Translations under genes and position numbers: made by a program
In this document: piece by piece, positions 1 to 64,000 of the stretch
Layout of the letters: each line of letters begins with the position of its first letter
Numbering within the stretch: position 1 is the first letter of the stretch
The notes under the pieces: model-generated
What the model saw: the letters and a program-made list of their open reading frames with translations, nothing else
The model's database searches: none
What the model was told of the DNA's origin: nothing
From: a virus
Length of the DNA: 64,000 nucleotides
Strand: one strand, 5' to 3'
IMG/VR virus record: IMGVR_UViG_3300024346_000008
Location: 1 to 64,000 of that record

Positions 1-35
1 AATTAAAGCAGAACGTGAATCAACTGAGGACGCAG

Positions 36-452
36 ATGTATGAATACACAATTAAAAAATTATTAAAGGTTGTTGACGGCGATACAATTAAAGTTGAAAT
101 TGATTTAGGATTTGATTTGTGCGTGACGGCAACCATTCGATTGGCGGGAATAGATACTCCAGAAAGTCGTACTAAAGATTTAAAAGAAAAACAATTGGGA
201 CTAGAAGCAAAAAAATGGTTGGAAACTATATTAACTGAAAATCAAAATATTCGCATACATACGGCAAAAGATGCTGACGAAAAATACGGCAGATTATTAG
301 GAACATTATATCTATCAAAGGATGCAAAAAGTATAAATGAATTAATGGTTGAAAATGGTTATGCGTGGAAATACGACGGTGGAACAAAACAAAAAAATCT
401 ACAAGAGCTATTAGATATTCGTAATAGCAGAGGAAATTCCAATGGCATTTAA
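36..452 (+). CDS. thermonuclease (SNase-like) family nuclease
   Basis: VVDGDT, IRLAGIDTPE, DEKYGRLL and INELMVENGYA motifs; GAGG SD before ATG 36. Confidence 0.9.
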   Translation: MYEYTIKKLLKVVDGDTIKVEIDLGFDLCVTATIRLAGIDTPESRTKDLKEKQLGLEAKKWLETILTENQNIRIHTAKDADEKYGRLLGTLYLSKDAKSINELMVENGYAWKYDGGTKQKNLQELLDIRNSRGNSNGI

Positions 453-1035
453 CAAAGACCAAATAGAAAAGGCGGTAAAAGCAAAAGGTTATGCGTGGTT
501 TGAGGGAGACAATTTAGATGTAAATATTGTAGGCATACGTAATTCAGCAACGGGAAAGAAAGTCACGAATGTGTTTGATGATACGATGACTCTTTCCTAT
601 AAAGAAAATGGAGTGTGGAAGTTTCATGAATGGGCATGTACGACTGACCCGGGCACCAAGGGTGTTAAGGAATTCCACAATCCAAACGGAGTTGCCCGAT
701 TAGTTCCAGCCCAGTATCGTGGGTCGCACGCAATTGGATTACACCAAGGCAAATATGAAGCATTAAAACAAGCAAAGCCTGTCACGGTGTGGCGTGACAA
801 AAATAAAGATATGACATTCGATGAAACCACAAAAGATACGGGAATTTTTGGTATTAATATTCATCGGTCCAATCCAACTACAGAATCAGAATTTGTGGAA
901 AATTGGAGTGAAGGGTGCCAAGTATTTAAACGGGTAAAAGATTTTAATTTATTTATGAACATTGTCAATAAAGCAGCAAAAATACACGGTAATAGTTTCA
1001 GTTATACCCTATTAGAAAGTAAAGATATAACATAA
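442..1035 (+). CDS. putative cell-wall enzyme/endolysin, L,D-transpeptidase-like
   Basis: GINIH...WSEGCQV (H-x-S-x-G-C YkuD-like catalytic motif). Confidence 0.55.
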   Translation: MAFNKDQIEKAVKAKGYAWFEGDNLDVNIVGIRNSATGKKVTNVFDDTMTLSYKENGVWKFHEWACTTDPGTKGVKEFHNPNGVARLVPAQYRGSHAIGLHQGKYEALKQAKPVTVWRDKNKDMTFDETTKDTGIFGINIHRSNPTTESEFVENWSEGCQVFKRVKDFNLFMNIVNKAAKIHGNSFSYTLLESKDIT

Positions 1036-1049
1036 TTAAATAGACCCCC

Positions 1050-1078
1050 TTGACAAACAACCTCTTGGAGTGTATATT
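1050..1078 (+). promoter_or_regulatory. sigma70-type promoter for tRNA operon
   Basis: TTGACA-17 nt-TATATT. Confidence 0.85.
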
Positions 1079-1110
1079 TAATACATGACTTCAAGAGGTT
1101 TGTTGTCAAC

Positions 1111-1184
1111 GCCCGTGTGACGGAATCGGCATACGTACAAGTCTCAAAAACTTGGTTTTGTGGGTTCAAGTCCCACCGCGGGCA
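1111..1184 (+). tRNA. tRNA-Leu(CAA), short variable loop
   Basis: cloverleaf; caagt-CT CAA AA-acttg; T arm gtggg-TTCAAGT-cccac. Confidence 0.85.
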
Positions 1185-1192
1185 TGTAGTAA

Positions 1193-1228
1193 GGACAGTT
1201 GGCTGAGTGGTCTAAAGCTGTTGTTTTG
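1193..1228 (+). pseudogene. 5' remnant of a tRNA-Ser (probably TGA) truncated in the anticodon
   Basis: GGACAGT-TG-GCTGAGTGGTCTAAAGC-t-GTTGT-TT-TG then unrelated sequence; no 3' half seen. Confidence 0.7.
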
Positions 1229-1272
1229 TGAACTACTGCTCTATGTATATAGGTACTCATTTGGAGAACTTT

Positions 1273-1692
1273 ATGCACACAAAACAAGTTGGTGATATTG
1301 CAGAAGCAGCAATAATTCTAAGAGCTTTAGAAAAAGGATGGTCAGTATCAAAGCCAATTGGAGAAAATCAACGATATGATCTTATCATTGATGATGGTAG
1401 TACTTTACATAAAGTACAATGTAAATCTGCTAAACTTACGGACAACATAATAGTGGGTTCAATAAGTAGAATCTCCAGAAATGGAGATGTGTTCGTAAGA
1501 CATAAATATACTACCGATGAAATAGATGTATTTGCATTGTATTGCCCAGACGTAAAAGAATGTTACTGGATTTCATGTAAAGATTTAATGGTAGATGATG
1601 GGAATGTACAAAGTAGTATAAAACTTCGAATTAAACAATCTTCTGGTAATAATCAACACAAAACTAGATTAGCAAAAGATTATATTTTATAG
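1273..1692 (+). CDS. PD-(D/E)XK homing endonuclease (I-Ssp6803I-like), free-standing
   Basis: TKQVGDIAE, P.G...RYDLIID, KVQCKS, Y...EIDVFA motifs; GGAG SD. Confidence 0.85.
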   Translation: MHTKQVGDIAEAAIILRALEKGWSVSKPIGENQRYDLIIDDGSTLHKVQCKSAKLTDNIIVGSISRISRNGDVFVRHKYTTDEIDVFALYCPDVKECYWISCKDLMVDDGNVQSSIKLRIKQSSGNNQHKTRLAKDYIL

Positions 1693-1697
1693 AATTT

Positions 1698-1782
1698 GGA
1701 AGTGTGGCCGAGTGGTTTAAGGCACCTGCCTACTAAGCAGCCGAACCGAAAGGTTCCGTGAGTTCGAATCTCACCGCTTCCG
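1698..1782 (+). tRNA. tRNA-Ser(ACT)
   Basis: GGAAGTG/CGCTTCC acceptor, G73, long variable arm, loop CT ACT AA. Confidence 0.85.
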
Positions 1783-1786
1783 TAAC

Positions 1787-1860
1787 GCCCTTGTGGTCTA
1801 ATTGGATAAGGCAACGCTCTTCTAAAGCGTCCGATGGGGGTTCGAATCTCTCCAAGGGCA
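1787..1860 (+). tRNA. tRNA-Arg(TCT)
   Basis: cloverleaf; acgct-CT TCT AA-agcgt. Confidence 0.9.
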
Positions 1861-1902
1861 TCCTACCATACCAAAAACTTACAACAGGAGATACTACCCG
1901 AT

Positions 1903-2076
1903 ATGTTTAATATCAACCAAGAAGTGCAGATTACTGACCATTCGGAAGATATTTATAATAATAAATGGGGTAATATCCGACAAATTGCCGATGTGCGAGG
2001 CAATATCTTTTATACTGTTGAATTGGATAATGGCGTATTAATTCATTGTATTGATGAAGAATTAATGGAAACTTAA
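1903..2076 (+). CDS. small hypothetical protein (SH3/KOW-like beta protein)
   Basis: AGGAG SD; start moved downstream of tRNA-Arg. Confidence 0.6.
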   Translation: MFNINQEVQITDHSEDIYNNKWGNIRQIADVRGNIFYTVELDNGVLIHCIDEELMET

Positions 2077-2087
2077 TATACGCCCCC

Positions 2088-2116
2088 TTGACTTTTGAAT
2101 TATTCTGTATTATATT
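2088..2116 (+). promoter_or_regulatory. sigma70-type promoter
   Basis: TTGACT-17-TATATT. Confidence 0.8.
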
Positions 2117-2158
2117 ACATTCTCACGGCAACACAACCAAGGATTTAACTAAAACATC

Positions 2159-4408
2159 ATGTCTATCACGAAACAACACTCTAGTTACTGGCTTGACGAC
2201 GACCTGTTTGATGATATTGTAGACGATAAACCAAAAACAGATTTGCAGCGGATTACTCGCCTTAGCGCTGTCCGCCGTGGTATTGCAAATTTCGTATCCA
2301 TCCTAAGCGGTGAGAATGTACCCGTCCACTTTTCCAGTGGTAAGGATTCGTATACGGATGGTAAGCAGGTTATTATTTCTGCCGATGAAGATGTGGAAAA
2401 GTTCGATGCAATGGTAGGATTGGCGTTGCATGAGGGTAGTCATGTGTTGTTGTCCGATTTCACCCTGCTTCAGGCTCTGCAGAAGTCGGTGGAAAAGCCA
2501 CTCACCACGTATACTCAGCATCCCATGTGGATTACCGAAGCACGGGTAACTCAGGCCGCATCGGGAAATGTCTTTAAGGATATTCTACATCCGACAATTG
2601 CTAATTTGCTCCCAGAGTTTCCGGGTCAAACTGCATATGGGTATCTTGACCCAACGGCTTTGTACTGGGAAACGTCGATGAAGGTGCTGAATGATTTGCG
2701 GTTTATTATGAATATTTTGGAAGACCGTCGTATTGACAACTACGTGTATAATAACGCAGTTGGATATCGCCCATACTACAAGGCATTGTATAACAAGTAT
2801 TTTTATACAAAGGAAATGGGAAAGAATCTTCGGTTTAATCCCAAGTTCCGTGAACTTACGGCAGAAAATTACATCACCAGATTGTTGTATTGCATTCATC
2901 CTGCGGCCAATTGGGACGCCATGCCCGGTTTGCGTTCGCTGATTAATCTGATGGATTTGAATACGATTGAACGTGTGAGTCCGAAATACGATAAACAGAT
3001 TATGTATAATGGTACTCCACGTGCGGCATGGTTGACGGAACCTACGTATGAATCTATGCCCGTGTTGTGGCAGGAAGCAAATGTATTGTACGCACACATT
3101 CTAAAGTATGTGGGTATGGTAACATATGATGAATCGTCTGAGAAGCCGCCGGAAACTTCGATGGATAGTATTGCTCAAAAGAATTCGTCTGCACTGAGCG
3201 ACCTTCCAAATCTCGACGGGGCGCCTGGCATGGGTGACATGGAACCTGTTCCTGTTGAAAAGGATACAAAGGGGTCTGGGAAGAATAAGAAGGAAGTAGA
3301 TGGCACGTTTAATGAGAAAAGTGCTCTCAAAGAAATGGATGGTGCCAAAAAGGTAATGGACGGCAAGGTAAAGAAAAAGAAGTTGTCCAAGAGTGATGCT
3401 GCCGCAGTAACTGCCTTCGAAGAAGCAGATGCTAAGATGGTGGATATTACTGGAGAAGGTGTTCCGTTTGGTAAGTGTATGGTCACCAGAAAACTTACGA
3501 ATGAACTTATGGAACAAGATTGGTTTATCTTTAAGCGGTGGGGATGGAATCGTAATGATACCAATCCGTATGTTGAACAGTCAATTTCGGCAGGTAAGCG
3601 TATGGGACAGATTCTTGTCCATCGTTTGCAAGTTCGTAATGACCCACTGATTACGAAGCAGACTCGACTTCCGCAGGGTGGATTGGATAGACGATTGCTG
3701 GCACAGTTGGGTATGGACATTACCTCAGTATTCCAGAAGTCTCGCACGGATATTCATAAGCCTGCCATGTTGCACTTGACGCTGGATGCATCGGGTTCTA
3801 TGAGTGGTGGTAAGTGGAACAAGGTTCGGTCGGTTGCCATTGCCTTGGCTTATGTGGGTTCAAAGTTGCGGAATGTCGATACGGTCATTTCAATTCGTGG
3901 TGGAAATGATTTGCCTATCGTGTCGGTAGTCTATGATTCACGCCGTGACCAGTTTCCTAAGTTTGTTCAACATATGCGGATGCTAGACCCTGCGGGAGCA
4001 ACGCCGGAGGGGTTGTGTTTCAAGGCAACGATGGATTTGATTCTGGAATGCAAAGATACGCATGATGTATACTTCATTAACTTCAGTGATGGTGAACCGT
4101 CGTTTGGTTACAACAGTGATACCGCACTTGGAAAAGCTGGTAAGCATCGTGGATATAGAGAGTATTTTAGTTATGCTGGAGAGGTAGCAACCAAACATAC
4201 CCGTGCAATGGTACAGCAGTTGCGGGATGCAAATGTAAAAGTATTGAGTTATTTCATTACAGAAACATATAAGCATAGTTATAATGGCCCCAGTGTTGCA
4301 AAAACCGTATTCCAGAAAATGTATGGGGAAGACGCAGTTATGGTTAATGTGGAAAATGCGTCAGAGGTATTAAGAACCCTTAATTCCAGATTGCTGGTTA
4401 GGGGTTGA
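2159..4408 (+). CDS. CobT-like metallopeptidase-motif/VWA domain protein (partner of MoxR-type ATPase)
   Basis: HEGSH and NILEDRRID N-terminal motifs; MIDAS DASGSM, T and SDG in C-terminal VWA. Confidence 0.85.
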   Translation: MSITKQHSSYWLDDDLFDDIVDDKPKTDLQRITRLSAVRRGIANFVSILSGENVPVHFSSGKDSYTDGKQVIISADEDVEKFDAMVGLALHEGSHVLLSDFTLLQALQKSVEKPLTTYTQHPMWITEARVTQAASGNVFKDILHPTIANLLPEFPGQTAYGYLDPTALYWETSMKVLNDLRFIMNILEDRRIDNYVYNNAVGYRPYYKALYNKYFYTKEMGKNLRFNPKFRELTAENYITRLLYCIHPAANWDAMPGLRSLINLMDLNTIERVSPKYDKQIMYNGTPRAAWLTEPTYESMPVLWQEANVLYAHILKYVGMVTYDESSEKPPETSMDSIAQKNSSALSDLPNLDGAPGMGDMEPVPVEKDTKGSGKNKKEVDGTFNEKSALKEMDGAKKVMDGKVKKKKLSKSDAAAVTAFEEADAKMVDITGEGVPFGKCMVTRKLTNELMEQDWFIFKRWGWNRNDTNPYVEQSISAGKRMGQILVHRLQVRNDPLITKQTRLPQGGLDRRLLAQLGMDITSVFQKSRTDIHKPAMLHLTLDASGSMSGGKWNKVRSVAIALAYVGSKLRNVDTVISIRGGNDLPIVSVVYDSRRDQFPKFVQHMRMLDPAGATPEGLCFKATMDLILECKDTHDVYFINFSDGEPSFGYNSDTALGKAGKHRGYREYFSYAGEVATKHTRAMVQQLRDANVKVLSYFITETYKHSYNGPSVAKTVFQKMYGEDAVMVNVENASEVLRTLNSRLLVRG

Positions 4409-4433
4409 CAAATAGGTAGGACAGTGTTATATT
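4405..4433 (+). promoter_or_regulatory. sigma70-type promoter
   Basis: TTGACA-17-TATATT. Confidence 0.8.
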
Positions 4434-4476
4434 ACAGAAGGTTCAATAATCAATCATTTTACGGAGAGTAAACACA

Positions 4477-5667
4477 GTGACTAAGGTCAAGAATACGCAG
4501 GTAGAAATCGTGGTGGCTTTGAATGATGCATCGATGCCAATAAATCAGTTTGGTGATATGGTTGACTTGCCAGGGCCCAAGATTCGTCACCTGCGTAAAA
4601 ATGGTGGGTGTTATCGTATGATTACCACAAAGACGGGATCGACGCAGTTGCGTCACGCAGAAATGAGTGTATTTGATGCACTTGCAAAGAATGCAGTTCC
4701 GTTGGATGTAACCGATAATCGTTCGGACGAAGTGCATGAGGATATTGAAAAGTATCTTACCGACAGTGTTGCTCTTCGTCCTGCAAATCTTATTCTTTCC
4801 GATTTGAAGTGGAAGTATCTGATGCGCTCGGTCGTTCGTGGTAAGAACATTATGATGACAGGCCCTTCGGGATGTGGTAAGACATTGGCTGTGCAGAGTG
4901 TGGCAAAGGCACTAAATGGCCGTCCATTCTTTTACTTCAACCTTGGTGCAACGACTGACCCTCGTTCTACGCTGATTGGTAACACGCATTATAGTAAGGA
5001 AAAGGGAACCTTTGTGGCCGACGCACTGTTCTGTCGGGCCATTCAGTCAGAAAATTCCATTATTCTTATTGACGAGTTGACGCGAGCAAATCCTGATGCG
5101 TGGAATATTCTGATTACGGTTCTTGATGAGAATCAGCGATATCTTCGCATTGATGAAAAGCCGGATACGCCGACGATTAAGGTAGCAAAGGGTGTGACCT
5201 TCATTGCCACGGCAAACATTGGTAGTGAATACACCGCCACCCGTGTCCTTGACCGCGCCATGATGGACCGCTTTACGGCAATCGTTGAGATGGAACCACT
5301 GTCGGTTGAGAACGAACTGAAGCTCATTAACATGACATACCCCAATGTTCCAGAGGCAACCGCGCGAGCCATTGCAGAAATTGCTGGTAACACTCGTTCT
5401 CAAGTTCGTTCGGATGACCCAAAGGTTACTACTTCAATTTCTAGTCGTCTCACGGTAGAAATGGCCGGATTGATTTATGACGGATTTTCTCTGACCGAAG
5501 CAGCAGAAGTGTGTATCTATCCATTCTTCTCGGATGCAGGTGGGGCAGATTCGGAACGGACATACATGAAGCAGTTGGTTCAGAAGTATATTCCCAATGA
5601 TCTGAACGCTGGGAATGTGTGGGACACCGCGGTTGGCGGTAAGGCCACTTTCAACCCGACATTCTAA
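4477..5667 (+). CDS. MoxR/CobS/CbbQ-type AAA+ ATPase
   Basis: Walker A GPSGCGKT, Walker B ILIDE, ATAN sensor I, LDRAMMDRF. Confidence 0.9.
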   Translation: MTKVKNTQVEIVVALNDASMPINQFGDMVDLPGPKIRHLRKNGGCYRMITTKTGSTQLRHAEMSVFDALAKNAVPLDVTDNRSDEVHEDIEKYLTDSVALRPANLILSDLKWKYLMRSVVRGKNIMMTGPSGCGKTLAVQSVAKALNGRPFFYFNLGATTDPRSTLIGNTHYSKEKGTFVADALFCRAIQSENSIILIDELTRANPDAWNILITVLDENQRYLRIDEKPDTPTIKVAKGVTFIATANIGSEYTATRVLDRAMMDRFTAIVEMEPLSVENELKLINMTYPNVPEATARAIAEIAGNTRSQVRSDDPKVTTSISSRLTVEMAGLIYDGFSLTEAAEVCIYPFFSDAGGADSERTYMKQLVQKYIPNDLNAGNVWDTAVGGKATFNPTF

Positions 5668-5843
5668 TGGGAAAGACATATAAGGACCAGAGAAAGTGGG
5701 ATAAGCGCCGCTCGACCCGCGAAGAGGATGTTCCAAAGGATGAACGCCGGAAGAACGGCAGGCATCGTTCCGTCGAAGATGTTCCATTGGATGAAGAGCC
5801 ATTACATCCCTATGAACATTTAGATTATGAATATGATCTTTAA
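5667..5843 (+). CDS. 58-aa charged hypothetical protein
   Basis: ORF MGKTYKDQRK... overlapping the ATPase stop (TAATG). Confidence 0.55.
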   Translation: MGKTYKDQRKWDKRRSTREEDVPKDERRKNGRHRSVEDVPLDEEPLHPYEHLDYEYDL

Positions 5844-5888
5844 TCAGTAAAGTATATAGTTATTAAATGGTTATTAAAAACTGGGGGG

Positions 5889-5953
5889 TTGACAAACGAC
5901 CTACACTAGTGTATATTACAAGAGTAGTGAAGAACGACACGTTATTTGACAAC
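5889..5953 (+). promoter_or_regulatory. sigma70-type promoter plus boxA-like element of the main tRNA operon
   Basis: TTGACA-17-TATATT; GTTATTTGACAAC at 5941-5953. Confidence 0.75.
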
Positions 5954-5957
5954 TAAA

Positions 5958-6018
5958 GGGGGTTACTTTCCGAGTTCCCTCGCACAAAACTCCGACGTTT
6001 GGTTCACGTAACGAACCA
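5958..6018 (+). ncRNA. pseudoknot-plus-hairpin RNA motif, copy 1
   Basis: covaries with the copy at 9335-9396. Confidence 0.7.
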
Positions 6019-6022
6019 CTTT

Positions 6023-6055
6023 GCCACCTTCGTCTATCGGTTAGGACGTTTTTTC
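6023..6055 (+). pseudogene. 5' remnant of a tRNA-Glu
   Basis: GCCACCT-TC-GTCTATCGGTTAGGAC is a typical Glu acceptor strand and D arm; sequence then collapses. Confidence 0.7.
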
Positions 6056-6098
6056 AAAGTATCATACTATTTATAGTAAATGATTAACTGAGAAATAT

Positions 6099-6701
6099 AT
6101 GTCAAAACTAGGTGGATATAGAGAAGGTTCGGGAAGAAGTAAATCGGGATATTATAACGGTATTTACTGCGGGTCTACTTATGAACTATGTTGGGTGATA
6201 TACGCACTTGACACTCAAGTAAAATTTGATAGATTTAAAGGAATCTTACGAGGTAATAATATATCATATGTTCCTGACTTTCTCTTGAAGGATGGCAAAA
6301 CAATAATAGAATTAAAAGGATATGAATCACAAGATAGAGTTAATGAAAAAACAAAATTGGCAGAAAGTCTTGGATATACCGTGGTTGTCTTACGAAAAGA
6401 CGATTTAAAAGATGTGTTTGCGTATGTTGCTAATAAATTTGGAACTAAAAAGTTTCATACGTTATATGATGGTTATAAACCAAAATATACTTACACTTGT
6501 TCAAATTGTGGTAACTCATTGACCAGAGACAATCAGTTAAAATCAACCAATGTGTTTTGTTCAAGAGTTTGCGCAGGCCTAGGCAATAGACCGCACACGA
6601 TTTTGTCTAAGCAAAAAGTATTAGATAGGGCAAAAAGATTCTACGAAAAAAATAAAGAATTAATTAATAAAAAACGTAGAGAAAAATATAATAGTAAATA
6701 A
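6099..6701 (+). CDS. PD-(D/E)XK endonuclease (TnsA-like) with C-terminal Zn finger
   Basis: S.YE, YVPDF, IIELKG; CSNC...FCSRVC. Confidence 0.8.
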   Translation: MSKLGGYREGSGRSKSGYYNGIYCGSTYELCWVIYALDTQVKFDRFKGILRGNNISYVPDFLLKDGKTIIELKGYESQDRVNEKTKLAESLGYTVVVLRKDDLKDVFAYVANKFGTKKFHTLYDGYKPKYTYTCSNCGNSLTRDNQLKSTNVFCSRVCAGLGNRPHTILSKQKVLDRAKRFYEKNKELINKKRREKYNSK

Positions 6702-6704
6702 TAT

Positions 6705-6776
6705 GGCGCGTTCTTCTAGCGGCTAGGAAGCTTGACTTTCACTCAAGTAAGACGGGTTCGATTCCCGTACGCGCTA
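6705..6776 (+). tRNA. tRNA-Glu(TTC)
   Basis: cloverleaf; cttga-CT TTC AC-tcaag. Confidence 0.9.
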
Positions 6777-6968
6777 CTTATCCCGTCCGTTTCTATATGT
6801 GGTAGACGTTAAACAAAAACATATTCGGTACATGAACTCCGACAATATTCATGAGTGGTTCGCACCAGCTTAGTGGTGGTAAGGGTTGGGAAAAATATTG
6901 AATAGCTAACAATATTTGGGGAACCTACTAGATACTGTGGAAAGTATCTGACAATCCCCACCCACTAT

Positions 6969-7040
6969 TGGCCTATCGTATAACGGTTATTACTCTTGGC
7001 TTTGAACCAAGTAATCGGGGTTCGATTCCCTGTAGGCCTA
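6969..7040 (+). tRNA. tRNA-Gln(TTG)
   Basis: cttgg-CT TTG AA-ccaag. Confidence 0.9.
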
Positions 7041-7097
7041 TTGTAGTACGGACGCTCTACCGATTAGAGTATGATTAATTTTTCTTTGGGTATACAC

Positions 7098-7253
7098 ATG
7101 AAAGTTTTTATGGTTTTCGCAGTGATGGCAATGACAGCATGTTCCAGTGCAAAGACTGAGACGGTTGCTGATACCTCGGCAACTACCACGGTTGATAGTG
7201 CCGGAGTTATTAATGTTACAACTGATTCGGTTCGCACCGATTCCGTCAAGTAA
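7098..7253 (+). CDS. small lipoprotein
   Basis: signal peptide with lipobox MTAC; T/D/S-rich tail. Confidence 0.7.
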   Translation: MKVFMVFAVMAMTACSSAKTETVADTSATTTVDSAGVINVTTDSVRTDSVK

Positions 7254-7254
7254 A

Positions 7255-7366
7255 GCATTTCTGATGAGGCTTTAATAGCCGTAATGTTGGAGGCGGTTTG
7301 CGCGTGAGCGGTCACAAACTGTCAGACTTTGGTCGGCCGGTCGCTCGGCTATCCAACATAAAATGC
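7255..7366 (+). ncRNA. type I hammerhead ribozyme variant (GUAA in place of GAAA) with structured insert in stem III
   Basis: GCATTT-CTGATGA-GGCT/AGCC-GTA-ATGTTGGA...TCCAACAT-A-AAATGC. Confidence 0.7.
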
Positions 7367-7458
7367 AGTAATTAAATTTTACGAGGAGTTGGTCAGTCCC
7401 TCGGTGAAAGAGATCGCAACTCTAAAGACATGATCGATCACCATGTCACTGACTGTAC

Positions 7459-7528
7459 GCGGTTTTGGTGTAACAGTAGCACGGTCGGCGTCCAGCTGAA
7501 CAGTCCGGTGCAAATCCGTGAAACCGCT
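7459..7528 (+). tRNA. atypical tRNA-Gly(TCC)
   Basis: GCGGTTT/AAACCGC acceptor with U73; loop CG TCC AG; degenerate D and T arms. Confidence 0.55.
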
Positions 7529-7532
7529 CTTT

Positions 7533-7605
7533 GGGTCTTAGGTGTAAATGGGTGCACGTCTGCTTTGCAAGCAGAAGGTAATCGGTTCGATACCGATAAG
7601 ATCCA
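7533..7605 (+). tRNA. tRNA-Ala(TGC)
   Basis: G3.U70; tctgc-TT TGC AA-gcaga. Confidence 0.9.
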
Positions 7606-7621
7606 CTTGACAAAATTAATT

Positions 7622-7712
7622 GGGCGAGGTAACGTGCAGAAAGACGTTTCTGTGGGAGTCACCACACGGTAGCCCCGTGTTTAGGAAGCCGGTTCGAATC
7701 CGGCCTCGTCCA
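7622..7712 (+). ncRNA. tRNA-like RNA with Ala acceptor and branched anticodon arm
   Basis: GGGCGAG/CTCGTCC-A, perfect T arm, two hairpins instead of an anticodon loop. Confidence 0.65.
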
Positions 7713-7713
7713 C

Positions 7714-7869
7714 TTGACAAATAATGTTTGATAGGTTATATTAAAAGAGTACGATACTGACGCGGGGTAGAGAAGCAGTAACTCATTTGGCTCATAACCA
7801 AAAGATCGTGGGTGCAATTCCCACCTCCGCCATAAGATACTTGACAAATGAAGGTCACTAGGTTATATT
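7714..7869 (+). promoter_or_regulatory. two internal sigma70-type promoters (7714, 7841)
   Basis: TTGACA-17-TATATT twice, each followed by AAAAGA. Confidence 0.8.
7761..7832 (+). tRNA. tRNA-Met(CAT), initiator-like
   Basis: CGCGGGG start, C1.C72 mismatch, CT CAT AA. Confidence 0.85.
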
Positions 7870-7879
7870 AAAAGAATAC

Positions 7880-7962
7880 GCTCCTATGGTGAAATCGGTA
7901 AACACAAGAGACTTAAAATCTCTCGCTCGAAAGGCTTGTCGGTTCGATTCCGACTGGGAGCA
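7880..7962 (+). tRNA. tRNA-Leu(TAA)
   Basis: long variable arm; CT TAA AA. Confidence 0.9.
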
Positions 7963-7968
7963 CTTAAT

Positions 7969-8040
7969 GCACTGCAAGCATTAATGGTGATGCAGGAGGC
8001 TTTTAACCTTCAGAACACGGATCGTTACCGTGGCGGTGCA
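7969..8040 (+). tRNA. tRNA-Lys(TTT), atypical T loop
   Basis: ggagg-CT TTT AA-ccttc; T loop ATCGTTA. Confidence 0.8.
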
Positions 8041-8111
8041 CTGATTATATGTAAACCAGTTGTTTGACATTCTTCTACTCTACGTATATACGTACACAAA
8101 AGGAGAATTAT

Positions 8112-8537
8112 ATGAAAAAACTTCCACCAAAATATTGTTTATATTGTAATATTATGTTATCGTCTGCACATGGCCATCGTAGAGGAGCAAAATATTGTAA
8201 CAACCAATGTCAGCAAGATTATCAATACAAAGTTTATATTGATAAATGGAAGCGCAGAGAAATTGACGGGTCTAAAGGACTTGGAGTATCTGCATATGTG
8301 AAACGATATCTCAGACAAAAATATAATAATAAATGTTCTAAATGTGGATGGAGTAAACCAAATCCAATAACTGGCCAAGCAATTTTAGAAGTAGACCATA
8401 TTAACGGAAACTGGAAAGACAATTCAGAAGAAAATCTAGATCTCATTTGCTGCAATTGTCATACTCTTACAATAAATTATAAAGCTTTGAATATAGGAAA
8501 CGGAAGAAATAGTTATTTGAAATCTTTGGAAACGTAG
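8112..8537 (+). CDS. HNH homing endonuclease, free-standing
   Basis: CSKCG, LEVDHINGNWKDN, NL..ICCNCH; AGGAG SD. Confidence 0.9.
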   Translation: MKKLPPKYCLYCNIMLSSAHGHRRGAKYCNNQCQQDYQYKVYIDKWKRREIDGSKGLGVSAYVKRYLRQKYNNKCSKCGWSKPNPITGQAILEVDHINGNWKDNSEENLDLICCNCHTLTINYKALNIGNGRNSYLKSLET

Positions 8538-8545
8538 TACAATTA

Positions 8546-8620
8546 CCGCCACGAGCCAGCTAGGTTGACGGCGCTCGTCTTATATACGAGAGATGCTCGG
8601 TTCAAATCCGAGGTGGCGGA
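8546..8620 (+). tRNA. tRNA-Ile(TAT)
   Basis: CCGCCAC/GTGGCGG-A; ctcgt-CT TAT AT-acgag. Confidence 0.8.
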
Positions 8621-8622
8621 CT

Positions 8623-8745
8623 TTAAAATATTAATCATGCGTAAAAGGAACGGATAGATACTGGACGAGGGTGGCACCTCACCGAAGGGTTTAAAGTAAG
8701 AGCCAGTCCTAATGTTCTGCCACCAGCCTCTGATTAATATTTTAG
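8623..8745 (+). ncRNA. putative pseudoknotted ncRNA
   Basis: 15-bp closing stem; loop GGTGGCA pairs TGCCACC. Confidence 0.6.
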
Positions 8746-8783
8746 TTTTGAAGTACACTAAATACTAAACACTAACAGGAAAT

Positions 8784-8951
8784 ATGACTAAGACAAAAAC
8801 TCTGCAAGACGGTGAATTGGTAAAAACTTCTCTTATTGCCCTACGAGATGAATTTATTCAAAAGAGTGGCAATGGAAGATATGATATTCCATTAAATGAA
8901 GTAATCATGAAAATTAACTCTTGCTTATTTTCAAAGTATCCAGTAATTTAG
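8784..8951 (+). CDS. 55-aa hypothetical protein
   Basis: AGGA SD; preceded by 22-bp repeat. Confidence 0.55.
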   Translation: MTKTKTLQDGELVKTSLIALRDEFIQKSGNGRYDIPLNEVIMKINSCLFSKYPVI

Positions 8952-8985
8952 TTTTGAAGTACACTAAACATTAAAAAGGAATATA

Positions 8986-9201
8986 ATGACGCGAGAATTC
9001 TTGTTGAGTGGCACAGAAATAGCAGAAATGAATAAGATTAGAGAAGCTGTTAAATATTTATTTGGTCAACACTGTATTAAGCTTGAAGAACATATCTTTT
9101 CTTCTGGCGGTGGTATAGGTCCACACTGTATACACTTTCGACTTGTAACTACCGAAGATGTAGAAGTACGAAAGGATGTTACTGATTATGGTAGTTGGTA
9201 A
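8986..9201 (+). CDS. hypothetical protein
   Basis: AAGGA SD; GGGIG...DVTDYGSW; preceded by the same 22-bp repeat. Confidence 0.7.
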   Translation: MTREFLLSGTEIAEMNKIREAVKYLFGQHCIKLEEHIFSSGGGIGPHCIHFRLVTTEDVEVRKDVTDYGSW

Positions 9202-9207
9202 ATATAT

Positions 9208-9281
9208 GGTCCTATAGCTCAGTCGGTTAGAGCAGTGCACTCATAATGCAACGGTCGCGGGTTCAATTCCTGCTGGGACCA
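9208..9281 (+). tRNA. tRNA(CAT), probably Ile2
   Basis: TAGCTCAGTCGGTTAGAGC D arm; CT CAT AA. Confidence 0.85.
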
Positions 9282-9334
9282 CTTGGTGAGTAGGTAAGAT
9301 GAAGATGGCTAGCTATTTCTTATCGTCGTCACCG

Positions 9335-9396
9335 ACGAGTTTACTTTCCGAGTTCTCGTACGCAAAACTCCGACGAATGATTCACGATAAGAATCA
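9335..9396 (+). ncRNA. pseudoknot-plus-hairpin RNA motif, copy 2
   Basis: covaries with 5958-6018. Confidence 0.7.
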
Positions 9397-9400
9397 ATCT

Positions 9401-9472
9401 GCATGTGTCATATAACGGTCATTATCCAAGTTTTCCAAACTTGAGACGCGGGTTCGACTCCCGCCACATGCT
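9401..9472 (+). tRNA. tRNA-Gly(TCC)
   Basis: caagt-TT TCC AA-acttg; U73. Confidence 0.9.
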
Positions 9473-9474
9473 TT

Positions 9475-9592
9475 TGTGGTTAGCAAGAGAGCAGTAACGA
9501 CTAACAGGTCCGGAAGGCACCTAATAGGGACGAACATTGGGTGCAGGTAATTGATGGCCCACAGGCAATTACTGATTGAGTTAGTGACCACA
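9475..9592 (+). ncRNA. putative pseudoknotted ncRNA
   Basis: closing stem TGTGGTTA/TGACCACA; crossing helices GTCC/GGAC and GCACCTAAT/ATTGGGTGC. Confidence 0.6.
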
Positions 9593-9629
9593 CCTTGACA
9601 AACTACATTCAGTGTAGTATATATAAAGA

Positions 9630-9779
9630 GTTCGGTAAATCAAAGATACGAGGTGTCCTTATTCAATAGGAAATTAATTGGTGAAAGTCCAATACTGAAT
9701 TGTAATATTGCAATAATTCCGTAGGAGTGACTACCCACTATGCTTGGTAGTCGATTCGGTGAAACCCCGTCTATTGCAA
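9630..9779 (+). ncRNA. two tandem tRNA-like RNAs with TGAAA-type T loops
   Basis: 7-8-bp acceptor-like stems stacked on GG-TGAAANN-CC hairpins; promoter TTGACA-17-TATATA at 9595. Confidence 0.45.
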
Positions 9780-9873
9780 AGTTTTCCCGTGGGCATACAT
9801 GGGTGATAGGTAAATGACATTTTAATGCTCAACATGCCGATTAAAATAAAATAATGAATGGAAGTAATGGTTT

Positions 9874-9946
9874 GCTACCTTAGCTCAGATGGTAGAGCGC
9901 CTCATTTGTAATGAGGATGTCGCGGGTTCGATTCCTGTAGGTAGCT
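9874..9946 (+). tRNA. tRNA-Thr(TGT)
   Basis: cctca-TT TGT AA-tgagg. Confidence 0.9.
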
Positions 9947-9948
9947 CT

Positions 9949-10029
9949 GGTGGTGGGTGCGGGTTCGAATCCCGTTACAGCGATGCGACTTTAGCTATGC
10001 TGTATAGCTTAATGGTAGAGTGCCACATT
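9949..10029 (+). ncRNA. circularly permuted tRNA-like RNA (YrlA-like module)
   Basis: T arm precedes D arm; acceptor stem closed by a 14-nt linker. Confidence 0.75.
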
Positions 10030-10031
10030 AT

Positions 10032-10106
10032 AGGGGCGTAGCGTAGTCCGGTTATCGCGCTTCGTTTGGGACGAAGAGGTCGGGGGTTCGAATCCCTCCG
10101 CCCCTA
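10032..10106 (+). tRNA. tRNA-Pro(TGG)
   Basis: cttcg-TT TGG GA-cgaag. Confidence 0.9.
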
Positions 10107-10108
10107 CT

Positions 10109-10237
10109 TTATTAGATGTGTGTGACTAATGGGCATTCACTTGTATGTCGAAGAGGACAACGATACTAAGCAAGATAGTAAACCGCAGACCTCACAAGTA
10201 CAGAAAATCTTGTCAATTTTCTGCGTACATCTAATAA
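10109..10237 (+). ncRNA. putative structured ncRNA
   Basis: 14-bp closing stem plus internal helices. Confidence 0.55.
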
Positions 10238-10242
10238 CACTT

Positions 10243-10325
10243 TGTGTTGTAGAAGTCATAAACGATGGATAAGGTGGAGGCCATCTTCGTGGAAACACGA
10301 CTCTCTCCGACCCGTCTACAACACA
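10243..10325 (+). ncRNA. putative pseudoknotted ncRNA
   Basis: 11-bp closing stem, GAAA tetraloop, crossing GATGG/CCATC and GGAG/CTCC. Confidence 0.55.
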
Positions 10326-10328
10326 TTT

Positions 10329-10411
10329 GGAAGCGTGGCAGAAAGGCTATTGCATCAGACTTGAAATCTGACGACCGCAAGGTCATGTGGGTTCGAATCC
10401 TACCGCTTCCG
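10329..10411 (+). tRNA. tRNA-Ser(TGA)
   Basis: long variable arm; CT TGA AA; G73. Confidence 0.9.
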
Positions 10412-10428
10412 TAAATATAATTGTAACG

Positions 10429-10710
10429 AATCATAGTGAGTATTCCGGATAGACGCTATGAATAACGACTTAGGGGGGCGTTGATAGGTGTGCCTAAGCC
10501 TTAACTATCTGCGAGGATAGGTAAAGGGAATCAACGCCGTTATGATTATATGAAATAGCCGTAGAATGTCTTCCTCTATATTATAGTGGCGAGACTAGCA
10601 TGGTGTTAGGGATGGCCTCTTAACACACGTCGATGAACTGCTGTTAGACAGTCATTCTACTACTCATTGCCAGTTGAGGAAAGCGCGCGGACTGATCACC
10701 CGAACTGGTA
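10429..10710 (+). ncRNA. three adjacent putative structured ncRNAs
   Basis: closing stems at 10429/10547, 10561/10660, 10668/10710. Confidence 0.5.
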
Positions 10711-10713
10711 CAC

Positions 10714-10794
10714 GCACTTATGGTGGAATGGCAGACACGAACGCCTTAGGAGCGTTTGCTTAACAGCGTGGGGGTTCAAGTCCCTCTAAGTGCA
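10714..10794 (+). tRNA. tRNA-Leu(TAG)
   Basis: aacgc-CT TAG GA-gcgtt. Confidence 0.9.
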
Positions 10795-10797
10795 TAA

Positions 10798-10871
10798 CAG
10801 GTATGCGGCCCAGATGGCAGGGGCACCCGCCTGTGGAGCGGGGGAAGCAGGTTCGAATCCTGCCTACCTGA
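10798..10871 (+). tRNA. tRNA with His anticodon (GTG), atypical acceptor
   Basis: cccgc-CT GTG GA-gcggg; C1-G72, A73, no G-1. Confidence 0.7.
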
Positions 10872-10875
10872 TTTT

Positions 10876-11025
10876 GATGGGACGATTGCCCAAAAAACCG
10901 CTATAACGTGCTATAAGTTTCGACTTAGTTATATGTTTGAGGGGATGGCGGACTTCGAAGACGCCCATCCACGGCCTGAACCTGCCGGATTGAAGATGTG
11001 AAAAGATAAAGTCATCTATGGTTCA
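10876..11025 (+). ncRNA. putative structured ncRNA(s)
   Basis: UUCG hairpin, GGATGG/CCATCC, loop TGAACC pairing GGTTCA. Confidence 0.45.
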
Positions 11026-11030
11026 TTTAT

Positions 11031-11102
11031 TCCCAGATAGCTCAGCGGTAGAGCTAGCGGCTGTTAACCGCTCGGTCGGGGGTTCAAATCCCTCTCTGGG
11101 AG
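11031..11102 (+). tRNA. tRNA-Asn(GTT)
   Basis: agcgg-CT GTT AA-ccgct; G73. Confidence 0.9.
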
Positions 11103-11179
11103 CTAGCTGAACACTCTGTTCAGTGGTAGGACAATCTCATAAAATGTGAGATTGCGTTTTCATTTTAAAGGAGTACAAC

Positions 11180-12304
11180 ATGAAGAGAGTTTTGTTTGCA
11201 GCAGTTGCAATGCTTAGTCTCGCGGCATGTGATAATGCAGTGGTTGCCCCAACGCTAGTTGCACCGGCGGTTACAACGGTATCCATTAATGTTACAGCCG
11301 CACAGATTGAAGTTGGTCGTACTATTACCATTACCCCAACGGTTAAGGACCAGCGGGATTCAGTGATGACAGGGCGCACGGTTATCTGGTCATCATCCAA
11401 TACAGCAGTGGCTACCGTATCGAACGGCGTGGTCACGGGCGTATCAAAAGGTCAGGTAACAATTCAGGCCACGGTTGAAGGAAAGATTGCTTCGGCAACA
11501 ATCTTTGTGACCGACGCGTCAGTTGCCACGGTTACATTGAACGCCCTTGTTCCATCCACATTTTTTGTAGGACAGTCAGTACAGGCCACCGCAACATCAC
11601 GCGATATTGCGAACAATGTGTTGACTAACTACGCAGTGGTATGGACTTCCAGCAATCCTGCCGTCGCTAGTGTTGGTCCAGCCGGATTGATTACCGCAGT
11701 ATCGGCCGGTGTGTCTACGATTACGGCAACCACGGGCGGCAAGTCGGCAACCTTGGTGGTTACGACCTCGTTAGTTCCTGTGTCTACCGTGACCGTGGCG
11801 GCATTGAAGCCTGCACAGATTGGTCGCAGTATTCAGTTGTCGAATGTCTTGAAGAATGCAAGTGGAGCAACATTAACTACGGATCAGCGCATTCTTTCGT
11901 GGGCTAGTACGGACAATACCATCGCTACCGTATCGTCCACCGGTGTTCTTACGGGCATTTCCGCCGGCACGACTATCGTTACATGTGTCGTTGAAGGTAA
12001 GGTTGGGTTGCTCAATGTGACCGTGAGTGAAACGGGTATTGAGTATCTTAGAGTACTTCCCGATAGTGCAAATATCAAAGTGGGTAACACGCGGCAGTTC
12101 TTCGTACAGGCGTTCGATGTAGATAGTGTAATGTTGACTACAGCAGCATTGAACGGTCGGTTACCTACATGGACTTCTTCGGATTTGTCGAAGGCGGTTA
12201 TTACTACTGATGGGTTGGTAACAGCAGTATCGGTTGGTACCTCCGACATTATTGCAACCATTGGTACAGTAAGTAAGTCAGCAAAGGCAGTCATCGTTCC
12301 GTAA
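11180..12304 (+). CDS. lipoprotein with four Ig-like (Big_2) repeats
   Basis: lipobox LAAC; four W.SS...VATV..G.VT.VS.G repeats. Confidence 0.9.
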   Translation: MKRVLFAAVAMLSLAACDNAVVAPTLVAPAVTTVSINVTAAQIEVGRTITITPTVKDQRDSVMTGRTVIWSSSNTAVATVSNGVVTGVSKGQVTIQATVEGKIASATIFVTDASVATVTLNALVPSTFFVGQSVQATATSRDIANNVLTNYAVVWTSSNPAVASVGPAGLITAVSAGVSTITATTGGKSATLVVTTSLVPVSTVTVAALKPAQIGRSIQLSNVLKNASGATLTTDQRILSWASTDNTIATVSSTGVLTGISAGTTIVTCVVEGKVGLLNVTVSETGIEYLRVLPDSANIKVGNTRQFFVQAFDVDSVMLTTAALNGRLPTWTSSDLSKAVITTDGLVTAVSVGTSDIIATIGTVSKSAKAVIVP

Positions 12305-12319
12305 GGACGATGGCTGGTT

Positions 12320-12391
12320 GGTCCCATAGTTCATCGGTTAGAATAACGCACTGTCACTGCGTAGAGACGAGTTCGATTCTCGTTGGGACCG
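12320..12391 (+). tRNA. tRNA-Asp(GTC)
   Basis: acgca-CT GTC AC-tgcgt; G73. Confidence 0.9.
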
Positions 12392-12418
12392 TTTACATAA
12401 TGCAAGGATATAAAAACT

Positions 12419-12667
12419 ATGCGTGAATCGTTAACGAGAGTAGAAGAGTTGCCATCAGGTAAGCGAGTGTTCTATATTGATGTTGGTAATATACCAACTG
12501 ATCAAGTTGAGGAGTATATGAAGCGTATGAGGATCGCCCTTCATGAACCAGATTCATATGTACTCCCAGTACGGTCGCACAACCGGACATTTGATTTGGA
12601 ACAACACTTGATGACAATAGTAATTTTTATACAAGTATTTATATTGGGATTAACATTAATTAAATAA
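12419..12667 (+). CDS. small membrane protein containing a T4 gp20-type portal segment
   Basis: RVFYIDVGNIP...EEYM and YVLPVR; C-terminal hydrophobic helix. Confidence 0.65.
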   Translation: MRESLTRVEELPSGKRVFYIDVGNIPTDQVEEYMKRMRIALHEPDSYVLPVRSHNRTFDLEQHLMTIVIFIQVFILGLTLIK

Positions 12668-12730
12668 AGATTGGCTTGATGTGTCCTTAAGTGAAGGGAA
12701 CTGGTAGACTAGACTTCACAACATCATTTC

Positions 12731-12803
12731 GGGCAATTAGCTCAGCGGTTAGAGTCCTCGGTTTACATCCGAGTTGTCGGGGGTTCGAATCCCTCATTGC
12801 CCA
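12731..12803 (+). tRNA. tRNA-Val(TAC)
   Basis: ctcgg-TT TAC AT-ccgag. Confidence 0.9.
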
Positions 12804-12819
12804 CTTACCTTTTAACCAA

Positions 12820-13425
12820 ATGTATATGACAAGTTTCTTACAGAAGTTACATCGTACAGTATATCCTCACAATACGCTTCACATTCCAACCCTTAAACGC
12901 GGCCAATGGTATGATGTCGATACCAAAATGTTTGAAGCTATGTTTACGCTATTATGTGAGTATGTCGAGAACGAATGCGCACATATGGAATTAATGGATA
13001 CTAAAAAATATAGCAGATGGACACGGTTGCAACATCGATGGATTCCGAGAAAGTTTCGCAAAGCTCTTTCCCGTGAACTTGGATTAGCAAATTTAGATTG
13101 GATGGCAAATGTTGAAAATGCGCCTCAACATCAAGTCGATATGAGTCAAATGACCAAAGAGCTATATCTATGGTACAACGATGAATATCCACAGATGAAA
13201 GACCCCTATGAAACCGTTATTGATCCACAGTTCTTATTTGTTGATGAAAACAATAATCCCACCAATGATTTTGCCTCACCAACTTCAGACCGTGCAATGA
13301 ATCGTTTCCATCCCGATTACCGTGATATGTTGGATACCTTAAATGCAATGGAAGAAGCCCAGCAAAAAACAATCGATATGAAGTTAGAAGACCTTTTAGC
13401 CGTTCGACGGAGTTTGTGGACTTAA
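12820..13425 (+). CDS. hypothetical protein
   Basis: ORF; start moved downstream of tRNA-Val. Confidence 0.75.
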   Translation: MYMTSFLQKLHRTVYPHNTLHIPTLKRGQWYDVDTKMFEAMFTLLCEYVENECAHMELMDTKKYSRWTRLQHRWIPRKFRKALSRELGLANLDWMANVENAPQHQVDMSQMTKELYLWYNDEYPQMKDPYETVIDPQFLFVDENNNPTNDFASPTSDRAMNRFHPDYRDMLDTLNAMEEAQQKTIDMKLEDLLAVRRSLWT

Positions 13426-13493
13426 CTGGAATTAAATATAAATAAAGGAAATTTTTTAATATATAATATTTAATAGAAACTTTTATATACCCC

Positions 13494-13522
13494 TTGACAA
13501 TTGTGGATATATGTGTTATATT
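13494..13522 (+). promoter_or_regulatory. sigma70-type promoter
   Basis: TTGACA-17-TATATT after an AT-rich tract. Confidence 0.8.
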
Positions 13523-13570
13523 TATAATATAAGGTAATAAACACTAAACTCTAAACACCAAGGAATTACA

Positions 13571-14668
13571 ATGTTTACAAAGAATCTCCCGCCAATTCGT
13601 TCTAAGCAGTGCGGCAAGGCAATGGAGTTTGTTCGATATGAATTCGTCAATCTGTCTGATATTGCCCCCGAAAGTGAAGACGCTCACAATTCTGCACGGG
13701 CAAACGGAATTGACCAGAAAAGAGTGTCTATGTGGATGGACATGATCACCGCAGGAGACTATACCCCAGCAGACGGCGGTAAGATTACGCCACCAACGGT
13801 CACCGAACTGTCGGATAATCCAGAAGGATATTTGTATCAAATGGCGGACGGTCACACCCGCCGGCAAGCAATGGCGCAACTTAATAGCACGGAACCGTTT
13901 CTTGTTGCGATTGTAAGGTTTCATGATCTTGCGCCTTATACGGCGGCAGAATGGAAAATTATTTTTATGTCAGAAGCCAATAATACAAAAGCTCGTGGTT
14001 GGATGAGTACCGATGGAACTGATGCCGATACGTTGAAGCTGATGGAGAATCTTGCACAGGGGATGGGAAAGAATTTTACCTCCGCCATGTCCGCAGAAGA
14101 AACGCAAGCTATGGTAACGGAGTGTGTAGATGAGTTGCTGAAGCGCGCTATGGAGACTGCGGCAAAGTTTCGAACCGCTGCACGTGACTATGTGCTAAAG
14201 GTCGCTACTGCCAATGGTTCACCTGATCTTAAAAAGCTTATCGTACGGCGCCATCTTGCGCCTGCCACGAATGCCTACATCAACGAAGTGTGTGAGCCTC
14301 TAGAAATTCCGCAATCAAATGCAATGCACCGCACATTTAGCGTGGGTGATTCGTTGGGCAACGAATATGATTTTCGAGCCGCACTGCAGGTGGTGCCCGA
14401 GGCAGCAATTGATCTTAGCTCGCTAAGTACTAAATTCGTAATAGGTGAAATTACTAAGAAAAACTCAGCCGGTACACCTCTATCACCCGCCGAGGTGCGA
14501 ATTGAACGGGTTCGCGCTACGCAAGGGCCACGAGTTTTCGTTGAACGTATTATGGAGTTGGCTAGCTTTTTCAGTGTAAGGGAACAGCGTGAGCAGTACA
14601 TTGTGGCGATGACTCCGATGTTTAAGCCACAAGTACAGGGCGATCCAGACCACGCATTTTATGTATAA
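13571..14668 (+). CDS. ParB/Srx-like N-terminal domain protein
   Basis: PPTV...YQMADGHTRRQA motif. Confidence 0.6.
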   Translation: MFTKNLPPIRSKQCGKAMEFVRYEFVNLSDIAPESEDAHNSARANGIDQKRVSMWMDMITAGDYTPADGGKITPPTVTELSDNPEGYLYQMADGHTRRQAMAQLNSTEPFLVAIVRFHDLAPYTAAEWKIIFMSEANNTKARGWMSTDGTDADTLKLMENLAQGMGKNFTSAMSAEETQAMVTECVDELLKRAMETAAKFRTAARDYVLKVATANGSPDLKKLIVRRHLAPATNAYINEVCEPLEIPQSNAMHRTFSVGDSLGNEYDFRAALQVVPEAAIDLSSLSTKFVIGEITKKNSAGTPLSPAEVRIERVRATQGPRVFVERIMELASFFSVREQREQYIVAMTPMFKPQVQGDPDHAFYV

Positions 14669-24444: not shown

Positions 24445-24717
24445 ATGACCAAGATTGCTAAGACCGCCGCTGCTTCTGCTACCATCCGTAAGGCCGCCAC
24501 TCGTAAGGCACTCACCAAGGAGATTCGCGCTCTGGAACGCATCCGTGTCTCCATCGAAAAGGCCGCCGATGTGATTTCGGTGCACGGTGAGGATGTGACC
24601 GGCGATGCCGGAAACCAGATCGCTGACATGCTGTACAAGATGGGCGTGAGCGTGTCGGTGGTGAACGCAAGCATCAACGAAAAGGCGGGGTTCCTCGCCG
24701 CAACGTACATCAAGTAA
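24445..24717 (+). CDS. Ala/Lys-rich helical hypothetical protein
   Basis: AAGGA SD. Confidence 0.7.
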   Translation: MTKIAKTAAASATIRKAATRKALTKEIRALERIRVSIEKAADVISVHGEDVTGDAGNQIADMLYKMGVSVSVVNASINEKAGFLAATYIK

Positions 24718-24781
24718 CATCGTCGGCGGGTGGTATTATACGGAGTAGTGAATGCCGGTTGACCATCCGCTCGACAAATAC

Positions 24782-24854
24782 GCTCCGGTAGCTCAGTTGG
24801 TAGAGCAGTGGCCTTTTAAGCCATAGGTCGTGGGTTCGAGTCCCTCCCGGGGCA
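24782..24854 (+). tRNA. tRNA-Lys(TTT)
   Basis: cloverleaf; CT TTT AA. Confidence 0.9.
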
Positions 24855-24859
24855 CTGGC

Positions 24860-25280
24860 AGTTACCAATCTGCATTTAGCGCAACACCAGAATGCCATGC
24901 CCTAGTGGTGTGTATAACTGGACAAGCGGAATAATCAATAATTGGCGGGATGAGCAACCCCGATAAACGGCTCACACATATTTGGTTTAGTCAACGCGCT
25001 AGTGGATGGTAACATCCAAGTCACCTGCAAAGGTATTCCGTATTCCGACCTGAGATATAGCCAAAGCCGTACTATGATGGGCGGCTCAAGAATGCTTAGC
25101 TCTTGAAAGGTTACTCAGCAACGGCGTGTCCCATATAGTGGGCACGGACAACTAGACCACCAAACGGATCGCTTGCGAGGAACAACGGGTTAATCGCCGT
25201 CAAGTCTCGCCACCGGCAAGGTGCAAGAATGATAATCTTGAGCGTGAAGGCCCCTGCACCGCAATGGTCAGGAGCCGAGC
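24860..25280 (+). ncRNA. large (~420 nt) putative structured ncRNA downstream of tRNA-Lys
   Basis: no credible ORF; many helices and GNRA loops; terminator follows. Confidence 0.6.
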
Positions 25281-25311
25281 AATCCCCTCTATATTCCTAG
25301 AGGGGATTTTT
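25280..25311 (+). terminator. intrinsic terminator
   Basis: AATCCCCTCTA/TAGAGGGGATT followed by T run. Confidence 0.85.
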
Positions 25312-25431
25312 GCTGCCGCCGTGATAAAACATCCCGAAGAAACCCCGAAGATTGCCGAACATGAAGAAAACTTAATGAAGTATTTTCAGCTGGGCACTTC
25401 CATTCGGTCTATAATAGGGTTATTATTAAGT

Positions 25432-25635
25432 ATGCCCAATAACGATACGACTTCACGCATGATGACGGTTGCCGACCTTCGGGCCATCATCGCAGATCTT
25501 CCCGCCACCACGCAGTTGTGGGCGTACGACACGGCCCAGGGCACCTTCACGCCCGTCGAATTCCTCACGCATGACAAGCGGGCAAACGGCCTGAACTTCT
25601 GGATCAATACCGAAGAGAACCCGAACGGTTTGTAA
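25432..25635 (+). CDS. hypothetical protein (leaderless)
   Basis: MTVADLRAII.DLP motif. Confidence 0.65.
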   Translation: MPNNDTTSRMMTVADLRAIIADLPATTQLWAYDTAQGTFTPVEFLTHDKRANGLNFWINTEENPNGL

Positions 25636-25686
25636 CGATTTCAGTTTGCCACTTCCCTTTCGACCATTAATAGTGTATATTACAGT

Positions 25687-26004
25687 ATGATCAAAAACAC
25701 CAACAACAACAAACGAAACACCATGAGCATCGAAACGTATAACGGCTGGACCAACTACGAAACGTGGCGCATTCAGCTGGAAGTTATCGACGGCATGACG
25801 CTCGAAGATTTCGGCTTCGATTTGCACGAAGTCGATACGGACGATGTTGCCGATGTTGAACGGCTCGCCGGAACGCTCGAGATGTTCACCTGCGAGCTGA
25901 TCGAAGGACAGTCTAGTGGGTTTGCACTGGATCTCGCCCACAGTTTCCTCGCCCGAGTCGATTGGGCAGAGATCGCCGAACACCTTATTGCCGACGCACG
26001 GTAA
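25687..26004 (+). CDS. acidic hypothetical phage protein
   Basis: YNGWTNYETW...VDWAEIA pattern. Confidence 0.75.
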   Translation: MIKNTNNNKRNTMSIETYNGWTNYETWRIQLEVIDGMTLEDFGFDLHEVDTDDVADVERLAGTLEMFTCELIEGQSSGFALDLAHSFLARVDWAEIAEHLIADAR

Positions 26005-26014
26005 AGGAATCAAT

Positions 26015-26242
26015 ATGCTTTTCAATATGCTTTTAGTAGAACGCAAGTGCCCGTTTACTGGTACACTCAATACCATGCAGTTGCCGATGACTGCTGCTGA
26101 GTATAACCGTGCGTTTGCCAAATGGGAAGATGGTGCATTGATTCAGGTTGCTTTCCCGATGCTCAACGCCGAGCAGCGTGAGTTTGTCAAGACGGGCACA
26201 ACGCCTGAGATGTGGACTAAAATTTTTGGAGAGGATGAATAA
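26015..26242 (+). CDS. hypothetical phage protein
   Basis: LIQ.AFP.L.AEQREF.KTG pattern. Confidence 0.75.
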   Translation: MLFNMLLVERKCPFTGTLNTMQLPMTAAEYNRAFAKWEDGALIQVAFPMLNAEQREFVKTGTTPEMWTKIFGEDE

Positions 26243-26637
26243 ATGTATATTCTACTAGAGCTCATTGAAGGTGAACCAACGCAGTTGCAAGTTTTTCCTG
26301 CCGCATGGGTAGACGCAGCAAACGAAGCCTTCGACATGATTGCAGAGGAAAATCTTCTCACCGAACTGCATCCGGATGAGCTAAAAAACGAAATTGTCGG
26401 CACCTTGCGATTTGCTGGTGACGATGTATGCTCGGTTACCCTTTACTGGAAGGCTATCTAATGCAGTCACTGCGCAATGTACGCCTCACGGTTCGTTTTC
26501 TTTCTGGTCACATACTTGCCGGCATCGAACATACCAGCGAGATTGCCCATTGCTCGCCGAGTACGGTGCGTGACTTTCTTGCGCTCGTCGGTACCGTACG
26601 CAACGGCGTCGAATTTATTCGGGCAGAGGAATTCTAA
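26243..26637 (+). CDS. two small coupled ORFs (26243-26461; 26461-26637)
   Basis: GAGGA SD, TAATG overlap. Confidence 0.6.
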
Positions 26638-26821
26638 GATATTCCCTTCGGGGAATATGCCAGCTGCGTGATAAAACCCGATGATAAAACCGACCCGAAG
26701 GGCCCCCGAAGAGCGTGCGCCGGCGTTTGTAACGATTGTGTAACAATATCCAATTGTAACAGGCGTGTAACGGTGGTCGTTAGCCACTTCCCTTTGCCCT
26801 ATAATAAGGTTATTATTAAGT

Positions 26822-27040
26822 ATGATGAAAAACACGATGAAGTACTCAGAGAAGGTCCTGGTCGCCGCAGTCAAGAACTGCGCAGCACGTGCGCAGGACA
26901 GTTACAACGCCCTCGGCTCCGCCGACGCGTGTGATAACGATAACGAAGTCTGGGAGCGTTTCCTCGATGACGCCTGCAATATGGGCGCCCTGTCCAACGA
27001 TTGGGCCGCCGAGCTTACTCGCACCTACGGAGCAAACTAA
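26822..27040 (+). CDS. hypothetical protein (leaderless)
   Basis: ATG after TTCCCT promoter. Confidence 0.65.
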   Translation: MMKNTMKYSEKVLVAAVKNCAARAQDSYNALGSADACDNDNEVWERFLDDACNMGALSNDWAAELTRTYGAN

Positions 27041-27041
27041 T

Positions 27042-27749
27042 ATGATGTTTACCGATATGAATCCGAAGCTCATGAAGGGCCAAGCCTTTGGGTATCATTC
27101 TGCTGGACTGCACCTTGCTCCCGCCCGTATCAGCGGATATCAGGTCTGTGCCTCGGCGTCGACCGGATGCACGACGGCGTGCCTCTATACGTCGGGCAAA
27201 GGTGCAATGACTTATGTGCAGACGGCCCGTATTGCGAAGACGCAGCGGCTGTTCGAAGATGCCGATAACTTCCTGCGGGACATGGTGAAGGATATCGAAG
27301 CTACCGTGCGTAAGGCAGCACGTGCTCGACTGACTCCCGCTGTTCGTCTGAATCTGACCAGCGATGTGCGCTGGGAGAACATCGAAGTCGAAGTGCGTGG
27401 TGTCATGTATCCGAATCTGATGACTGCGTTTCCTACCGTGCAATTCTATGACTACACGAAGCATACGAATCGCAAGAACATTCCGGCTAACTATCACTTG
27501 ACTTTCAGCCGTAGCGAAAGCAACGATCATATGATTGCTGAAATGATCGAAAAAGGTTTTAATGTTGCCGTAGTGTTCGACACGAAGAAGGGTGCCGATC
27601 TTCCCGCAACGTGGAACGGCTATACCGTTATCGACGGCGATATCAGCGACCTGCGTTTCCTTGATCCGCGTGGCGTGATTGTCGGGTTGCGTGGGAAGGG
27701 CAAGGCCCGCAAGGGTGCCCATAACGGTTTCGTGATTTCCACGAAATAA
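27042..27749 (+). CDS. gp88-like Cys-motif protein (radical-SAM-like)
   Basis: C-x6-GC-x3-CL, VRLNLTSD, QFYDYTK, NYHLTFS, DGD.SDLRFLD. Confidence 0.75.
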   Translation: MMFTDMNPKLMKGQAFGYHSAGLHLAPARISGYQVCASASTGCTTACLYTSGKGAMTYVQTARIAKTQRLFEDADNFLRDMVKDIEATVRKAARARLTPAVRLNLTSDVRWENIEVEVRGVMYPNLMTAFPTVQFYDYTKHTNRKNIPANYHLTFSRSESNDHMIAEMIEKGFNVAVVFDTKKGADLPATWNGYTVIDGDISDLRFLDPRGVIVGLRGKGKARKGAHNGFVISTK

Positions 27750-27800
27750 TCGTTACAATTGGGCACTTGACAACGCCCTATTAATAGGTTATAATACAGT

Positions 27801-28667
27801 ATGATCAAAAACACCAAACAAAAGGAAAAAGACATGACCGTAGTTTTGAAGAAGCGTGGCCGTCCGAGCAAGGCCGATGTGGCAGCACGTAGTGTCAAGA
27901 GTGTGCCCGTCCGTCCAGACGCCGAGATCCTGACCGATCTTAAGGAACGGTTTAGTATTCTTTCGATTCTCACGAAGGGTGCCGTTGCGAAGAATGTTCG
28001 TGCGGTAACCGTCACGGGTGCCCCCGGCGTCGGCAAGTCCTATACCGTTGAGCAGATTCTTGGATCGGGCAATACGCCGCACGAGATTATCAAGGGTGCG
28101 ATCAGCGCGGTCAATCTGTACAAGACGGCCTACCGGATGCGCAAGGCTGGTTCGGTAATCGTCCTTGATGACGCCGACAGTCTCTTCAATGATGAAGATG
28201 CACTCAACATCTTGAAGGTGCTCTGCGATTCTTCCGAGACTCGCAAGGTGTCGTGGATGAAGGAAAGCAACGCACTCATCGCTGACGATGTTCCACAGTC
28301 GTTCGAATTCTGTGGTGCAATGATCTTTATTTCGAATCTTGACTTCCAGCGTTTCGTTGACGAAGGCAAGAACAAGTATGCGCAGCACTTCGAAGCACTG
28401 ATGTCTCGCAGTCTGTATCTTGATCTCCGTCTGCATTCCCGCAACGAGTTGGGTGTCTGGATCGAACACGTTGCGAGTGCTGGTAAAATCTTTGAACGGG
28501 AAGGACTGACGACTGCGCAGGGCAAGGCAGTGTTGTCGTTCCTGAAGAAGCACCGTGACGATCTGCGTGAGCTGTCGTTGCGTACGCTGTTGAAGGCAGC
28601 ACAGTTGGTCAAGACCAATACCAATTGGGAAAACATGGCACGAGTTCTTCTCCTGAAGACTCGATAA
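27801..28667 (+). CDS. AAA+ ATPase with N-terminal AT-hook
   Basis: GAPGVGKS, VIVLDD, FISN, ALMSR; KRGRPSK. Confidence 0.85.
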   Translation: MIKNTKQKEKDMTVVLKKRGRPSKADVAARSVKSVPVRPDAEILTDLKERFSILSILTKGAVAKNVRAVTVTGAPGVGKSYTVEQILGSGNTPHEIIKGAISAVNLYKTAYRMRKAGSVIVLDDADSLFNDEDALNILKVLCDSSETRKVSWMKESNALIADDVPQSFEFCGAMIFISNLDFQRFVDEGKNKYAQHFEALMSRSLYLDLRLHSRNELGVWIEHVASAGKIFEREGLTTAQGKAVLSFLKKHRDDLRELSLRTLLKAAQLVKTNTNWENMARVLLLKTR

Positions 28668-28691
28668 ACTCTAAACTAAAAGGAAACACAC

Positions 28692-29087
28692 ATGGAAAAC
28701 GCTATTAAGTATGTTGAACAGATGAATGCCTTTACTACCCTACTGCGCAAGGTACTGCTGAAGAATACTGATGCAGTCGATGTTCTTGCCGGCAGAAAGT
28801 TTGATCGCATCCTCATTGATGATTATACCGAATTTTTTGTAGACAAGCAGACGAGTATTATCTATGGTGCAAAGTCTCCCTTGCAGTATAATCCCCGCCG
28901 CAGTTATGGCACACTTGCTACCGTCGAGCAATTCGATTGGACCACGAACCTGCCGCTTGAAGGCACAGCAATGGAAGCCGAATATACTGCCCGTGAAGAT
29001 GCCATTCAGGCTGGATATAAGAAGCGTGGTCGTCCTCGTAAGGTTGTACATACACAGCCTACCTCTATTCCAAAGGAGAGTGTATAA
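28692..29087 (+). CDS. hypothetical protein with C-terminal AT-hook
   Basis: KKRGRPRK; GRKFDRI...FFVD similar to 21974 gene. Confidence 0.7.
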   Translation: MENAIKYVEQMNAFTTLLRKVLLKNTDAVDVLAGRKFDRILIDDYTEFFVDKQTSIIYGAKSPLQYNPRRSYGTLATVEQFDWTTNLPLEGTAMEAEYTAREDAIQAGYKKRGRPRKVVHTQPTSIPKESV

Positions 29088-29458
29088 TGGCCGGACCAGG
29101 CTGGATCAGTTTGAATAAGCGTCTTTCCCCAAAAACTTCTCCCATCCCTTCCACACACATGCACACTGACGAATACGCCACCCCAACTTTCACTGCTGCC
29201 TTGCCGCAGTCATTTGGAAATGATTTTAATTTGATTCGTGCCGTTGAAGAATATGGCCCACAGCGTGTGGAGTCTATCCGAAAGGAACTTGCGCAGATGA
29301 CTGATCGGATTACATTGCTCTCTAAGGAAATGGACACCCTGCAGCGGCTCATTGCCGTCACCAAGCCTAGTGATCAGGACATGGCGTGGGCAATGGCCGA
29401 AGGGCATCCAGATGCCTATACTAGCGATGACTTCCCTCGCGCGGTCTGGCCGGTGTAA
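29087..29458 (+). CDS. coiled-coil hypothetical protein
   Basis: AAGGAG SD; coupled ORF. Confidence 0.6.
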   Translation: MAGPGWISLNKRLSPKTSPIPSTHMHTDEYATPTFTAALPQSFGNDFNLIRAVEEYGPQRVESIRKELAQMTDRITLLSKEMDTLQRLIAVTKPSDQDMAWAMAEGHPDAYTSDDFPRAVWPV

Positions 29459-29647
29459 ACTACCGGCGGGGAATATGCCTCCCCGCCGTGATAAAACAGT
29501 GATAAAACCGACCCGAAGAAAACCCGAAGAGCGCCGCGATTGTAACAATTGTGTAACGATTTCAGGCGGCAACATGAAGAAAACTTAATCAAATATCTTT
29601 GGCTAGGCACTTCCCTTTGCCCTATAATAGGTTTATATTACAGTATA

Positions 29648-29990
29648 AGGTTAATGAGTCAGTTAACCGATGGTTGTTTGACAATCGAAGCAGGTTGGTC
29701 GCCCCGCAGGGTCGGGGCCGCAGGATCCGTAGGCGAATCGGAAATGTCACGCCAAGTACGCACTTGAGATGCGCACCACGCCTACTAGACGGCCGTCGGC
29801 ACATTATAGGATAGGAAACGATCACTTCAAGCTTCGACCTTCGGGCAACAGCTTAGTGACGTAGAGCCAGAGAGAGCCCCGAAACGCGCAGTACTGCGGG
29901 TGAGCATGTCAACGGACGGTATCTATCCTCAATGTTTCACACTATGCAAAAGTCATTCCGATTTTTGCTTTCACTCCTATTAGGAGCTTT
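29648..29990 (+). ncRNA. large (~330 nt) multi-pseudoknot ncRNA or regulatory leader
   Basis: starts at promoter 29611; several 7-bp long-range helices; terminator-like hairpin and SD hairpin at 3' end. Confidence 0.6.
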
Positions 29991-29993
29991 ACC

Positions 29994-31021
29994 ATGACGA
30001 AAAATCGTTATGTGGTTGTCACCGGATTTGCGAATCCGTTTTTTCAGTCCAACACTCGCATGCCGAGTGAACGCGTGCAGGACGCGTGGACGACCGATAA
30101 CCGCGCTGAAGCGGATCGGGTTGCAAACGCCCTCAACGGGCGGACCCTGAACCAGTGGATGCCCGTCTATCGGGTTGAAACGGTTTCCTCATTCATGGAG
30201 TAATATGATTACCCGCAACGATATTGGCAAGCAGTTTTTCTCTACCTGCATCGGCACTGGCTTTGGTCGCATCGTGACTCTCAATGCCATCGATACGGTC
30301 GGCGATGTACTGATGGCAAACGTGTTCGATGCAACCATGCCGAATCCGTCGAACATTCCTGGCTTGGGCTCGTATTGGCTCAACGCAAACAACCTTATGC
30401 CTGCACGGGGTTAACATGATTAAACGAATACGTGCCCGCAAGGCGTATTCATCCCTCGGGTTTTCCCGCTGGGGCATTTTCACGAACGTATTACACAAGC
30501 AGGATCGCAAGACGCTTGGTTGCTGGTACTTCAACGTGCACACTCCGTGGACGATCTTAGAAGTTATCGGCCAATAACACACACAGGAGATATTATGTAC
30601 GACGATAATTTCGGCCATTGGAACGACGGCGATGAAGATAACCGCCAGTTCTACCGGCAGGTGCAACGTGCTTCCGTATCGAAGCGTTGCAAGGGTTGTG
30701 GACGCACGGTGCGTATCATGCCGCAGTACGCCTACTGTAACGGTTGCGCCGACGCCATTGAACGTGGCGGCGAGTTTTAATCGTATACACCTGTTTTTCC
30801 TTTCCTCCCTATAGGTACTTACTATGACTAAATCAAACGAAACCAGCACTGCCACCTTCGCCACCCGTGGCGAAGCCCTTGTCTACCGCGACAGCATTGC
30901 GCTGTTGGCCACCATGCACCCCGCCCGTGGTCTGCGCACCTGCGGCCCGTGGGAGTCCGGCCTCCCTGGCACGCCAAACGCGTGGGCCGTCGCCGTCGCA
31001 TGGGACGGGCAACCGTTCTAG
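29994..31021 (+). CDS. five small ORFs (29994-30203, 30205-30414, 30416-30577, 30595-30780 Zn ribbon, 30824-31021)
   Basis: SDs, tight packing; CKGC...CNGC in the fourth. Confidence 0.65.
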
Positions 31022-31165
31022 TACGCCGGGGCGAGTGATAAAACATCTCAGCAATGAGATATACAGTGCTATACTACTGCGCTGTTAGTTTACATAATCA
31101 CTATTATACGCAGTCAGCGCAATGTAACAATATGGTAAATATCACATTTTTGCACTTGACAAGCG

Positions 31166-31174
31166 TTATCCACA
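31166..31174 (+). promoter_or_regulatory. consensus DnaA box
   Basis: TTATCCACA. Confidence 0.45.
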
Positions 31175-31812
31175 ACGGTGATAAAACATCTCAGCACTAA
31201 GACTCTCAGCACTAAAACATTAATTCGGAATATGCGATCTTCGGTATTTGTTCGGGTTATGAGTATATCGGTATATGGATATATGCTCTGCGCACTTCGG
31301 GATCTGTTCGGGTTATGAGTATATCGACATATACACATATCAATATATCTCTTTTCGGTATTTATTCGGAATGTATCAGCGTCGGCGCAGCAGATCACAT
31401 TACCATATTGACATATAGTAATGTGATAAAACGGGCCCCCCCCCCTAGCGTAGCGTAGCGTAACGCATTACGAGCAACGTCACGCAGAATCATTCACTTT
31501 CCCGGGCGTCCGGATAGAATGTCTGCGTGTGTAGTACAGCAAGTACATGATGCGTTGCTTACGTAAGTAGCGTAGCGTAACGTTGAGGAACGCATGATGA
31601 ACAAAATGAGGGTTGCAATGTACTAAAAACATAGGGCATCGCAGTCCGCTACGGGGGCAAGAGCGCTGTTACATAAAAAAGTTGGACCGAGGTATGAGAA
31701 CACTTGCGCAACCCCCTCTTGCGATCACGTTCTTACGTCATTATATATCATGTACTATAGTATCATGCTATTAATATCCTATCAGACTGTTATCATGGTG
31801 ATATCATAGTGA

Positions 31813-32035
31813 TTCACGATATTACATGGGTGTTTCAAGATACTGTAGGGGGTCTTCAAGATATTGGCGACTGCATTCAAGATACTAGATATACGATTCA
31901 AGATACTAACATCATCATTCAAGATATTAGCGTGATGGTTCAAGATATTAGGGATATCCTTCACGATAATACTCTTCACGATACTGTATAGGATGCTTCA
32001 AGATACTATATTCATCATATATCCTTCAAGATATT
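31813..32035. repeat. iteron-like array, TTCA(A/C)GATA(C/T)T x11
   Basis: first 8 copies at exact 21-bp period. Confidence 0.9.
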
Positions 32036-32693
32036 ATGTTTCCTCTATTTCCCGCAATTCATCGTCTGTTAATACCATATCGATGTCTGCTAACTGTATA
32101 TCTTCCGTATCATAGTAATCTGAAGTAACAATAGGAATTTGTTGATTCTTTGGTATCTTCTGTGGCTCTAGAAAACTTTTTTCAATATATATTTTGTTTA
32201 CCACGTTAGGACTACCGGTTGTTAAAAACATACAGTTATAACAATACAATGCTAAATTCGATAAACTATAGTTACTATGGTTGCCGTCCAAAAAGGTGAG
32301 CATTAATGGAACCTTCTTATCGGTGATCCTTCGTTCATTGAATCCGCAACTTGCACATTGCTCGACAATCTTCTTCCGTGCGATCAATCGATTCTTTAAT
32401 CGTGCCATACTATACTTCGGATGTTTGCCCGCAAGAATATCACGTAAGGGAATGGTCGATGCCCTCTTTGCCCATCCTTTATCTAATCCAATTCCTTCTT
32501 GATTACAATGACTATCAAACAGGTTATAAAGCATTGCATACTTACGATAACGTCTATAACTAACTTGCATATATCGTGCTGCCGCCTTATTGCTTCGGGT
32601 ATGCAATTGTGCTTCTTCTATCTCTGATCGTAGGATTGGACGTTTCGGTGGGGCACCAGTATTCTTTTTAAAGTTTGGATTCTCAATACTCAT
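32034..32693 (-). CDS. HNH-like Zn-binding protein, degenerate active site
   Basis: CASCG...DGNHSNYSLSNL..YCYNC; catalytic His absent. Confidence 0.7.
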   Translation of the reverse strand: MSIENPNFKKNTGAPPKRPILRSEIEEAQLHTRSNKAAARYMQVSYRRYRKYAMLYNLFDSHCNQEGIGLDKGWAKRASTIPLRDILAGKHPKYSMARLKNRLIARKKIVEQCASCGFNERRITDKKVPLMLTFLDGNHSNYSLSNLALYCYNCMFLTTGSPNVVNKIYIEKSFLEPQKIPKNQQIPIVTSDYYDTEDIQLADIDMVLTDDELREIEET

Positions 32694-32818
32694 ATATCCC
32701 CTTTGACTATTCTATAACATATATTATATATTGCCGCCGCAAAGAATGCCAGTAAGAGTATCATACTCATTACAACAATACCCATACCAAACATTGCGGT
32801 TGTGAAAAACGTTTTCAT

Positions 32819-33637
32819 TTATACCTTGCGATGGGTTGGCGTCCATACGGGAATGTTATCATAGACTTCACTGATTGAGAAGTCTTGGAAGTAAATAGGT
32901 GCCTGCTCGCGTAAGGTAAGTAACAGTAAGTCTGCCAAGCGACGAATCTCTGGTTCGGCGTGCTTATCGGATCGACTTTCGATAAACCATCTCCATGCCC
33001 GTAGGTTACCCGTGTACGTAATACGAGTCTCAAGCGCATGAGGAAGCAAATTGCGTGCCTTACCACGTGCCCATTTGCGAAGGTCAAAGCCTTCAAGCTT
33101 ATTCGGATTCATTTTCATTAACCATACCACATCACGTTCATATGCATCAAAGGCAGTTTCCAGTGAGGCAATGTGAGAGGCAAGTAGGTTTAGTTCGTCA
33201 AGATTAAAGTTATCAATTTCGCCGAAATCATCGAGCGCAGGATTAACCAAAAGTGATTCGTATTTTTCATATAGACTTGCGTAATAAGGTTCAAGGACCA
33301 CAGAGGCATCTTCTTCTGCGGTATATCGGGTAGACCGTTGTGACACGGCGAGTTGACGGTGGCGATTACTTTCTAATGAAAGTCCGCGAGTAATACCTTC
33401 AATGAATAATGTAAAGGTAATATGTTCAAGTACACTACCGTGCTGATGTTCAAGGATTGCCAATTGGTTTGCTTCATTTGCTCGTCCCTTGGCTCCAAAG
33501 CTATCATAACATCCCTTGGCGGCAAACGCACCAATCTTCGTGGCGTCATCGCCATCGGATGGAATAAGATATTCGGGGTGCTCAATAAATACTTGTTTAG
33601 CAACAACTGTAACTTTTGGCTGAGTAATAATCTTCAT
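32819..33637 (-). CDS. thyX: FAD-dependent thymidylate synthase
   Basis: HGSVLEH, RHR.LAVSQRSTRY, ARNLLP, NLRAW, HAEPEIR. Confidence 0.95.
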   Translation of the reverse strand: MKIITQPKVTVVAKQVFIEHPEYLIPSDGDDATKIGAFAAKGCYDSFGAKGRANEANQLAILEHQHGSVLEHITFTLFIEGITRGLSLESNRHRQLAVSQRSTRYTAEEDASVVLEPYYASLYEKYESLLVNPALDDFGEIDNFNLDELNLLASHIASLETAFDAYERDVVWLMKMNPNKLEGFDLRKWARGKARNLLPHALETRITYTGNLRAWRWFIESRSDKHAEPEIRRLADLLLLTLREQAPIYFQDFSISEVYDNIPVWTPTHRKV

Positions 33638-33698
33638 ATGTAACCTATTGATAATGGTAGATTCTGTAATATAACTATTGGAAACGATTTGTCAAGGG

Positions 33699-33938
33699 CT
33701 AATAATCATCCCCGTAAATACTAAATTGTTTAATAGGAATTACTGGATCGGGTTGTTCCATAATAGTATATAATAATCCCGCACCGGCGTCGATATAATA
33801 TTGACGGGCACCAACCTTTTGAAAGTAATGTTCTAATGCTTCGGTGAGTGAGGTATAAACTCGGGCGTCTTCTAATCCAATTTCCACCCATCTATCACCT
33901 GGTGGTAATCGTTTGAATATTTCTTTTTTGATTTCCAT
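33699..33938 (-). CDS. hypothetical protein
   Basis: coupled ORF. Confidence 0.7.
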   Translation of the reverse strand: MEIKKEIFKRLPPGDRWVEIGLEDARVYTSLTEALEHYFQKVGARQYYIDAGAGLLYTIMEQPDPVIPIKQFSIYGDDY

Positions 33939-36196
33939 TATTTTGTTGGTTTAGTTGCTTGTTTTTTGGTGGCTTGTTTTTGGCACCGATCTACTATTTT
34001 AGCATTGGTATTATTATTCATGTTCATTTTAACATTTGCTGCTGCAGCTGCGCATTCAAATTCGACAGTTGCTTTAAACTCCAATCCAATAGTTCCTTGA
34101 TAACCACTTCCTTTCTGTCTCGCACCAACAAGTGCGATAGGTATTTGTATACCATTTGCTTCTGCTCGGAATATTAACAATCGTTGTCCGGTATCCTTGT
34201 CCGTGATAACAGTAAGTCCATTACGAATGTCATCTAAATTATCCGTCCCGAACATCGCAGTCAGAGTTTTTCTAGATACGGCAACTCCACCCAAACACAT
34301 AGATTCCTCTCCAGAAGCTATGACACGGATTGGAAAGGTTTCTTGCAATTTATACATTAATCCATTCAACATATCAGCATTTGATACTGCAGCATCAACT
34401 GCAGCATTTCCAGCCTCAACTGCTAATTTATAATGTGCATCTAAGTTTGGTTTAAATGTGGAGTCACGATTCGATTCAAGTTCTGATGCAAGAACTACTG
34501 CTTTTAAAAATCTATCTTGCGGTCTGGATAACACGCCTGCTACTTCTAATGCTTGTTTCATCTCATCTTCGGTTGCACCAGTAGGCAACGATGACAATGC
34601 CTTGTGTGCAGCAACTGCAGTTTTTACTTCATCTTCATCCCACTGTTTTGGTGTTTTTTGAGCCGCCATTTTTTGTGCTGCGGCGCTCATATCTCCATCT
34701 TTACCAGATAGTTGTTGAACTAGAGTAACTCCACTTGCATATTGTCTATCTGAAAATGTTCTTACTAATTCTACCTTTTCCCGAACATCTTTCGGTAGTT
34801 TGTTCAATGCCTCTTCTTCCAGTTGTGCAATTCGTTCTCTTGCCATTTTCTTTGCTTTTTCTTTTGAACTGATCTTAAATAATGCTTGCAATTGCTCTTC
34901 GGCGGACTTTCGATCTTCAGCAGTTGATGACTTGCTAACTGCTTGCGATAGTAAAGAATCTAAATTATTATATTCTTCACGTTCTGCGGTATCTAATGCC
35001 TGTACAGCAAATACTACCACATCGGAAGTAGATCCATTTAATAAGAAAATTTTACCATCTTTTTTCAGACTTATTCTTGCAACCCTCGCCTGTGCTTGGC
35101 CGGCAACTTTAACTCTTAATGCAATATCCGTTGAAAATCCTTTATTTTTAGCTTCCAATCCAATACCCGCAATGTCTTGTGGGGTATCCCATGCAAACCC
35201 ATCGACTTCCCAATTACCCTCGCCGTATTCTGCATCCATTATAGAATTAAATGCTTCTGACTGGTTTAATGCGGCTTCAATCCACGACCTATCAAGTATT
35301 GCAGTTCCTACTTGAGATTCCGTATTTTCAACCATCTGATTTAATAATAACGCCACTTTTATTCGATCATCGGGGTCATGAATTGTCATTAATACCCCTG
35401 CTACAAGTTCACCCGCTTGTGCAGGAGGCTTTCCAGCGCCGGCAGCACCACCAGTTAATTCAGTAAACGGTGGTACATCACCCTTTAATTTTGTATTAGC
35501 TGCACGTTCAAGCAATTCTACATGGTGATCTGAAACTCCGTTATCTCTTAGAATCTGTCTGGTTTCTTCGTCAAAAACTTGTATAGATTCTGGTGCCAAT
35601 TTACGTTCTTGCATACGTGAGTAGTAATCATCCGATGCCTCTGGAAGTTCTCGTCTGTGATGTATTTCAATGTCTACGTCTGCTAATTCATCCGTAGTTG
35701 CACGGTCTGCGTCCACTCTGGCATTAACTGCGTCCGATGTAGGTTTTAATTGTTCGGGGGTTATGAATGCGTTTACCTCATTTCCTTGAGGAGTTTTAAT
35801 TGGTTCATCAAGAATGATAGCTCCCGTAGAATCAGATTTAGAAATCTTTCTTGGTTTAGTGTCTGATGTGGGTTTCGATTTACCCATCATTACTGCCCGT
35901 TTTTCAGGATCTTCTAAGTCTTTCTTTAACTGAGTGCTAATACCAGCAGCAGGATCTTTACCCATAGAACCAATCTTACCGGCAGGTTCCTTTTCTAACT
36001 TACCATCGGTTGCTGGATTATACGGACGATAGGTAGCACCGTCTTTTGATGGTGCGGCAATAGCTTGGTCCATACTTTCTTTAGAACCAAATGGTATTAC
36101 ACGTTCTTTGCCGTCTTTTCCTTTTCTAACGGCTTTAAATTCTCGACCAGCTTCTTTTAATATAGTACTAAGAAATTCAAGTAATAATTCTTTCAT
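33938..36196 (-). CDS. 752-aa hypothetical protein, possible PD-(D/E)XK-like motif
   Basis: QAGEL...STDI...RISLKK. Confidence 0.7.
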   Translation of the reverse strand: MKELLLEFLSTILKEAGREFKAVRKGKDGKERVIPFGSKESMDQAIAAPSKDGATYRPYNPATDGKLEKEPAGKIGSMGKDPAAGISTQLKKDLEDPEKRAVMMGKSKPTSDTKPRKISKSDSTGAIILDEPIKTPQGNEVNAFITPEQLKPTSDAVNARVDADRATTDELADVDIEIHHRRELPEASDDYYSRMQERKLAPESIQVFDEETRQILRDNGVSDHHVELLERAANTKLKGDVPPFTELTGGAAGAGKPPAQAGELVAGVLMTIHDPDDRIKVALLLNQMVENTESQVGTAILDRSWIEAALNQSEAFNSIMDAEYGEGNWEVDGFAWDTPQDIAGIGLEAKNKGFSTDIALRVKVAGQAQARVARISLKKDGKIFLLNGSTSDVVVFAVQALDTAEREEYNNLDSLLSQAVSKSSTAEDRKSAEEQLQALFKISSKEKAKKMARERIAQLEEEALNKLPKDVREKVELVRTFSDRQYASGVTLVQQLSGKDGDMSAAAQKMAAQKTPKQWDEDEVKTAVAAHKALSSLPTGATEDEMKQALEVAGVLSRPQDRFLKAVVLASELESNRDSTFKPNLDAHYKLAVEAGNAAVDAAVSNADMLNGLMYKLQETFPIRVIASGEESMCLGGVAVSRKTLTAMFGTDNLDDIRNGLTVITDKDTGQRLLIFRAEANGIQIPIALVGARQKGSGYQGTIGLEFKATVEFECAAAAANVKMNMNNNTNAKIVDRCQKQATKKQATKPTK

Positions 36197-36240
36197 AGAG
36201 TATCCAAGTGAGGTGACTTATATAAATAGAAGTTATTATT

Positions 36241-37017
36241 CTATTTCTGTAAATTTGTGACCGCCTTACTCAGCGCAATTTTCACATCGCTCATACCTTC
36301 ATATGCGGGAATCGTGCAGGTTGACCGATCTGCGAGGGTTACTGCTTTAAACTCTTCATCAGTGAACCATTCAACCGACATACCAAACATATCCATTAAT
36401 TCATGCATTGTAATTGAACCACTGTTCACTAAGTTATAGTAACCATTGGGCTTACCCGTTTCAATTAAATCACAAGCAACACGAACTGCTTCATCTAAAT
36501 CCGTGAGAGAGTTATGTCCAGAGTCAATTAACTTACCCGTTCTTGCATACTTAAGCACCTTCGTTAAGTAATTCTTTGGTTCATCGATTCCAGTAAACGG
36601 CATACGAATACGATAAACTTGTGCCTTATCTTTGAGGTGTACATCGGAAATACCTTTGCTAATAGAATAGGTACTACCAAAAAAATTTGGTGTAGCATCG
36701 ACGGAATCAATGTTACCTTGATAGATACATCCACTAGAAAAATGTGAGAATCGTATGTGTCTACGCTCACAGATATCATGTAATAACGCAGGATAAATAG
36801 CATTCCCACTAATAGTATTTTGCTGGTCGAGTTCACATGCATCAACATTGGGAACACCTGTGACTCCTGCACAATTTACTACCCAATCAACATGAATGCT
36901 TCCCAATATATCAATTGCTGCATCATGAGAACTAGTAAATACTCTATGCCCACGGGAAGATAGTTCGGTACTCATTTTATTTCCCGTCCATCCTCTACCC
37001 ACTACAAGTATACGCAT
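36241..37017 (-). CDS. NDP-4-keto-6-deoxyglucose 3,5-epimerase/4-reductase (RmlD-fold, NRS/ER-like)
   Basis: G.GWTG, NCAGVTGVPNVDACE, SSGCIY, YSISK, RIRMP. Confidence 0.8.
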   Translation of the reverse strand: MRILVVGRGWTGNKMSTELSSRGHRVFTSSHDAAIDILGSIHVDWVVNCAGVTGVPNVDACELDQQNTISGNAIYPALLHDICERRHIRFSHFSSGCIYQGNIDSVDATPNFFGSTYSISKGISDVHLKDKAQVYRIRMPFTGIDEPKNYLTKVLKYARTGKLIDSGHNSLTDLDEAVRVACDLIETGKPNGYYNLVNSGSITMHELMDMFGMSVEWFTDEEFKAVTLADRSTCTIPAYEGMSDVKIALSKAVTNLQK

Positions 37018-37021
37018 AACG

Positions 37022-37903
37022 TTATCCGATTAAATTTTGTAAATACATACCATACTTCGTCTTACTACATTTATCAATGAACGGTTGTATGTCTTCATCA
37101 CATACCCAATTATTATTTATAGCAATTTCATGCGGACTACCGATAAGATAATCTTGATGTTTTTGTATTGTTTGCACAAAATTTGATGCTTCTAACATAG
37201 AGTCGGGGTTACCCGTATCGAACCAGACGGTACCTCTTGGTAATGTAATTGCATTCAATGCTTTGTTCTTAAGGTATAATGCATTTAAATCTGTTATCTC
37301 CAACTCTCCACGTTTCGATGGAACCAGTTGCCTTACATAAAGATATACGCTTGGGGGGTAAAAGTAAAGACCCGTGACTGCCAAATTACTCTTTGGATAT
37401 GTGGGTTTCTCTTCCAGTGAGATAACTCTCAATGAACTATCCAGTTCGGCGACACCAAAGTCGGATGGATTCTGTACGGGATATAAGAATATATTTGCGT
37501 GAGAGTGCATAACAGACTTTAATAATCCAGTGAGTCCACCAGAGTAAAAGATGTTATCGCCAAGAATAAGAGCATGGTTATCGTAATCAAATACTAATTC
37601 ACCTAAGTAATTTTTGACAATATTAAACGCATCGGCAATACCAGTAGGATCATGTTGAACTAATACGGTAACATCAATTCCCAGTTCCGTTTGAGCGTTA
37701 TTAAATAACGAGACGATACTCCACTTTTCAGTAGGGGTAGTAATGACAATAAAATCTCTGATACCCGCCAGCATTAACGTGCTCAGAGAATAATATAATA
37801 ATGGCTTATCATAAATGGGTAATAACTGTTTTGTTGTGACCAACGTCGATGGATATAATCTGGACGATGTTCCACCCGCTAAAATAATTCCTAATGTTCG
37901 CAT
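37022..37903 (-). CDS. rmlA: glucose-1-phosphate thymidylyltransferase
   Basis: GIILAGG.SSRLYP.T...KQLLPIYDKP, EEKP, RGELEITD. Confidence 0.95.
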   Translation of the reverse strand: MRTLGIILAGGTSSRLYPSTLVTTKQLLPIYDKPLLYYSLSTLMLAGIRDFIVITTPTEKWSIVSLFNNAQTELGIDVTVLVQHDPTGIADAFNIVKNYLGELVFDYDNHALILGDNIFYSGGLTGLLKSVMHSHANIFLYPVQNPSDFGVAELDSSLRVISLEEKPTYPKSNLAVTGLYFYPPSVYLYVRQLVPSKRGELEITDLNALYLKNKALNAITLPRGTVWFDTGNPDSMLEASNFVQTIQKHQDYLIGSPHEIAINNNWVCDEDIQPFIDKCSKTKYGMYLQNLIG

Positions 37904-38862
37904 TGCTTTACCCATTCCATATTGTTCATATACCACTCAACTGTCTGTTGTAATCCTTGTTCAAAGGAAACGGTTGGTGTCCATCCGAGTTCCGCTTCGA
38001 TGTGTGAACTATCAATTGCATATCGGAAGTCATGTCCTTTTCTATCTTCAACGTATTCAATTAATGATCTAGGTTTGTTTAATAGATAAAGAATTGACAA
38101 TGCCACCGTTAAATTCGTGCGTTCAGCATCTCCACCAATATTATATTTATCACCAATCGTTCCCTTTGTCAAGACTAAATACAATGCTTCACAATGATCT
38201 TTCACGTACAACCAATCCCGAATGTTCATTCCTGTTCCGTAGATAGGAATCCTTTTATTATCCAGTGCTTGTTTAATAATCACGGGAATTAACTTCTCTG
38301 GATATTGCCGTGGTCCATAGTTGTTTGAGCAATTTGTAATTATTGCCGGCAGCCCATAGGTATGATGGAATGCTCGCACCAAATGGTCCCCAGCCGCTTT
38401 CGTAGCAGAGTACGGACTGTTTGGAGCGTATGGCGTAGTTTCCGTAAACGCGGAATCAATCGATGAGAGTTGCCCATACACTTCATCAGTAGATACATGT
38501 ACAAATCTAACGGAGTTATTCTTTTCAAAATAATTCTGTACTGATTGAATAAAATTATATGTGCTTAATACATTCGTCTTAACAAACGACGATGGATTAC
38601 TAATAGATTTATCTACGTGCGTTTCTGCGGCAAAGTTTATAATATAATCCGGAGCGTGGTAGTTCAGGATACTATTGATTGCATCACTACCGATATCCAC
38701 TTGATAGAATGTATATCTATCATTGAATGATTCATCTATTACCGATTTACCGGCATAGGTAAGTATATCAATGTTGATAACATCGTAACATGTATTGTGT
38801 AATATATACTCAATAAAATTACTACCAATAAATCCCGAACCACCAGTGACCAGTATTTTCAT
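37891..38862 (-). CDS. rmlB: dTDP-glucose 4,6-dehydratase
   Basis: GGSGFIG, AAETHVD, STDEVYG, YSATK, NNYGP.QYPEK. Confidence 0.95.
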   Translation of the reverse strand: MKILVTGGSGFIGSNFIEYILHNTCYDVINIDILTYAGKSVIDESFNDRYTFYQVDIGSDAINSILNYHAPDYIINFAAETHVDKSISNPSSFVKTNVLSTYNFIQSVQNYFEKNNSVRFVHVSTDEVYGQLSSIDSAFTETTPYAPNSPYSATKAAGDHLVRAFHHTYGLPAIITNCSNNYGPRQYPEKLIPVIIKQALDNKRIPIYGTGMNIRDWLYVKDHCEALYLVLTKGTIGDKYNIGGDAERTNLTVALSILYLLNKPRSLIEYVEDRKGHDFRYAIDSSHIEAELGWTPTVSFEQGLQQTVEWYMNNMEWVKQCEH

Positions 38863-38863
38863 A

Positions 38864-39226
38864 CTACTTTGCCCACTTCCCACGTTTTACCAACTGTGCA
38901 ATAATACCATATACTGACAGGTCTTGAAACGTGTCATCGATGGCTTCTCCTACGTTGTCCTTCTTCCCCAATACAACGAGTTGCTTAAATCGTTGGACCT
39001 TATCATTGATTCGAAAGAAAAGTCCCGTGAGCGACAATTGTACGTCATCTGGCGTGGATAATGAGGTACCTACTGCCACATTTCCTGTCCCATAATTTGA
39101 ATTCTTCAAACAAAAGGTTTCATATTGTTCGTGACAGATTTTCCAAAACTCTTCCGTCATCTGAGGATAGCTTTCCTCTGTTTGCTGAATTACATCTGGG
39201 TATTTGTATTGATAACCTTTGTCCAT
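38864..39226 (-). CDS. DUF1599-like (nucleotide-modification-associated, all-alpha) protein
   Basis: KNSNYG...RINDK..R...DTFQDL..Y. Confidence 0.7.
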   Translation of the reverse strand: MDKGYQYKYPDVIQQTEESYPQMTEEFWKICHEQYETFCLKNSNYGTGNVAVGTSLSTPDDVQLSLTGLFFRINDKVQRFKQLVVLGKKDNVGEAIDDTFQDLSVYGIIAQLVKRGKWAK

Positions 39227-39234
39227 ATTATATC

Positions 39235-39870
39235 CTATTGGTCGTAGTATTGTAAAATTTTATACATTTCACTGTATTGAAATGATCTTTTTTTATTAAT
39301 GAAATCTTCGTGAAACTGAGTAAGTTCCGGTGTCTGAAAATATGCAGAATCCATCTGACTAATGAATGCCCGTTGTAGACAATCAATTTTATTATAGAGT
39401 AATTTCTCATCCATTGCAACAAATAAATTCGGCACCCATTCTCTGAGAGTACTTACCGCTTTATACTCTACTAATGTTAATGGTTTACTTCGTGACAATG
39501 GATATAGAAAAGAATTTGTTATTTGATGTTCGTAATGAGAATCTATATTACTTGGCGAAAATACTAAATCAGTATCATCTAAAAATTGTTTTTCTAACAT
39601 GGTTACCCACGAAGAAATCGGAGTTGAATCAAATGTACACCCGTCAATAAAATGTAACTCTACATTTTTAACATCTAATAAATTCCAAAATAAGATATCT
39701 TCGTCAAATCTATTTGGTCCACTGGTACTATCGGTTGCGGTACCAGTGGACAGATATATCATATGAAACATAGTATCTGTATACTTTTTTACAAGGCCAC
39801 TCATGGATAACGCAGTATCGTCTGGGTGCGGACAGAGACACATTGCTCTATTCTTATTTAGGAATTTCAT
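39235..39870 (-). CDS. PIG-L family deacetylase
   Basis: PHPDD, DSHYEH. Confidence 0.85.
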   Translation of the reverse strand: MKFLNKNRAMCLCPHPDDTALSMSGLVKKYTDTMFHMIYLSTGTATDSTSGPNRFDEDILFWNLLDVKNVELHFIDGCTFDSTPISSWVTMLEKQFLDDTDLVFSPSNIDSHYEHQITNSFLYPLSRSKPLTLVEYKAVSTLREWVPNLFVAMDEKLLYNKIDCLQRAFISQMDSAYFQTPELTQFHEDFINKKRSFQYSEMYKILQYYDQ

Positions 39871-39871
39871 T

Positions 39872-40720
39872 TTATTTTCTAGTTAGATTGAATCCAAACC
39901 TTCTTCCTTTAACAAAAAATCGAATACCATATCGTCGCATAAAATCTCTAAACGCATCAGTAACTATATCATGGGTTCCTTGGCACTGGAATGTGGTGGT
40001 ATCTAAAGTCAATCCATTTAATATAATCATCGGATAGGAATTGTCAAGTCGTATTATCGGTTCGTTGTAATAACTCATTAATTCTGTAAACTCTGTACAA
40101 ATCTTTTCTAATAGTTGAACCTTCTGAACCCTTGTGGGTTCGGTAATGGTCTTTATAAGTTTTGCGGGAGTCCCAGCGTAAATTCCTTTCTCAACTTCCA
40201 GAGATTTAACGACGGTTGAATGAGTACCAATAACCACATTGTCAGTAATATTCACTCCCCCCATGATAACGCTTTTCCACCCAACAATAACATTGTTACC
40301 AATCTTAACTTCTTCAAACATATAGGGATAGCCTTCCAACACCGACGCCCAAAACCCATGTGTAATAATGTCTACATCATGTGATAACCCCACATCATCA
40401 CCAATAGTAACGGGACGTGCGAGATTGATATGTCCCGTGTGACACACCATTCGTTTCCCAATTTTTAAATTGGCATATGGAAAGTTTGCAGACCCCCCAC
40501 CGATAATCATACCTCGACTATCGGTGGGCATGTTAAAAAAGAAATCACCAATTTCTATATTTTCGCCAGTAGCAGTAAATCTGTCGCCTATGTAGGAATC
40601 GTCGCCAATTGAAAAAGTTCCCCGTACTTTGATTTGTACATTTTTTCCGAATACAACATTCTCACCAATAATTATTTTGTTTGCTTCAATGAAACCATTG
40701 TTTGGTAATTCCATTCTCAT
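39872..40720 (-). CDS. hexapeptide-repeat acyltransferase
   Basis: IG.NV.IG repeats, YAGTPAK. Confidence 0.85.
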   Translation of the reverse strand: MRMELPNNGFIEANKIIIGENVVFGKNVQIKVRGTFSIGDDSYIGDRFTATGENIEIGDFFFNMPTDSRGMIIGGGSANFPYANLKIGKRMVCHTGHINLARPVTIGDDVGLSHDVDIITHGFWASVLEGYPYMFEEVKIGNNVIVGWKSVIMGGVNITDNVVIGTHSTVVKSLEVEKGIYAGTPAKLIKTITEPTRVQKVQLLEKICTEFTELMSYYNEPIIRLDNSYPMIILNGLTLDTTTFQCQGTHDIVTDAFRDFMRRYGIRFFVKGRRFGFNLTRK

Positions 40721-41370
40721 ACCAAACCACCGCTAATTGTGATATTCTGGCCAGTAACATACTCAGTCTTGACCAAATATTCAATCGTCTGATACAATTC
40801 TTGGATAGACCCCCATCGTTTTAATCCAATGGTATTCTTAATACCGTCTGCAATTGTTGGATTAATTCGATGGCACATTCCGGCGTCAAAATACCCAAGT
40901 CTAATAGAATTACAAGTAATACCCTTTGAAATGTTTTCTGCGCTTGTAACTCGTACTAATGTATCTACAAAAGATTTTGATGCGCTATAGACAGCCGTAC
41001 TAGGAACTATTTTTTCAGACAGTACTGATGATATCAACACTATTCTTCCGAAATTGTTTTTGCGCATCATAGGTAAACAAGCAGACACTATATTAATATT
41101 ACCATTAATCGTAACATCAATAACTTTATTAACCTCGTTTCTATTACCGACAGTTATTTTGTGCATGAATGAGTCATAATTACAACCAGACAAGTTAACC
41201 ACAATATCAAACGAATTTTGTTCAAAGAAATTATATACTTGTGCCGCATCAGTAATATCAATATCTTTTGAACTTATCGTTGTAACATCATAGTCTTGTT
41301 CAAGAAGGGGTAGTATACCAGTTCCCAATCCACCAGACGCACCAAACAATATTAACTTACGCTTAGTCAT
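40717..41370 (-). CDS. SDR oxidoreductase
   Basis: GASGGLG, YSASK, TGQNI.ISGG. Confidence 0.9.
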   Translation of the reverse strand: MTKRKLILFGASGGLGTGILPLLEQDYDVTTISSKDIDITDAAQVYNFFEQNSFDIVVNLSGCNYDSFMHKITVGNRNEVNKVIDVTINGNINIVSACLPMMRKNNFGRIVLISSVLSEKIVPSTAVYSASKSFVDTLVRVTSAENISKGITCNSIRLGYFDAGMCHRINPTIADGIKNTIGLKRWGSIQELYQTIEYLVKTEYVTGQNITISGGLV

Positions 41371-42089
41371 TTTAGTAATCCATTGTTTCTGAGTACTTCT
41401 TGTACCCACATAGAAACTACTGGTCCTCGGTTTGGTTTTAGTGTCGTAATATAATGTAACTCATCGGCGGGAAGATTTTGCACATCATAATAAAATGGAT
41501 AATGGCGTGCCATATGATTTCCACCCATACGAATACTGTTGTCTCCCCACAAAGCCGGTGAGTTGGGTGCGTATACAGCAAACGAAGTATCAACTGGTGC
41601 TTTGTATAATTCAAATTTTTCGTGTGGAATTCTATTCTCTAAAAATTTACTTTCGATTTCTATTGCCTTTGCGGTTTGCCAAGAACCGTTTTGAGGAAGA
41701 TCATCTATTTTTATTCCAAGTCCAACTTTATGTAGGTTGAATTGGGCACATACTTCAATCATATTTTCAATGAAATTTTCTGGATTTTCATCAATAGGAA
41801 CCACATCAGAGTCCGTGTATACATAATATCCCTTGGTTATATCCGCAAATAATGGATGTTGTAATTGAACCAAGGTATATAATGTACTATTATCAAACCG
41901 TGTTTCCGGTACATCGTTCATGAATACGGTGACATTCGTTTGCTTATACCAATCCAGTAGTGGTTGATAGGTGGATTCATTATCAATGATAATTATATTA
42001 TTATAATTTCTCTTTTGTAATGAATTCACCAAATCTATGAGCGGTGGTAGTCTATCTTTATTTAAAATTACAATGGGAATATTTTTCAT
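41367..42089 (-). CDS. GT-A fold glycosyltransferase
   Basis: IIIIDN.S, TDSD. Confidence 0.75.
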   Translation of the reverse strand: MKNIPIVILNKDRLPPLIDLVNSLQKRNYNNIIIIDNESTYQPLLDWYKQTNVTVFMNDVPETRFDNSTLYTLVQLQHPLFADITKGYYVYTDSDVVPIDENPENFIENMIEVCAQFNLHKVGLGIKIDDLPQNGSWQTAKAIEIESKFLENRIPHEKFELYKAPVDTSFAVYAPNSPALWGDNSIRMGGNHMARHYPFYYDVQNLPADELHYITTLKPNRGPVVSMWVQEVLRNNGLLK

Positions 42090-42949
42090 CGTACCGATTC
42101 CTTTATCTGGCGTATCCAATTCTCTAATGTCATTTCTGCCTTCCACCCAAGTGTAGATAATGTCTTATCAACATCGGCTTTTCCATATCGTCTGTCGCCG
42201 CGGCGCGCTTCGATGAATTTAATCTCTGTATCAAACATACCCGCAACTTCCAATATACTATAATCCTTACCGGAACCTAACTGGTATTCTTCATTTTTTA
42301 TTTGAAGAGATGCGGCAATTAAACCATTTACAATGTCACCTGCGTATGTGAAATCTCTACGTTGTAGTCCATCACCTACAATAGTTAATGGTTGCTTATT
42401 TCGATATTGACTTTCGAAAATACCCATCACGGTCTGCCACTCATTATCCCACGTAGTTTGGTATTCGCCATAGACGTTGAAGAAATAACAAATACTATAC
42501 TTGATTCCGTACCAATCCGCATAATTTTTTAACATCTGTACTACTAATGCTTTGAAAAATGTATATGGTGAGTGATTCTCTCCTTCTAATGCCAACCGTG
42601 TGGACGATGCTGCATAGACAATAGGTATATTCTCTTCTTTTACGTATTCAAGAACTTCGAAACTACCTTTAATATTAAAATCAAATACGTTTTTAATTTC
42701 TTCATATGATGGCGTAATCTTTGAATACTCACCGAGATGATATATAATTTCCGGTACAAAGTCTATGTCTGTAAGTGTTTTACGTATATTCTTTGTGTGG
42801 CTATTTACATATTGTACTCCATCAATATGATTCTCCTTTTTTCCTGCACTATAATTATCAATGACAACCACAGTGTGTCCATCCAAATGTAACTTCTTTA
42901 CTAGATTCGTACCCACGAATCCTGCGCCACCGGTGACTAATACTTTCAT
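42086..42949 (-). CDS. NAD-dependent epimerase/dehydratase
   Basis: GGAGFVG, SPYTFFK, FNVYG, GDG.QRRDF. Confidence 0.9.
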   Translation of the reverse strand: MKVLVTGGAGFVGTNLVKKLHLDGHTVVVIDNYSAGKKENHIDGVQYVNSHTKNIRKTLTDIDFVPEIIYHLGEYSKITPSYEEIKNVFDFNIKGSFEVLEYVKEENIPIVYAASSTRLALEGENHSPYTFFKALVVQMLKNYADWYGIKYSICYFFNVYGEYQTTWDNEWQTVMGIFESQYRNKQPLTIVGDGLQRRDFTYAGDIVNGLIAASLQIKNEEYQLGSGKDYSILEVAGMFDTEIKFIEARRGDRRYGKADVDKTLSTLGWKAEMTLENWIRQIKESVR

Positions 42950-42970
42950 AAGTTATGTATCCTATTAATT

Positions 42971-43543
42971 TTATATTACCGGCGGAGTAAGTTCCCACGG
43001 CATTCCCGTCTTATTGAAAATCTTTTTAGCAATAGTAAGACCAGGGTTAAACGGAAGTGTTACAATCTCCCACTCATGGCCGAAGTTCTCACGTACAGCA
43101 ATTGCGGTCTTATACACACTACTACATAACGCAGGTATTGCCAATTCTTTTACTGGATATGTATCATGGAAAAATACAAATCCGTCTTCCACTACTAAGT
43201 CTTTTACATTTAAAAAGTCAATGTAAGATTGTTCAAATGTATGGTCGGCATCAATAAACACCATATCAAACTTCAGTGATTGTCCTTCAATACTTTTAAA
43301 ATAATCATCGGTTAACATTTGATGATACACCGCGTTCGGCGGAAGATTGAATTGTAACGGTGCAGAATCCACCGCAATTGCTTCTGTGCAATATGGGGCA
43401 ACTTCAACGAATGATTCTCCCGTTCTAACCCCGAGTTCTAAATAACGAACAGGACGAACCCAACCAGCCAAAAACTGCAATAGATTAACGTGGTCAAATG
43501 TTTCTGACGGTGGTGGAACGTTTCTTAGATAAATCGGCTTCAT
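42971..43543 (-). CDS. class I SAM methyltransferase
   Basis: YLELGV..G, FDMVFIDADH, FHD. Confidence 0.85.
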   Translation of the reverse strand: MKPIYLRNVPPPSETFDHVNLLQFLAGWVRPVRYLELGVRTGESFVEVAPYCTEAIAVDSAPLQFNLPPNAVYHQMLTDDYFKSIEGQSLKFDMVFIDADHTFEQSYIDFLNVKDLVVEDGFVFFHDTYPVKELAIPALCSSVYKTAIAVRENFGHEWEIVTLPFNPGLTIAKKIFNKTGMPWELTPPVI

Positions 43544-43570
43544 GTTACTACTCTCCTTGTTATAAAATTA

Positions 43571-44371
43571 TTAGTATTTTACGGGTGCTCCCCAGTTTGA
43601 TTGCATTACTACACCGAAATACACTGACGAAAAATCTTGTTCAGTATATCCCATTTGCTTATACATCTGATATTGCTGTGCGAAGTGAAAGAATTTAAAT
43701 ATCGGTTCGATGGGAATAATGTCGATTGACCTAGCGTGTAATAAATACTCACCATACCAAGTAAATTCAGAAGGACAAAATTCAATAAGTTTGGCAAATG
43801 TAAGTTCGTTTGGTTCGATATAGTTTGTTTCTAAATCTCTCCAAACTTTAGATGACCAAACAATTGGACCGGGGCCAAAATCATATACTCTACTCGTGCG
43901 ATCAAAAACTTCCATGATCTTTTTACGATCCTCAGTAAATGAACCGTATGGATCAAACCCCAATATGGATTTGAATTTAGCTGTCCATCCAAACAAATCC
44001 TTTTGTTCGTGCATAACAGTGTATGGAGTTGTCTCATCATACATAAAGTCTGTTACTCTGAAATCTTTGATGAAGTACGAATCGGAATCCAACATGACAT
44101 AATTTTCGCACAGACCAAGTTTCCAAAAACTACTCTTCACAATTTGCTGCGTTTTCCAACTTTGACCATCAACCGAATAAATGTCATCATCCGATAAAAT
44201 ATTTACATATGATGAGTCTAGTGCATTTTTAAACAGTGACACCTCATTACTAGGAACCGATATGTAATATGGTATGTTGTCTTTATTATATTTTTTGATG
44301 GATTCTACGCTTACTTTTAATCGTTCCAAATCATTACTATATGATTTAGTATATAACACTATTTTATTCAT
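43571..44371 (-). CDS. GT-A-like protein (DUF6492-like)
   Basis: W.TQQIVK, LDSD, SEF..YG. Confidence 0.65.
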   Translation of the reverse strand: MNKIVLYTKSYSNDLERLKVSVESIKKYNKDNIPYYISVPSNEVSLFKNALDSSYVNILSDDDIYSVDGQSWKTQQIVKSSFWKLGLCENYVMLDSDSYFIKDFRVTDFMYDETTPYTVMHEQKDLFGWTAKFKSILGFDPYGSFTEDRKKIMEVFDRTSRVYDFGPGPIVWSSKVWRDLETNYIEPNELTFAKLIEFCPSEFTWYGEYLLHARSIDIIPIEPIFKFFHFAQQYQMYKQMGYTEQDFSSVYFGVVMQSNWGAPVKY

Positions 44372-44374
44372 AAA

Positions 44375-45283
44375 TTAACCATTTCCTAAAAATGTATATT
44401 TTATTGAGGGTAAGTAATGTTCATTTATTTCACTTTCATTTCGTGCTCCACTTATAACATCTACATGAGTATATCTAGAACACATATCATATAGTCCAGT
44501 TTGCATACCAGTGGCTACTTTAGAATGACAAACTAAATACATTAATAACCGCACATTCATCCCATCTGTACTGAGTACTTTATTTGCTTTGAACTCATGA
44601 TCCATATTACAATAATACATAAATGGGAGATCTTGATACTTGCTAAGTTTTTCCTCTACACCTTCTATCCACCCACTCATATTCATTCCCTCTACATGGC
44701 GGATAGAGAATGCCCCATACTCATTGTCTCCAAAATATTGTGTTTTTATCTTTTCAAATGACTCAACTTCTTCCTCTGAGAAATATACCTCTGGTATATA
44801 GTCGCTGTCAAGGTCTAAATTGATTTTATGGAATCTTGCCATCTGTAAAACCAACGGATCATTTAAAAATAAATGATTTTTAATTCTAAAATGGTCGTGA
44901 TATATCTCACCATCAAATGAGTCTACAAAAGCATCTACATATGGATTACTATTAAAACAATTTCTAACATTTAAATATGGATTTGCCCAAATTCCCCACA
45001 CATTTTGTGGATTTTGACTAGGTGGTCCATATAAATGTTCTATAAACTTCTCCGAAGTAACATACACCTTACATCCAGGATAATGTTCTTTTAACAGTCT
45101 AGGGAGTGCGGTGATAATTCCCCAATCACCAATACTGTGACATCCTCTATGAATAACAAACTCGCCGCGATCAAAGTATTCATCGGGTGGATGGAATACC
45201 TCTCCATCGGTTGACCAACCCAACCTATCAACCGATTGTATTGGATACATTTGATTATTAAATATTCTATGAAACAATGGCAT
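44375..45283 (-). CDS. GT9-like glycosyltransferase
   Basis: SIGD......LPR.LK..YP, NPYVD. Confidence 0.6.
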   Translation of the reverse strand: MPLFHRIFNNQMYPIQSVDRLGWSTDGEVFHPPDEYFDRGEFVIHRGCHSIGDWGIITALPRLLKEHYPGCKVYVTSEKFIEHLYGPPSQNPQNVWGIWANPYLNVRNCFNSNPYVDAFVDSFDGEIYHDHFRIKNHLFLNDPLVLQMARFHKINLDLDSDYIPEVYFSEEEVESFEKIKTQYFGDNEYGAFSIRHVEGMNMSGWIEGVEEKLSKYQDLPFMYYCNMDHEFKANKVLSTDGMNVRLLMYLVCHSKVATGMQTGLYDMCSRYTHVDVISGARNESEINEHYLPSIKYTFLGNG

Positions 45284-45310
45284 ATATTACTCTTGATAAC
45301 ATGTGATTTA

Positions 45311-46249
45311 TTAGTAACCTTCTTCTACACCCATTTGAAAATTATTAGCGTCAAGAATTAATGGCGTATTTGCATTTATTCTTACTGCTATGAATTGTAT
45401 TGGCAATCCATGTAGTGCCCCTTTAGAAAACCCCGTGGATGATAATACTTCTTTATATTTTCCAGTTTCCGAGCACCAAACATTAATCTCTTCCCACCCA
45501 TGCTTCTTCGACAAAACAATTACACCGTCGAGAAGAGTACGAACGTTGTCTACATCACCAGACATATTTACAATATGACAAAAATTACCGTATGGTTTTA
45601 AAACAATAAACGCACTATTATAGGAATAACAAAGATATTGATGATCGGGGTGTCGAATCCAACGTAAATTTAAATATTTGTCATCTTCGTTGAATCCTAA
45701 ATTCGGTTCCAACATCTTAAAATTAGTTATGAAATTTAATTTTAATTTTGATTGATACTGATATTCAAGTTTGTTACTTCGACTGTAAATGTCTATATCA
45801 GAAACCACTTCCCAACCTGCCTTCAAATGTCCTCCCACAACCGCTCTACCTTGTTGTGGGAACCCTAAAATATATTCGAACTCTTTAATTCTTCTTTCTT
45901 CTTTTATTGCAAATTGACTTAGTAATACAAATAAATTTTGTCTTCTATAATCAGGATGTATTCCAACTGCAAAACATCGGCCGACTTTGATATGCTGATT
46001 CTTTAGTGTTAATGTTTTGGGTTCAACACTCCAAATCCCAATTAATTTTTCGTTATCAAAAACTCCCCACGTTCTTGTACCAATTGACCATGTTTCTAAC
46101 TTACCAATATCGTTGTGGTACCAATCAATCCATTCTTCCGTGGCAGAGGCACCTTTAAATAATAAATTATGTAGTTCTTTATATGATTGACGATGTGTGG
46201 ATAGTGGATCAATCTGCTTAAATACAAAATTATTATTGTTTTCCATCAA
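45311..46249 (-). CDS. GNAT acetyltransferase
   Basis: VGIHPDYRRQNLF. Confidence 0.85.
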   Translation of the reverse strand: MMENNNNFVFKQIDPLSTHRQSYKELHNLLFKGASATEEWIDWYHNDIGKLETWSIGTRTWGVFDNEKLIGIWSVEPKTLTLKNQHIKVGRCFAVGIHPDYRRQNLFVLLSQFAIKEERRIKEFEYILGFPQQGRAVVGGHLKAGWEVVSDIDIYSRSNKLEYQYQSKLKLNFITNFKMLEPNLGFNEDDKYLNLRWIRHPDHQYLCYSYNSAFIVLKPYGNFCHIVNMSGDVDNVRTLLDGVIVLSKKHGWEEINVWCSETGKYKEVLSSTGFSKGALHGLPIQFIAVRINANTPLILDANNFQMGVEEGY

Positions 46250-47376
46250 TTACCAACGACCTCTAAAAATTTATTTGCGATGAAATGTACATCGTCGGAA
46301 GTTAACCACCAACCGCATGGCAAAGAAATTTGGTGATTGGCAAACCGATTAGTTTCGGGTAGGTCACACATACTTTCTGCAAAACATGTATAGTTGTGAT
46401 TTGGTGTATGAACAAGTCCAGCATCAATTCCATGTGACTTCAGTTCAAGGATAACCGTATCTCTATCTAATGATTCATCTAGTAAACACGTAAATACCCA
46501 ATGCGACGGATCGGTCCCATCAACTACTGTCATGGGCGTAATCAACTTACTCGTAAGTAGTTCAGTATATAATGCGGCGTTTTGTTTGTGACCATTTACA
46601 ATACGATCAATGTGTGGTAACTGTGACAGTCCAATCGCCGCAGAGATATTATTCATATGATACTTATATCCTGCTTCCTTAATATCAACTTCCCAACGTT
46701 GTCCCTTCCATTCACCATTTACATCCTTTGTAGCTTCTCGGTCTAACCCAAACCACTTCAGTTTCTTAGCACGAGCAAAGTCATCGGCATCCTTACACAC
46801 AAGAATACCACCATCTCCCGTGGTAATATGCTTAATTGCCTGCAGACTATAGCATGTGTAGTCAGCAAAATGACATACATGCTTACCGTCTACCGTTGAA
46901 CCAAACCCATGTGCGGCGTCTTGAATAAGTTTAATGTTATGTTGTTTACAGATTTCACTTAATCGCTTTAAATCACAGGGTAAACCGGCCCAATTAACAC
47001 ACAGAACCGCCTTTGTCTTTGAAGTAATCTTTTCCAAAACCTTTTCGGGGTCTATATTACCCGTGGTACTATTAATATCTGCCCAAACAATCTTTGCCCC
47101 AATATCATAGATTGGTGTGTTTGATGCCACACAAGTCATGGAAGTGGTAATAACTTCATCACCCGCAGTAACTCCAGCAAGTCGCAGTGACAATGTAAGT
47201 GCCGATGTACAACTATTAAGAGCAATAACATGATTGTGTTGAAATCGTTCAGATAATGCTTTTGTTAACTGTGTAACTTGCATTCCTTCATTTAAAAATC
47301 CACTAGTTAATACAGTTTCTAATTCTTTGAGTGCCGCCGGAGCGTCTACGTGTACTTTAAACATTGGATACTTCAT
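46246..47376 (-). CDS. DegT/DnrJ PLP-dependent sugar aminotransferase
   Basis: NSCTSAL, DAAH, SLQAIKHITTGDGG. Confidence 0.95.
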   Translation of the reverse strand: MKYPMFKVHVDAPAALKELETVLTSGFLNEGMQVTQLTKALSERFQHNHVIALNSCTSALTLSLRLAGVTAGDEVITTSMTCVASNTPIYDIGAKIVWADINSTTGNIDPEKVLEKITSKTKAVLCVNWAGLPCDLKRLSEICKQHNIKLIQDAAHGFGSTVDGKHVCHFADYTCYSLQAIKHITTGDGGILVCKDADDFARAKKLKWFGLDREATKDVNGEWKGQRWEVDIKEAGYKYHMNNISAAIGLSQLPHIDRIVNGHKQNAALYTELLTSKLITPMTVVDGTDPSHWVFTCLLDESLDRDTVILELKSHGIDAGLVHTPNHNYTCFAESMCDLPETNRFANHQISLPCGWWLTSDDVHFIANKFLEVVGN

Positions 47377-47379
47377 ATA

Positions 47380-48429
47380 TTACCTCGTCATTTGTCGAAT
47401 GTCATCTTGGCTAATTTTTCTAATAACATCAATTGTAGTGTCATTAAATTCTGATAAATCTTTTGATAAATATCCCAAAGATTCTAAGTATTCTTCAAGC
47501 ACATTTATCTCTAATACATCCATTGAACTATCAAACTGAAAAATATTTTGGTTATAAATTGTTGTGTCGTATATTGGCTTTACCACGAATCGATTATTAC
47601 GTTCTATAGTTCTTAACGATTCGGTTTCATTAATCATTGCCTCATGAATCTTTTCTCCACTACGAATTCCTACTATCTGAACGGGTTTGTTATATCTTTT
47701 AGAAAAGATATTAGCTAAGTCTATGATTCTCATGGACTTTAACTTAGGTATATACAACTCACCATTTTCTGCGTTCTGAATACAATCTAAAATAAGATCA
47801 ACGCTATCGTTTAGTGTCATAAGAAACCGTGTCATATCCTCCCGAGTTACCGTAAGACATTCATTATTCTTTGCTTGATATAAAAACAACGGTATGATAC
47901 TTCCTCTCGACTCTAGAACATTTCCATAACGAACAGCACAGAACTTAATGTTATTGTTCTCCACGTTTCTTGCCTTTTCCAGTACTACACGTTCAGCAAT
48001 AGCTTTACACATTCCGTATACATTAATTGGAGCGCACGCCTTGTCCGTACTAACCATCAATACTGTTTCAAGAAATTTTGAATAGAGATGCGAATTTTCT
48101 TCCACAACATTTGCTATGTTTTGTGGACCGATGATATTTGTCTTAATACTTTCTTCTGGCGATAGTTCACATATATCTACGTGTTTTAATGCGGATGCAA
48201 TTATAATAACGTTTGGTTTAAATCTAGATATTACTTCCGCAACTCTATCTTTGTCACGGATGTCACCAATCATAAAAGATATATTTTTTCCACTAAACTT
48301 ATTCTTTAACGCCCAGTGTTTAGATTCATCGCGTGAATATATACATACATCATTGTCGATGCATAATCTTTTTATAAGAGATGTACCTAAAGAACCAGAG
48401 CCACCGAATATTAAATATCGTTTCTTCAT
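47380..48429 (-). CDS. UDP-GlcNAc 4,6-dehydratase (PseB/CapD type)
   Basis: SRDE.K, ALKHV, STDKA..P.NVYG.CK, RYGNV..SRGS. Confidence 0.9.
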   Translation of the reverse strand: MKKRYLIFGGSGSLGTSLIKRLCIDNDVCIYSRDESKHWALKNKFSGKNISFMIGDIRDKDRVAEVISRFKPNVIIIASALKHVDICELSPEESIKTNIIGPQNIANVVEENSHLYSKFLETVLMVSTDKACAPINVYGMCKAIAERVVLEKARNVENNNIKFCAVRYGNVLESRGSIIPLFLYQAKNNECLTVTREDMTRFLMTLNDSVDLILDCIQNAENGELYIPKLKSMRIIDLANIFSKRYNKPVQIVGIRSGEKIHEAMINETESLRTIERNNRFVVKPIYDTTIYNQNIFQFDSSMDVLEINVLEEYLESLGYLSKDLSEFNDTTIDVIRKISQDDIRQMTR

Positions 48430-49289
48430 TATGCTACACCCGATATCATTCCGAACATGTCATGTTGTGGCATTCCACCCCACTTTTCTAAAAACCTACT
48501 GGCACTTCGTTGTTCATAAAATGCTTGACGAGGTGATCTGCCACCCAATGCATCATTAGCAAAATGTCCATTAAAACTTCTACTTCCAAAGTGATAAACA
48601 ACGGACTTACTTGTAAGAACAAATTTAAAATCTGACTGCTTCATTCGTAAAAATAAATCCATATCATCGAACGATAGTGGATTAAACCGTGGATCATTTC
48701 CACCAATCTCATCCCAATCTTGTTTACGAATCAGAAAAGAAACTCCTTCTCCTTTTGGAATTTCAAAATTATTTAATGAAGAAAATTCTGTTGCCCACAT
48801 ATCAAAATATTCTTGATTAAATGTATTGTGTACATCCCCAAACAAATCATTATCAACAATCACAGTTCCAGGTCTACCTACGTCACCCTTAAATACCTGT
48901 GGCTGAATTCTATGTGATGATACTACTAACTTTTCATTGGGATACTTGTCAAATACTTTTAATAATTCTAAGTCTTGATTGGGAGCAACGTACATATCAG
49001 CGTGAATAAAGTTAATATATTCCGTTTGTACTGCATCAGCCATTAAATTCATACCACCACCAATTCCAATTTCATCATCGGTATCAGTTTTAATGATCAT
49101 TGGCGTAATATTATAAACTTCTTTGTTTGCTTCCAACCACTCATCAGTCCCATCGGTGCAATTTTCTGCACAGACAATCAATGGACTATCTATAATAGCA
49201 TGATTTTTTCGGATGGACTGTACAGCAAGTTGTAAGTACGGAAGGGAATTGTTAGTGCCTATGCAAGTAGTAATCATTTTGGTATCCAC
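48429..49289 (-). CDS. family 2 glycosyltransferase
   Basis: CTDGT, HADM, IGG.D..F, YHFGS. Confidence 0.85.
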   Translation of the reverse strand: MDTKMITTCIGTNNSLPYLQLAVQSIRKNHAIIDSPLIVCAENCTDGTDEWLEANKEVYNITPMIIKTDTDDEIGIGGGMNLMADAVQTEYINFIHADMYVAPNQDLELLKVFDKYPNEKLVVSSHRIQPQVFKGDVGRPGTVIVDNDLFGDVHNTFNQEYFDMWATEFSSLNNFEIPKGEGVSFLIRKQDWDEIGGNDPRFNPLSFDDMDLFLRMKQSDFKFVLTSKSVVYHFGSRSFNGHFANDALGGRSPRQAFYEQRSASRFLEKWGGMPQHDMFGMISGVA

Positions 49290-49993
49290 ACTGTTCTATT
49301 TGAATCGCTCGTTTCGTTTTCTAAATGTAACTTATAATCAACTATTGTGTCACCATTACAGTCAACTATGTTATAATCCAATTCATCTGCAATGTTAATA
49401 ATATCATAGATGTTATTACCATAATACCCTAAGAATTTAGGATGTACTTCCATAAACAAAGTGGGTCTATACATCTTCATAGATTCTTTTGCTCCTAGTA
49501 GTACCCGATAATCAAATCCTTCAACATCAACTTTTATACAGTCTGGTTTAACTTCATTGATTGCACAAAAAGTATCGATGGTTAACATTATATCTTGCAT
49601 ACTAGATTGCTGATTAATTAATGATTGATGTGTATCATAAGTTACTCCCATCAATTTATTTTCGTCACCAATCAACATTCTATTATATCGAATATTATAT
49701 AATTTATTTAACTCTATAGTTTGTGTCAGTGCTATTAGCACGGACAGTGACCCATCAAAACAATATGCGGTGCCACCTGTTTTTTTAGTAAATGCGATAC
49801 CAAACATTCCATATGAACATCCAACATCTAATAAAGTTGATTTGCCGTCTATATGGTTTAGGAAAGAATTAAATTCATTTCGCTGATTAACATCAACGTT
49901 AAACGCGTTGACCATATCAATGCGTTCATCAAGTTCCATTTCGGAACCATATAAAAATTCTATACCTTGTATATTTGCTATTTTATTCATCAC
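49274..49993 (-). CDS. FkbM family methyltransferase
   Basis: LDVG..YG, IKVDVEG.D..VL.GA. Confidence 0.9.
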   Translation of the reverse strand: MMNKIANIQGIEFLYGSEMELDERIDMVNAFNVDVNQRNEFNSFLNHIDGKSTLLDVGCSYGMFGIAFTKKTGGTAYCFDGSLSVLIALTQTIELNKLYNIRYNRMLIGDENKLMGVTYDTHQSLINQQSSMQDIMLTIDTFCAINEVKPDCIKVDVEGFDYRVLLGAKESMKMYRPTLFMEVHPKFLGYYGNNIYDIINIADELDYNIVDCNGDTIVDYKLHLENETSDSNRTVWIPK

Positions 49994-50337
49994 TCACTGC
50001 CGTGATTTACTTTGATATCCTTAAATCCTTCATTAAACTTTTCTACCATTTCATTTTTATATCCGACACGAATCTTATTCAATCCACGAATAGCAATAGC
50101 CCTCCGACCAACTTCTTCTAGTCCAAGTTCGGCTTCCTTTCCTTGACGAATGTCAGCTTCTAAGTCCCAAATTTTTCCATTGATTTCAACTAACTTATCG
50201 ATAAATTCTTCTACATTATATGAGGAAAGTTCCGAGCTATACACGTTAATTTCATCGGTCATATCATTGTCAGTACGTTGATTCTTTAAGATAGCGATAG
50301 ATAATCTATCCGCCATTTCTGATGCTGGCATTTTCAT
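49990..50337 (-). CDS. helical hypothetical protein (DUF6165-like)
   Basis: E..DRLSI..LK, IN.KIWDLE..IR. Confidence 0.65.
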   Translation of the reverse strand: MKMPASEMADRLSIAILKNQRTDNDMTDEINVYSSELSSYNVEEFIDKLVEINGKIWDLEADIRQGKEAELGLEEVGRRAIAIRGLNKIRVGYKNEMVEKFNEGFKDIKVNHGSE

Positions 50338-50338
50338 A

Positions 50339-51091
50339 TTACACTCCGTAACTATAGTTGGCTGCATTATACCTAAATTTATTAAACATTTCCCATCGGT
50401 TGGTTCTTTGCATATAATCCATCATACGACTATCTGCTCGTCTACAAAATTCTGGATTATCAAGAACCGTTCCATCTAAATCTATTATTCCACCCTTTTC
50501 AATTGTCTGTGAATTAAGATGCCCGATACATACTTTATCGGTAACGCCCGACTTCAACCCATGTTCATGAGCAATCATACCCGTTAATATATCATTGCCC
50601 CATCCGTAAATCAAGTCGATAGGATATTCCCCAACGATTTCACAAATGTCTCTACGGAGTAATGGTGCTTGAAAATCCAACCATTCTACAGGACGAGTGG
50701 TACCTGACATCCAATTATGCATTTGCTTCCAGTAGCATTGTGCTATAGAAGAATTGATAACGGCCGGTGACAACTGACACATATCATGTTGTTCTGCTTC
50801 ACTCAGCATCACCGATAAAAAGTTTGCCCCGTGAATTAACAAATCATTATTTAATACCATCAACCAATCATGTTTGGTTTCATTTAGATAGTAATCGAAT
50901 ATTAAATTCAATCCACCACCAAAGAAATAGTTTGTTTCTGAAATATGTGTTGAATAACTGGAACGTTCTGTTGCGCCATTTTCCAATACCATTATTTCAA
51001 AGTCAACACGTTTGTCTCTAGAAACCTGTTCAACTAGATTATTTGTTAACTCTGGTTGATTTACATTCATCGTAGCAATTAATATGGACAT
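50339..51091 (-). CDS. family 2 glycosyltransferase
   Basis: N..FGGG.N, LNND, GWG.D. Confidence 0.8.
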   Translation of the reverse strand: MSILIATMNVNQPELTNNLVEQVSRDKRVDFEIMVLENGATERSSYSTHISETNYFFGGGLNLIFDYYLNETKHDWLMVLNNDLLIHGANFLSVMLSEAEQHDMCQLSPAVINSSIAQCYWKQMHNWMSGTTRPVEWLDFQAPLLRRDICEIVGEYPIDLIYGWGNDILTGMIAHEHGLKSGVTDKVCIGHLNSQTIEKGGIIDLDGTVLDNPEFCRRADSRMMDYMQRTNRWEMFNKFRYNAANYSYGV

Positions 51092-52299
51092 TATATATTA
51101 CTCCTGTTACAGTATACTAATTCAACCACTGTATTTTTTAATCTATTAATCACCAACCTAAGATTACCCATCTCGTATTCAACGCCAGATTCAAATTCAA
51201 GGTTTTCGTAATCTTTTAATAGATTATTTAAATTTTGTATTGTAACATAATCTTCACTAGTAATTGTGTCAACATTAATTATAACATACACATCCCACGT
51301 TGTCAAGTCTTCATCATCAAGTTCACACGAAATTCTTTCTGACATATCAAATAAAGTATTTGGTTGTTCTTTTTTTATGTGCTCTTCAACCAATAGTTTA
51401 TTACTAACTATTACTTTATTGAACCACGGCTCAAATACATTTACTTCCATTAGATTACTAGCGTTTTCAAGTATACCACATATGTTATACTTTGCTGGTA
51501 TTATTGGATGGTGGTATTCATCATTCTTAATCCACGAATTCCATTTGCGGATATAATTTTTTCTTGCAGTTAACTCTGCCAATTCAAACGAATTATCCAC
51601 CTTACCGATCACCGTGTTATCTGTCCACTTATGACCACGACACGTTAAATGATATACCAAGGAATCTCTAGATTGAATGATTTGGTATCCAGCTAATACA
51701 AACCGTTGGAAAATATCACTGTCTTCGTATGGGAATGGGGCAAATAATGGATCGTGTCCACCGATAGAAACAAAATCTTCCTTGTAAATAAACCACGGGG
51801 CAAATATTCCATTGGTTATTCCTCCCCTACGTTCAAGTTGTTCTTGTGCCACAAACTCTATAAATGCATCTTCGTCAAACGTTTCTGGCCACATACCAAA
51901 ATCCTTAACGATTTTTTCTTTACCTTCTGGATGTAAGGGTGGTTCAATACGGGTGGCAGATACTACTACGCCCTTCTTCATGTGCTTTAATGCATTTTCT
52001 ACATAGTTTGGACCAACAAACATATCAGCATGTAGAATGGAAAATATTTCATTGTTTGCAAGATTGCCACCAATGTTATACGTAATGGTGTGACCCAATC
52101 GTTTACCGGTAGTATTTTCCCATATAACTAAATTTGAATCCGTCAATGAACGTAGCCACTCGACGGTGCCATCTGTACTGGCATCATCAAGTACTATTAT
52201 TTCGTGGCCGTGTCCCGCATATTTACGAATTGATGTGTATGCATTTTTTAGATATCGTAAATTGTTATACGAAGGTACTATAAAACTTATTAGATTCAT
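51091..52299 (-). CDS. family 2 glycosyltransferase
   Basis: DDASTDGT, HADM, EDSD. Confidence 0.9.
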   Translation of the reverse strand: MNLISFIVPSYNNLRYLKNAYTSIRKYAGHGHEIIVLDDASTDGTVEWLRSLTDSNLVIWENTTGKRLGHTITYNIGGNLANNEIFSILHADMFVGPNYVENALKHMKKGVVVSATRIEPPLHPEGKEKIVKDFGMWPETFDEDAFIEFVAQEQLERRGGITNGIFAPWFIYKEDFVSIGGHDPLFAPFPYEDSDIFQRFVLAGYQIIQSRDSLVYHLTCRGHKWTDNTVIGKVDNSFELAELTARKNYIRKWNSWIKNDEYHHPIIPAKYNICGILENASNLMEVNVFEPWFNKVIVSNKLLVEEHIKKEQPNTLFDMSERISCELDDEDLTTWDVYVIINVDTITSEDYVTIQNLNNLLKDYENLEFESGVEYEMGNLRLVINRLKNTVVELVYCNRSNI

Positions 52300-52302
52300 A
52301 TA

Positions 52303-52593
52303 TCACCATTTATCCACTGGACATTTTGTTTTTATAAACTTACTTTTTGTTTCCATAAAACAACCGCACTTACCACACCGTTTATCTTCTTTAATAAAGA
52401 ACTCACAACCACCGCACACTTTCATGCGGTGATTGTAAACTTCGTCAGAAGCAATAAGACCCTCTCCTGCAACAACTCCGGAGATAATATCTTTTGCACT
52501 CCCAACGAATCCTTTTGCCATATCAGTTAACGATGGTAACTTTGGTTCATCGTGACATTCCGGTTCTAAACATACTCCAAATGGATCAGTCAT
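52303..52593 (-). CDS. Cys-rich Zn-binding protein (DUF6171-like)
   Basis: R..VC..C...RC.KCGCF...K...CP..KW. Confidence 0.75.
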   Translation of the reverse strand: MTDPFGVCLEPECHDEPKLPSLTDMAKGFVGSAKDIISGVVAGEGLIASDEVYNHRMKVCGGCEFFIKEDKRCGKCGCFMETKSKFIKTKCPVDKW

Positions 52594-52991
52594 TCAAGTT
52601 CTCCGATTAAAATCTGTCGTAAGTTAGAGATATTATTTACTATAAAGGTTCTATATCGACGATCATTTTTTATAGTTGATGCGGTATATCGAGCGTAAGC
52701 CTCATCGGATTGTAAATTTGTTATTGGATTCGACCTGTCATCTGCGGCATAGTTAAATACTTGCCCAAACTCCGTTGATATCCTAACAAGATCCATGTCC
52801 GACAAATCATCTACCAATAATCCGTGCAATTGTTCGTTAGTCGTTGATTCATTTTTTTTAGCAGGATCAATCACTAACACCATATAACTTCCGGCATTCC
52901 CATCTTTAATTTTCTTATACGAAAATTCTACAAGCATACCAGATTTTATATTATTTTTTGATATAAATCGACGTTCACTCCGTAATGCCAT
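52590..52991 (-). CDS. hypothetical protein
   Basis: coupled ORF. Confidence 0.7.
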   Translation of the reverse strand: MALRSERRFISKNNIKSGMLVEFSYKKIKDGNAGSYMVLVIDPAKKNESTTNEQLHGLLVDDLSDMDLVRISTEFGQVFNYAADDRSNPITNLQSDEAYARYTASTIKNDRRYRTFIVNNISNLRQILIGELE

Positions 52992-54316
52992 TATTCAACC
53001 TTATTGAGTTTAGGGAGTTCAACCTTCTTCAGTTTAGGTAACGTTAACGCAACTTGTTTTGGAAACTCTGGAACATATTTGTCCAATAATTCCCACGTTC
53101 TTTTTTGAATACTTTCATACGAGAACTGCTTACGATTTCTATCCGCAGTAGCATACGCTTTATTCTTAAAAGTGGTATAATCCATGAATACTGCACCCAT
53201 TGCGTTTACACATTGCTGCGGGTCTGCGGCAAACCATTGTGATTCTGCCATAATCACATTTTCCCACACAGAACTAGGATGAACGTTCTTTAGTTCTCCG
53301 CCCACCAATACCGCCTCATCTTGTCGTAGGAAGTCCATATGACCGCTCCAACCACTTGCAATCACAGGTTTACCACTGACACTTGCTTCCAAGAGTGGAC
53401 GACCAAATCCTTCACCCTTTGTAAAACTTACATGTGCCTTAACCTTCGGATGATTATACAACGTATTCATTTCCTTTTCCGTCAATTCACCATGTAGTAA
53501 GTATACATTCGGAAGTTTCTGTGTACCGGTTAACGTAACAGAATCCTTTAACTGTTGAATTTTGGTAAGAATTTCTTCACGGTCTAAGATAGAAAATCCT
53601 GCACTACTGGTCTTAAGAATAAGAGCGGGTAATGGACGGTCTGTAATTTGCTTGAATGTTTCCAAGAACAGTTTAATCAATACCCCTACATTCTTTCTAT
53701 CTTCGCCGTACTCACCACGGAGCCAATGTCCAACGAACGCAAAGCAGAATGCCTCTGGGATACTGTCTAACGTCTTTGTAAATTCGTTATCTGTAGGTGC
53801 TTTTTTTCCAAAGATATTCGTATCAATACAATTGTGTAGTACCTCAATCGGTTTTGATAGTTGCATCGTTCCTTGTTGTCCCTGCTGAGTTTGGTAATTA
53901 TATTTACTATTTTCAAATACATTCTTGGAATGTTCGGAAATTGTAAAGATTGTATTCATACGATTACATCCTTCAATCCACTGAGGCGATGCTGCCGTCG
54001 TTTCAATACCTGCTGTAATACCAATGTTATACTTTCCAATCGGTTCAAATTCATTGGGAACCGTAATAGAAACAAACAATTCTGGTTGTTTGTTAATATT
54101 GGAACGAATAATTCTATCAAGAATCATTTTATCCTTTGGGTCATTTTCATCCAAGGCATTCATGGGCGTATCACCCCAATTCACGCTATGAACTTTTACG
54201 TCAAATTTATCATATTCAATAAGATGCCGAATAATATCTCGGCTCATATCCCCGTACCCCGAGCGGGTTGCACAGGGAGCACGAACTACACATAGTGGTT
54301 TAATTTCAGTTGTCAT
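52991..54316 (-). CDS. GT-B (family 4) glycosyltransferase
   Basis: SGYG, GEGFGRPLLEA. Confidence 0.9.
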   Translation of the reverse strand: MTTEIKPLCVVRAPCATRSGYGDMSRDIIRHLIEYDKFDVKVHSVNWGDTPMNALDENDPKDKMILDRIIRSNINKQPELFVSITVPNEFEPIGKYNIGITAGIETTAASPQWIEGCNRMNTIFTISEHSKNVFENSKYNYQTQQGQQGTMQLSKPIEVLHNCIDTNIFGKKAPTDNEFTKTLDSIPEAFCFAFVGHWLRGEYGEDRKNVGVLIKLFLETFKQITDRPLPALILKTSSAGFSILDREEILTKIQQLKDSVTLTGTQKLPNVYLLHGELTEKEMNTLYNHPKVKAHVSFTKGEGFGRPLLEASVSGKPVIASGWSGHMDFLRQDEAVLVGGELKNVHPSSVWENVIMAESQWFAADPQQCVNAMGAVFMDYTTFKNKAYATADRNRKQFSYESIQKRTWELLDKYVPEFPKQVALTLPKLKKVELPKLNKVE

Positions 54317-54320
54317 AATA

Positions 54321-55724
54321 TTACGCCTTCACTAAAGTATAACGTTCCCGTGGAGTAAAATTCTCCAACGTGGTATTAATATGTTCTACAAATAACTCTC
54401 CCATCTTTTCTGCCGTCATCATACCCGGACCCATTGCATATTCACGGCCTGACATACCTCGACGTTTCCGTTCTTTGCGTGTCATGTTGTATAGTTCAAG
54501 AATTTGATTGCCCGCATCTTTCCAATCACAACGGTCATCAAAGATGTATGGAGTCAACGGACTTCCTTGCAATGCTCTTGACGTTGGGAATACAGGGAAC
54601 GCCCATTCACCATGATTACGGAATCGTCCGTCATGATTACTGCCCCACTCAAACGTGAAGTCTTTTTCTGGGTCGAGGTATTCACCGTCATCATTCGTAA
54701 ACCCACACTGGTCTTGCAACCCACCTGTAACGTTCACAACGATAGGCGTTCCTGCCAACATACTTTCACATGTACCCAATCCAAATCCTTCGTTACTTGC
54801 AAGGTTAATTGTTACGTCTGCAATGTTATACAATGCGTTCAAAACACTTGCATCAACTTGCTGATTACTGAAAATTGCCTTAACATTTGGTACCACATCA
54901 CGGATGACTACAGGTAAATCTGTTCCGTTTTCATCTACTGGTGCGGTATGCATTACGATACGGCAGCGGTCTGCCTTTTCCTTTGGAAGTTGTGACAAGA
55001 AATGGTCATAAGCAAGTAATACATCTGAAGTCATCTTACGACGAAGATTGCGTGCGTTGTAGAACACCACGAAATCGACTTCTTGATTGTTCATAATCCC
55101 TTCTTTAACCGACTTCAGTAACGTCTGTCCTTCGGTATTATCGGCTGTAATAGGATAGAACTTCTTCACATGATCGATGCCGTGCGGGAGATACGTAATC
55201 GTTTTATCACGTGCGTCGGTGCCCAACACTTGCTTCACAATGTTATACGTTTGCTTACTAATACAAAACAATCCGTCATCAGACTTATAGAAATTCTTAT
55301 TGTACTTGGGGTACGGCAAATCATCCCAAATAGTATAGAACAACATAGGAATCTTCTGACGAATTTCATGTTCAATCTGGTACAACCAAATCCAATATCG
55401 AGGATCTGTGAAGTGGAGAATGGCATCGGGCTTTTCCATTTCCAATAATTGCCGAACGACCATACTATTACCATATCCGTTCTGTGGGTAGATACGGACT
55501 GATGGGTCAGTAACGCCCGTAACATTTGCTACGTCGGTACTAATGTCAATTTGCTTTCCTGCTTCTGGGTGGTTCACTGCGGCACCCACTTGAATCCAAT
55601 TAAAAATGCCACAGGTTTGTTCTACAATTTCTCTGGACATGACGCCAATGCCCGAATGTACTCGGATGTCATCGGACATTAACATAATTTTCTTACGTTG
55701 TTCTTTTGGTAACCATTGTTTCAT
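54321..55724 (-). CDS. GT-B (family 4) glycosyltransferase
   Basis: PHGID, RN.RRK, NEGFGL...ES. Confidence 0.9.
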   Translation of the reverse strand: MKQWLPKEQRKKIMLMSDDIRVHSGIGVMSREIVEQTCGIFNWIQVGAAVNHPEAGKQIDISTDVANVTGVTDPSVRIYPQNGYGNSMVVRQLLEMEKPDAILHFTDPRYWIWLYQIEHEIRQKIPMLFYTIWDDLPYPKYNKNFYKSDDGLFCISKQTYNIVKQVLGTDARDKTITYLPHGIDHVKKFYPITADNTEGQTLLKSVKEGIMNNQEVDFVVFYNARNLRRKMTSDVLLAYDHFLSQLPKEKADRCRIVMHTAPVDENGTDLPVVIRDVVPNVKAIFSNQQVDASVLNALYNIADVTINLASNEGFGLGTCESMLAGTPIVVNVTGGLQDQCGFTNDDGEYLDPEKDFTFEWGSNHDGRFRNHGEWAFPVFPTSRALQGSPLTPYIFDDRCDWKDAGNQILELYNMTRKERKRRGMSGREYAMGPGMMTAEKMGELFVEHINTTLENFTPRERYTLVKA

Positions 55725-55738
55725 TTATAAATCCTCTT

Positions 55739-56041
55739 TTATGGTGCTGTTAAATTATACTGTGGAATGTTTGAATGTACATGCAGATAATTTTGACTAT
55801 CTGGAGCTTGTAGAGTTGGTTCATTTATTGTTTTAACGGTCTGAAGTAAATATTGTTGAACCCCTCTGGATACGCCATTAGAAATTGCATTTGCCAATCT
55901 GTTTGCAAATTGTCGCTGGGCCTCACATTGGTCAGTTGGTCCTTTGTAATCGAATCCACATCCGTAAAAATTTAATGCATTGAAAATTTCATTTTCTAAT
56001 TGTCCTACATTTAAAATATCACCTTTTAAAATAGTTGACAT
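55739..56041 (-). CDS. hypothetical protein
   Basis: ORF with GGGA SD. Confidence 0.65.
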   Translation of the reverse strand: MSTILKGDILNVGQLENEIFNALNFYGCGFDYKGPTDQCEAQRQFANRLANAISNGVSRGVQQYLLQTVKTINEPTLQAPDSQNYLHVHSNIPQYNLTAP

Positions 56042-56052
56042 AATATTTCCCG

Positions 56053-56211
56053 TTAAACTGTTAAACTACCAGACATACTTGCAGAAATCATGCCCAGCCA
56101 ATAATTCTCTGTGAACGTGGAGGCTAACCATCCATGTTCTTTACAGAGTTTTCGGACATGTTCATTAATTTCTCTACGAATTTGTATGGTTGTATATTTT
56201 GATTTGTTCAT
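56053..56211 (-). CDS. 52-aa ribbon-helix-helix-like protein
   Basis: YTTIQI strand followed by two helices. Confidence 0.5.
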   Translation of the reverse strand: MNKSKYTTIQIRREINEHVRKLCKEHGWLASTFTENYWLGMISASMSGSLTV

Positions 56212-56273
56212 AATAATCTCGTTCTAGTGACTTCTATAGAATATATAGTATCCTACTTCACCAAACGTTCATT

Positions 56274-57302
56274 TTAAATGCCATCTGGAGTTTGTGACCA
56301 TGTAATTTTTAATCCACGATTATTTGAATCATACATACGTGCGCTAATATATCGGTTGAAGTCGTGATAATTAGCAAAGTTTCGAATCATACCATCATCA
56401 ATAACGGCAAATTTATTTACTTCACGTAAAATATCTACCTTATTAATAATCAAATCGGTTACTCCATTAATATGCATTGCCTTGATTACATTATCCAGAT
56501 TTGCCCAATTAACTTGACGGGGACGACCAGTAGTTGCGCCTACTTCCTGCCCAACCAATTGAATAGTCTTTAACACTTCATCGTCTTGGTTTGTAAAGTT
56601 TTTATTGTTCCCAACATACGTTTCATATGCCTTCATGACACCATATACTTTACGAATCTTATGCGGTGGAATGCCGTTCAAGCACACGGACCCAACTGTA
56701 CAGTGTGATGAGGTAACATACGGATATTCTCCCCAATCAATATCTAAATGAAATCCCTGTGCCCCTTCGCACAAAATATTATACTTGTCATCATGAACAA
56801 ACAAATAATCATAGATATCAATTACTTCAAACAAATGATGATATTGAGACATATCCATGTGACCGATAGGAATACCAATCCGATTATACTTATCACGATA
56901 CGCAGGACCAATACCTTGTCCAGTTGTTCCAATAATACTGTCTTGTGTATCCTCGTGGATATGTTGGTCTGTGACCACATGTGCTCGTTTATCAATCTTA
57001 ATCAAGCCTTTGGTATCAATACCAGCAGAGTTTAACGCACGAATTTCCTCAATTAATTTACTAACATTTACCACACACCCACGGCCAATAATGCTGGTAA
57101 TTCCATGAAGAACTCCAACAGGAACCTGATGTGTTACAATTACTTCACCGTTATGATATACGGTATGCCCTGCATTGCTGCCGCCATTATATCGCAATAC
57201 AATATCATAAAAACCAGATTTGGCAAGGTGATGGGCAATTTTCCCTTTTCCGGTATCGCCATACTGCAAATCTACGATAACATCTACACTTTGAATTCCC
57301 AT
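56274..57302 (-). CDS. purA: adenylosuccinate synthetase
   Basis: GDTGKGK, GGSNAGHT, EGAQG, YPYVTSS, TTGRPR, NKVD. Confidence 0.9.
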   Translation of the reverse strand: MGIQSVDVIVDLQYGDTGKGKIAHHLAKSGFYDIVLRYNGGSNAGHTVYHNGEVIVTHQVPVGVLHGITSIIGRGCVVNVSKLIEEIRALNSAGIDTKGLIKIDKRAHVVTDQHIHEDTQDSIIGTTGQGIGPAYRDKYNRIGIPIGHMDMSQYHHLFEVIDIYDYLFVHDDKYNILCEGAQGFHLDIDWGEYPYVTSSHCTVGSVCLNGIPPHKIRKVYGVMKAYETYVGNNKNFTNQDDEVLKTIQLVGQEVGATTGRPRQVNWANLDNVIKAMHINGVTDLIINKVDILREVNKFAVIDDGMIRNFANYHDFNRYISARMYDSNNRGLKITWSQTPDGI

Positions 57303-57303
57303 G

Positions 57304-57990
57304 TTATACCGCCAATAGTTCGTTAATATCCAAAATACGATACGTCATTCCCACTACTCTCTTATGCATATGACCGGAATATACATTCGGGGTTCCAATA
57401 GCATGCCAAATGTTTTCAATGATATCTTGATTGTGGTCATGCCAATCCAATCCTACACCGAATTGCAATTTTGCTCTAGGGTCAAAGTGTTCTTCAATAA
57501 CACTATGTGGAGGACAATGGGTAATAAACAAATCAATCTGTTTGTCCTTGGCATTATCCATCATACGCAATACTTCGTATGGACTGATATTTTCCTTTTC
57601 ATCCCAGTGCCATCCTTCCTGTAGTCGCATGTTCTTATCAATACTTCCCGCACCGCCCATGAAGGCAACTGTACGATTATCAATTTCCATGACCGTGCCA
57701 CGGGGAACATAATATAATGGAAGCTCTGGATATACCTGTGATACTTCCGTATATGTTGTCCAACGTGTACAGTCATCATGGTTACCATCAATAAAATACA
57801 CAGGACACTTTGACGAATATACTACATTTTTAAACTGCTCTTCACTGTTCATGCCAAATGAACGGAACAATCCAAAGTCACCAACTTGAATTAATGCCGC
57901 AGCACCAACCTCGTTAGCCTTATCAATGGCTCGTTGAAGAGTTCTATAATCGCCATGAATATCACCCAATAGTAAAATCATATCACCCAC
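57304..57990 (-). CDS. calcineurin-like metallophosphoesterase
   Basis: GDIHG, QVGDFG, DGNHD, THCPP, GHMH. Confidence 0.9.
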   Translation of the reverse strand: MGDMILLLGDIHGDYRTLQRAIDKANEVGAAALIQVGDFGLFRSFGMNSEEQFKNVVYSSKCPVYFIDGNHDDCTRWTTYTEVSQVYPELPLYYVPRGTVMEIDNRTVAFMGGAGSIDKNMRLQEGWHWDEKENISPYEVLRMMDNAKDKQIDLFITHCPPHSVIEEHFDPRAKLQFGVGLDWHDHNQDIIENIWHAIGTPNVYSGHMHKRVVGMTYRILDINELLAV

Positions 57991-58321
57991 CTAAAAATGT
58001 TGACGACACCCAAATACCTAAATAACTACCAATTACACTTCCCAGTGCATATCCTGCCCACTGGTGAATTGCATCCGTGCTTTGTGCAATTTTCCGAATA
58101 ACAAAGAAACTCATAGACGCAATAAGAAAATCACTAAGAGCAGCCGTGTGATAATGTGCGTCAGCAACTGCACGATAATTTACACAGAGAATACTATACG
58201 ATGTAATTTGAATAAAGAACAATGTAAAGAATTCTTTAATTTTAATACTCGTAATATTTGCGGGAGTCAACATATTAAATTCCTTTGTCCACGAATCATC
58301 ATGAATTGCCATAAAACTCAC
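57983..58321 (-). CDS. small multi-pass membrane protein
   Basis: three hydrophobic segments. Confidence 0.7.
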   Translation of the reverse strand: MSFMAIHDDSWTKEFNMLTPANITSIKIKEFFTLFFIQITSYSILCVNYRAVADAHYHTAALSDFLIASMSFFVIRKIAQSTDAIHQWAGYALGSVIGSYLGIWVSSTFLGG

Positions 58322-59572
58322 CCATCCTTGTCTAATCCCTGTTCGTAAAAATATTGCGTAACGGCATGGTCAAAGGTTTTTTCAGCAAATGTCATTCCTA
58401 CCATCAATGCTTTAAATGCGTCAAATACTTCGTGCCCGTCGCTGTCTACTGGAAGTTCAATGCTAAGTTTTCTATTATAACTACTTGCAGTAAGCGTTAG
58501 CTTATCATATTTGTATTGCTGCATGTTTTATACTTCCTCAGATATAGGCTTCAAGTTATTAATGAAGTCGTCGGCAACAATAACTTCTACATTGTTACTA
58601 CCGACTTCAACTCGGATTCCCACTGGAGTCTCACCAGAATCAACAATCTTTTGAAGAAAGTTTCCTAGCCCAACTGCCCGATAGAAATATCCACCACGAC
58701 CACCACCGGCATCATTTGCCCAAAATACATAATCTACACCAGTAGCTTCTGTAGTGTCTTCTGCTGTCATATCTTCCTCGCTTCCGTAAAATTCACTCAT
58801 ATGTTCTCCTATTAAGTATAAACTATTGTACTGTATTTGTCAAGAGTCTTATTTGTATTTCCTAAGATTCTAAGATGTAAGCGTTCCATTCACCTTCTAC
58901 ATATTCTTTATTATATGGGTGTTTGTAATCATGTTTACCGTAATACCATTCTGTATTTACATCCAGCTTAATATTTGCTTTTGCTAACGAGGCAGGAAAA
59001 TCACATCCTCCTTCATACCCACTAATCACAATCATTTTATCTTGGTCTAACTCTTGGAGTTTTGTAATCAGTTCGCTAACTTTCATGTGTATTCTCCTTT
59101 ATTTCACAAATGTAAAATCCTTCTTCGCCCAGCGACGGAGGAACAAAATGTCCTTCTCTAGTAAGAATTTCATTGCACTGTGGGCATGTTCTCTTACTCT
59201 CATGCCACCCGTCTTTTTTAGTATAGATTAATTTTTTCATTTAATATACGTGCTTCTCAGAAATGTCATTGCTGCCTCCAAATCTTTTTCGGAACAAATA
59301 TTATAAGGTTTACTCGCTGCTGAAATGTTTGTCTGAAGTAACGAATTGTTTGTTGAGTATAATTTACTGTGGATGTTCATCAATTCCCTTGCCATCATGT
59401 TGTATCCGTTGTTCAACTTATCTATTGCCGCAGATGTTTCTTCTTTATATACTTCAAAATTATTTTCCAGTATATCATAACTTTCTTGAAGATTATTCAA
59501 ATTAGTTTCAAGCGTTTCTATTACTTCTGTAAGATATTCTTCGTCTTCGTTAGTATGCATTGGTTTTTTCAT
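58318..59572 (-). CDS. small hypothetical ORFs (58318-58524, 58528-58800, 58862-59086, 59237-59572)
   Basis: GGAG SDs, same strand, phage-type small proteins. Confidence 0.65.
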
Positions 59573-60928
59573 TTTCGTGACGGTAAGTGTATGATTGTAT
59601 TGTTGTACATTGTTTGACAGGTATCACTCCACGATTCTCCGCTTTTAATAACTGATGCGAAGAACGCTACTGTTTTGCATAATTCTGTGCGCTCTTCTAC
59701 CAGTTCACGCAGTTGTCGTTCACCTGCTGCATCTAACCTTGTGCCTCGTGCGGCAGCAATTGTTTGTTCGGCGGACATTGCCTGCTCTTCGTAACGCCGT
59801 GCGTAAATGTCCGCGTTGCGTCGAGCATCATAGGCCGCATCCTTCCGCAGCGCATCGCGTTCGGCAACAACCTGTATGCGCTCATCATCAATCCTTTGCA
59901 GCTCTCTGACGGCGTCAGACCACAGCTTGTCTAGCGAGTCGCGCTGGGCGCGAACAGCTTCAAGCTCTTTCCGCATAGCTGCCCTGAATGCGTTGCCATC
60001 GCCGATATGTCGCGCTGCCTCTGCCAAGTCGAGCTTCGCACCATACAACTCCGCTTCCGCCGCCTCCAGCACCGCCGCCTGCGCGGGCGTGAGCAGCGTT
60101 TCGCGGGTGACGTGAAGAAGCCCGTCGCCAATCCACCTGTGCGTCCACCTTACTGCGGCCCGCTCTGTCGGGAATGCCGCTTGGACTTCATCCAGCGCAT
60201 CCCGCACCACCCACACCGCGCTCACGGCTGCACCTTTGATGCGCGTAGAGTCCGAACGGCGGCTTCTCGCGTTTTCTTTGCTGCGTGATATTTACGGAAT
60301 GCAGGTACGCTTTCTGGGTTGCCTATGCCGCAGTTGCTCCACGCCTCAAATGCTTCCGCTTCTTCAATACACGCGTCCAACAGAGCCAACGACTCAGGTG
60401 TTTCCGTTGCGGCGCGGATGAACAGAGGAACCACACGCTCCAGATCAGAGTGGCCCCACTTTTCGCGAAGCCTGAACTCAGCGTTGTCGCTCGTTGATAC
60501 ATCCACGATGCGGTTACTGGCAAGGTTCACTAAAGCCCACGCAACAGGCTTCGCAGCAATATCGGCACTCACAACCCCTCCGTGGTCGGCTGCACCGGCA
60601 GCGCGGCGTCTATCATTACGCGCACGGCATGGTTACCATCGACGTGATCGTCACACGCCACGCACCAGTGCGTATGCTCGGAGCCGTCGCGCTCTTTCCC
60701 ACCCAACTCAATGCGTGCGAACTCCAGCACTTCACGCATAGCCGCCACATCCTTCAGCAGCGCATCACGTTCGGCGCGAAGATTGAATATCTCACGGGCC
60801 ATCGCAAAGAAGTCAGGTGCGATAAACCCCTCGTCTTCTGTCATGCTCTGTCCATAAAATTCTTGCACTATCTTTTCTACTGTATACTTTTCGTTTTTCA
60901 TGAGCACCTCGCTCTGGTATCTTCCCAT
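59569..60928 (-). CDS. three coupled GC-rich hypothetical ORFs (59569-60225, 60222-60572, 60569-60928)
   Basis: 4-nt overlaps; Ala/Arg-rich coiled coils (AERDAL). Confidence 0.65.
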
Positions 60929-62538
60929 GTATCTTCAATATGCTGATATGTTTTACGCACTCTATTGACCGCATAGATATCATGATAACTGTTATTCAAC
61001 TCTTTTGCGGCTTCAACCAATGGAGTGATGCGTTCAATAAACTGAATGAGTGTATCTTCATCCTTATGAATTTGCTTGATAAGAGTTCGTTGTATATCAA
61101 GCATATGTTCTGCTTGAGCCAACTTACACTTGGTATCCGCAAGTTCTTCCTTCATCTTATGATATTCTTCCCACACACGGTCAATGTAATACTTGCTTGT
61201 TGGGTCTACATACCCTTGTGGGTTCATATATGGTTTACTTTCATTCATATTAAATTAGATTAGTGTTAAACCCACGATTGTTCAGTTCTTCAATTAATCT
61301 CTTACTGGAGCACCCTTGCAGTAAATCAGAAAACCGCCGAAAATATTCAGCATTCAATTCTTCGTCTGTGACATTTTGCAGAATATCTTTATACTCTACA
61401 TCTTCATATGGTGCATTCTTCAATTCCATGAGAGGAATGAAATCATCGTCTGTGAGTCTTACTTCATACTTGGTATTATTTCCAGAAAATGTTATCAACT
61501 CGGCAAGGTTTCTGTGAGTAATATCACGAAGATGCCACATATTATTTTTGTAAGTTACGCCTTTATATTCTTTCAATTTCGTTATCATAGTTCACCAAAC
61601 ACTTTATCTAATTGTTGATTGAGTTTATTATTTTCTTCTTCTTTCATGGCTCTGGGGGATTTATAGAATGGATTACCGGTCACAATCAATCCACTCACTT
61701 GAAATGTATATCCAAAGAACAATTTAATCAAGTCCCATTTGGAAAGAGTTAGTTCATCTGGATAAAATGCGGAGGTTCTATACTTCATAACCAGCACTCC
61801 TATTCTGTTCGTCACCCTTTGCCAATATCTTTTCAAGACTAGTATCAATTATACTAAACAATTCATCTGCCAGTTGTTTACACTTATCATGTTCTTCTTG
61901 TGTCAACAAACCTTCCTCTAACATACTATTAATCATTCTCTTGTTCACCATTTCATTATGGTATTTACTAGCTTCCGAAACAAAGACTACCCATTCTCTT
62001 GGCATCCCATAGTATGTGTGTCCGTATATTCCACCGCCGTGGGGATTTTGGATTTCACCTTTCATAGATATACAATTAACTGACTTACCCTGCGTCATAA
62101 ACAATTCTCCTTCGCTGTGTTTGTTCGTATACCATTTCTTCGTAGATTAACATATGCCCCTCGCATGTAGTAGTGACCCAATGATTAACTGATGCTCGTT
62201 CTAAACATATAGAACAATAAAGTTCGTTTTTTTCGTAATAATGTTTTAAGTATTCAAGTATACTAGTTGTCATACACAGCGTTTGTTGTTTCCTGTGAAC
62301 GTCGGTATTCCTTAATAGCGTCCTTCAATGCCACTACTGAATCTTTGTCATCGGTCCTACCGAAGTACCAGCCGTCTGCTGCCTCGGCCAGTAAACTCAA
62401 CGCGGTATTGTATGTACGTAGTTTAATAATTTCATCGGCCATTTTATGAATATCAACTGAGCCAACGTGTCCATTCCAATCACGGTCATGTCCTTGCAGC
62501 CAGAATTCTTGAAATATGTTTTCTTGGTCTTCGTTCAT
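60898..62538 (-). CDS. small hypothetical ORFs (60898-61248, 61250-61588, 61585-~61788, 61778-62104, 62085-62273, 62263-62538)
   Basis: contiguous same-strand ORFs. Confidence 0.6.
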
Positions 62539-62674
62539 AGATGCTTCTCCTTTTCTATTTTCATGATTATCTTACCTAACCATTCTTTTATTTCTGGACT
62601 GAGATTCCATTGGTCAGGTGGAGTATGATGAGCATATTCTAAACAGTATGCGTATGCCGTCGCTTCTTCTTCTG

Positions 62675-63307
62675 TCATAGTCCCATATCCTTGATGTAAT
62701 CCCAGCACACTATCGCCATTGCCGCACTCACATTAAAACTCCGAAGAACACCACGCTGGGGAATACTAATTCTTTCAAACTCATATTCTGGATATCCGTC
62801 ACTTGCTACTTGGTCAGTAATAAGTTTTGGAATACCGTGGCTTTCACTACCAAAGATAAACAAAGGTGACGGGCGTTCTTCATATGCCCAACCGAAATCG
62901 TTTTCACCGAGCATATACCCACCGTGTTCACACAAAATAACAGAATGTGTTTTATTCAATTCCCGAAGTTCGGCAAGAATGTGTTCGTCAGCGGTCATCG
63001 GGTCATCATAACTATATTGAACGATATTAATATAATTCTCAGCCCCAACCGTGGAACGAGCATCAAACTTTTTGCGTCCAAAGATATAAAAGTTTTCTGC
63101 CCCCAACAAACACGCCGACCGTAGAGCCATTCCTATGTTGAGACATCCGGTTACATTAATCATTCCTACCGAAAATGGAAGTCTATCTACCTTACAAATC
63201 TGCTGATTCTGTTCTAGTGTATTTTCTTTGTATTCATCCCTGACGTTAAACATCCTACTATTGGTATCGGCAATAATTTTCTTATAATTCACCATTGGGT
63301 TTTCCAT
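62675..63307 (-). CDS. SpoU/TrmH family RNA 2'-O-methyltransferase
   Basis: NIG..LRSA, IFGSE.HGI, IPQ.G..RSFNVSAA. Confidence 0.9.
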   Translation of the reverse strand: MENPMVNYKKIIADTNSRMFNVRDEYKENTLEQNQQICKVDRLPFSVGMINVTGCLNIGMALRSACLLGAENFYIFGRKKFDARSTVGAENYINIVQYSYDDPMTADEHILAELRELNKTHSVILCEHGGYMLGENDFGWAYEERPSPLFIFGSESHGIPKLITDQVASDGYPEYEFERISIPQRGVLRSFNVSAAMAIVCWDYIKDMGL

Positions 63308-63308
63308 A

Positions 63309-63629
63309 CTAATTCTCCGTTAATACTTTAAATTTATAATGCCCACCACGGTTACTTTGCTCCCAACAACACATCCAAAACAATCTGTTATCTTGAAGGG
63401 CATTAATAATACTTTCGTTACCAGACCATCCACCTGTAGAAATGTCGTATGTAATTTCATCACGCCCACGAAAATCTTTGGTATTATACTCCATCCATCC
63501 CCAATCCGCCGCCCACCAAATATCCTTTGCAAATTCCATTAAATGAACAAACTTATCCGTGTGCGGCCAAGTCGTAATTTTATCTAATGCGGCATCAGTC
63601 GGATAACCATCATCATCAAGATTTTCCAT
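63309..63629 (-). CDS. hypothetical phage protein
   Basis: STGGWSGNE.II.AL...RGGHY.F; GAGGA SD. Confidence 0.75.
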   Translation of the reverse strand: MENLDDDGYPTDAALDKITTWPHTDKFVHLMEFAKDIWWAADWGWMEYNTKDFRGRDEITYDISTGGWSGNESIINALQDNRLFWMCCWEQSNRGGHYKFKVLTEN

Positions 63630-64000
63630 TATTCCTCCTTGGCAGGTTCTCGTACTTCAATCACCTGCTTTACAGAAATTTTTCCATATCGCGGGGTAAT
63701 GTAGTAACTGTAGTTATCGTTATATGGGTCTTCCTCAAACTTAATACAAATATCAACAACTACTTGACCTTGATTATAAAACATAATCCACGGAGTATTC
63801 ATATTAATTAGTATTCTTTAGTAAAGGTTCCAGTATCCAACAAGTCATCCACACAATCTAAACAAAAGTTACTGCCGTTCCACCAATGCCAACAAAATGT
63901 AATAATATGTTTGGTATCTCTATTATAATGATGCCCGATAACGGCGGCGTTCGGTTTCTCACACAACGTGCAATGTCTAATCGGCAAATCTAATTGGTGA

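Follow-up and report, generated by a model that had tools for sequence, protein, structure and literature searches.

The spacers between the tRNA genes of a freshwater phage raise the question of whether they encode RNAs of their own and, if so, whether these RNAs belong together. The array lies in a ~164-kb phage genome from a metagenome assembly, within the 64,000-nt stretch of DNA that we analysed (the window). A first-pass annotation of this DNA listed 14 intervals as self-contained folds and proposed a polycistronic phage ncRNA system. We compared them with related phage loci (Lnnn labels). The reading that we favour, and hold to be probably correct, is a multi-promoter phage tRNA operon with heterogeneous non-tRNA RNA modules inserted between the tRNAs.

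Layout of the tRNA array

Fifteen tRNAs, all on the + strand, occupy positions 6705-11103, and ARAGORN and Rfam agree on the array. We observed several sigma-70-like promoters. The site at the array start (5889-5917, +) reads TTGACA, 17 nt, TATATT and scores 11/12; similar promoter-like sites lie at 7714-7742 and 7841-7869 (both +), and two more were spotted by eye at 8064 and 9595. A repeat family, D4, spans 5889, 7714, 7841 and 9595. The single terminator-like site, a hairpin with a T run (11132-11154, +), is located 3' of the last tRNA, directly after tRNA-Asn. The spacer elements do start or end near tRNA ends, as annotated: by our reading of the coordinates, this holds within 7 nt for 10 of the 14 intervals. 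Co-transcription and release by tRNA processing fit this layout, given the three promoters (5889, 7714 and 7841), the lone terminator-like site (11132-11154) and the tRNAs that directly adjoin most elements. The modules would be transcribed together with the tRNAs, and an RNase P cut at the 5' end of the next tRNA plus 3' trimming of the previous one would yield discrete small RNAs, whose ends the closing stems would protect.

Five ORFs lie between array elements (6099-6701, 7071-7253, 8064-8537, 8784-8951 and 8986-9201), and three of them were assessed as not being RNA elements. The first (6099-6701, +) encodes a nuclease-like protein of 200 aa with weak DUF559 and zinc-finger matches in Pfam and is an insertion flanked by a duplicated 5' half of tRNA-Glu on one side and by the intact tRNA-Glu on the other. 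L111 lacks this ORF, and window positions 5842-6051 and 6704-6959 map to overlapping DNA there. A 60-aa ORF in the Gln-Ala spacer (7071-7253, +), with a signal peptide and lipobox recognized by eye, is kept in L111/L120 and L052. The third, in the tRNA-Lys/tRNA-Ile gap (8064-8537, +), encodes a 157-aa HNH endonuclease with Pfam and PHROGs matches. The 14 intervals themselves hold no credible ORF, which agrees with the first-pass annotation: none contains a tRNA-free ORF of at least 30 aa.

Folding energy and covariation of the spacers

An energy test against dinucleotide shuffles did not confirm, in the form annotated, that nearly all spacers fold as self-contained units. Five of the 14 intervals reached z <= -2 and a sixth -1.98, and the other eight lay between -0.06 and -1.04. 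When whole spacers were taken without bias, 3/11 fell at z <= -2 in the shuffle test; the control value was 8.9% of 90 random coding windows from the same genome. Folding energy fails to separate spacers from coding DNA and is weak evidence. The best-supported RNA, element B (interval 6788-6967), has an MFE z of only -0.4, so the energy test says little for or against any spacer. Crossing helices, which the first-pass annotation gave for at least seven intervals, remain candidates only: the possible pseudoknot pairs examined in 5958/9335, 6788-6967 and 8623-8745 all consist of invariant bases, and one 8623-8745 homolog breaks such a pair.

The covariation check suggested with the annotation gave a mixed outcome. 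It supported 5958-6018 together with 9335-9396, 6788-6967, 7255-7366, 8623-8745 and 10109-10237, and gave no support to the fold predicted for 7382-7445. Intervals 7622-7712 and 10429-10710 were strongly conserved in sequence, without covariation, and no usable homolog was available for 9475-9592, 9949-10029, 10243-10325 and 10876-11025. The Rfam scan, likewise suggested, brought no array spacer to the gathering score of any family.

Conserved structured RNAs

Elements B, G and L, the leader motif A/H and the hammerhead-shaped element D are conserved structured RNAs that fall below any Rfam family threshold. For G, L, D and A/H, covariation is drawn from only 2-6 distinct sequences with few independent events.

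Element B (6780-6969, +) is a structured RNA of ~185 nt with seven helices and the conserved unpaired motifs GACGUUAAA and AAGGUU, and it adjoins the 5' end of tRNA-Gln(UUG). A model built from six non-window sequences (R1) matches the window copy at E 2.5e-10. Across 13 distinct phage sequences, pairing holds in 92.4% of pair cells, compared to 41-53% with slid partners, in an alignment that was fitted to the model and is biased towards structure. Double changes occur in 28 of the 38 pairs, and the score was reached by 0/500 shuffles. By our count the pair table contains 37 G.U cells; on the opposite strand these are A.C mismatches, in keeping with an RNA encoded on the tRNA strand. tRNA-Gln lies directly 3' of B in all sequences except L111, and B stays with it also when Met takes the place of Glu as the upstream tRNA.

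Element G (8623-8745, +) is a compact RNA that begins 2 nt after tRNA-Ile(UAU), with z = -3.47 against dinucleotide shuffles and a 13-bp closing stem round a highly conserved core. This core is ~90-95% identical in three phages (window, L128 and L213) with unalignable flanks. The sequence of the closing stem is replaced in L128 and L213 and its complementarity retained, and ACUGG/CCAGU is found as AUUGG/CCAAU in homologs. Element L (10109-10237, +; z = -1.98 against dinucleotide shuffles) begins 2 nt after tRNA-Pro and consists of a closing stem of ~12 bp and a conserved 8-bp hairpin (CAGAAAAU/AUUUUCUG). Homologs occur in L120, L115, L006 and L227. Covariation of the stems was observed in the four phages that were aligned, with the L227 homolog left out of the alignment: AGAUGU/ACAUCU of the closing stem changes to AAAUGU/ACAUUU, and one double change falls in the hairpin.

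Leader motif A (5958-6018, +; MFE z = -0.7) lies 5' of a tRNA-Glu 5' remnant (6024-6050). It contains a conserved 15-nt loop, UUUACUUUCCGAGUU, closed by a variable stem, then AAACUCCGACG, then a 5-bp hairpin with a loop of the ACGNNAC type. Its paralog H (9335-9396, +) ends 6 nt 5' of tRNA-Gly(UCC). These two copies and four in other phages (L120, L128, L213 and L219) all stand immediately 5' of tRNA-Glu or tRNA-Gly, and both stems show covariation.

The spacers could also be read as cis-acting processing or folding elements only, that is, structured leaders and trailers that insulate adjacent pre-tRNAs, direct cleavage by RNase P/E/III or hold back exonucleases and are then degraded. Most elements adjoin a tRNA end, B, N (described below) and A/H are always 5' leaders of a given tRNA, and closing stems that join both ends are expected of a processing substrate. 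We nevertheless consider this explanation unlikely, since related arrays process the same tRNAs with spacers of 2-10 nt, and since B, with its 185 nt, seven helices and invariant unpaired motifs, and the near-constant core of G exceed the needs of an insulator hairpin.

Element D (7255-7366, +; z = -2.45) is a three-way junction with the layout of a hammerhead ribozyme, in the order CUGAUGA, stem II, GUAA (not GAAA), stem III with a branched insert, AUA and stem I. Pairing in stems II and III is kept through one double change each, and GUAA is replaced by GCAA in L120 and L252. Like a hammerhead, D has three stems in register, CUGAUGA, A14, A15.1-U16.1 and an A at the cleavage position. However, it copies this layout except for A13 (position 13 is U in the window and C in relatives, never A), and a branched insert of ~60 nt sits in stem III. 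D matched no Rfam hammerhead model at E <= 5.

tRNA-derived elements

At least three of the 'ncRNAs' are in fact tRNA derivatives: E2 is a divergent tRNA-Gly, F an Ala-identity mimic and K a permuted YrlA-like module. E2 (7459-7530, +), a tRNA-Gly(UCC)-like gene with G33 in place of U33 and a UGCAAAU T loop, was undetected by ARAGORN and absent from the first-pass list. It scores 26.6 bits against the Rfam tRNA model (threshold 29) in a full-model alignment. Homologs are present in L115, L213 and L219; in L239 and L227 the homolog is a gene called as tRNA-Gly(UCC).

Element F (7622-7712, +; z = -3.06) is a tRNA-like RNA of 91 nt, located 16 nt after tRNA-Ala. A 7-bp acceptor stem bearing G3.U70 and A73 is combined with a canonical T arm, and two hairpins replace the anticodon arm. 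F is 98.5-99.5% identical in L111, L239/L248 and L252; the neighbouring tRNAs are 77-89% identical. G3.U70, A73 and a canonical T arm on a non-canonical body are features that it shares with tmRNA and Ala-identity tRNA mimics, and its 3' part weakly matches tmRNA acceptor pieces (16.6-19.4 bits; thresholds 47 and 84). In contrast to tmRNA, F is only 91 nt long and has no tag reading frame or pseudoknot array. ARAGORN called no tmRNA.

Element K (9949-10029, +) fills the tRNA-Thr/tRNA-Pro gap and is circularly permuted, with a T arm, a loop-closed acceptor stem and a D arm in this order and no anticodon loop. A scan of 926 T arms gave 4 such arrangements, K among them; L120, L006, L012 and L251 lack K. 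YrlA (RF02553) has the same permuted layout: K aligns to positions 23-88 of the Rfam model with all helices (30.6 bits, threshold 69), and the related phage locus L173 aligns to the full model at 39.4 bits, below the gathering score of 69. K differs from YrlA in that it has neither the long stem nor the GNCGAA-type Ro-binding motif. In published cases YrlA is encoded no more than about 4 kb from Ro60 (PMC4201824), and no Ro60/TROVE gene or domain was found in the phage genome.

We speculate that the tRNA-like modules might engage host tRNA-binding enzymes, which for F could be AlaRS or tmRNA partners and for K and E2 tRNA-modifying or tRNA-cutting enzymes. B, G and L might bind a specific protein or ligand via their invariant unpaired bases. 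The role as decoys or inhibitors that was put forward with the annotation is likewise speculative. No CCA-adding enzyme was found in the phage genome, and a search for T4-type RNA ligase 1 gave no match there and none in control genomes either.

Elements conserved in sequence only and lineage-specific inserts

Element E (7382-7445, +; z = -0.06 against dinucleotide shuffles) comprises short hairpins and a palindrome, UGAUCGAUCA in the window and CUGAUCAG in relatives. Its sequence is conserved in L120 and L252, and the predicted long hairpin, which is kept in neither, finds no support.

Element N (10441-10713, +) is a non-coding block of ~270 nt that adjoins the 5' end of tRNA-Leu(UAG), both in the window and in L248, where identity reaches 94% (E 3e-73). 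In L251 the similarity is confined to the 5' ~150 nt. The corresponding interval (10429-10710) has z = -0.34, no compensatory change was found in N homologs, and some changes break predicted pairs. N is a block conserved in sequence only, and for N and F such conservation could alternatively be explained by recent horizontal transfer.

We considered whether the spacers act as DNA (promoters, protein-binding or recombination sites) or encode small peptides or micro-ORFs. Some do contain promoters, the palindromes of E and N change yet remain palindromic, and there are the five ORFs between the array tRNAs. Still, we regard this as very improbable, because the intervals are free of ORFs of the kind given above, the lengths of indels in B, L and D are not divisible by three, and base changes in B come in pairs and include many G.U pairs possible on one strand only.

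Element J (9630-9779, +; z = -1.04) is a leader 3' of the 9595 promoter. Over the first ~88 nt, J shares 96.6% identity with the 5' UTR of a ~200 aa gene in L120 that is absent from the window. Elements I, M and O are lineage-specific inserts with no full-length homolog to support an RNA. I (9475-9592, +; z = -2.28), a predicted fold after tRNA-Gly, had no match in about 3 Mb of related loci nor in GenBank phages. M (10243-10325, +; z = -3.12), for which a fold closed by an 11-bp stem is predicted, had no homolog, and L120 lacks it as a clean indel. O (10876-11025, +), the tRNA-His/tRNA-Asn spacer, has no fold support (z = -0.4), and only its ends resemble an L252 spacer; the site holds 13 nt in L120 and a 3.2-kb insert in L251.

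Independent gain and loss of modules

The closest array relative, L111/L120, lacks 9949-10029, 10243-10325, 10429-10710 and 10876-11025, all as clean indels, and carries an unrelated 94-nt spacer at the position of 9335-9396. In other relatives the same tRNAs are packed 2-10 nt apart, which means that the array works without the modules. The 157 unique spacers of related arrays form 111 clusters, 83 of them singletons. Each conserved module is linked to a single tRNA, and its gain or loss as a cassette does not follow that of the other modules. What stands of the proposed polycistronic ncRNA system is that several spacers are real conserved structured ncRNAs on the tRNA strand; they do not make up one system, as the modules come and go independently.

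This turnover bears on a further explanation, in which the modules are selfish or hitch-hiking cassettes of no benefit to the phage, left as debris by homing-endonuclease traffic, tRNA-gene recombination and decayed tRNAs. It would account for the clean presence/absence differences of K, M, N and O, the near-identity of F and N across otherwise diverged phages, the plainly tRNA-derived E2 and K, the many singletons, and the two endonuclease ORFs, one flanked by the duplicated tRNA-Glu half. We think it quite improbable, however: debris would not retain seven helices via double changes over the 13 B sequences, nor hold the closing stem of G complementary while its sequence is replaced, and no terminal repeat family is common to the modules.

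Comparison with known systems

A phage tRNA operon with inserted RNA modules is of a general kind that is already known. The stable RNAs C and D (species 1 and 2) of phage T4 are encoded within its tRNA gene cluster and cut from tRNA transcripts by tRNA-processing enzymes; we know of no function for them. The region of this cluster also holds the gene for the homing endonuclease SegB. Both phages thus have small non-tRNA RNAs among their tRNA genes and endonuclease genes embedded in the cluster. We found no sequence or Rfam link to T4; the modules of the present array are far more numerous and of several kinds, and several promoters lie inside it.

The GOLLD and ROOL RNAs of phages and prophages are 'often near tRNA islands' (PMC12286853). 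Like the modules described here, they are structured phage RNAs of no assigned function in or beside tRNA arrays, and GOLLD may contain tRNAs. No module matched either family at E <= 5 in the Rfam search. GOLLD and ROOL are 500-800 nt long and form multimeric cages, whereas the modules of this array measure 60-280 nt.

Organization of the tRNA array

The full record is 163,934 nt long, with an estimated completeness of ~90% (IMG/VR), and the window covers its first 64 kb. We identified 15 tRNA genes at 6705-11103, all on the + strand (ARAGORN, with concordant Rfam calls), and 5 further tRNAs nearby. The first-pass annotation had read the spacers of this array as a dozen or more structured ncRNAs that might form one system. 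Its 14 intervals, lettered A to O without C, start at 5958 (A), 6788 (B), 7255 (D), 7382 (E), 7622 (F), 8623 (G), 9335 (H), 9475 (I), 9630 (J), 9949 (K), 10109 (L), 10243 (M), 10429 (N) and 10876 (O); they lie on the tRNA strand, and most of them adjoin tRNA ends. To these we added a tRNA-like element, E2 (7459-7530).

Promoter-like sites at 5889, 7714 and 7841 (TTGACA, 17 nt, TATATT) agree with the sigma-70 consensus at 11 of 12 positions, and positions 8064 and 9595 carry look-alikes. The array has one convincing terminator-like hairpin (11132-11154), located after the last tRNA. The -35 box CTTGACAAA begins at, or a few nt from, the 3' ends of tRNA-Ala, F and tRNA-Met (at 7606-7614, 7712-7720 and 7839-7847, respectively), and promoter and tRNA seem to move jointly as a single repeat unit.

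The array also contains ORFs for a DUF559-like nuclease (6099-6701), an HNH endonuclease (8064-8537) and a putative lipoprotein of 60 aa (7071-7253), together with two small ORFs (8784-8951 and 8986-9201). Each small ORF is preceded by one copy of a 32-nt direct repeat (8738-8769 and 8944-8975, 91% identical), probably a common translation-initiation or promoter region. The 5' half of tRNA-Glu is duplicated (6024-6050) upstream of the DUF559-like ORF, and the intact tRNA-Glu (6705-6777) starts 3 nt past its stop codon. The related locus L111, with a single tRNA-Glu and no nuclease ORF, represents the uninterrupted state; the ORF recurs in L239 and L248 at 85% identity. The same order of remnant, ORF and intact tRNA was observed at L251:40-430, where the start of a tRNA-Thr, a 56-aa ORF and a complete tRNA-Thr follow one another.

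Collection of related loci

We collected ~250 loci (~3 Mb) from IMG/VR and JGI metagenomes by means of flanking proteins, motif scans and assemblies encoding the downstream Ig-domain protein. The useful relatives were L006, L011-13, L115, L111 (also numbered L120 and L122), L128, L213, L227, L239/L248, L251 and L252/L253. When the whole region was compared with GenBank phages by blastn, matches were confined to tRNAs, and four single spacers used as queries gave no match. The loci nearest by the flanking AAA-ATPase gene (L003-5, L028/29; proteins 90-97% identical) lack a downstream tRNA array, so this gene is a poor guide to array relatives; scanning metagenomes with it as anchor contributed no close relative of the array. 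Scanning IMG/VR for the Ig-domain (Big_2) gene returned two contigs only.

Folding energy of the spacers

At the first-pass coordinates, D, F, G, I and M had MFE z-scores of -2 or below against dinucleotide shuffles, L scored -1.98, and the remaining 8 ranged from -0.06 to -1.04. Since these coordinates had been picked to close stems, we folded the whole spacers as well. Only 3 of 11 reached z <= -2, compared with 8.9% of 90 random coding windows from the same genome, and the claim of structured spacers is thus not carried by energy alone. The energy test is also insensitive, as B, the best-supported RNA, has a z-score of -0.4. The G+C content of the elements (0.37-0.59, genome 0.40) is a weak hint.

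A conserved RNA precedes tRNA-Gln

Element B corresponds to a conserved RNA of ~185 nt. R1, a covariance model of B built from six sequences outside the window, recovered the window copy (6780-6969) with an E-value of 2.5e-10. Across 13 distinct sequences, standard pairs fill 92.4% of pair cells, and shifting the partners by 1-3 columns lowers this share to 41-53%; the alignment was fitted to the model, a bias towards the structure, yet the difference is wide. Double changes occur at 28 of the 38 pairs, and the covariation score was matched by 0 of 500 shuffles. By hand count the alignment table holds 37 G.U cells, which fits an RNA made from the tRNA strand. That the modules are instead DNA-level or peptide features is very improbable.

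The unpaired GACGUUAAA and AAGGUU are almost invariant, and an upstream CGUC could pair with GACG, both invariant, in a candidate pseudoknot. Whether tRNA-Glu or tRNA-Met lies upstream, B invariably runs up to the first base of tRNA-Gln(UUG), except in L111, where a tRNA-Gly intervenes. The covariation support for B equals that of many curated families, and its link to tRNA-Gln is strict. T-box-like pairing between B and tRNA-Gln was rejected, as conserved complementarity was absent by eye. The B copy of L012 is followed by a sequence resembling tRNA-Gln (L012:11895-11984) whose T arm is damaged and which ARAGORN does not call; it is likely a pseudo-tRNA.

Covariation in G, L and the A/H family

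Homologs of G are found in L128 and L213, with a core ~90-95% identical. The closing stem has been swapped but remains complementary (AAAAUAUUAAUCA/UGAUUAAUAUUUU in the window, AAGAUGUCA/UGACAUCUU in the homologs), and both sides have changed at one inner pair. L has homologs in L120, L115, L006 and L227, and its closing stem and 8-bp hairpin covary in the four aligned phages (the window, L120, L115 and L006).

A and H are paralogs that share with L120, L128, L213 and L219 a variable stem, an invariant 15-nt loop, AAACUCCGACG and a hairpin. The stem of this second hairpin occurs as GGUUC/GAACC, GAUUC/GAAUC, GGCUC/GAGCC and GCCCC/GAGGC. Every A/H copy lies directly upstream of tRNA-Glu or tRNA-Gly(UCC); in the window, copy A precedes only the 5' remnant of tRNA-Glu, where the nuclease gene is inserted and the 5' half of the tRNA is duplicated. 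A strict first scan pattern gave zero matches. Its relaxed version returned 16 stretches, of which 4 were members by context (3 already collected, 1 new), the others being chance matches in coding DNA. We also considered mobile elements with terminal inverted repeats and rejected them, as closing stems differ among modules and covary within a family.

Partial conservation of the remaining elements

D has a hammerhead layout, with three helices in register (stem I GCAUUU/AAAUGC, stem II GGC/GCC, stem III UGUUGGA/UCCAACA followed by UA) and a predicted U-H cleavage site. Pairing in stems II and III is retained through one double change each. The hammerhead core (C3 U4 G5 A6 N7 G8 A9 and G12 A13 A14) is incomplete: CUGAUGA is present, and the second block reads GUA in the window and GCA in L120 and L252, so that position 13 is U or C and never A. 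Either of these bases could pair with G8, so a plain helix has probably taken the place of the catalytic core of D.

The expected covariation in homologs was found for B, G, L, A/H and stems II and III of D; it did not extend to E or N. The sequence of E is conserved, but the long hairpin predicted for it is not. L248 carries a copy of N with 94% identity that likewise abuts tRNA-Leu(UAG), and the 5' ~150 nt of N also occur in L251; the few differences include no compensatory change, and some break predicted pairs. Palindromes in E (7430-7440; UGAUCGAUCA versus CUGAUCAG) and N (10690-10700; UGAUCA versus UCAUGA) vary between phages and stay palindromic; they could be RNA-RNA kissing contacts or DNA protein-binding sites. 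Upstream of N in L248 (L248:150-235) lies a chimeric pseudo-tRNA whose 5' part resembles tRNA-Leu(UAG) and whose 3' end resembles tRNA-Ser(UGA), with unpaired acceptor strands, which suggests recombination between type II tRNAs. The first ~88 nt of J form the 5' UTR of an L120 gene that the window lacks. For I, M and O, the collected loci contain no homolog over the full length; O matches an L252 spacer at its ends only. Rfam gave no support for N as a group I intron, nor for likeness of the sequence GGUGAAAGUCC in J to a cobalamin riboswitch or RNase P, and these assignments were rejected.

tRNA-like elements

E2 scores 26.6 bits over the full Rfam tRNA model (RF00005), under the gathering threshold of 29, and has G at position 33, a UGCAAAU T loop and mismatches in two stems. 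Its homologs include called tRNA-Gly(UCC) genes located after tRNA-Gln in L239 and L227. Other decayed tRNAs among the spacers were rejected, as the only tRNA-like Rfam matches at E <= 5 were K and, when searched singly, E2.

F combines a 7-bp acceptor stem carrying G3.U70 with A73, a canonical T arm and a branched body. Copies in L111, L239/L248 and L252 share 98.5-99.5% identity with F, compared with 77-89% for neighbouring tRNAs; this near-invariance may reflect either very strong selection or recent spread. ARAGORN called zero tmRNAs, and the acceptor and T arm of F gave only partial tmRNA matches (16.6-19.4 bits). F thus falls outside the tmRNA definition of a tRNA-like domain, tag reading frame and pseudoknots with an ARAGORN or Rfam call.

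K matches YrlA (RF02553) at 30.6 bits, under the gathering threshold of 69 and over model positions 23-88 only. The tRNA-like domain of YrlA is present, with T arm, closed acceptor-like stem and D arm in four helices of standard pairs (cmscan). YrlA hallmarks are a Ro60-binding stem, a GNCGAA-type motif and a nearby Ro60/TROVE gene (PMC4201824). K lacks the stem with its motif; being bounded by tRNA-Thr and tRNA-Pro, it has just ~4 bp left for a stem. No TROVE/Ro gene was found in the whole 164-kb record by a search that gave matches in control genomes. Among 926 T arms scanned, 4 unique cases continue into a loop-closed acceptor stem and then a D arm, including K and L173, and K has no sequence homolog among the collected loci. 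L173:17181-17295 is a permuted tRNA-like RNA with a UUCG-closed acceptor stem that matches the full YrlA model at 39.4 bits, again under 69; the ~80 nt beyond it weakly match tRNA-Sec. A search of the genome for a CCA-adding enzyme was negative, and one for T4 RNA ligase 1 gave no match in the genome or in its control genomes.

Modules behave as exchangeable cassettes

In L120, the closest array relative, Thr-Pro, Ser-Leu and His-Asn tRNAs are 15, 33 and 13 nt apart and L is directly followed by tRNA-Ser, so K, M, N and O are clean indels. They are also missing from L006, L012 and L115, which makes gain in the lineage of the window the simpler explanation. In the slot between tRNA-Met and tRNA-Gly, the window carries H where L120 has 94 nt of unrelated sequence; in that between tRNA-His and tRNA-Asn, different phages carry 159 nt, 13 nt, 133 nt or a gene of 3.2 kb. 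This gene (L251:1096-4242) encodes a 1048-aa TonB-dependent-receptor-like protein (CarboxypepD_reg, OMP beta-barrel) in an otherwise phage-like array and is either cargo or the product of a chimeric assembly. Related arrays yielded 157 unique spacers 40-420 nt long, 83 of them singletons. Together, the indels, slot swaps and singletons indicate that the modules are cassettes with separate histories, set in slots between conserved tRNAs. The proposal of one system is therefore unsupported. The broader observation is borne out in part. It is quite unlikely that the modules are selfish debris.

Possible release and function of the modules

Established tRNA processing suggests how the modules may be freed: each one would be released by RNase P cutting the tRNA that follows and by 3' maturation of the tRNA that precedes it, and closing stems would stabilise it. 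As a guess, F, K and E2 might engage tRNA-binding proteins, and the invariant unpaired bases of B, G and L might bind a partner. Adjacency to tRNA ends also bears on a role in cis only, as processing aids, which we regard as unlikely. At its broadest, the tRNA arrays of this group of freshwater phages would be a general platform on which an exchangeable set of small RNAs is expressed and processed, with host tRNA-maturation enzymes delivering each RNA. Several of these RNAs (F as a mimic of alanine identity, the permuted tRNA K that lacks an anticodon, and B, the 185-nt leader of tRNA-Gln) would act on host translation factors or on defences directed at tRNAs, as decoys or inhibitors, and the turnover of cassettes would reflect an arms race. 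We advance this idea as a long shot.

Phage tRNA clusters are commonly read as a supply of tRNAs for codon usage or anti-defence, with no regard to the DNA separating the tRNAs. Here this DNA contains two apparent tRNA mimics, F, almost invariant across diverged phages and bearing the alanine identity pair, and K, of the permuted YrlA type in a genome without Ro. The modules are candidates for RNAs that exploit host tRNA-processing machinery for their own release, and may illustrate the evolution of tRNA arrays by cassette exchange. Even as mere processing aids or debris, they would usefully annotate what phage tRNA arrays contain.

Comparison with known systems

The tRNA cluster of phage T4 includes genes for stable RNAs. 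T4 RNA C/D is a functional class, not a sequence family, and its arrangement on the same strand, between tRNAs and in a shared transcription unit recurs here according to the predicted signals. GOLLD and ROOL are located near phage tRNA islands (PMC12286853); an Rfam 15 scan for these and other described tRNA-associated RNA motifs gave no match at E <= 5 (5600-13000) or E <= 10 (single spacers). YrlA-like RNAs are known in 22 phages, adjoining Ro60 (PMC4201824), whereas K occurs in a genome without a TROVE/Ro gene. The class of locus is already known from T4 and GOLLD/ROOL, and none of the modules here reaches an Rfam family threshold. These gaps house no fewer than four or five families of conserved, structured RNA that are absent from Rfam, and several elements represent new RNA families, or new variants, within a known type of locus.

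Follow-up and report, generated by a model that had tools for sequence, protein, structure and literature searches.

Two copies of what is, with high confidence, a conserved non-coding RNA of ~60 nt, encoded on the + strand of uncultured T4-type phages, lie at 5958-6018 and 9335-9396 of the window (the 64,000-nt stretch analysed here, positions 1 to 64,000 of IMG/VR virus record IMGVR_UViG_3300024346_000008) in a phage that carries a Gp23-type capsid gene. Each copy consists of a putative pseudoknot and a 3' hairpin, a module that belongs to no Rfam family and that is, from its distribution among related phages, an optional insert in tRNA operons. Both copies had been reported in a first-pass annotation, whose reading is identical to ours letter for letter. 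A 35-nt degenerate core pattern matches these two sites only, both in the window and across the whole 163.9-kb virus record, and has 0 matches in 100 shuffles of the window.

In copy 1, the core (5958-5997, + strand) is composed of S1a GGGGG (5958-5962), the loop L1 UUACUUUCC (5963-5971), S2a GAGUU (5972-5976), S1b CCCUC (5977-5981), L3 GCACAA (5982-5987), S2b AACUC (5988-5992) and the segment CGACG (5993-5997). The 3' hairpin, P3 (6000-6018, +), pairs UGGUUC with GAACCA around the loop ACGUAAC and is followed by the 4-nt spacer CUUU (6019-6022). Copy 2 has the same order of elements, with a core (9335-9375, +) of S1a ACGAG (9335-9339), L1 UUUACUUUCC (9340-9349), S2a GAGUU (9350-9354), S1b CUCGU (9355-9359), L3 ACGCAA (9360-9365), S2b AACUC (9366-9370) and CGACG (9371-9375), and a P3 (9378-9396, +) of UGAUUC, loop ACGAUAA and GAAUCA, followed by the spacer AUCU (9397-9400). 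Copy 2 is additionally preceded by a P0 domain (9285-9333, +), in which the closing stem GGUGA (9285-9289)/UCACC (9329-9333) encloses an inner hairpin; this closing stem covaries, reading GGUAG/CUACC in two relatives (L003 and L004). The invariant segments UUUACUUUCC-GAGUU and AACUC-CGACG can pair as S2, which would give an H-type pseudoknot, and a two-pair extension of S2 across a C.C mismatch is possible.

Some eight further independent variants of the module are found in uncultured phage contigs, all of them 3-6 nt upstream of a tRNA-Glu(UUC) or tRNA-Gly(UCC)-type gene. S1 takes five sequences, each of which pairs (GGGGG/CCCUC, AGGG/CCCU, ACGAG/CUCGU, UCGUG/CACGG and UGGG/CCCG), and P3 changes in the same compensatory manner (UGGUUC/GAACCA, UGAUUC/GAAUCA, UGCCCC/GAGGCA and UGGCUC/GAGCCA). 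Both-sided changes affect three of the five stem-1 pairs and three hairpin pairs across homologues, 89% of cells are paired as opposed to 27-52% with slid partners, and the observed covariation score was reached by no shuffle. The compensatory change of stem 1 and the 3' hairpin, which the first-pass annotation had described between the two copies, thus extends to the homologues, and judged from these changes the RNA structure is under selection. Since G.U pairs are confined to the + strand, the RNA is assigned to that strand. The module is also non-coding: copy 1 is immediately preceded by a stop codon and has no start codon, homologues differ in reading frame owing to an indel in L3, and the compensatory changes of P3, if translated, would be radical amino-acid changes.

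The loop UUUACUUUCC, GAGUU/AACUC and CGACG, which the first-pass annotation had likewise called invariant, remain so across the variants, the sole exception being one U-to-C in one variant. These loops and CGACG are kept while the stems have fully diverged, also in variants whose retrieval did not require them (L067 was retrieved via its leader sequence and L071 via a covariance model). All five S2 pairs are invariant, a complementarity without any covariation, and because stem 2 never varies, the pseudoknot is plausible but unproven. Homologues had been proposed as the test of the pairings, and S1 and P3 are indeed mostly paired in them, but L071 lacks S1 while keeping S2, and L067 has a weakened S1 (3/5 pairs) and a loop substitution. 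L071 further contains an internal segment antisense to UUUCCGAGUU and a 5' leader whose GUCGGA pairs with the invariant UCCGAC; its lack of S1, together with the antisense segment, suggests alternative folds. Single-sequence folding energies are no better than those of shuffles (z -0.3 to -0.9) in a program that cannot score pseudoknots. The original interpretation, a ligand-binding, catalytic or nuclease-blocking RNA, is partly supported: what stands is a real, conserved, strand-specific structured RNA, with the pseudoknot as a plausible part of it.

The module was not recognised as a known family at first reading, and the searches bear this out. Rfam 15 cmscan of positions 1-30000 of the window at E<=1 returned tRNAs and weak unrelated matches only, with none at either copy, and the two copies, scanned in isolation at E<=10, gave only 8-11-bit noise and no family, including ribozymes, preQ1-I and SAM-II. 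Cultured-phage records held no match to the module, GTDB genomes gave chance matches only, and no description was found in the literature searched.

Copy 1 lies downstream of an early promoter of the sigma-70 type (TTGACA-17-TATATT, 5889-5917, +), its predicted driver, and promoters of this family are also present near 1050, 7714, 7841 and 9595. The transcription start predicted from this promoter would give a 5' leader (5925-5957, +) with a small hairpin, AACG (5933-5936)-ACA-CGUU (5940-5943), the loop of which is ACA, AGA, CCA or AUA in relatives; promoter and leader are conserved in five of these (L024, L026, L027, L067 and L068). Four nucleotides downstream of copy 1 is a 26-nt 5' remnant of a tRNA-Glu(UUC), comprising the acceptor strand and D arm (6023-6048, +), and neither ARAGORN nor Rfam detects a tRNA right after this copy. 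The earlier statement that each copy stands 4 nt before a tRNA is consequently correct for copy 2, but not for copy 1, which precedes this remnant only. Positions 6031-6048 of the remnant and the following U6 have a weak terminator-like hairpin score. Beyond this U-run, an ORF (6099-6701, +) is followed by a replacement tRNA-Glu(UUC) that is complete (6705-6777, +; ARAGORN and Rfam) and belongs to the same cassette. The 200-aa product of the ORF is a probable free-standing homing endonuclease, its activity being predicted from weak matches to DUF559/Vsr-like and zinc-finger domains (PF04480 at E 3.4e-4, marginally over its cut-off). The resident tRNA-Glu was truncated by this cassette. An intact tRNA-Glu homologous to the remnant is present in L024, L026, L038, L067 and L071, and in all of these except L038 the intact tRNA-Glu(UUC) begins 4-6 nt after the module. 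Copy 1 retains all invariant positions and a 5-bp S1, although the tRNA that followed it has been destroyed.

Copy 2 occupies an insert directly downstream of tRNA-Met(CAU) (9208-9282, +), with 52 nt between that tRNA and S1. It precedes tRNA-Gly(UCC) (9401-9472, +), the start of which is placed at 9401 by acceptor pairing and Rfam and at 9403 by ARAGORN; this 5' end is, from general tRNA biology, the presumed RNase P site. In four sister phages (L005, L007, L008 and L038), tRNA-Met and tRNA-Gly are separated by 2-5 nt and the module is absent, and in L038/L068 and L029 the slot between promoter and tRNA-Glu is taken by strong structures unrelated to the module, which stop 5-7 nt short of the tRNA. 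Because sister phages have the two tRNAs this close together, or other structures in the slot, the downstream tRNA does not need the module.

We propose, tentatively and at somewhat short of an even chance, that RNase P matures the module into a cargo RNA, with a 3' end protected by a hairpin and with invariant loops that bind a putative partner. The module would be co-transcribed with tRNAs, copy 1 from its own early promoter and copy 2 between tRNA-Met and tRNA-Gly. RNase P cleaves at tRNA +1, and a cut by the host enzyme at the tRNA 5' end would free the module as an RNA of ~100-120 nt that ends in P3 and a tail of 3-6 nt. A search of the 163.9-kb record for bacterial RNase P RNA (RF00010) gave no match at E<=10, while controls matched. 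PNPase and RNase II require longer single-stranded 3' tails, and the tail of the freed RNA would be too short for efficient loading of 3' exonucleases, so that P3 would take the part played by the terminator hairpin in ordinary small RNAs. The sequence of P3 varies, yet its end is always 3-6 nt from the tRNA 5' end, and 3'-end protection fits such a hairpin, placed just before the RNase P site, better than it fits the pseudoknot. The working part would be the surface of invariant loop and CGACG held by the stems, which a putative protein or RNA partner would recognise in a sequence-specific manner. If this is true, the tRNA array would act as a scaffold on which a cargo small RNA is processed.

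We count in favour of a cargo RNA the selection on its structure, the G.U pairs on the + strand and the lack of coding potential, and further that P3 keeps its distance of 3-6 nt from the tRNA, that copy 1 is intact though its tRNA is destroyed, that the tRNA needs no module, and that the loops are invariant while the stems have diverged. Counted against it are the absence of S1 and the antisense segment in L071, the weakened S1 and substituted loop of L067, the invariance of S2 and the unremarkable folding energies, as well as the occurrence of the module only before Glu(UUC) and Gly(UCC) tRNAs, which could indicate a role in cis tied to those tRNAs. This restriction can also follow from common descent together with the like-for-like replacement of tRNAs that endonucleases drive.

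The most probable alternative, though unlikely in itself, is a leader element of the pre-tRNA that acts in cis and serves the downstream tRNA-Glu(UUC) or tRNA-Gly(UCC). Such an element could be a self-folding insulator against mispairing of upstream RNA (promoter leaders, or the tRNA remnants of cassettes) with the tRNA; it could also stabilise the precursor, or a factor that processes or modifies these two U34 tRNAs could dock on it. The exclusive association with these two tRNA types is consistent with this notion, as it spans three different junctions and Gly(UCC) genes of two unrelated sequences, and so is the fixed distance of 3-6 nt to the tRNA 5' end. In L025, the module sits precisely at the junction of the 16 nt left over from the old tRNA-Gly with the replacement tRNA, a useful spot for an insulator, and L1 holds UUUCC, which contains the anticodons UUC and UCC, each after a U. 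The loop of L067, however, is ACUUCCC and loses the U-UUC mimic right beside a tRNA-Glu, homologous tRNAs are expressed in sister phages without the module, and at least 25 invariant nucleotides would be needless for an insulator. Copy 1 is, moreover, perfectly conserved despite its destroyed tRNA, although the insertion may be recent.

A feature acting at the DNA level or selfishly, either a homing-endonuclease or recombination site or neutral baggage co-converted with endonuclease and replacement-tRNA cassettes, is very unlikely. The tRNA arrays are rich in endonuclease cassettes, and the L025 module is itself part of one, together with a replacement tRNA-Gly-like gene and an HNH ORF, that splits the resident tRNA-Gly; L004 and L019 have the module in common but differ in the tRNA that follows, and the copy-2 insert is missing in sister phages. 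Most module copies nevertheless lack an adjacent endonuclease, and the fact that two helices change compensatorily, with G.U pairs on one strand only, indicates selection on RNA rather than on a DNA site. Hitchhiking would account for the spread of the module, but not for its invariant loops.

Still less probable is a new self-cleaving ribozyme tied to tRNA maturation, which would correspond, on the upstream side, to the HDV-like theta ribozymes that process tRNA 3' trailers in gut phages (PMC10879173). The module has the typical traits of small ribozymes (~40-60 nt, a putative pseudoknot and an invariant block between variable stems) and shares with theta ribozymes a tight linkage to phage tRNAs (PMC10879173), but it matches no Rfam ribozyme family even at the permissive threshold used for the isolated copies, the order of its helices does not fit the nested double pseudoknot of HDV-like ribozymes, the S1 strands enclose no P3-type hairpin, outside the tRNA nothing beyond the 3' hairpin could serve as P2 partner, and upstream of a tRNA the job is already done by RNase P. 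Equally improbable is a ligand- or factor-responsive, riboswitch-like conformational switch over read-through or processing of the tRNA operon, to which the putative H-type topology with U-rich L1 and A-rich L3, as in small pseudoknot aptamers, the copy-2 helix UCGUCG (9323-9328)/CGACGA (9333-9338), which overlaps S1a and has a terminator-like score, and the antisense and leader pairings to L1-S2a and UCCGAC in L071 might point, but no competing helix is conserved from one type to another, the loop lengths differ from preQ1-I, no Rfam aptamer model matches, and no terminator or ribosome-site platform is conserved, P3 being followed by no U-run and, 3-6 nt away, by a tRNA as the next gene, which argues against a classical riboswitch.

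The module nonetheless resembles several known systems in part. Like preQ1-I, SAM-II/SAM-V and guanidine-III, it would fold compactly, within ~35-40 nt, into an H-type pseudoknot in which L1 is rich in pyrimidines, L3 is rich in A and variable stems flank invariant loop nucleotides; it differs from these aptamers in having no expression platform, a tRNA as next gene and no Rfam match. In preQ1-I, L1 is short and the A-rich L3 is long, whereas L1, L2 and L3 of the module are 9-10, 0-1 and 5-8 nt long. Type III antitoxin RNAs (ToxI) are short pseudoknots with conserved, protein-bound single-stranded parts, their tandem repeats are processed by the toxin, and phages can carry ToxI mimics (pseudo-ToxI decoys) as counter-defence. 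The copies of the module, unlike ToxI, are single tRNA-flanked units, 3.4 kb apart, without an Rfam family at E<=10, and we know of no evident sequence similarity to ToxI and of no toxin partner.

Theta ribozymes are minimal HDV-like RNAs that adjoin tRNAs of uncultured Caudoviricetes, where a role in processing tRNA transcripts has been proposed; they are placed after the tRNA, have their cleavage site at their own 5' end and fold into a nested double pseudoknot of P1, P1.1, P2 and P3 (PMC10879173). The module is likewise a small, putatively pseudoknotted RNA tightly linked to phage tRNA genes, but it is located upstream of the tRNA, combines one putative H-type pseudoknot with a hairpin and gives no match to HDV-family models. 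The species 1 and species 2 RNAs of T4 (rnaC and rnaD) are small stable non-tRNA RNAs that are co-transcribed with the tRNAs of the T4 cluster, and their function remains unknown (AF158101). The module, too, lies inside the tRNA array of a T4-type phage, with an early promoter, here read from sequence, upstream, and would be co-transcribed with the tRNAs. rnaC and rnaD differ from it in showing no sequence or structure similarity (with filters off, covariance model R1 scored at best 10.3 bits in the T4 tRNA region, at an unrelated place, and 0.9 bits inside rnaC, which includes a canonical T-arm sequence), and they follow tRNA-Arg at the 3' end of the cluster, whereas the putative pseudoknot and the hairpin of the module are 5' of a tRNA.

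At the 3' end of MALAT1 and MEN-beta, an ENE triple helix is followed by the tRNA-like mascRNA, which is cut by RNase P. That system is eukaryotic and its triple helix engages an A-rich tail; the module has a plain hairpin at the cut and a true tRNA downstream, and its processing is proposed only. The logic is the same as that put forward here, in that an RNase P cut at a downstream tRNA-shaped element sets the 3' end and an adjacent compact structure protects it.

The duplicated pseudoknot-type module represents a genuine RNA family that has not been described before and has a narrow distribution. Both copies, at 5958-6018 (copy 1) and 9335-9396 (copy 2), were re-read letter for letter and stand as annotated, and these two sites are all that a degenerate 35-nt core pattern matches, both in the window and in the record as a whole; shuffled sequence gave no match. 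The record, a linear IMG/VR virus sequence of 163.9 kb with an estimated completeness of about 90%, carries a major capsid gene of the T4 Gp23 type and 21 tRNAs (ARAGORN), 17 of them on the + strand in the 6.7-12.8 kb interval. The first-pass annotation had placed each copy 4 nt before a tRNA, which is correct for copy 2, as the tRNA-Gly(UCC) that follows it has its 5' end at 9401 by both acceptor pairing and Rfam, but not for copy 1. Here, what follows after 4 nt is a tRNA-Glu cut off at nucleotide 26, then a U-run and an ORF of 200 aa (6099-6701) with weak DUF559/Vsr-like and zinc-finger matches, and the complete tRNA-Glu begins at 6705. The uncultured contigs L024, L026, L027, L067/L069 and L071/L078 have the original arrangement, in which the same promoter, leader and module are followed after 4-6 nt by an intact tRNA-Glu(UUC). 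The window therefore harbors a remnant-endonuclease-replacement cassette (6023-6777) just 3' of copy 1, consisting of the 26-nt tRNA-Glu 5' piece with its U-run, the 200-aa ORF and a full replacement tRNA-Glu. The D arm of the remnant and the following U6 are scored as a weak terminator.

The proposal that stem 1 (S1) and the 3' hairpin (P3) change in a compensatory manner is borne out in a model-fitted alignment of eight distinct sequences, in which both-sided changes are found at three of the five S1 pairs and at three P3 pairs. Column 9/28 of S1 is occupied by G-C, A-U or U-A, and column 7/30 by C-G, A-U, G.U or U.G. Overall, 89% of the cells are paired, versus 27-52% when the partners are slid, and the observed covariation score was reached by no shuffle. 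The wobble pairs (G.U and U.G) identify the + strand as the RNA, as the complementary strand would have C.A in their place. A protein-coding reading was rejected: there is a stop directly 5' of copy 1 in the sole conserved frame with no start codon after it, length differences in loop L3 among homologues shift the reading frame, and the compensatory P3 changes, if translated, would be radical amino-acid replacements.

The second stem, S2 (GAGUU/AACUC), is perfectly complementary and shows zero variation. This invariance goes beyond search bias, as contigs L067 and L071 were recovered without requiring S2, and no variants of S2 came up in a scan with purine/pyrimidine degeneracy. Because invariance is not covariation, the formation of the pseudoknot is considered probable and no more than that. 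Duplex folding lengthens S2 by a U-A and a C-G pair across a C.C mismatch (UCC-GAGUU with AACUC-CGA), an extension that may explain part of the conservation of the CGACG block and would cut the effective length of loop L1 by ~3 nt. The loop of P3 shows partial conservation (ACGNNAM in six variants). Outside the core, the variants that precede a tRNA-Gly(UCC)-type gene (type 2) have an extra 5' domain, P0 (9285-9333 in copy 2), with a closing stem that covaries (GGUGA/UCACC in the window, GGUAG/CUACC in contigs L003 and L004), and the leaders of the variants that precede tRNA-Glu (type 1) form a mini-hairpin, AACG-NNN-CGUU, with a variable loop. A long-range helix between CGACG and an upstream CGUCG can be drawn for copy 2 and L003/L004, and in a different register for L071; the type 1 copies and contig L025 lack it, and it thus lies outside the conserved fold.

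Building covariance models and searching viral metagenomes had been suggested as a check, and searches with two such models (R1 and R2), together with pattern scans and a leader-anchored scan, yielded, outside the window, some eight independent variants. Type 1 variants are found in L024, L026, L027, L067/L069 and L071/L078, and type 2 variants in L033, L003, L004, L019/L029 and L025; the copy in L033, a marine metagenome contig, is identical in sequence to copy 2. The core of the module is as conserved as the tRNAs themselves. No match to either copy with its flanks was found by blastn among cultured-phage records (INPHARED), and the T4 tRNA region, including the small stable RNAs rnaC and rnaD, has no match to the module. 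In 185,579 GTDB representative genomes there were seven pattern matches, none of them followed by a tRNA; all lie in DNA that is coding or rich in GC and are attributable to chance, and consequently the module does not look host-derived. Further pattern matches in metagenome and viral contigs (L016-L018, L020-L023, L028, L030-L032 and L034) were also set aside as chance, weak model matches in L072 and L073 were discarded as they lie in coding DNA, and a second AACUCCGAC at ~6837-6845 lies in a variable hairpin loop of another spacer and is not a further copy. Consistent with the initial view that no known family is involved, there is no Rfam match, even at E<=10 with isolated copies. The 14-nt core string is absent from the literature searched, and the module could still correspond to an unnamed entry among ~10,000 viral candidate structured RNAs (PMC10690425).

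Two outliers show how far the module can diverge. In L067/L069, the loop reads UUUUACUUCCC and S1 is down to three of five pairs. In L071 (1516-1549, equivalent to L078 1966-1999), S1b and L3 are exchanged for 24 nt holding a local hairpin, indicating that at least one lineage can do without S1. Part of this insert, AACGAGGAAA, is antisense to the invariant UUUCCGAGUU, with which it can form 8 of 10 pairs around a central 2x2 G/A mismatch, and GUCGGA at the very start of the L071 leader is complementary to the invariant UCCGAC; alternative folds are thus possible. Both outliers keep P3 along with the invariant segments.

The module is optional and mobile. The gap between tRNA-Met and tRNA-Gly is 2-5 nt in the related contigs L005, L007, L008 and L038, and in the window the two genes are parted by an insert of ~116 nt comprising P0, core and P3. 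L038 and L068 share promoter and leader with copy 1, but place another strong structure, GGGGGUUGGU...ACCAACCCC, 5 nt before tRNA-Glu (L068 4546-4655, equivalent to L038 11560-11645), and L029 has a third kind of leader structure (7640-7718) that ends 7 nt short of tRNA-Glu; neither occupant of the promoter-to-tRNA-Glu slot is related in sequence to the pseudoknot module. In the closest relatives, as judged by the neighboring AAA+ (CbbQ-type) ATPase gene (91% identity), the 10 kb flanking this gene on each side contain no tRNA array. L004 and L019 have module and P3 in common, followed by different tRNA-Gly(UCC)-type genes. In L025 (minus strand, ~795-1000 and downstream), a resident tRNA-Gly is split by a ~740-nt insert carrying the module, in the order 16-nt 5' remnant, module, replacement tRNA-Gly-like gene, 182-aa HNH ORF and 3' remnant of ~33 nt. 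The presence of the module inside this tRNA-splitting HNH cassette indicates that endonuclease-driven co-conversion aids its spread, which explains the patchy distribution but not the invariant core. L019 (4535-4609, minus strand), L029 and L025 also contain a UCC-anticodon cloverleaf whose T stem has 4 bp and whose 9-nt loop, UGGCAGAAU, lacks T-psi-C; both ARAGORN and the Rfam tRNA model miss it, and it may represent a tRNA-Gly variant that is immune to endonuclease or has a non-translational role.

The mechanism we favor, tentatively, is that the module is a cargo small RNA matured through tRNA processing. It would be co-transcribed with the tRNAs and freed by RNase P at the tRNA 5' end, P3 would shield the short-tailed 3' end, and the invariant surface would be recognized sequence-specifically by a partner. 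This view is based on a structure under selection, invariant loops, a tRNA that does not need the module, and a slot that is also filled by other structured modules; P3 varies in sequence, but the hairpin is always present, 3-6 nt before the RNase P site. The main rival, which we consider doubtful, is a cis role for tRNA-Glu(UUC) and tRNA-Gly(UCC): the module occurs exclusively with these tRNAs and L1 contains UUUCC, but the existence of sister phages without the module weakens the idea. More of a long shot is a new counter-defense or takeover class, in which RNase P frees a hairpin-capped pseudoknot whose loop UUUACUUUCC, which includes the anticodons UUC and UCC, acts with CGACG as a decoy for a host protein, for example an anticodon nuclease, a U34-modification enzyme or a type III-toxin-like RNase; the sequestered protein would act on tRNA-Glu/Gly anticodon loops or on other RNAs. 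Very unlikely are a self-cleaving ribozyme of a new class, for which an HDV-like mapping was rejected, a conformational switch, and a DNA site. Compensatory changes, and wobble pairs confined to one strand, speak against a role at the DNA level alone.

Base-pairing targets of L1 were considered as well. As an anti-Shine-Dalgarno seed it was rejected, since the ribosome sites of this phage are AGGAG-type and GGAAAG occurs in none of 128 start regions. The sole perfect L1 complement (17998-18006, within GGAAAGUAA at 17998-18010) lies one base 5' of the ATG of a small ORF and is within chance expectation. GGAAAGU is universal in RNase P RNA; its 7-nt complementarity to L1 is broken in L067 and is taken as coincidence, and no phage-encoded RNase P RNA is present in the record.

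The spacers between the window tRNAs are mostly 85-590 nt, whereas those of L005, with the same tRNA order, are mostly 3-15 nt, indicating that the window array is inflated by inserted sequence. Interspersed in it are five copies of a strong, near-consensus early promoter, TTGACA-17-TATATT (CTTGACAAA-N-TATATT; ~1050, 5889, 7714, 7841 and 9595), three of which begin ~10-15 nt before a tRNA. Several other long spacers, before the tRNAs at 6968, 7533, 9208, 10714, 11031 and 12319, end in a stable helix 2-8 nt from the tRNA 5' end. This uncontrolled observation would fit a general layout in which structured spacer RNAs abut RNase P sites. The 190-nt spacer after tRNA-Glu (6778-6967) is kept in L067/L069, including hairpins with variable loops, and is probably another conserved non-coding RNA. 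Between tRNA-Thr and tRNA-Pro, 9951-10028 weakly matches the Y RNA-like YrlA family of Rfam (30.6 bits, E 0.006) and contains a canonical T-arm sequence (9955-9975). A tRNA-like element at 7622-7715, with a canonical T arm at 7684-7704 and no ARAGORN call, has a weak Rfam tmRNA match (20.9 bits, E 9e-5).

The tRNA clusters of phages tend to be treated as simple lists of tRNA genes. In the window and in related uncultured T4-type phages, pre-tRNA slots house swappable, strongly structured RNA modules, and the module described here belongs to this wider, poorly explored phage habit of placing structured RNAs directly before tRNAs. At ~60 nt and sharply bounded, it is amenable to tests of partner binding, self-cleavage and RNase P-dependent release. 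If RNase P and the tRNA do serve as a maturation device for cargo RNA, phage tRNA arrays would hold a store of small RNAs yet to be described, and would be a natural counterpart to engineered tRNA-flanked guide-RNA arrays.

Follow-up and report, generated by a model that had tools for sequence, protein, structure and literature searches.

The tRNA-Glu locus and its nuclease

The window analysed here is a stretch of 64,000 nt (positions 1 to 64,000) from the 163,934-bp virus record IMGVR_UViG_3300024346_000008 of IMG/VR, which represents an uncultured lake phage. A tRNA operon starts with a sigma-70-like promoter at 5889–5917 (plus strand, as are all features of the locus), which consists of TTGACA, a 17 nt spacer and TATATT and has 11 of 12 consensus matches. 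Downstream lie a truncated tRNA-Glu gene (the stub, 6023–6048), the 5' leader of a nuclease gene (6049–6098), the free-standing nuclease gene itself (6099–6701, 200 amino acids) and a complete tRNA-Glu(TTC) gene at 6705–6777. The stub is the left end and the complete tRNA (hereafter the linked tRNA) the right end of a three-part unit, which we refer to as the cassette; the promoter is located outside of it. The adjoining right flank (CTTATCCCGTC..., 6778–6790) is also found directly 3' of tRNA-Glu in related phages with an empty site and, according to this alignment, marks the resident site.

The linked tRNA begins 3 nt past the nuclease stop codon and was identified by ARAGORN and by Rfam (56.3 bits), in agreement with the preliminary description, which had listed it as an intact, divergent tRNA-Glu(TTC). 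Its D-stem has T:A, not G:C, as pair 10:25, and neither the acceptor stem nor the anticodon stem is native to this lineage of phages. The nuclease ORF, which is single-copy in the genome, lies between the stub and the complete tRNA, outside any intron or intein. Neither a group I intron nor another Rfam family was found at 5600–6800.

The stub corresponds to tRNA positions 1–26. It is composed of the acceptor 5' strand GCCACCT, TC, the D-stem strand GTCT, the loop ATCGGTTA, GGAC and a final G, and hence contains a complete D-arm; no anticodon arm and no T arm follow. Positions 7–25 are identical (19/19) to the resident tRNA-Glu of an empty-site relative, and the local alignment score was 38 as compared with a maximum of 29 among 277 control segments. 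The stub is not called as a tRNA by ARAGORN, and the Rfam tRNA model does not give even a partial match; we identify it from its alignment and its recurrence. It also contains the genome's single occurrence of the motif TCGTCTANNGGNTAGGA. A 5' remnant reaching from 6023 to about 6055 had been proposed previously; the part up to 6048 could be confirmed, whereas the remainder is uncertain. The TTTTCAA at 6051–6057 in the leader, seen in the window's own clade, is possibly what is left of an anticodon loop after decay, and a remnant end near 6055 would agree with this; alignment of the leader to resident tRNA-Glu genes requires a 3-nt gap. The D-arm hairpin at 6031–6048, followed by TTTTTT, resembles a weak intrinsic terminator.

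The nuclease ORF is intact and contains all residues that are invariant in its family. Residues ~5–114 make up a PD-(D/E)XK catalytic domain (E29, P59-D60, E71-x-K73), which is followed by a Cys4 zinc ribbon (C134, C137, C154, C158) and a helical tail. In an alignment of 39 sequences the invariant core comprises GGYRxGSGRSKSGYY, these catalytic residues and the four Cys; with E29, D60, E71 and K73 present throughout, the family has the acidic/acidic/Lys set of PD-(D/E)XK nucleases. The modules at both termini vary between homologues (extra zinc ribbons, NUMOD3, helical tails). A conserved core combined with exchangeable modules, here putatively DNA-binding, is a typical trait of homing endonucleases.

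The AlphaFold model of the nuclease (pLDDT 87.9) agrees with this assignment. Its residues 5–114 match a RAP domain (Z 8.1), TnsA (6.8), Vsr (6.2), I-Bth0305I (6.2) and a DUF559 protein (5.8); among the matches listed, all identifiable ones at Z ≥ 5.0 are PD-(D/E)XK-type proteins. The invariant motif, the fold and the zinc ribbon bear out the earlier classification as a PD-(D/E)XK/zinc finger nuclease. Pfam DUF559 (PF04480, Vsr-like) gave a borderline hit of 20.9 bits at a cut-off of 20.6, covering residues 42–104 only, the Pfam zinc-ribbon matches were weak, and NCBIfam gave nothing meaningful. Neighbours in the ESM Atlas are unnamed viral clusters. A database search detected 765 homologues at E ≤ 1e-3, many of them ~60% identical and none with a Pfam name. 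Among 185,579 prokaryote genomes there were two matches, both in metagenome-assembled genomes (MAGs), and the phages in GenBank contain only distant homologues, in Lak megaphages. A DNA-level search retrieved only generic tRNA matches. The nuclease family is unnamed and almost entirely phage-borne.

A second cassette with the same order of stub, nuclease and tRNA is found at 1193–1782 of the window and concerns tRNA-Ser. Its nuclease matches PF11645 (9e-36), a family which does not match the Glu nuclease at E ≤ 1, and the two nucleases have no detectable sequence similarity (BLASTP E = 0.31). The same layout is indeed combined with two nuclease families, as the preliminary description had stated. 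The replacement tRNA-Ser of this cassette (1697–1783) is read by ARAGORN with the anticodon ACT; A at position 34 is unusual for a bacterial-type tRNA-Ser. The array also contains an HNH endonuclease gene (8064–8537) between tRNA-Lys and tRNA-Ile, which ends 8 nt before tRNA-Ile and has its own promoter-like site (TTGACA...TATATAC). No tRNA stub is present upstream of this gene, and the layout is therefore not general to every array nuclease. Between tRNA-Thr and tRNA-Pro, at 9951–10028, there is a sub-threshold match to YrlA (Y RNA-like; 30.6 bits, gathering score 69).

Linkage to tRNA-Glu, empty sites and cassette borders

The genomic contexts of the homologues were taken from IMG/VR, where 62 loci (designated by L-numbers) contain homologues and form 41 non-redundant clusters at 90% identity. 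In 24 clusters ARAGORN detected a same-strand tRNA-Glu(TTC) that adjoins the 3' end of the nuclease ORF or overlaps with it, and in five an antisense tRNA-Glu overlapping the ORF 3' end; three clusters have a tRNA-Glu directly upstream only. Given that Glu accounts for 10.7% of the tRNAs in these loci, a tRNA-Glu at the ORF 3' end in 29 of 41 clusters is highly significant (binomial p = 2e-20). The count rises to 31 of 41 when the two adjoining tRNA-Glu genes missed by ARAGORN (L038 and L046) are included. Consistent proximity of the homologues to tRNA-Glu had been set beforehand as a check and was found. Prevotella phage Lak-B5 has a 44% identical homologue, translated with TAG = Q, whose start lies 12 nt past a tRNA-Glu. 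Distant homologues (~40% identity) precede tRNA-Ser(TGA) instead, and one of these (L060) has a tRNA-Ser 5' stub. The tRNAs upstream of the cassette differ by locus (Leu, Pro, Asp, Met, Gly, Tyr, Thr, Gln, Ile).

In four loci (L007–L009, L021) the nuclease frame stays open across the entire tRNA-Glu gene next to it and ends 120–132 nt beyond the start of the tRNA; the C-terminal tail of the nuclease would be encoded by tRNA sequence. Further RNA features in arrays with this nuclease are a Pistol ribozyme (43.8 bits), full tmRNA genes (97 and 85 bits) and a group I intron, which scored 62 bits; these features lie at 2074–2133 and 4808–5172 in L035, 3666–4090 in L042 and 4368–4565 in L046.

In 15 of 39 loci the T4 late-promoter-like word ATAAATA is found no more than 60 nt from the predicted start, as compared with 15 of 780 random 60-mers drawn from the same loci (p = 8e-14). 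We count this among the traits of a homing endonuclease, together with the conserved core with exchanged modules and the near restriction of the family to phages. The copy in the window has no ATAAATA near the nuclease start and is probably read from the array promoter. The nuclease leader in the window contains CTATTTATA (6067–6075), in which the T4 late-promoter word TATAAATA is present as its reverse complement; such a site would point leftwards, on the minus strand. We rejected CTATTTATA as a promoter word of this phage, as its two matches in the window do not differ significantly from the 1.07 expected.

In 21 loci a 5' stub can be recognised shortly before the nuclease start; most same-strand loci have one. 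Among these 21 stubs, positions 8–13 and 22–25 are conserved to 86–100% and the acceptor part to 38–81%, as compared with 29–67% in the 15 nt that precede the stub and the 20 nt that follow it. In most loci the match to tRNA breaks off after position 25 or 26. A mirror class has the antisense tRNA-Glu overlapping the ORF 3' end and, upstream, an antisense 3' stub consisting of T-arm and acceptor; CCA is present in two of these 3' stubs. L044 is a plain split tRNA gene, in which the stub and the nuclease are followed by a fragment with T-arm and acceptor, lacking the anticodon arm. The acceptor strand of this fragment pairs 7/7 with its stub, and the locus may represent an intermediate form; we count it in favour of homing.

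We also considered a chimeric tRNA, in which the stub and the 3' strand of the linked tRNA derive from one gene. This was rejected: the stub acceptor pairs at only 1–6 of 7 positions, whereas the linked tRNA's own 5' strand pairs 7/7 with its own 3' strand. The stub of L024 is nearly complementary to the 3' strand of the linked tRNA, and the split gene of L044 is a separate case. Two further loci deserve mention. L035 (~2460–2500) has a stub of variant type (GTTT/GTAC) with a variant tRNA-Glu just before it; its nuclease may have been retargeted to a formerly resistant allele. L117 (~4640–4765) contains a tRNA-like gene, not called by ARAGORN, with a paired acceptor stem, a canonical Glu-type D-arm, a T-arm and a long insert where the anticodon arm would be expected.

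Empty sites were found via the neighbouring AAA ATPase. Relatives (L069, L074, L075/76, L088), whose ATPase is 75–77% identical to that of the window, have a single canonical tRNA-Glu and no nuclease, surrounded by the same promoter, leader and 3' flank (CTTATCCCGTC); promoter and leader of the window align with those of L069, L074 and L075. The nearest ATPase relatives (L066–68) contain no tRNAs downstream of the ATPase, and no empty site was found in a relative of more than 90% identity.

The borders of the cassette become apparent when loci from unrelated phages are compared. Between the window and L004, similarity extends from base 1 of the stub to the last base of the linked tRNA (stub 88% identical, leader 68%, first part of the ORF 76%, second part 69%, linked tRNA 87%); the flanks, including the spacer downstream of the linked tRNA, are unrelated (17–34%). 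This indicates that the stub travels with the cassette. With respect to L005, the stub is 92% identical, the leader 93% and the first 130 codons 82%, and the sequence upstream of the stub is again unrelated. The C-terminal part of the ORF and the tRNA are only 49% identical to L005, pointing to recombination inside the unit. Further, the acceptor strand of the window stub (GCCACCT) is that of the L005 stub, not that of the resident gene in the empty-site relatives (GCGGCGT), which indicates that the stub arrived as part of the cassette. The stub is more than a decaying local leftover: it is conserved family-wide and is carried along with the cassette.

These data show the properties expected of a free-standing homing element: a lone ORF, presence or absence of the nuclease in relatives, and similarity confined to the element in differing contexts. 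The three-part unit recurs in dozens of unrelated phages and has the appearance of a mobile cassette by which tRNA genes of phages are exchanged. The suggestion of a recurring layout for tRNA replacement is supported by its presence throughout the nuclease family and by the empty sites in related phages, which also supply the synteny with relatives that had been called for.

D-stem contrast and proposed explanation

The D-stem is exactly GTCT/GGAC in 15 of 24 stub candidates, three of which were later dropped as false regex matches; most of the others are one base off. In contrast, this canonical form was found in none of the 25 linked same-strand tRNAs. Their D-stems are TTCT/GGAA in the window and GATT/GATC, GTTT/GAAC, GACT/GGTC or other forms elsewhere, and the changes are compensated, so that all are still base-paired. 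The canonical bias of the stubs is no search artefact, because the detection pattern accepted variant as well as canonical D-stems. tRNA-Glu genes away from the nuclease are mostly canonical. The carrier genome contains no intact canonical tRNA-Glu, and has the canonical D-arm only in the stub.

Pattern scans of IMG/VR, which provide an unbiased sample, revealed the nuclease next to 0 of 102 canonical tRNA-Glu genes but next to 8 of 58 with the GATT/GATC stem (p = 2e-4). The idea that a variant D-stem marks the cassette had to be rejected, as the other 50 of these 58 genes have no adjoining nuclease. Four orphan 'stubs' near nuclease-free variant tRNAs were also rejected; the three inspected are tRNA-like genes that ARAGORN missed. 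Three loci hold a canonical tRNA-Glu near the nuclease: L011 and L052 kept a full canonical gene ~70–340 nt upstream of the nuclease ORF, and in L046, from a divergent clade, the nuclease is followed by a canonical-type tRNA-Glu. A canonical D-arm is therefore not sufficient for cutting, and the D-arm would be at most part of the recognition site.

We consider it likely that the unit is a free-standing homing-endonuclease cassette which targets and replaces phage tRNA-Glu genes, with the linked tRNA probably being a resistant replacement allele. From the arrangement of the sequences we infer putative DNA cleavage, a recognition site within the tRNA-Glu gene, immunity of the linked tRNA, and gene conversion. 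The mobile unit would consist of the 26-nt canonical stub, the PD-(D/E)XK/zinc-ribbon nuclease gene and a complete tRNA-Glu with a compensated D-stem. During a mixed infection, the nuclease would cut the canonical tRNA-Glu gene in the DNA of a cassette-less phage, and the break would be repaired from the cassette-bearing genome. The stub would act as left homology arm and the conserved 3' part of the linked tRNA, together with any shared flank, as right homology arm, so that the resident tRNA-Glu would be replaced by stub, nuclease and linked tRNA. The carrier would be safe, since its sole canonical D-arm is in the stub, without the rest of the site, and the linked tRNA differs in the D-stem. 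Several observations count against homing: the canonical genes near the nuclease, the variant D-stems at sites without a nuclease, and the lack of an empty site in a relative of more than 90% identity. Three loci (L036, L057, L091) have stub and nuclease but no adjacent tRNA-Glu. In addition, the type of the linked tRNA is shuffled relative to the nuclease tree, without co-descent with the catalytic domain; the resolution of this tree is poor, with good support for 9 of 40 branches.

The D-stem contrast could have another cause, namely selection against direct-repeat recombination. The cassette would then be real, but its D-stem difference unrelated to specificity: stub and linked tRNA would have diverged because recombination between them would delete the nuclease, and the target would be a different one, such as the anticodon or T arm. 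T4-like phages recombine readily, variant D-stems are common in places without any nuclease, and the canonical genes of L011, L052 and L046 would fit as well. However, 26 bases make a short repeat, and the stub D-arm is kept far better than its surroundings, a pattern that calls for selection or for the stub being renewed repeatedly from its targets. The lack of any canonical tRNA-Glu gene next to the nuclease among the 102 scanned is a further point against this explanation, which we regard as unlikely.

It is improbable that the nuclease acts on RNA instead, destroying tRNA-Glu with a canonical D-arm in the host or in a competitor while the phage supplies its own resistant tRNA-Glu, as a takeover or exclusion module without homing. 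The D-stem contrast would fit resistance of a substrate RNA equally well, some enzymes with a PD-(D/E)XK fold cut RNA, and tRNA splicing endonucleases are among the weaker fold matches (Z 4.2–4.8). The best fold matches, however, include the DNA enzymes TnsA, Vsr and I-Bth0305I, and an activity on RNA would leave unexplained the conserved stub, borders at the ends of tRNA genes, the empty sites, the split gene of L044 and the mirror class.

Still less probable is a decaying pseudogene, in which one copy of a tandem tRNA-Glu duplicate lost its 3' part to a single landing of an unrelated nuclease, now immobile or domesticated, and the recurrence reflects vertical descent. Tandem tRNAs of the same isotype do occur in these arrays (e.g. 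Ile-Ile, Lys-Lys, and Glu-Glu in L003). Yet the flanks are wholly different between loci sharing the cassette, the upstream neighbours vary, related phages have empty sites, and the D-arm of the stub is conserved where its surroundings are not. An insertion of integrase or transposase type, with the tRNA duplication as att-site or target-site duplication and the TnsA-like nuclease as part of a transposon, is the least probable case: TnsA is the second-best fold match and partial duplication of a tRNA gene is common among integrating elements, but the unit is only ~0.75 kb long with a single ORF, no integrase and no TnsB-like gene, the repeated part is the tRNA 5' end (not the 3' end) and diverged from its partner, and in most loci the stub acceptor strand is unpaired with the 3' strand of the linked tRNA.

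Returning to the homing cassette, a large nuclease family, unnamed so far and almost wholly phage-borne, is now defined together with a clear candidate target, the tRNA-Glu gene. The cassette would represent a compact route for a selfish gene into an essential small RNA gene that does not tolerate insertions: it would come with a substitute for the gene and retain part of the target as homology arm. If confirmed, this would account in part for the rapid reshuffling of phage tRNA arrays and for the diversity of their alleles. The natural pairs of candidate cut and uncut sites, a few D-stem base pairs apart, offer a new homing-endonuclease scaffold for study and engineering.

A bolder version is possible, although we hesitate to call it probable. 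The stub may be a selected working part, acting as a built-in left homology arm and possibly also as an operator of the nuclease gene, which together with the tRNA would make the cassette self-contained. At least two nuclease families (Glu and Ser) would have arrived at this design convergently in one genome, making it a general driver of tRNA turnover. If true, the cassette could enter any phage with a canonical tRNA-Glu, whatever its flanking genes, and the Glu and Ser cassettes would generally drive the turnover of tRNA alleles and an arms race of D-stems.

Comparison with known systems

A cassette of stub, nuclease and tRNA was not described in the literature searched (open-access papers and preprints). 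The closest functional analogue is SegB of phage T4. [quoted passage not shown] No stub is described for SegB, and a text search of that paper did not find the words 'remnant', 'duplication' or 'resistant' (PMC2330249). Both systems have a free-standing nuclease in a phage tRNA array (that of a T4-type phage for SegB), but the Glu nuclease is a PD-(D/E)XK and not a GIY-YIG enzyme, and its family is tied to one isotype.

The logic of intronless homing is shared with SegF and SegG of T4. In these, the nuclease gene reportedly adjoins its target, and the target of the carrier is said to be a sequence variant which is co-converted with the nuclease gene. Their targets are reportedly protein-coding genes, with no target fragment kept. 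The Glu cassette, in contrast, would replace the tRNA gene outright and has a conserved stub as one end of the unit.

Among nucleases with a PD-(D/E)XK fold, I-Ssp6803I and the PF11645 family are homing enzymes linked to tRNA genes; I-Ssp6803I, however, is encoded in a group I intron, and there is no intron at the Glu cassette. I-Bth0305I (PDB 3R3P; Z 6.2 over 81 residues, rmsd 3.9 Å) shares the Vsr-like restriction-endonuclease fold; it, too, comes from a phage, where it acts in homing, and it binds DNA through a region of its own. EDxHD homing endonucleases of the I-Bth0305I type have a conserved E-D-x-H-D catalytic signature. This signature is absent from the Glu family, whose 39-sequence alignment has the motif E...PD...ExK and no invariant His in the catalytic domain; unlike I-Bth0305I and the Vsr/DUF559-type proteins, its members have an N-terminal catalytic domain followed by a Cys4 ribbon. 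Finally, the Glu cassette differs from integrase-borne tRNA islands in that it has no integrase and that the duplicated part is a diverged 5' end of the tRNA gene instead of an identical 3' part.

What the first reader, a model, noticed from the sequence alone, without database searches (positions are those of the whole stretch)
7255..7366. Hammerhead ribozyme with a non-canonical core and a 60-nt structured insert
All three stems are in exact register: I GCATTT/AAATGC, II GGCT/AGCC, III ATGTTGGA/TCCAACAT, with core CUGAUGA and an AUA triplet (predicted cut after 7360). The normally conserved GAAA is GUAA (A13U). Stem III carries a multibranch insert (GGCGGTTTG/CAAACTGTC with a GUGA tetraloop, GAC/GTC, GCCGG/TCGGC). 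It begins 1 nt after a lipoprotein stop codon. It may be a natural core variant, a regulated ribozyme or an inactive relic.
Basis: partly seen in the sequence, partly recalled or inferred. Interest (0 to 1): 0.7.

Follow-up and report, generated by a model that had tools for sequence, protein, structure and literature searches.

The report
Hammerhead ribozyme lineage without core A13
This is a real hammerhead self-cutting RNA motif in a lake phage's tRNA operon, and related phages have kept it through compensating mutations even though a catalytic-core base thought to be essential (A13) is replaced by U or C, so it is either a working core variant or a ribozyme fold reused for another job.

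Summary
Window 7255-7366 (+) has all three hammerhead stems in exact register, the CUGAUGA core, GUAA in place of GAAA, A at position 17 and a 60-nt branched stem III. It is the only such site in the 164-kb phage genome, and 0 of 300 random genomes gave one.

It belongs to the large phage type I hammerhead family and keeps 22 of that family's 23 invariant positions. All 123 sampled family sites have A13.

The U is not an assembly error or a singleton:
- Five further metagenome assemblies carry the identical element.
- The same locus in related phages holds seven more alleles.
- Between G12 and A14 these alleles read U (five alleles), C (one) or A+U (GAUAA, two; the 'U13a' variant listed among active variants in 2011).
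- Five base pairs in stems II and III changed on both sides, some within the U/C group.
- The unpaired core varies only at N7 and position 13.
- One allele lacks the 60-nt insert.

So this is a conserved lineage, not a fresh relic. Cutting is untested. If it cuts, it separates a lipoprotein mRNA from a conserved ~98-nt leader RNA and tRNA-Ala.

Earlier notes of this scan (e1-5729153, e1-5704556) describe the extra-U form on other DNA.

The parts
7098..7253 (+). Small lipoprotein gene (51 aa from ATG 7098; lipobox MTAC; stop TAA 7251-7253), directly upstream of the hammerhead
   Evidence: Syntenic homologs of 76-100% identity exist in 11 protein clusters. There is a weak syntenic homolog in L122.
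7254..7254 (+). A before stem I, invariant in the phage hammerhead family
   Evidence: Column A4 of alignments A1 and A2. Invariant in all 8 alleles.
7255..7260 (+). Stem I, 5' strand (GCAUUU)
   Evidence: Invariant in 8 alleles.
7261..7267 (+). Core C3-U4-G5-A6-U7-G8-A9 (CUGAUGA)
   Evidence: Only N7 varies among alleles (U or C).
7268..7280 (+). Stem II hairpin GGCU-UUAAU-AGCC
   Evidence: Identical to many canonical family members. Pair 7269/7279 is G-C in 5 alleles and U-A in 3.
7281..7283 (+). G12-U13-A14; U7282 stands where every canonical member has A
   Evidence: The alleles read GUAA, GCAA or GAUAA.
7284..7291 (+). Stem III, 5' strand (A15.1 to 15.8)
   Evidence: Four pairs of this stem change on both sides among alleles.
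7292..7351 (+). Peripheral three-hairpin insert closing stem III (hairpin 1 with GUGA loop, GAC/GUC hairpin, GGCCGG/UCGGCU hairpin)
   Evidence: Insertions and deletions in relatives fall at the tips of hairpins 1 and 2; hairpin 3 is invariant; the insert is absent in allele F.
7352..7359 (+). Stem III, 3' strand (16.8 to U16.1)
7360..7360 (+). H17 (A); predicted scissile bond between 7360 and 7361
   Evidence: Register of the three stems. A in all 8 alleles. Cleavage itself was not tested.
7361..7366 (+). Stem I, 3' strand (AAAUGC); would be the 5' end of the downstream product
7367..7458 (+). Conserved leader RNA after the cut site. It ends in ACUGACUGUAC, which abuts the 5' end of tRNA-Ala in relatives.
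   Evidence: 81-92% identical among alleles. Consensus fold has 2 covarying pairs in hairpin 7427-7447. tRNA-Ala starts at the next base in L284 and L285. The single-sequence fold is not significant (z -0.56).
7460..7531 (+). Degenerate tRNA-Gly-like stretch between the leader and tRNA-Ala (present only in some relatives)
   Evidence: 80% identical to tRNA-Gly(UCC) of L122. Not called by ARAGORN or Rfam.
7533..7606 (+). tRNA-Ala(UGC), the first called tRNA downstream of the hammerhead
5889..5917 (+). Nearest upstream promoter-like site (TTGACA-17-TATATT) that could start the transcript carrying the hammerhead
   Evidence: consensus match only. The same motif recurs at 7714 and 7841.

Best explanation
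Window 7255-7366 is a genuine type I hammerhead of the large intergenic hammerhead family of phages. It belongs to a locus-specific lineage kept in a clade of uncultured lake-type phages. There it always sits 1 nt after the stop codon of a small lipoprotein gene, in front of a conserved ~92-nt leader that runs up to tRNA-Ala.

In this lineage the canonical G12-A13-A14 is replaced by GUAA (this window and four other alleles), GCAA (one allele) or GAUAA (two alleles).

Most likely it still self-cleaves after A7360, probably more slowly than canonical members. Cleavage would leave the lipoprotein mRNA with a compact, highly structured 3' end bearing a 2',3'-cyclic phosphate. It would release the leader-tRNA precursor with a 5'-OH; RNase P at the tRNA 5' end would then free a ~98-nt RNA.

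Shown: identity as a hammerhead by descent, fixation of the non-A position 13, and purifying selection on the fold and on the unpaired core.

Inferred: that it cuts, its rate, and what the cut is for.
For: 1. Family membership.
Most of these fold as a type I hammerhead with a 6-bp stem I.
- The window keeps 22 of the 23 columns that are invariant in 63 members.
- A covariance model built from 31 members hits only this site in the 64-kb window (28.1 bits, E 2.5e-5).
- The same model aligns the insert-free allele F full length at 46.9 bits, within the range of the canonical members that aligned in full (F).

2. Not an error.
- The identical 112 nt occur in contigs from samples ERZ27246748, ERZ534233, ERZ767106 (partial), ERZ767053 and ERZ27246505.

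3. A lineage trait.
- Eight alleles were found in about 20 assemblies.
- 99.6% of cells are paired. Five pairs changed on both sides (1 in stem II, 4 in stem III). Slid controls give 25-50% paired.
- The stem II G-C to U-A change, and the A-U, G.U and G-C states of the distal stem III pair, occur among alleles that all have a pyrimidine at 13.
- Three random substitutions in 7255-7291 would spare the core and all pairs with p about 0.011. They would also include a two-sided compensation with p about 0.002.

4. Core sequence under selection.
- Only 3 of 25 unpaired hammerhead columns vary: N7, which is free in all hammerheads, and the two columns of position 13. In the adjacent coding sequence 59 of 156 columns vary (Fisher p 0.012).

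5. All 8 alleles fold to the hammerhead junction as their minimum-energy structure.

6. Literature.
- A13 mutations inhibit 10-100 fold, less than mutations of G12 or A14 (PMC4075628).
- An extra U in GAAA (U13a) is listed among active natural core variants (PMC3088659).
- Phage hammerheads flank genes and cut polycistronic RNAs (PMC3088659).
Against:
- A13 is invariant in every canonical member sampled. A scan of IMG/VR for C, G or U at 13 with a GGC...GCC stem II gave 87 hits, none a convincing hammerhead. So a pyrimidine at 13 is normally selected against.
- In the folds of the U/C alleles, G8 pairs with Y13 and U7 pairs with A14. That would compete with the C3-G8 pair of the active hammerhead (established structural knowledge, e.g. 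PDB 2GOZ as cited in PMC3088659).
- Stem I is invariant, so it has no covariation support.
- With 221 nt of context the hammerhead-competent fold is 3.5 kcal/mol above the minimum (0.8% of the ensemble). However, 26% of canonical members are as low.
- The alleles recombine, so counts of independent changes are uncertain.
Confidence: 0.5

Rival explanations
1. Reused fold. The lineage descends from a hammerhead but no longer cuts at a useful rate. The three-way junction with its stable hairpins is kept as a structural element, for example a 3' exonuclease barrier or processing signal at the end of the lipoprotein mRNA, or a protein-binding site.
For: - A pyrimidine at 13 is never seen in canonical members, and A13 mutations cost 10-100 fold (PMC4075628).
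- The predicted G8-Y13 and U7-A14 pairs extend stem II, and the U to C change at 13 strengthens the G8 pair.
- The hairpins are capped by stable tetraloops (GUGA, UACG, UUCG).
Against: - A purely structural role does not explain why C3, U4, G5, A6, A9, G12, A14, H17 and loop II are invariant while the only freely varying core base is N7, exactly as in active hammerheads.
- GAUAA alleles, a form reported active, alternate with GUAA at the same locus in a phage whose lipoprotein coding sequence is identical to the window's.
Confidence: 0.3
2. Decaying relic. A13U is a loss-of-function mutation in a hammerhead that is no longer needed, and the element is drifting.
For: - Relative L122 lacks the element altogether; there the lipoprotein stop is followed after 16 nt by tRNA-Gly.
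- No gene with a ribosome-binding site follows the hammerhead here, unlike most family members.
Against: - Every stem pair is intact in 8 alleles across 80-100% identity of the adjacent coding sequence (nucleotide level), with five two-sided compensations.
- The unpaired core is more conserved than the adjacent coding sequence.
- The element is found in about 20 assemblies.
Confidence: 0.1
3. Regulated (allosteric) ribozyme. The branched stem III insert or the competing extended helix acts as a sensor that switches cleavage on or off.
For: - A competing fold exists in the 221-nt context.
- The 3' strand of stem I can also pair within the downstream leader.
Against: - The insert is dispensable (allele F) and differs by 14-nt and 16-nt insertions or deletions between strains that are otherwise identical over about 2.8 kb.
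- No Rfam family matches it.
- The share of hammerhead-competent folds lies within the range of canonical members.
Confidence: 0.06
4. Artefact: a chance motif, or a sequencing or assembly error at 7282.
For: None beyond the rarity of U13.
Against: - 0 of 300 random genomes gave such a site.
- 22 of 23 family-invariant positions are kept.
- The same base is called in five other samples built with different assemblers.
Confidence: 0.01

Closest known systems
Type I hammerhead ribozymes of phages and prophages (Perreault et al. 2011, PMC3088659; Rfam clan CL00010)
   Same: - Open stem I of 6 bp, CUGAUGA core, 4-bp stem II with a 5-nt U...A loop, A15.1-U16.1 pair and non-G at 17.
- Placed between cistrons, just after a stop codon.
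- Flanking A's are invariant.
   Different: - Position 13 is U (C or A+U in sister alleles) instead of the invariant A.
- Stem III of 76 nt is the longest among about 120 sampled members.
- It lies in a tRNA array, which holds for only 1 of 123 sampled members.
- A structured leader and a tRNA follow it, not a ribosome-binding site and a gene.
Natural 'U13a' core-insertion hammerhead variant (Perreault et al. 2011, Figures 5 and S6)
   Same: Sister alleles D (L280) and H (L289, L290) at this very locus read G-A-U-A-A, an extra U inside GAAA. That paper lists this form among active core variants.
   Different: The window's allele has no A13 at all (G-U-A-A), as if the A had been lost and the extra U kept. 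I found no report of this or of GCAA (the library is limited).
RAGATH-1 hammerhead (Rfam RF03152)
   Same: It is the only Rfam model with the same topology that partly aligns canonical members of this phage family (24.6 bits on L024).
   Different: It is far below its gathering score (56.3 bits) even for canonical members. It did not appear for the window element at E up to 10. Its upstream hairpin was not examined here.
Theta (HDV-like) ribozymes next to phage tRNAs (Kienbeck et al. 2024, PMC10879173)
   Same: A small self-cleaving ribozyme embedded in a phage tRNA cluster, apparently defining an RNA end beside a tRNA.
   Different: - A different ribozyme class.
- From my own knowledge of that paper (not checked in its text here): theta ribozymes sit 3' of tRNAs and trim their trailers, whereas this hammerhead would define the 5' end of a leader that precedes a tRNA.
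- That paper does not mention hammerheads.

Membership tests
Hammerhead ribozyme, type I (phage intergenic family) | Three helices around the core in exact register, with stem I open | tested here: met
Hammerhead ribozyme, type I (phage intergenic family) | Core strand C3-U4-G5-A6-N7-G8-A9 | tested here: met
   CUGAUGA at 7261-7267. Only N7 varies among the 8 alleles.
Hammerhead ribozyme, type I (phage intergenic family) | Core strand G12-A13-A14 | tested here: not met
   G-U-A at 7281-7283. A13 is present in 123 of 123 sampled canonical sites. No convincing non-A member appeared in a dedicated scan.
Hammerhead ribozyme, type I (phage intergenic family) | A15.1-U16.1 pair and H17 other than G | tested here: met
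   A7284-U7359 and A7360. Invariant in 8 alleles.
Hammerhead ribozyme, type I (phage intergenic family) | Helices supported by covariation in homologs | tested here: met
   Stem II has 1 pair and stem III has 4 pairs changed on both sides; 99.6% of cells are paired. Stem I is invariant, which is uninformative.
Hammerhead ribozyme, type I (phage intergenic family) | Family-specific invariants: A before and after a 6-bp stem I; loop II U..A pattern | tested here: met
   22 of 23 invariant columns of A1 are kept.
Hammerhead ribozyme, type I (phage intergenic family) | Significant score against a covariance model of the family | tested here: inconclusive
   - No Rfam hammerhead model reaches its gathering score, but canonical members fail these models as well.
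- Own model R1 gives 28.1 bits, E 2.5e-5, the only hit in the window, but the alignment is cut short by the insert.
- The insert-free allele F scores 46.9 bits over the full length.
Hammerhead ribozyme, type I (phage intergenic family) | Site-specific self-cleavage giving 2',3'-cyclic phosphate and 5'-OH ends | not testable with these tools
U13a-type hammerhead core variant (PMC3088659) | GAAA kept, with one extra U after A13 (GAUAA) | tested here: not met
   The window reads GUAA. The feature is met by sister alleles D and H.
tRNA or tRNA-like element (for the stem III insert) | Cloverleaf with T-arm and D-arm consensus | tested here: not met
   No tRNA hit at E up to 10 over 7100-7550. ARAGORN finds none there.

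The most novel reading that the evidence does not exclude
Hammerheads with a pyrimidine at position 13 are fully functional ribozymes with a rearranged core. For example, Y13 might pair with G8 in a resting state that must open for catalysis. The allele series GAUAA / GUAA / GCAA would then be a natural rheostat that tunes how fast the lipoprotein mRNA is severed from the leader-tRNA precursor. These alleles are exchanged at a recombination hot spot between phages that are otherwise nearly identical in the compared stretches.
Probability: 0.2. Interest if true: 0.75.

Novelty: new variant of a known kind. Interest (0 to 1): 0.55.

Why it matters
A13 is treated as an invariant base of the hammerhead core. 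Here a natural lineage has lived without it through 10-20% sequence divergence while keeping every helix and the rest of the core.

- If the GUAA and GCAA forms cut, the accepted core consensus, and the descriptors used to find hammerheads, are too narrow. The series GAUAA, GUAA, GCAA would then be a ready-made natural mutant set for studying the role of position 13.
- If they do not cut, this is a clear case of a ribozyme fold kept for a non-catalytic job.

Either way, three points stand:
- The element would mark the 5' boundary of a conserved, unstudied ~98-nt RNA in front of a phage tRNA.
- It is a hot spot of exchange between phage strains that are identical over the rest of the ~2.8 kb compared.
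- Rfam's hammerhead models miss even the canonical members of this large phage family.

Tried and rejected
- **Rfam.** No hammerhead family reaches its gathering score in the window, around the site, or in the whole genome for RF00163. This is not informative, because 11 loci with canonical members also gave nothing.
- **Cultured phages.** blastn of 6600-8100 found only tRNA matches. The nearest cultured relative of the neighbouring AAA protein is Microcystis phage Mel-JY01 at 52% identity.
- **Exact and degenerate scans for the element.**
  - In bacterial and archaeal genomes: 0 hits.
  - In IMG/VR: the 25-nt string from hairpin 1 gave 0 hits. A stem III junction pattern gave 28 hits, none a hammerhead. 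A relaxed pattern gave 9 hits, of which only L269 is a homolog.
- **Syntenic relatives through the 200-aa nuclease.** The IMG/VR and JGI metagenome relatives at 36-74% identity lack the hammerhead.
- **Repeats.** The insert and the leader have no other copy in the genome or in the fetched loci.
- **Alternative register** (G12, bulged U, A13, A14, U15.1-A16.1, cut after 7359). It needs three deviations, including a bulge in stem I, so I rejected it in favour of the single change at 13. The 3' strands of the sister alleles confirm the register.
- **Competing secondary structure as a sign of decay or regulation.** The hammerhead share of the ensemble is 0.8%. Canonical members have a median of 4%, and 26% of them are at or below 1%, so this does not discriminate.
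- **Deep mutational data.** The supplements of PMC9901934 hold no per-mutant table, so no A13U value was obtained. A full-text search for 'A13U' with 'hammerhead' gave nothing relevant.
- **Closest relative without DNA.** The contig of the 81%-identical nuclease homolog (P0003) could not be read because the sample's file is too large.

Full report
**What is there.** The window is the first 64 kb of a 163,934-bp uncultured virus record. From about 1.1 to 12.8 kb it carries an array of some 20 tRNA genes, all on the + strand, interspersed with small ORFs.

- Stem I: GCAUUU pairs with AAAUGC.
- Core: CUGAUGA.
- Stem II: GGCU-UUAAU-AGCC.
- Then G-U-A.
- Stem III: an 8-bp helix AUGUUGGA/UCCAACAU closed by a 60-nt three-hairpin insert.
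- A at position 17, followed by the 3' strand of stem I.

The element starts 1 nt after the TAA of a 51-aa lipoprotein ORF. Its minimum-energy fold is the hammerhead junction.

**Chance.** A descriptor scan that tolerates one mismatch in GAA finds only this site in the whole genome. None of 300 random genomes of the same composition yields a site with stems this long. The insert alone is not significantly stable (z -1.62).

**Which family.**
Those loci hold 123 sites with A at position 13 and two non-folding chance hits with C or U.
- Most of the 123 fold as a type I hammerhead with a 6-bp stem I. Typically they lie just after a stop codon and 10-30 nt before a start codon. This is the intergenic phage hammerhead described by Perreault et al. 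2011 (PMC3088659).
- In an alignment of 63 members, 23 columns are invariant. The window keeps 22 of them; the exception is A13.
- The family's helices covary strongly.
- A covariance model built from 31 members gives one hit in the window, at this site. The score is 28.1 bits (E 2.5e-5), but the alignment is cut short because the model cannot span the insert. Long-stem-III canonical members such as L004 behave the same way.
- Rfam's hammerhead models give nothing at gathering score, but they also miss canonical members. That negative result therefore carries no weight.
- Stem III ranges from 12 to 58 nt in the sample. Long stem III inserts exist in the family, and 76 nt is the extreme.

**Is U13 real, and is it a singleton?**
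- A dedicated scan for C, G or U at position 13 (stem II GGC...GCC) gave 87 loci in IMG/VR, none a convincing hammerhead. At first the window therefore looked like a lone mutant.
- Syntenic relatives found through the neighbouring 200-aa nuclease lack the element. In L122 the lipoprotein stop is followed after 16 nt by tRNA-Gly.
- Exact-protein look-ups then gave independent assemblies of the same phage. The identical 112 nt, GUAA included, occur in contigs from five other samples built with different assemblers. The base is not an assembly error.

**Sister alleles.**
- One contig (L260, confirmed by L265 from another project) is identical to the window over about 2.8 kb except for two patches, one of which is the hammerhead.
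- In that patch, pair 7269/7279 of stem II has changed from G-C to U-A. The distal stem III pair has become G.U. Hairpin 1 has lost 14 nt and gained a UACG loop. Hairpin 2 has gained 16 nt. GUAA is unchanged.
- A relaxed pattern scan and look-ups with the lipoprotein's homologs brought six more alleles.
- In all there are eight alleles, seen in about 20 assemblies. The adjacent coding sequences are 80-100% identical to the window's.

Between G12 and A14 the alleles read as follows:

| Alleles | Loci | Reading |
|---|---|---|
| A, B, E, F, G | window; L260, L265; L284; L285, L286; L288 | U |
| C | L269, L278, L279, L283, L287 | C |
| D, H | L280; L289, L290 | A-U (GAUAA), together with C at N7 |

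- On the eight-allele alignment, 99.6% of cells are paired and five pairs changed on both sides. The single unpaired cell is an alignment shift in allele F. Slid controls give 25-50% paired.
- Several of these compensations separate alleles that all carry a pyrimidine at 13. The fold was therefore under selection after A13 was lost.
- Three random substitutions in the 5' half would leave the core and every pair intact with p about 0.011.
- Among 25 unpaired hammerhead columns only N7 and the two columns of position 13 vary, against 59 of 156 columns in the neighbouring coding sequence (p 0.012).
- All eight alleles have the hammerhead junction as their minimum-energy fold.
- Allele F has a plain 9-bp stem III hairpin instead of the insert. 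It aligns full length to the family model at 46.9 bits.

**What this means for the core.**
- GAUAA is the 'U13a' insertion that Perreault et al. list among active natural core variants and argue can bulge out of the core.
- The D and H alleles also carry the family's usual C15.2-G16.2 pair.
- The simplest history is GAAA to GAUAA, then loss of A13 to give GUAA, then a transition to GCAA. This is an inference, because there is no outgroup. The reverse order, in which an A insertion repairs GUAA, needs the same number of steps.
- Published mutagenesis, as summarised in PMC4075628, puts A13 among the positions whose mutation costs 10-100 fold rather than more than 100 fold. A fast natural hammerhead could therefore still cut on the time scale of an infection.
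- Against activity: in the folds of the U/C alleles G8 pairs with position 13 and U7 pairs with A14, and the U to C change strengthens the G8 pair. This would compete with the C3-G8 pair of the active structure.
- I therefore hold 'still a probably slow ribozyme' at about one half, 'fold kept for a non-catalytic role' at about 0.3, and 'drifting relic' at about 0.1.

**Context and likely role.**
- In all relatives the order is tRNA-Glu, tRNA-Gln, (tRNA-Met in some), lipoprotein gene, hammerhead, a conserved 92-nt stretch, then tRNA-Ala.
- The conserved stretch is 81-92% identical among alleles. It has one hairpin with two covarying pairs. In L284 and L285 it ends exactly at the first base of tRNA-Ala.
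- In the window, and in the contigs of allele H (L289, L290), a degenerate tRNA-Gly-like sequence is interposed.
- A cut after 7360 would leave the whole ribozyme on the 3' end of the lipoprotein mRNA. It would give the downstream RNA a 5'-OH end only 6 nt into the leader. RNase P would make the other end. These steps are inferred, not shown.
- Promoter-like TTGACA-17-TATATT sites at 5889, 7714 and 7841 bracket the unit.
- The position in a tRNA array is unusual for the family (1 of 123 sampled sites).
- It matches earlier notes of this scan on other phage genomes: e1-5729153 and e1-5704556 describe an extra core U, a large stem III insert and a conserved folded RNA next to the ribozyme. I did not see those sequences, and a look-up by sequence did not link them to this lineage.

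**Verdict.** The hammerhead reading is right. The position-13 deviation is a fixed trait of a conserved lineage, not an accident. The insert is a variable, dispensable peripheral domain. Catalysis remains to be tested. I rate it as a new variant of a known kind and of moderate to good interest.

Noticed in passing
window 10131-10225 (against L260:2940-3056): This is the second of the only two patches that differ between the window and strain contig L260. The inside of a stem-closed spacer between tRNA-Pro and tRNA-Ser is replaced by unrelated sequence, while the closing stem is kept (10225 G>A turns a G.U pair into A-U). The remaining ~2.8 kb are identical.
   Followed up: partly
window 7367-7458: A conserved leader RNA follows the hammerhead cut site. 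It is 81-92% identical in relatives, hairpin 7427-7447 covaries, and it ends exactly at the 5' end of tRNA-Ala in L284 and L285. It has no Rfam match, and the single-sequence fold is not significant.
   Followed up: partly
window 7460-7531: This stretch is 80% identical to tRNA-Gly(UCC) of L122 and has a compensatory acceptor-stem change (GCGGUUU/AAACCGC against GCGGUUC/GAACCGC). Neither ARAGORN nor Rfam calls it. It is absent in relatives C, E, F and G and present in H.
   Followed up: partly
L280:624-945: This contig's lipoprotein coding sequence is identical to the window's. The 5' half of its hammerhead (CUGACGA, GAUAA, ACAUUGGG) matches the most distant allele H, and its insert matches allele C. 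This mosaic points to frequent exchange at the locus.
   Followed up: partly
L002-L121 (IMG/VR loci with canonical hammerheads): Canonical members of this very large phage type I hammerhead family reach the gathering score of no Rfam hammerhead model. The best scores on L024 are RF00008 at 25.8 bits and RF03152 at 24.6 bits.
   Followed up: partly
L015:1828-1868 (minus strand) and the following ~50 nt: A canonical hammerhead whose 56-nt stem III contains a sequence resembling a tRNA T-arm (GCGGGUGCAAAUCCCGC), closed by an acceptor-like helix.
   Followed up: no
window 5889-5917, 7714-7742, 7841-7869: Three copies of a near-consensus promoter-like site (TTGACA, 17 nt, TATATT) on the + strand inside the tRNA array.
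   Followed up: no
L263:1-266: A contig from sample ERZ767088 matches the window from 8218 onward (99.7%) but starts with 266 nt of unrelated sequence joined inside the HNH gene. It is either a strain rearrangement or a low-coverage chimera.
   Followed up: no
L289:1123-1198: ARAGORN reports a tRNA of undetermined identity with a two-base anticodon in a relative's tRNA array.
   Followed up: no

What the first reader, a model, noticed from the sequence alone, without database searches (positions are those of the whole stretch)
29648..29993. 330-nt multi-pseudoknot RNA with a switch-like 3' end
Helices CCCGCAG/CTGCGGG (29703/29900), TCGGGGC/GCCCCGA, GTAGGCG/CGCCTAC, AGGATAG/CTATCCT and CCGTC/GACGG cross one another. 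AATCGGAAATG (29736) can pair with CATTCCGATT (29954), which excludes a 9-bp terminator-like hairpin GCAAAAGTC/GATTTTTGC. A CTCCTA/TAGGAG hairpin then hides the SD of the next gene. A hairpin and a boxA-like GTTGTTTGACAAT open the transcript. It is either a novel large ncRNA or an attenuator for the last five early genes.
Basis: partly seen in the sequence, partly recalled or inferred. Interest (0 to 1): 0.7.

Follow-up and report, generated by a model that had tools for sequence, protein, structure and literature searches.

The report
Modular untranslated leader of phage operon
The 346 bases are a real, conserved, untranslated leader RNA in front of a small early phage gene, but they are a string of separately folding hairpin modules that related phages gain, lose and duplicate, not one large knotted RNA or a terminator switch.

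Summary
The fold is no better than shuffled sequence (z -0.76), and 7-nt complements are only marginally enriched (7 against 3.0, p about 0.07).

Sixteen related metagenomic loci show four modules. A (29647-29726) is always present. B (29727-29802) occurs in 0, 1 or 2 copies. C (29803-29937) is in only three lineages. D (29938-29993) is always present.

The long-range "pseudoknot" helices join A or B to C. A and B stay nearly unchanged where C is absent. The proposed switch pairing is broken without compensation in relatives.

Local elements hold up:
- A has a 5'-terminal hairpin, an invariant 23-nt single-stranded box and a GC hairpin.
- D is a repeated cassette placed before several small genes. 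Its first hairpin covaries strongly (7 of 9 pairs). Its second hairpin is an invariant anti-SD/SD pairing.

The modules are more conserved than synonymous sites of the adjacent gene.

Best reading: a modular cis-acting leader of the one early unit here that is not leaderless. Earlier scan notes describe similar boxA-plus-leader layouts in other phages, but not this sequence. Interest is moderate.

The parts
29611..29639 (+). Early promoter: -35 TTCCCT (29611-29616), 17-nt spacer, -10 TATATT (29634-29639). The inferred start is about 29647.
   Evidence: The promoter cassette 29499-29647 is repeated at least 10 times in the 164-kb genome. The -10/discriminator core recurs 10 times on the + strand between 17.7 and 29.7 kb. 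At 9 of those sites it is followed directly by ATG (leaderless genes); only this copy has AAG instead. The start site is inferred, not mapped.
29647..29726 (+). Module A, the constant 5' part of the leader. It holds a 5'-terminal hairpin (29649-29654 with 29663-29668), an invariant single-stranded box (29673-29695, boxA-like at its 5' end) and a GC hairpin (29701-29706 with 29713-29718).
   Evidence: A is present in every relative that reaches this far (L012, L023, L024, L026, L028, L029; partial in L020-22), at 88-100% identity. Both hairpins are 100% paired in 8 variants, and the only stem changes are G-C to G-U or U-A to U-G, which pair only on the + strand RNA. The 17-nt box core is unique in the window and exact in 11 related loci.
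29727..29802 (+). Module B, an optional 74-76-nt unit present in 0, 1 or 2 tandem copies in relatives. It has two small hairpins (29732-29735 with 29750-29753; 29759-29762 with 29770-29773, the latter with an invariant 7-nt loop).
Evidence: Six variants average 95% identity. The local hairpins are 100% paired, each with one double-sided compensatory change. The fold energy is not better than shuffles, z +0.58.
29803..29937 (+). Module C, an optional insert of about 130 nt. The closing stem P1 pairs 29808-29814 with 29923-29929. Stem P2 pairs 29819-29825 with 29856-29861 and is capped by a variable hairpin (UUCG tip in the window). A second variable hairpin lies near 29880-29900, and long invariant strands connect these parts.
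   Evidence: C is found only in the window, L025 and L023/L026. It is flanked by imperfect direct repeats at 29800-29809 and 29938-29946. The 78 core columns are 78/78 identical between the window and L025, although ORF69 third codon positions are 82.9% identical. L023 has lost one base from each strand of P1. P2 is the MFE stem in two of three variants, with unrelated caps. No substitution covariation is available.
29938..29993 (+). Module D, a pre-gene cassette. It consists of an AU-rich CACUAU box (29938-29945), hairpin 1 (29946-29954 with 29960-29968, loop AUUCC), and an anti-SD/SD hairpin (29974-29978 with 29982-29986), ending 7 nt before the ATG.
   Evidence: There are 17 distinct copies in front of three different small genes in relatives. 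In hairpin 1, 7 of 9 pairs change on both sides, no shuffle in 500 does as well, and 89% of cells are paired against 26-45% in slid registers. The anti-SD/SD hairpin is 94.7% paired and invariant. The two-hairpin fold is the MFE with z -2.6 to -3.9. The scan calls no terminator here.
29994..30203 (+). ORF69, the 69-aa gene served by the leader. The next gene starts at 30206, directly after its stop codon (30201-30203).
   Evidence: Twelve protein clusters are 76-96% identical. Third codon positions are the least conserved, at 71-94%, so it is a real gene. It has no PHROG family. In L013-15 a homologue sits leaderless directly behind a promoter. In L009 the whole unit 29648-30205 is absent and the promoter drives the homologue of the 30206 gene directly.

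Best explanation
The region is the untranslated 5' leader of the only early transcription unit here that is not leaderless. It is a chain of four independently folding modules, not one integrated fold.

Shown:
- Relatives carry A+D, A+B+D, A+B+B+D or A+B+B+C+D.
- Each module keeps its own local hairpins.
- Module sequences are more conserved than synonymous sites of the adjacent gene.
- D is a repeated cassette in which a covarying hairpin with a fixed AUUC loop is followed by a 16S-tail-like anti-SD that pairs with the SD.

Inferred mechanism:
- Transcription starts at about 29647.
- The 5'-terminal hairpin protects the RNA end.
- The invariant single-stranded box in A recruits a factor that keeps polymerase elongating through about 350 nt of untranslated RNA. 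This would be Nus-type (boxA-like) or put-like anti-termination or anti-Rho, and I give this sub-claim roughly 0.2.
- D sets translation of the following gene by occluding its SD, and it probably marks a processing or stabilising site at the AU-rich box just 5' of hairpin 1.
- B and C are optional accessory RNA modules whose own function is unknown. They are exchanged by recombination at short shared boundary repeats.
For: Mosaic structure: blastn and sequence read-outs of 16 loci. L009 lacks the whole unit.

Non-coding: the 37-codon frame at 29654 has a stop at codon 4 in L012 and L023, and B and C differ by 1- and 2-nt indels.

Local structure: D hairpin 1 has 7 of 9 pairs with double-sided changes and 0/500 shuffles as good. 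The D folds have z -2.6 to -3.9. The A hairpins are 100% paired with strand-specific wobble changes. The B hairpins have one compensatory change each.

Constraint: A is 100% identical between the window and L024, and the C core is 78/78 identical between the window and L025, while ORF69 third positions are 82.9% identical in both pairs.

This promoter copy is the odd one out: 9 sister copies run straight into ATG.

Short contigs identical to 29661-29811 and 29804-29982 occur in two metatranscriptome libraries from different studies. Depth is low and DNA carry-over is not excluded.
Against: - No transcript ends, processing sites or protein partners have been measured, and the host is unknown.
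- Module identity could partly reflect recent lateral exchange rather than selection.
- B folds no better than shuffled sequence.
- C has only three sequences and no substitution covariation.
- The boxA reading fails at one position. The box matches the gamma-proteobacterial consensus GYTCTTTAANA (PMC5725501) at 9 of 11 positions, with G where C4 is expected. The rrn boxA sequences I read in one actinobacterial and one cyanobacterial genome also keep that C.
- None of 121 exact genomic matches of the 14-mer lies next to 16S.
Confidence: 0.6

Rival explanations
1. One reading: one 330-nt ncRNA held together by crossing long-range helices (multi-pseudoknot).
For: All helix strands exist as perfect complements in the window. 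In the three C-bearing sequences the 29793/29915 and 29808/29923 pairs never break. 7-mers are mildly enriched, p 0.07.
Against: At least seven lineages lack C yet keep the A and B partner strands at 92-100% identity. Positions 29703-29718 form their own conserved local hairpin. In L023 the 29894 strand carries an uncompensated change, and in L025 both the 29876 and 29894 partners are replaced. MFE z is -0.76. The invariant pairs are uninformative.
Confidence: 0.04
2. One reading: a transcription attenuator in which pairing of 29736-29746 with 29954-29963 prevents a terminator hairpin (29946-29968) and so gates the downstream genes.
For: In the window the two segments can form 10 pairs with one bulge, and this excludes the hairpin. 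The hairpin is stable and conserved.
Against: - The hairpin is followed by UUUCAC, UUCCAC or CUCUCAC, never a U-tract, and the scan does not call it.
- The same hairpin recurs between genes, and in A+D leaders that have no B partner at all.
- The anti-terminator helix is 76.7% paired, with 5 of 10 pairs broken and none compensated.
- L020 has a B identical to the window's but a D hairpin of a different sequence.
Confidence: 0.04
3. B and/or C are the real products. They would be small stable RNAs cut out of the early transcript (for example at the AU-rich box before D hairpin 1) that act in trans as decoys, sponges, or a small aptamer or ribozyme. The downstream gene would simply be co-transcribed.
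For: The C core and B are more conserved than coding third positions. C shows invariant strands between hairpins whose caps are replaced, as functional RNAs do. B occurs in tandem. RNA-library contigs cover exactly these parts. tRNA genes lie in the same early blocks of this phage and its relatives.
Against: Both modules are dispensable in many lineages. B has no thermodynamic signal. There is no Rfam family. There is no second copy or clear target complement in the 164-kb genome. No processing data exist.
Confidence: 0.17
4. The modules are largely functionless recombination debris between regulatory cassettes. On this reading their apparent conservation reflects recent exchange among closely related phages, and only the promoter and the D cassette matter.
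For: Presence and absence is patchy, with boundaries at short repeats. B has z +0.58. The overall fold is not better than shuffles. L013-15 express an ORF69 homologue with no leader at all.
Against: A is retained in every leader-bearing lineage, with a 23-nt invariant block. All stem changes in A preserve pairing. B has two compensatory changes. In C the only diverged stretches are hairpin caps, while 78 other columns are identical at about 17% synonymous divergence.
Confidence: 0.12

Closest known systems
PeSL (promoter-early stem-loop) mobile regulatory cassettes of T4-type phages (Arbiol et al. 2010, PMC2839356)
   Same: Strong sigma70-like early promoters plus stem-loops are repeated through a block of small non-essential early genes. 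Insertions, deletions and replacements between related phages occur at these cassettes.
   Different: Here the repeated pre-gene unit D is not a promoter-terminator pair. It is a hairpin plus an SD-occluding hairpin. The leader also carries longer accessory modules (B, C) and a constant 5' module (A). Terminator activity and mini-circles were not tested.
rrn-operon and lambdoid nut anti-termination leaders (boxB hairpin, boxA, Nus factors; PMC5725501, PMC3177189)
   Same: A promoter-proximal hairpin is followed by a conserved single-stranded U-rich box ending in ACAA, at the head of a long untranslated structured RNA. Rho would otherwise be expected to act on such an RNA.
   Different: The box matches GYTCTTTAANA at only 9 of 11 positions and has G at the C4 position. 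It was not found next to 16S in 121 genomic matches. The host and its boxA are unknown, and there is no boxC.
SD-sequestering hairpins on phage and bacterial mRNAs, such as T4 early transcripts of late genes and RNA thermometers (named from my own knowledge)
   Same: An upstream CUCC-containing strand pairs with the GGAG of the SD a few bases before the start codon. This pairing is conserved in all 15 distinct cassette copies aligned.
   Different: The element is serial, one per gene. It is always preceded by a covarying hairpin with a fixed AUUC loop. What opens it is unknown.
Large ornate phage-associated RNAs (GOLLD, ROOL, HEARO) and riboswitch or attenuator leaders
   Same: An ORF-free, GC-richer, hairpin-dense stretch in a phage, near tRNA genes.
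   Different: No Rfam family reaches E < 0.2 anywhere in the leader or in six relatives. There is no conserved long-range helix, no terminator, and the modules are dispensable.

Membership tests
Any Rfam 15 family (including GOLLD, ROOL, riboswitches, ribozymes, tRNA-like) | Covariance-model score at or near the family's gathering threshold | tested here: not met
   At gathering threshold the window yields only tRNAs elsewhere. With permissive E up to 10 on 29400-30100, the best hit is 17 bits against a threshold of 65. Six relatives at E up to 1 give nothing in the leader except a 27-bit antisense RAGATH-26 chance hit (threshold 86). ARAGORN finds nothing.
Intrinsic-terminator attenuator | GC-rich hairpin followed directly by a U-tract | tested here: not met
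   No terminator is called at 29946-29975. The tails in 17 cassette copies are UUUCAC, UUCCAC, CUCUCAC or GUUCAC.
Intrinsic-terminator attenuator | Conserved mutually exclusive anti-terminator pairing | tested here: not met
   The helix 29736-29746 with 29954-29963 is 76.7% paired, with 5 of 10 pairs broken and 0 compensated. Leaders without B keep the hairpin.
boxA (NusB/NusE site) anti-termination leader | Match to the boxA consensus, including the critical C4 | tested here: not met
   The match to GYTCTTTAANA is 9 of 11, with G at C4 and G at A8. The consensus and the C4T/T6C loss of function are from PMC5725501. The consensus is gamma-proteobacterial and the host is unknown, so this lowers the claim but does not exclude it.
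boxA (NusB/NusE site) anti-termination leader | Same sequence as the host's rrn leader or spacer boxA | tested here: inconclusive
   The host is unknown. None of 121 exact 14-mer matches in GTDB genomes lies within 1.5 kb upstream of a 16S start or within 2.5 kb downstream of a 16S 3' end. The rrn boxes read in one Actinomycetota MAG and one Aliinostoc genome differ from the phage box.
boxA (NusB/NusE site) anti-termination leader | Promoter-proximal, single-stranded, conserved, ahead of long untranslated RNA | tested here: met
   The box lies 26-49 nt from the inferred start, between two hairpins. It is invariant in 9 aligned leaders and present (one base changed) in the otherwise different L010 leader.
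PeSL-like mobile regulatory cassette | Repeated promoter and stem-loop units at the boundaries of indels between related phages | tested here: met
   The promoter cassette is repeated at least 10 times and the D cassette has 17 copies. Gene and module gains and losses occur at these units.
PeSL-like mobile regulatory cassette | The stem-loop acts as a transcription terminator | not testable with these tools
   There is no U-tract. Function would need in vivo or in vitro transcription assays.
SD-occluding translational control hairpin | Anti-SD strand pairs with the SD next to the start codon, and the pairing is conserved | tested here: met
   Five pairs are 94.7% paired in 15 distinct copies. 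The hairpin is present in the MFE of four cassettes.
Protein-coding small ORF | Open frame conserved among relatives, with indels in multiples of three | tested here: not met
   The frame from 29654 stops at codon 4 in L012 and L023. The frame from 29647 shifts because of a 1-nt deletion. B has two 1-nt deletions in L012, and C has 1- and 2-nt indels.

The most novel reading that the evidence does not exclude
Modules B and C, and perhaps the fixed-loop hairpin of D, are undescribed self-contained RNA elements. Candidates include a binding platform or decoy for a host or phage RNA-binding protein or nuclease, or a small aptamer or ribozyme built on C's three-way junction. Freshwater phages would plug them in and out of an early leader as cassettes, so the leader would be a carrier of portable functional RNAs rather than a mere 5' UTR.
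Probability: 0.15. Interest if true: 0.7.

Novelty: new variant of a known kind. Interest (0 to 1): 0.4.

Why it matters
The case shows how an apparently ornate RNA dissolves into portable parts once relatives are compared. It also identifies specific testable parts.

- A is a constant 5' module with an invariant box. It is a candidate anti-termination or factor-loading site in a phage whose other early genes avoid the problem by being leaderless.
- D is a serial pre-gene cassette that couples a covarying fixed-loop hairpin to SD occlusion.
- B and C are two optional modules conserved more tightly than the neighbouring gene's silent sites.

These elements are handles for studying early gene control and cassette exchange in uncultured freshwater jumbo-like phages. 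None of this overturns known principles.

Tried and rejected
- Rfam at gathering and permissive thresholds on the window and six relatives: nothing.
- ARAGORN: no tRNA or tmRNA. A manual cloverleaf for the 76-nt module B does not fit.
- blastn of the region against INPHARED phages: no match.
- IMG/VR scans with flanking proteins gave one relative, L009, which lacks the unit.
- IMG/VR pattern scans for C, B, the A box and the D cassette gave nothing or unrelated coding hits.
- The metagenome pattern scan for B gave one extra locus, L026, a near-duplicate of L023.
- The hammerhead idea for C (GAAA, then a stem closed by A-U, then UA) was rejected because no CUGANGA strand is present.
- The box as a -35 element of a second promoter was rejected because no -10 follows at 16-18 nt.
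- Literature word searches for the box sequence returned only unrelated primers.
- The 14-mer of the box in GTDB genomes gave random coding contexts, none beside 16S. Five matches in one Aliinostoc genome are not at its rrn operons.
- A search of the phage's own genome for further copies or complements of each module gave only chance-level short matches. The best was 19 of 21 nt at 144865-144885, E 0.14.
- Parts of the 1-kb stretch without cover in the RNA-library contigs are not interpreted.

Full report
SETTING. The window is the first 64 kb of a 163.9-kb IMG/VR phage record. It carries about 19 tRNA genes and a GC-richer block of small early genes on the + strand. The finding lies between a 123-codon ORF ending at 29458 and a 69-codon ORF (ORF69, 29994-30203). 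The first 190 nt of this gap (29460-29647) are a promoter cassette that recurs at least ten times in the genome. The part named in the finding (29648-29993) is unique in the genome.

The promoter has a -35 at 29611 and a -10 at 29634-29639. The same -10/discriminator core occurs at nine other + strand sites between 17.7 and 27.8 kb, and each runs straight into ATG, giving leaderless genes. The copy at 29634 is the only one followed by AAG and a long untranslated stretch. The transcript start near 29647 is therefore inferred by analogy, not measured.

THE OBSERVATION. There are seven perfect 7-nt complements against 2.96 +/- 2.1 in dinucleotide shuffles (fraction at least as high 0.074) and one 8-mer against 0.67. 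The minimum free energy of the 346 nt is -105 kcal/mol against -101.2 +/- 5.0 for shuffles, z -0.76. Rfam gives nothing at gathering or permissive thresholds, and ARAGORN finds no tRNA or tmRNA.

RELATIVES. No cultured phage matches. ORF69 has twelve homologous protein clusters at 76-96% identity in lake, river and estuary metagenomes. I fetched their contigs plus one more locus by a DNA pattern.

Comparison with the window splits the leader into four modules:
- A = 29647-29726
- B = 29727-29802
- C = 29803-29937
- D = 29938-29993

The combinations seen are:
- A+D in L024 and L029
- A+B+D in L012, L020 and L021/22
- a different 5' part plus B+D in L010/11
- A+B+B+D in L028
- A+B+B+C+D in L023/L026
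- B+C+D in L025, where the contig begins inside the leader

In L013-15 an ORF69 homologue sits leaderless directly behind a promoter. In L016/17 it follows another gene. In L009 the whole unit 29648-30205 is missing, and the promoter drives the homologue of the window's 30206 gene as a leaderless mRNA.

CONSEQUENCE FOR THE PROPOSED FOLD. Three of the five crossing helices have their 3' strand in C (29703/29894, 29712/29876, 29793/29915), and both strands of a fourth (29808/29923) lie within C. At least seven lineages have no C. Even so, their A is 91-100% and their B 92-100% identical to the window.

The two A strands pair with each other locally. The GC hairpin 29701-29718 is 100% paired in eight variants. 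In L023 the 29894 strand has an uncompensated change, and in L025 both C-side partners are replaced.

The proposed switch (29736-29746 with 29954-29963) is 76.7% paired in the three complete sequences, with five of ten pairs broken and none compensated. L020 has a B identical to the window's but a D hairpin of a different sequence.

The "terminator-like" hairpin has no U-tract in any of 17 copies and is not called by the terminator scan. The single large pseudoknotted RNA and the attenuator are therefore both unsupported.

WHAT IS SUPPORTED

Module D is a cassette that in relatives precedes three different small genes (67, 75 and 69 codons). There are 17 distinct copies. Its parts, in order, are an AU-rich CACUAU-type box, hairpin 1, a short U/C spacer, and a hairpin in which a CACUCC strand resembling the 3' tail of 16S rRNA pairs with the GGAG of the SD 7 nt before the ATG.
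- On an alignment of 15 distinct copies, hairpin 1 has 7 of 9 pairs with changes on both sides. No shuffle in 500 reaches the observed values. In the given register 89% of cells pair, against 26-45% in slid registers. The loop keeps AUUC.
- Several pairs are G-U, so the constraint acts on the + strand RNA.
- The SD hairpin is invariant and 94.7% paired.
- The two-hairpin fold is the MFE in four cassettes, with z -2.6 to -3.9.

Module A keeps a hairpin at the very 5' end and the GC hairpin. Both are 100% paired, and the three variable stem positions are all wobble-preserving. Between the hairpins lies a 23-nt block (29673-29695) invariant in nine leaders. Its core is also present, with one change, in the otherwise unrelated L010 leader.

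Module B is 74-76 nt and occurs singly or in tandem. Two small hairpins are each supported by one double-sided change and are 100% paired. B is not more stable than shuffles.

Module C is bounded by imperfect direct repeats. Its closing stem P1 has lost one base from each strand in L023. Stem P2 carries unrelated caps in the three variants, one with a UUCG tip. A second variable hairpin follows, and long invariant strands lie between these parts. With three sequences there is no substitution covariation.

CODING IS EXCLUDED. The only near-5' AUG frame (29654) stops at codon 4 in L012 and L023. The frame from 29647 is shifted by a 1-nt deletion. B and C differ by 1- and 2-nt indels.

CONSTRAINT. 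ORF69 third codon positions are 71-94% identical between lineages, typically about 80%. A is 88-100% identical and B 87-100%. The 78 core columns of C are 74-78 of 78 identical. The window and L024 have identical A, and the window and L025 have identical C cores, while third positions are 82.9% identical in both pairs. Recent exchange of modules could contribute to this identity. Within C, however, the only diverged stretches are hairpin caps.

EXPRESSION. Two metatranscriptome libraries from different studies each contain a short contig identical to part of the leader (29661-29811 and 29804-29982). Two more carry relatives' D+ORF69. Depth is 2-3, and DNA carry-over cannot be excluded, so this is a weak hint only.

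THE boxA IDEA. The box sits where a nut- or rrn-type boxA would sit: after a promoter-proximal hairpin and ahead of long untranslated RNA. It matches the gamma-proteobacterial consensus GYTCTTTAANA at 9 of 11 positions. It has G at the C4 position, which was mutated in the loss-of-function C4T/T6C mutant (PMC5725501). The structural basis of boxA recognition is in PMC3177189.

A 14-mer from the box gave more than 120 genomic matches, none beside a 16S gene. The rrn boxes I read in one Actinomycetota MAG and one Aliinostoc genome keep the C and differ from the phage box. The host is unknown, so this stays a lead. I give it about 0.2. My recollection that mycobacterial rrn boxA has G at this position could not be checked here.

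MECHANISM PROPOSED
Shown:
- a modular untranslated leader
- conserved local hairpins
- SD occlusion in a serial cassette

Inferred:
- The 5' hairpin stabilises the RNA.
- The invariant box loads a factor that protects elongation through untranslated RNA.
- D tunes translation and probably marks a processing or stabilising point.
- B and C are optional accessory RNAs exchanged at short boundary repeats. [quoted passage not shown]

RELATION TO EARLIER SCAN NOTES. Follow-up notes on other phages describe boxA behind early promoters driving structured leaders, and portable pre-gene leaders with PeSL as the closest known. They concern other DNA and are unverified here.

VERDICT. The object is a new variant of a known kind, namely modular regulatory RNA cassettes in phage early regions. 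Interest is moderate at 0.4. The most novel surviving reading is that B, C and the fixed-loop hairpin are portable functional RNAs (probability about 0.15).

Noticed in passing
window 17727-27814 (+), e.g. 21327, 21730, 21961, 23344, 24053, 24262, 25676, 27790: Nine copies of the early promoter core are followed directly by ATG, 0-2 nt after the conserved ACAGTAT. Most early genes of this phage therefore appear to be leaderless. The unit studied here is the exception.
   Followed up: partly
L024:172-938, L023:828-1623, L012:1294-1907, L029:281-755: In relatives, ORF69 is the last of two or three small genes (67, 75 and 69 codons), each preceded by its own D cassette. The 75- and 69-codon genes share their first codons and upstream cassette at about 72% DNA identity, which suggests a duplicated gene-plus-cassette unit.
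   Followed up: partly
window 29800-29809 and 29938-29946; L010:1852-1860: Module C is flanked by imperfect 9-10-nt direct repeats of the CACAYTAT type. The same box precedes D hairpin 1 in many cassettes, so it looks like the recombination joint for module exchange. It may also be an AU-rich cleavage site.
   Followed up: partly
L016:2100-2200; L010:3945-4149; L025:1262-1335: tRNA genes are interspersed with the small early genes near ORF69 homologues in relatives, as in the window (tRNA at 24782-24854).
   Followed up: no
genome C1:144865-144885 (-), outside the window: This is a 19-of-21-nt complement to A positions 29686-29706, with E 0.14 in the 164-kb genome. It is at chance level and no target was examined.
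   Followed up: no
window 8059-8095 (+): A second exact GTTGTTTGACA word here is the -35 region of a TTGACA-17-TATATA promoter-like site inside the tRNA block. It warns that the box contains a perfect -35 hexamer.
   Followed up: partly
window 2159-4408 (+): The 749-aa protein has only about 30% identical relatives among cultured phages (Microcystis phage Mel-JY01 and an uncultured 484-kb phage). The phage is therefore far from any cultured reference, and the host remains unknown.
   Followed up: no
L012:1575-1674: A run of N (masked or scaffold gap) interrupts the second D cassette of this relative, so that copy was left out of the alignments.
   Followed up: no
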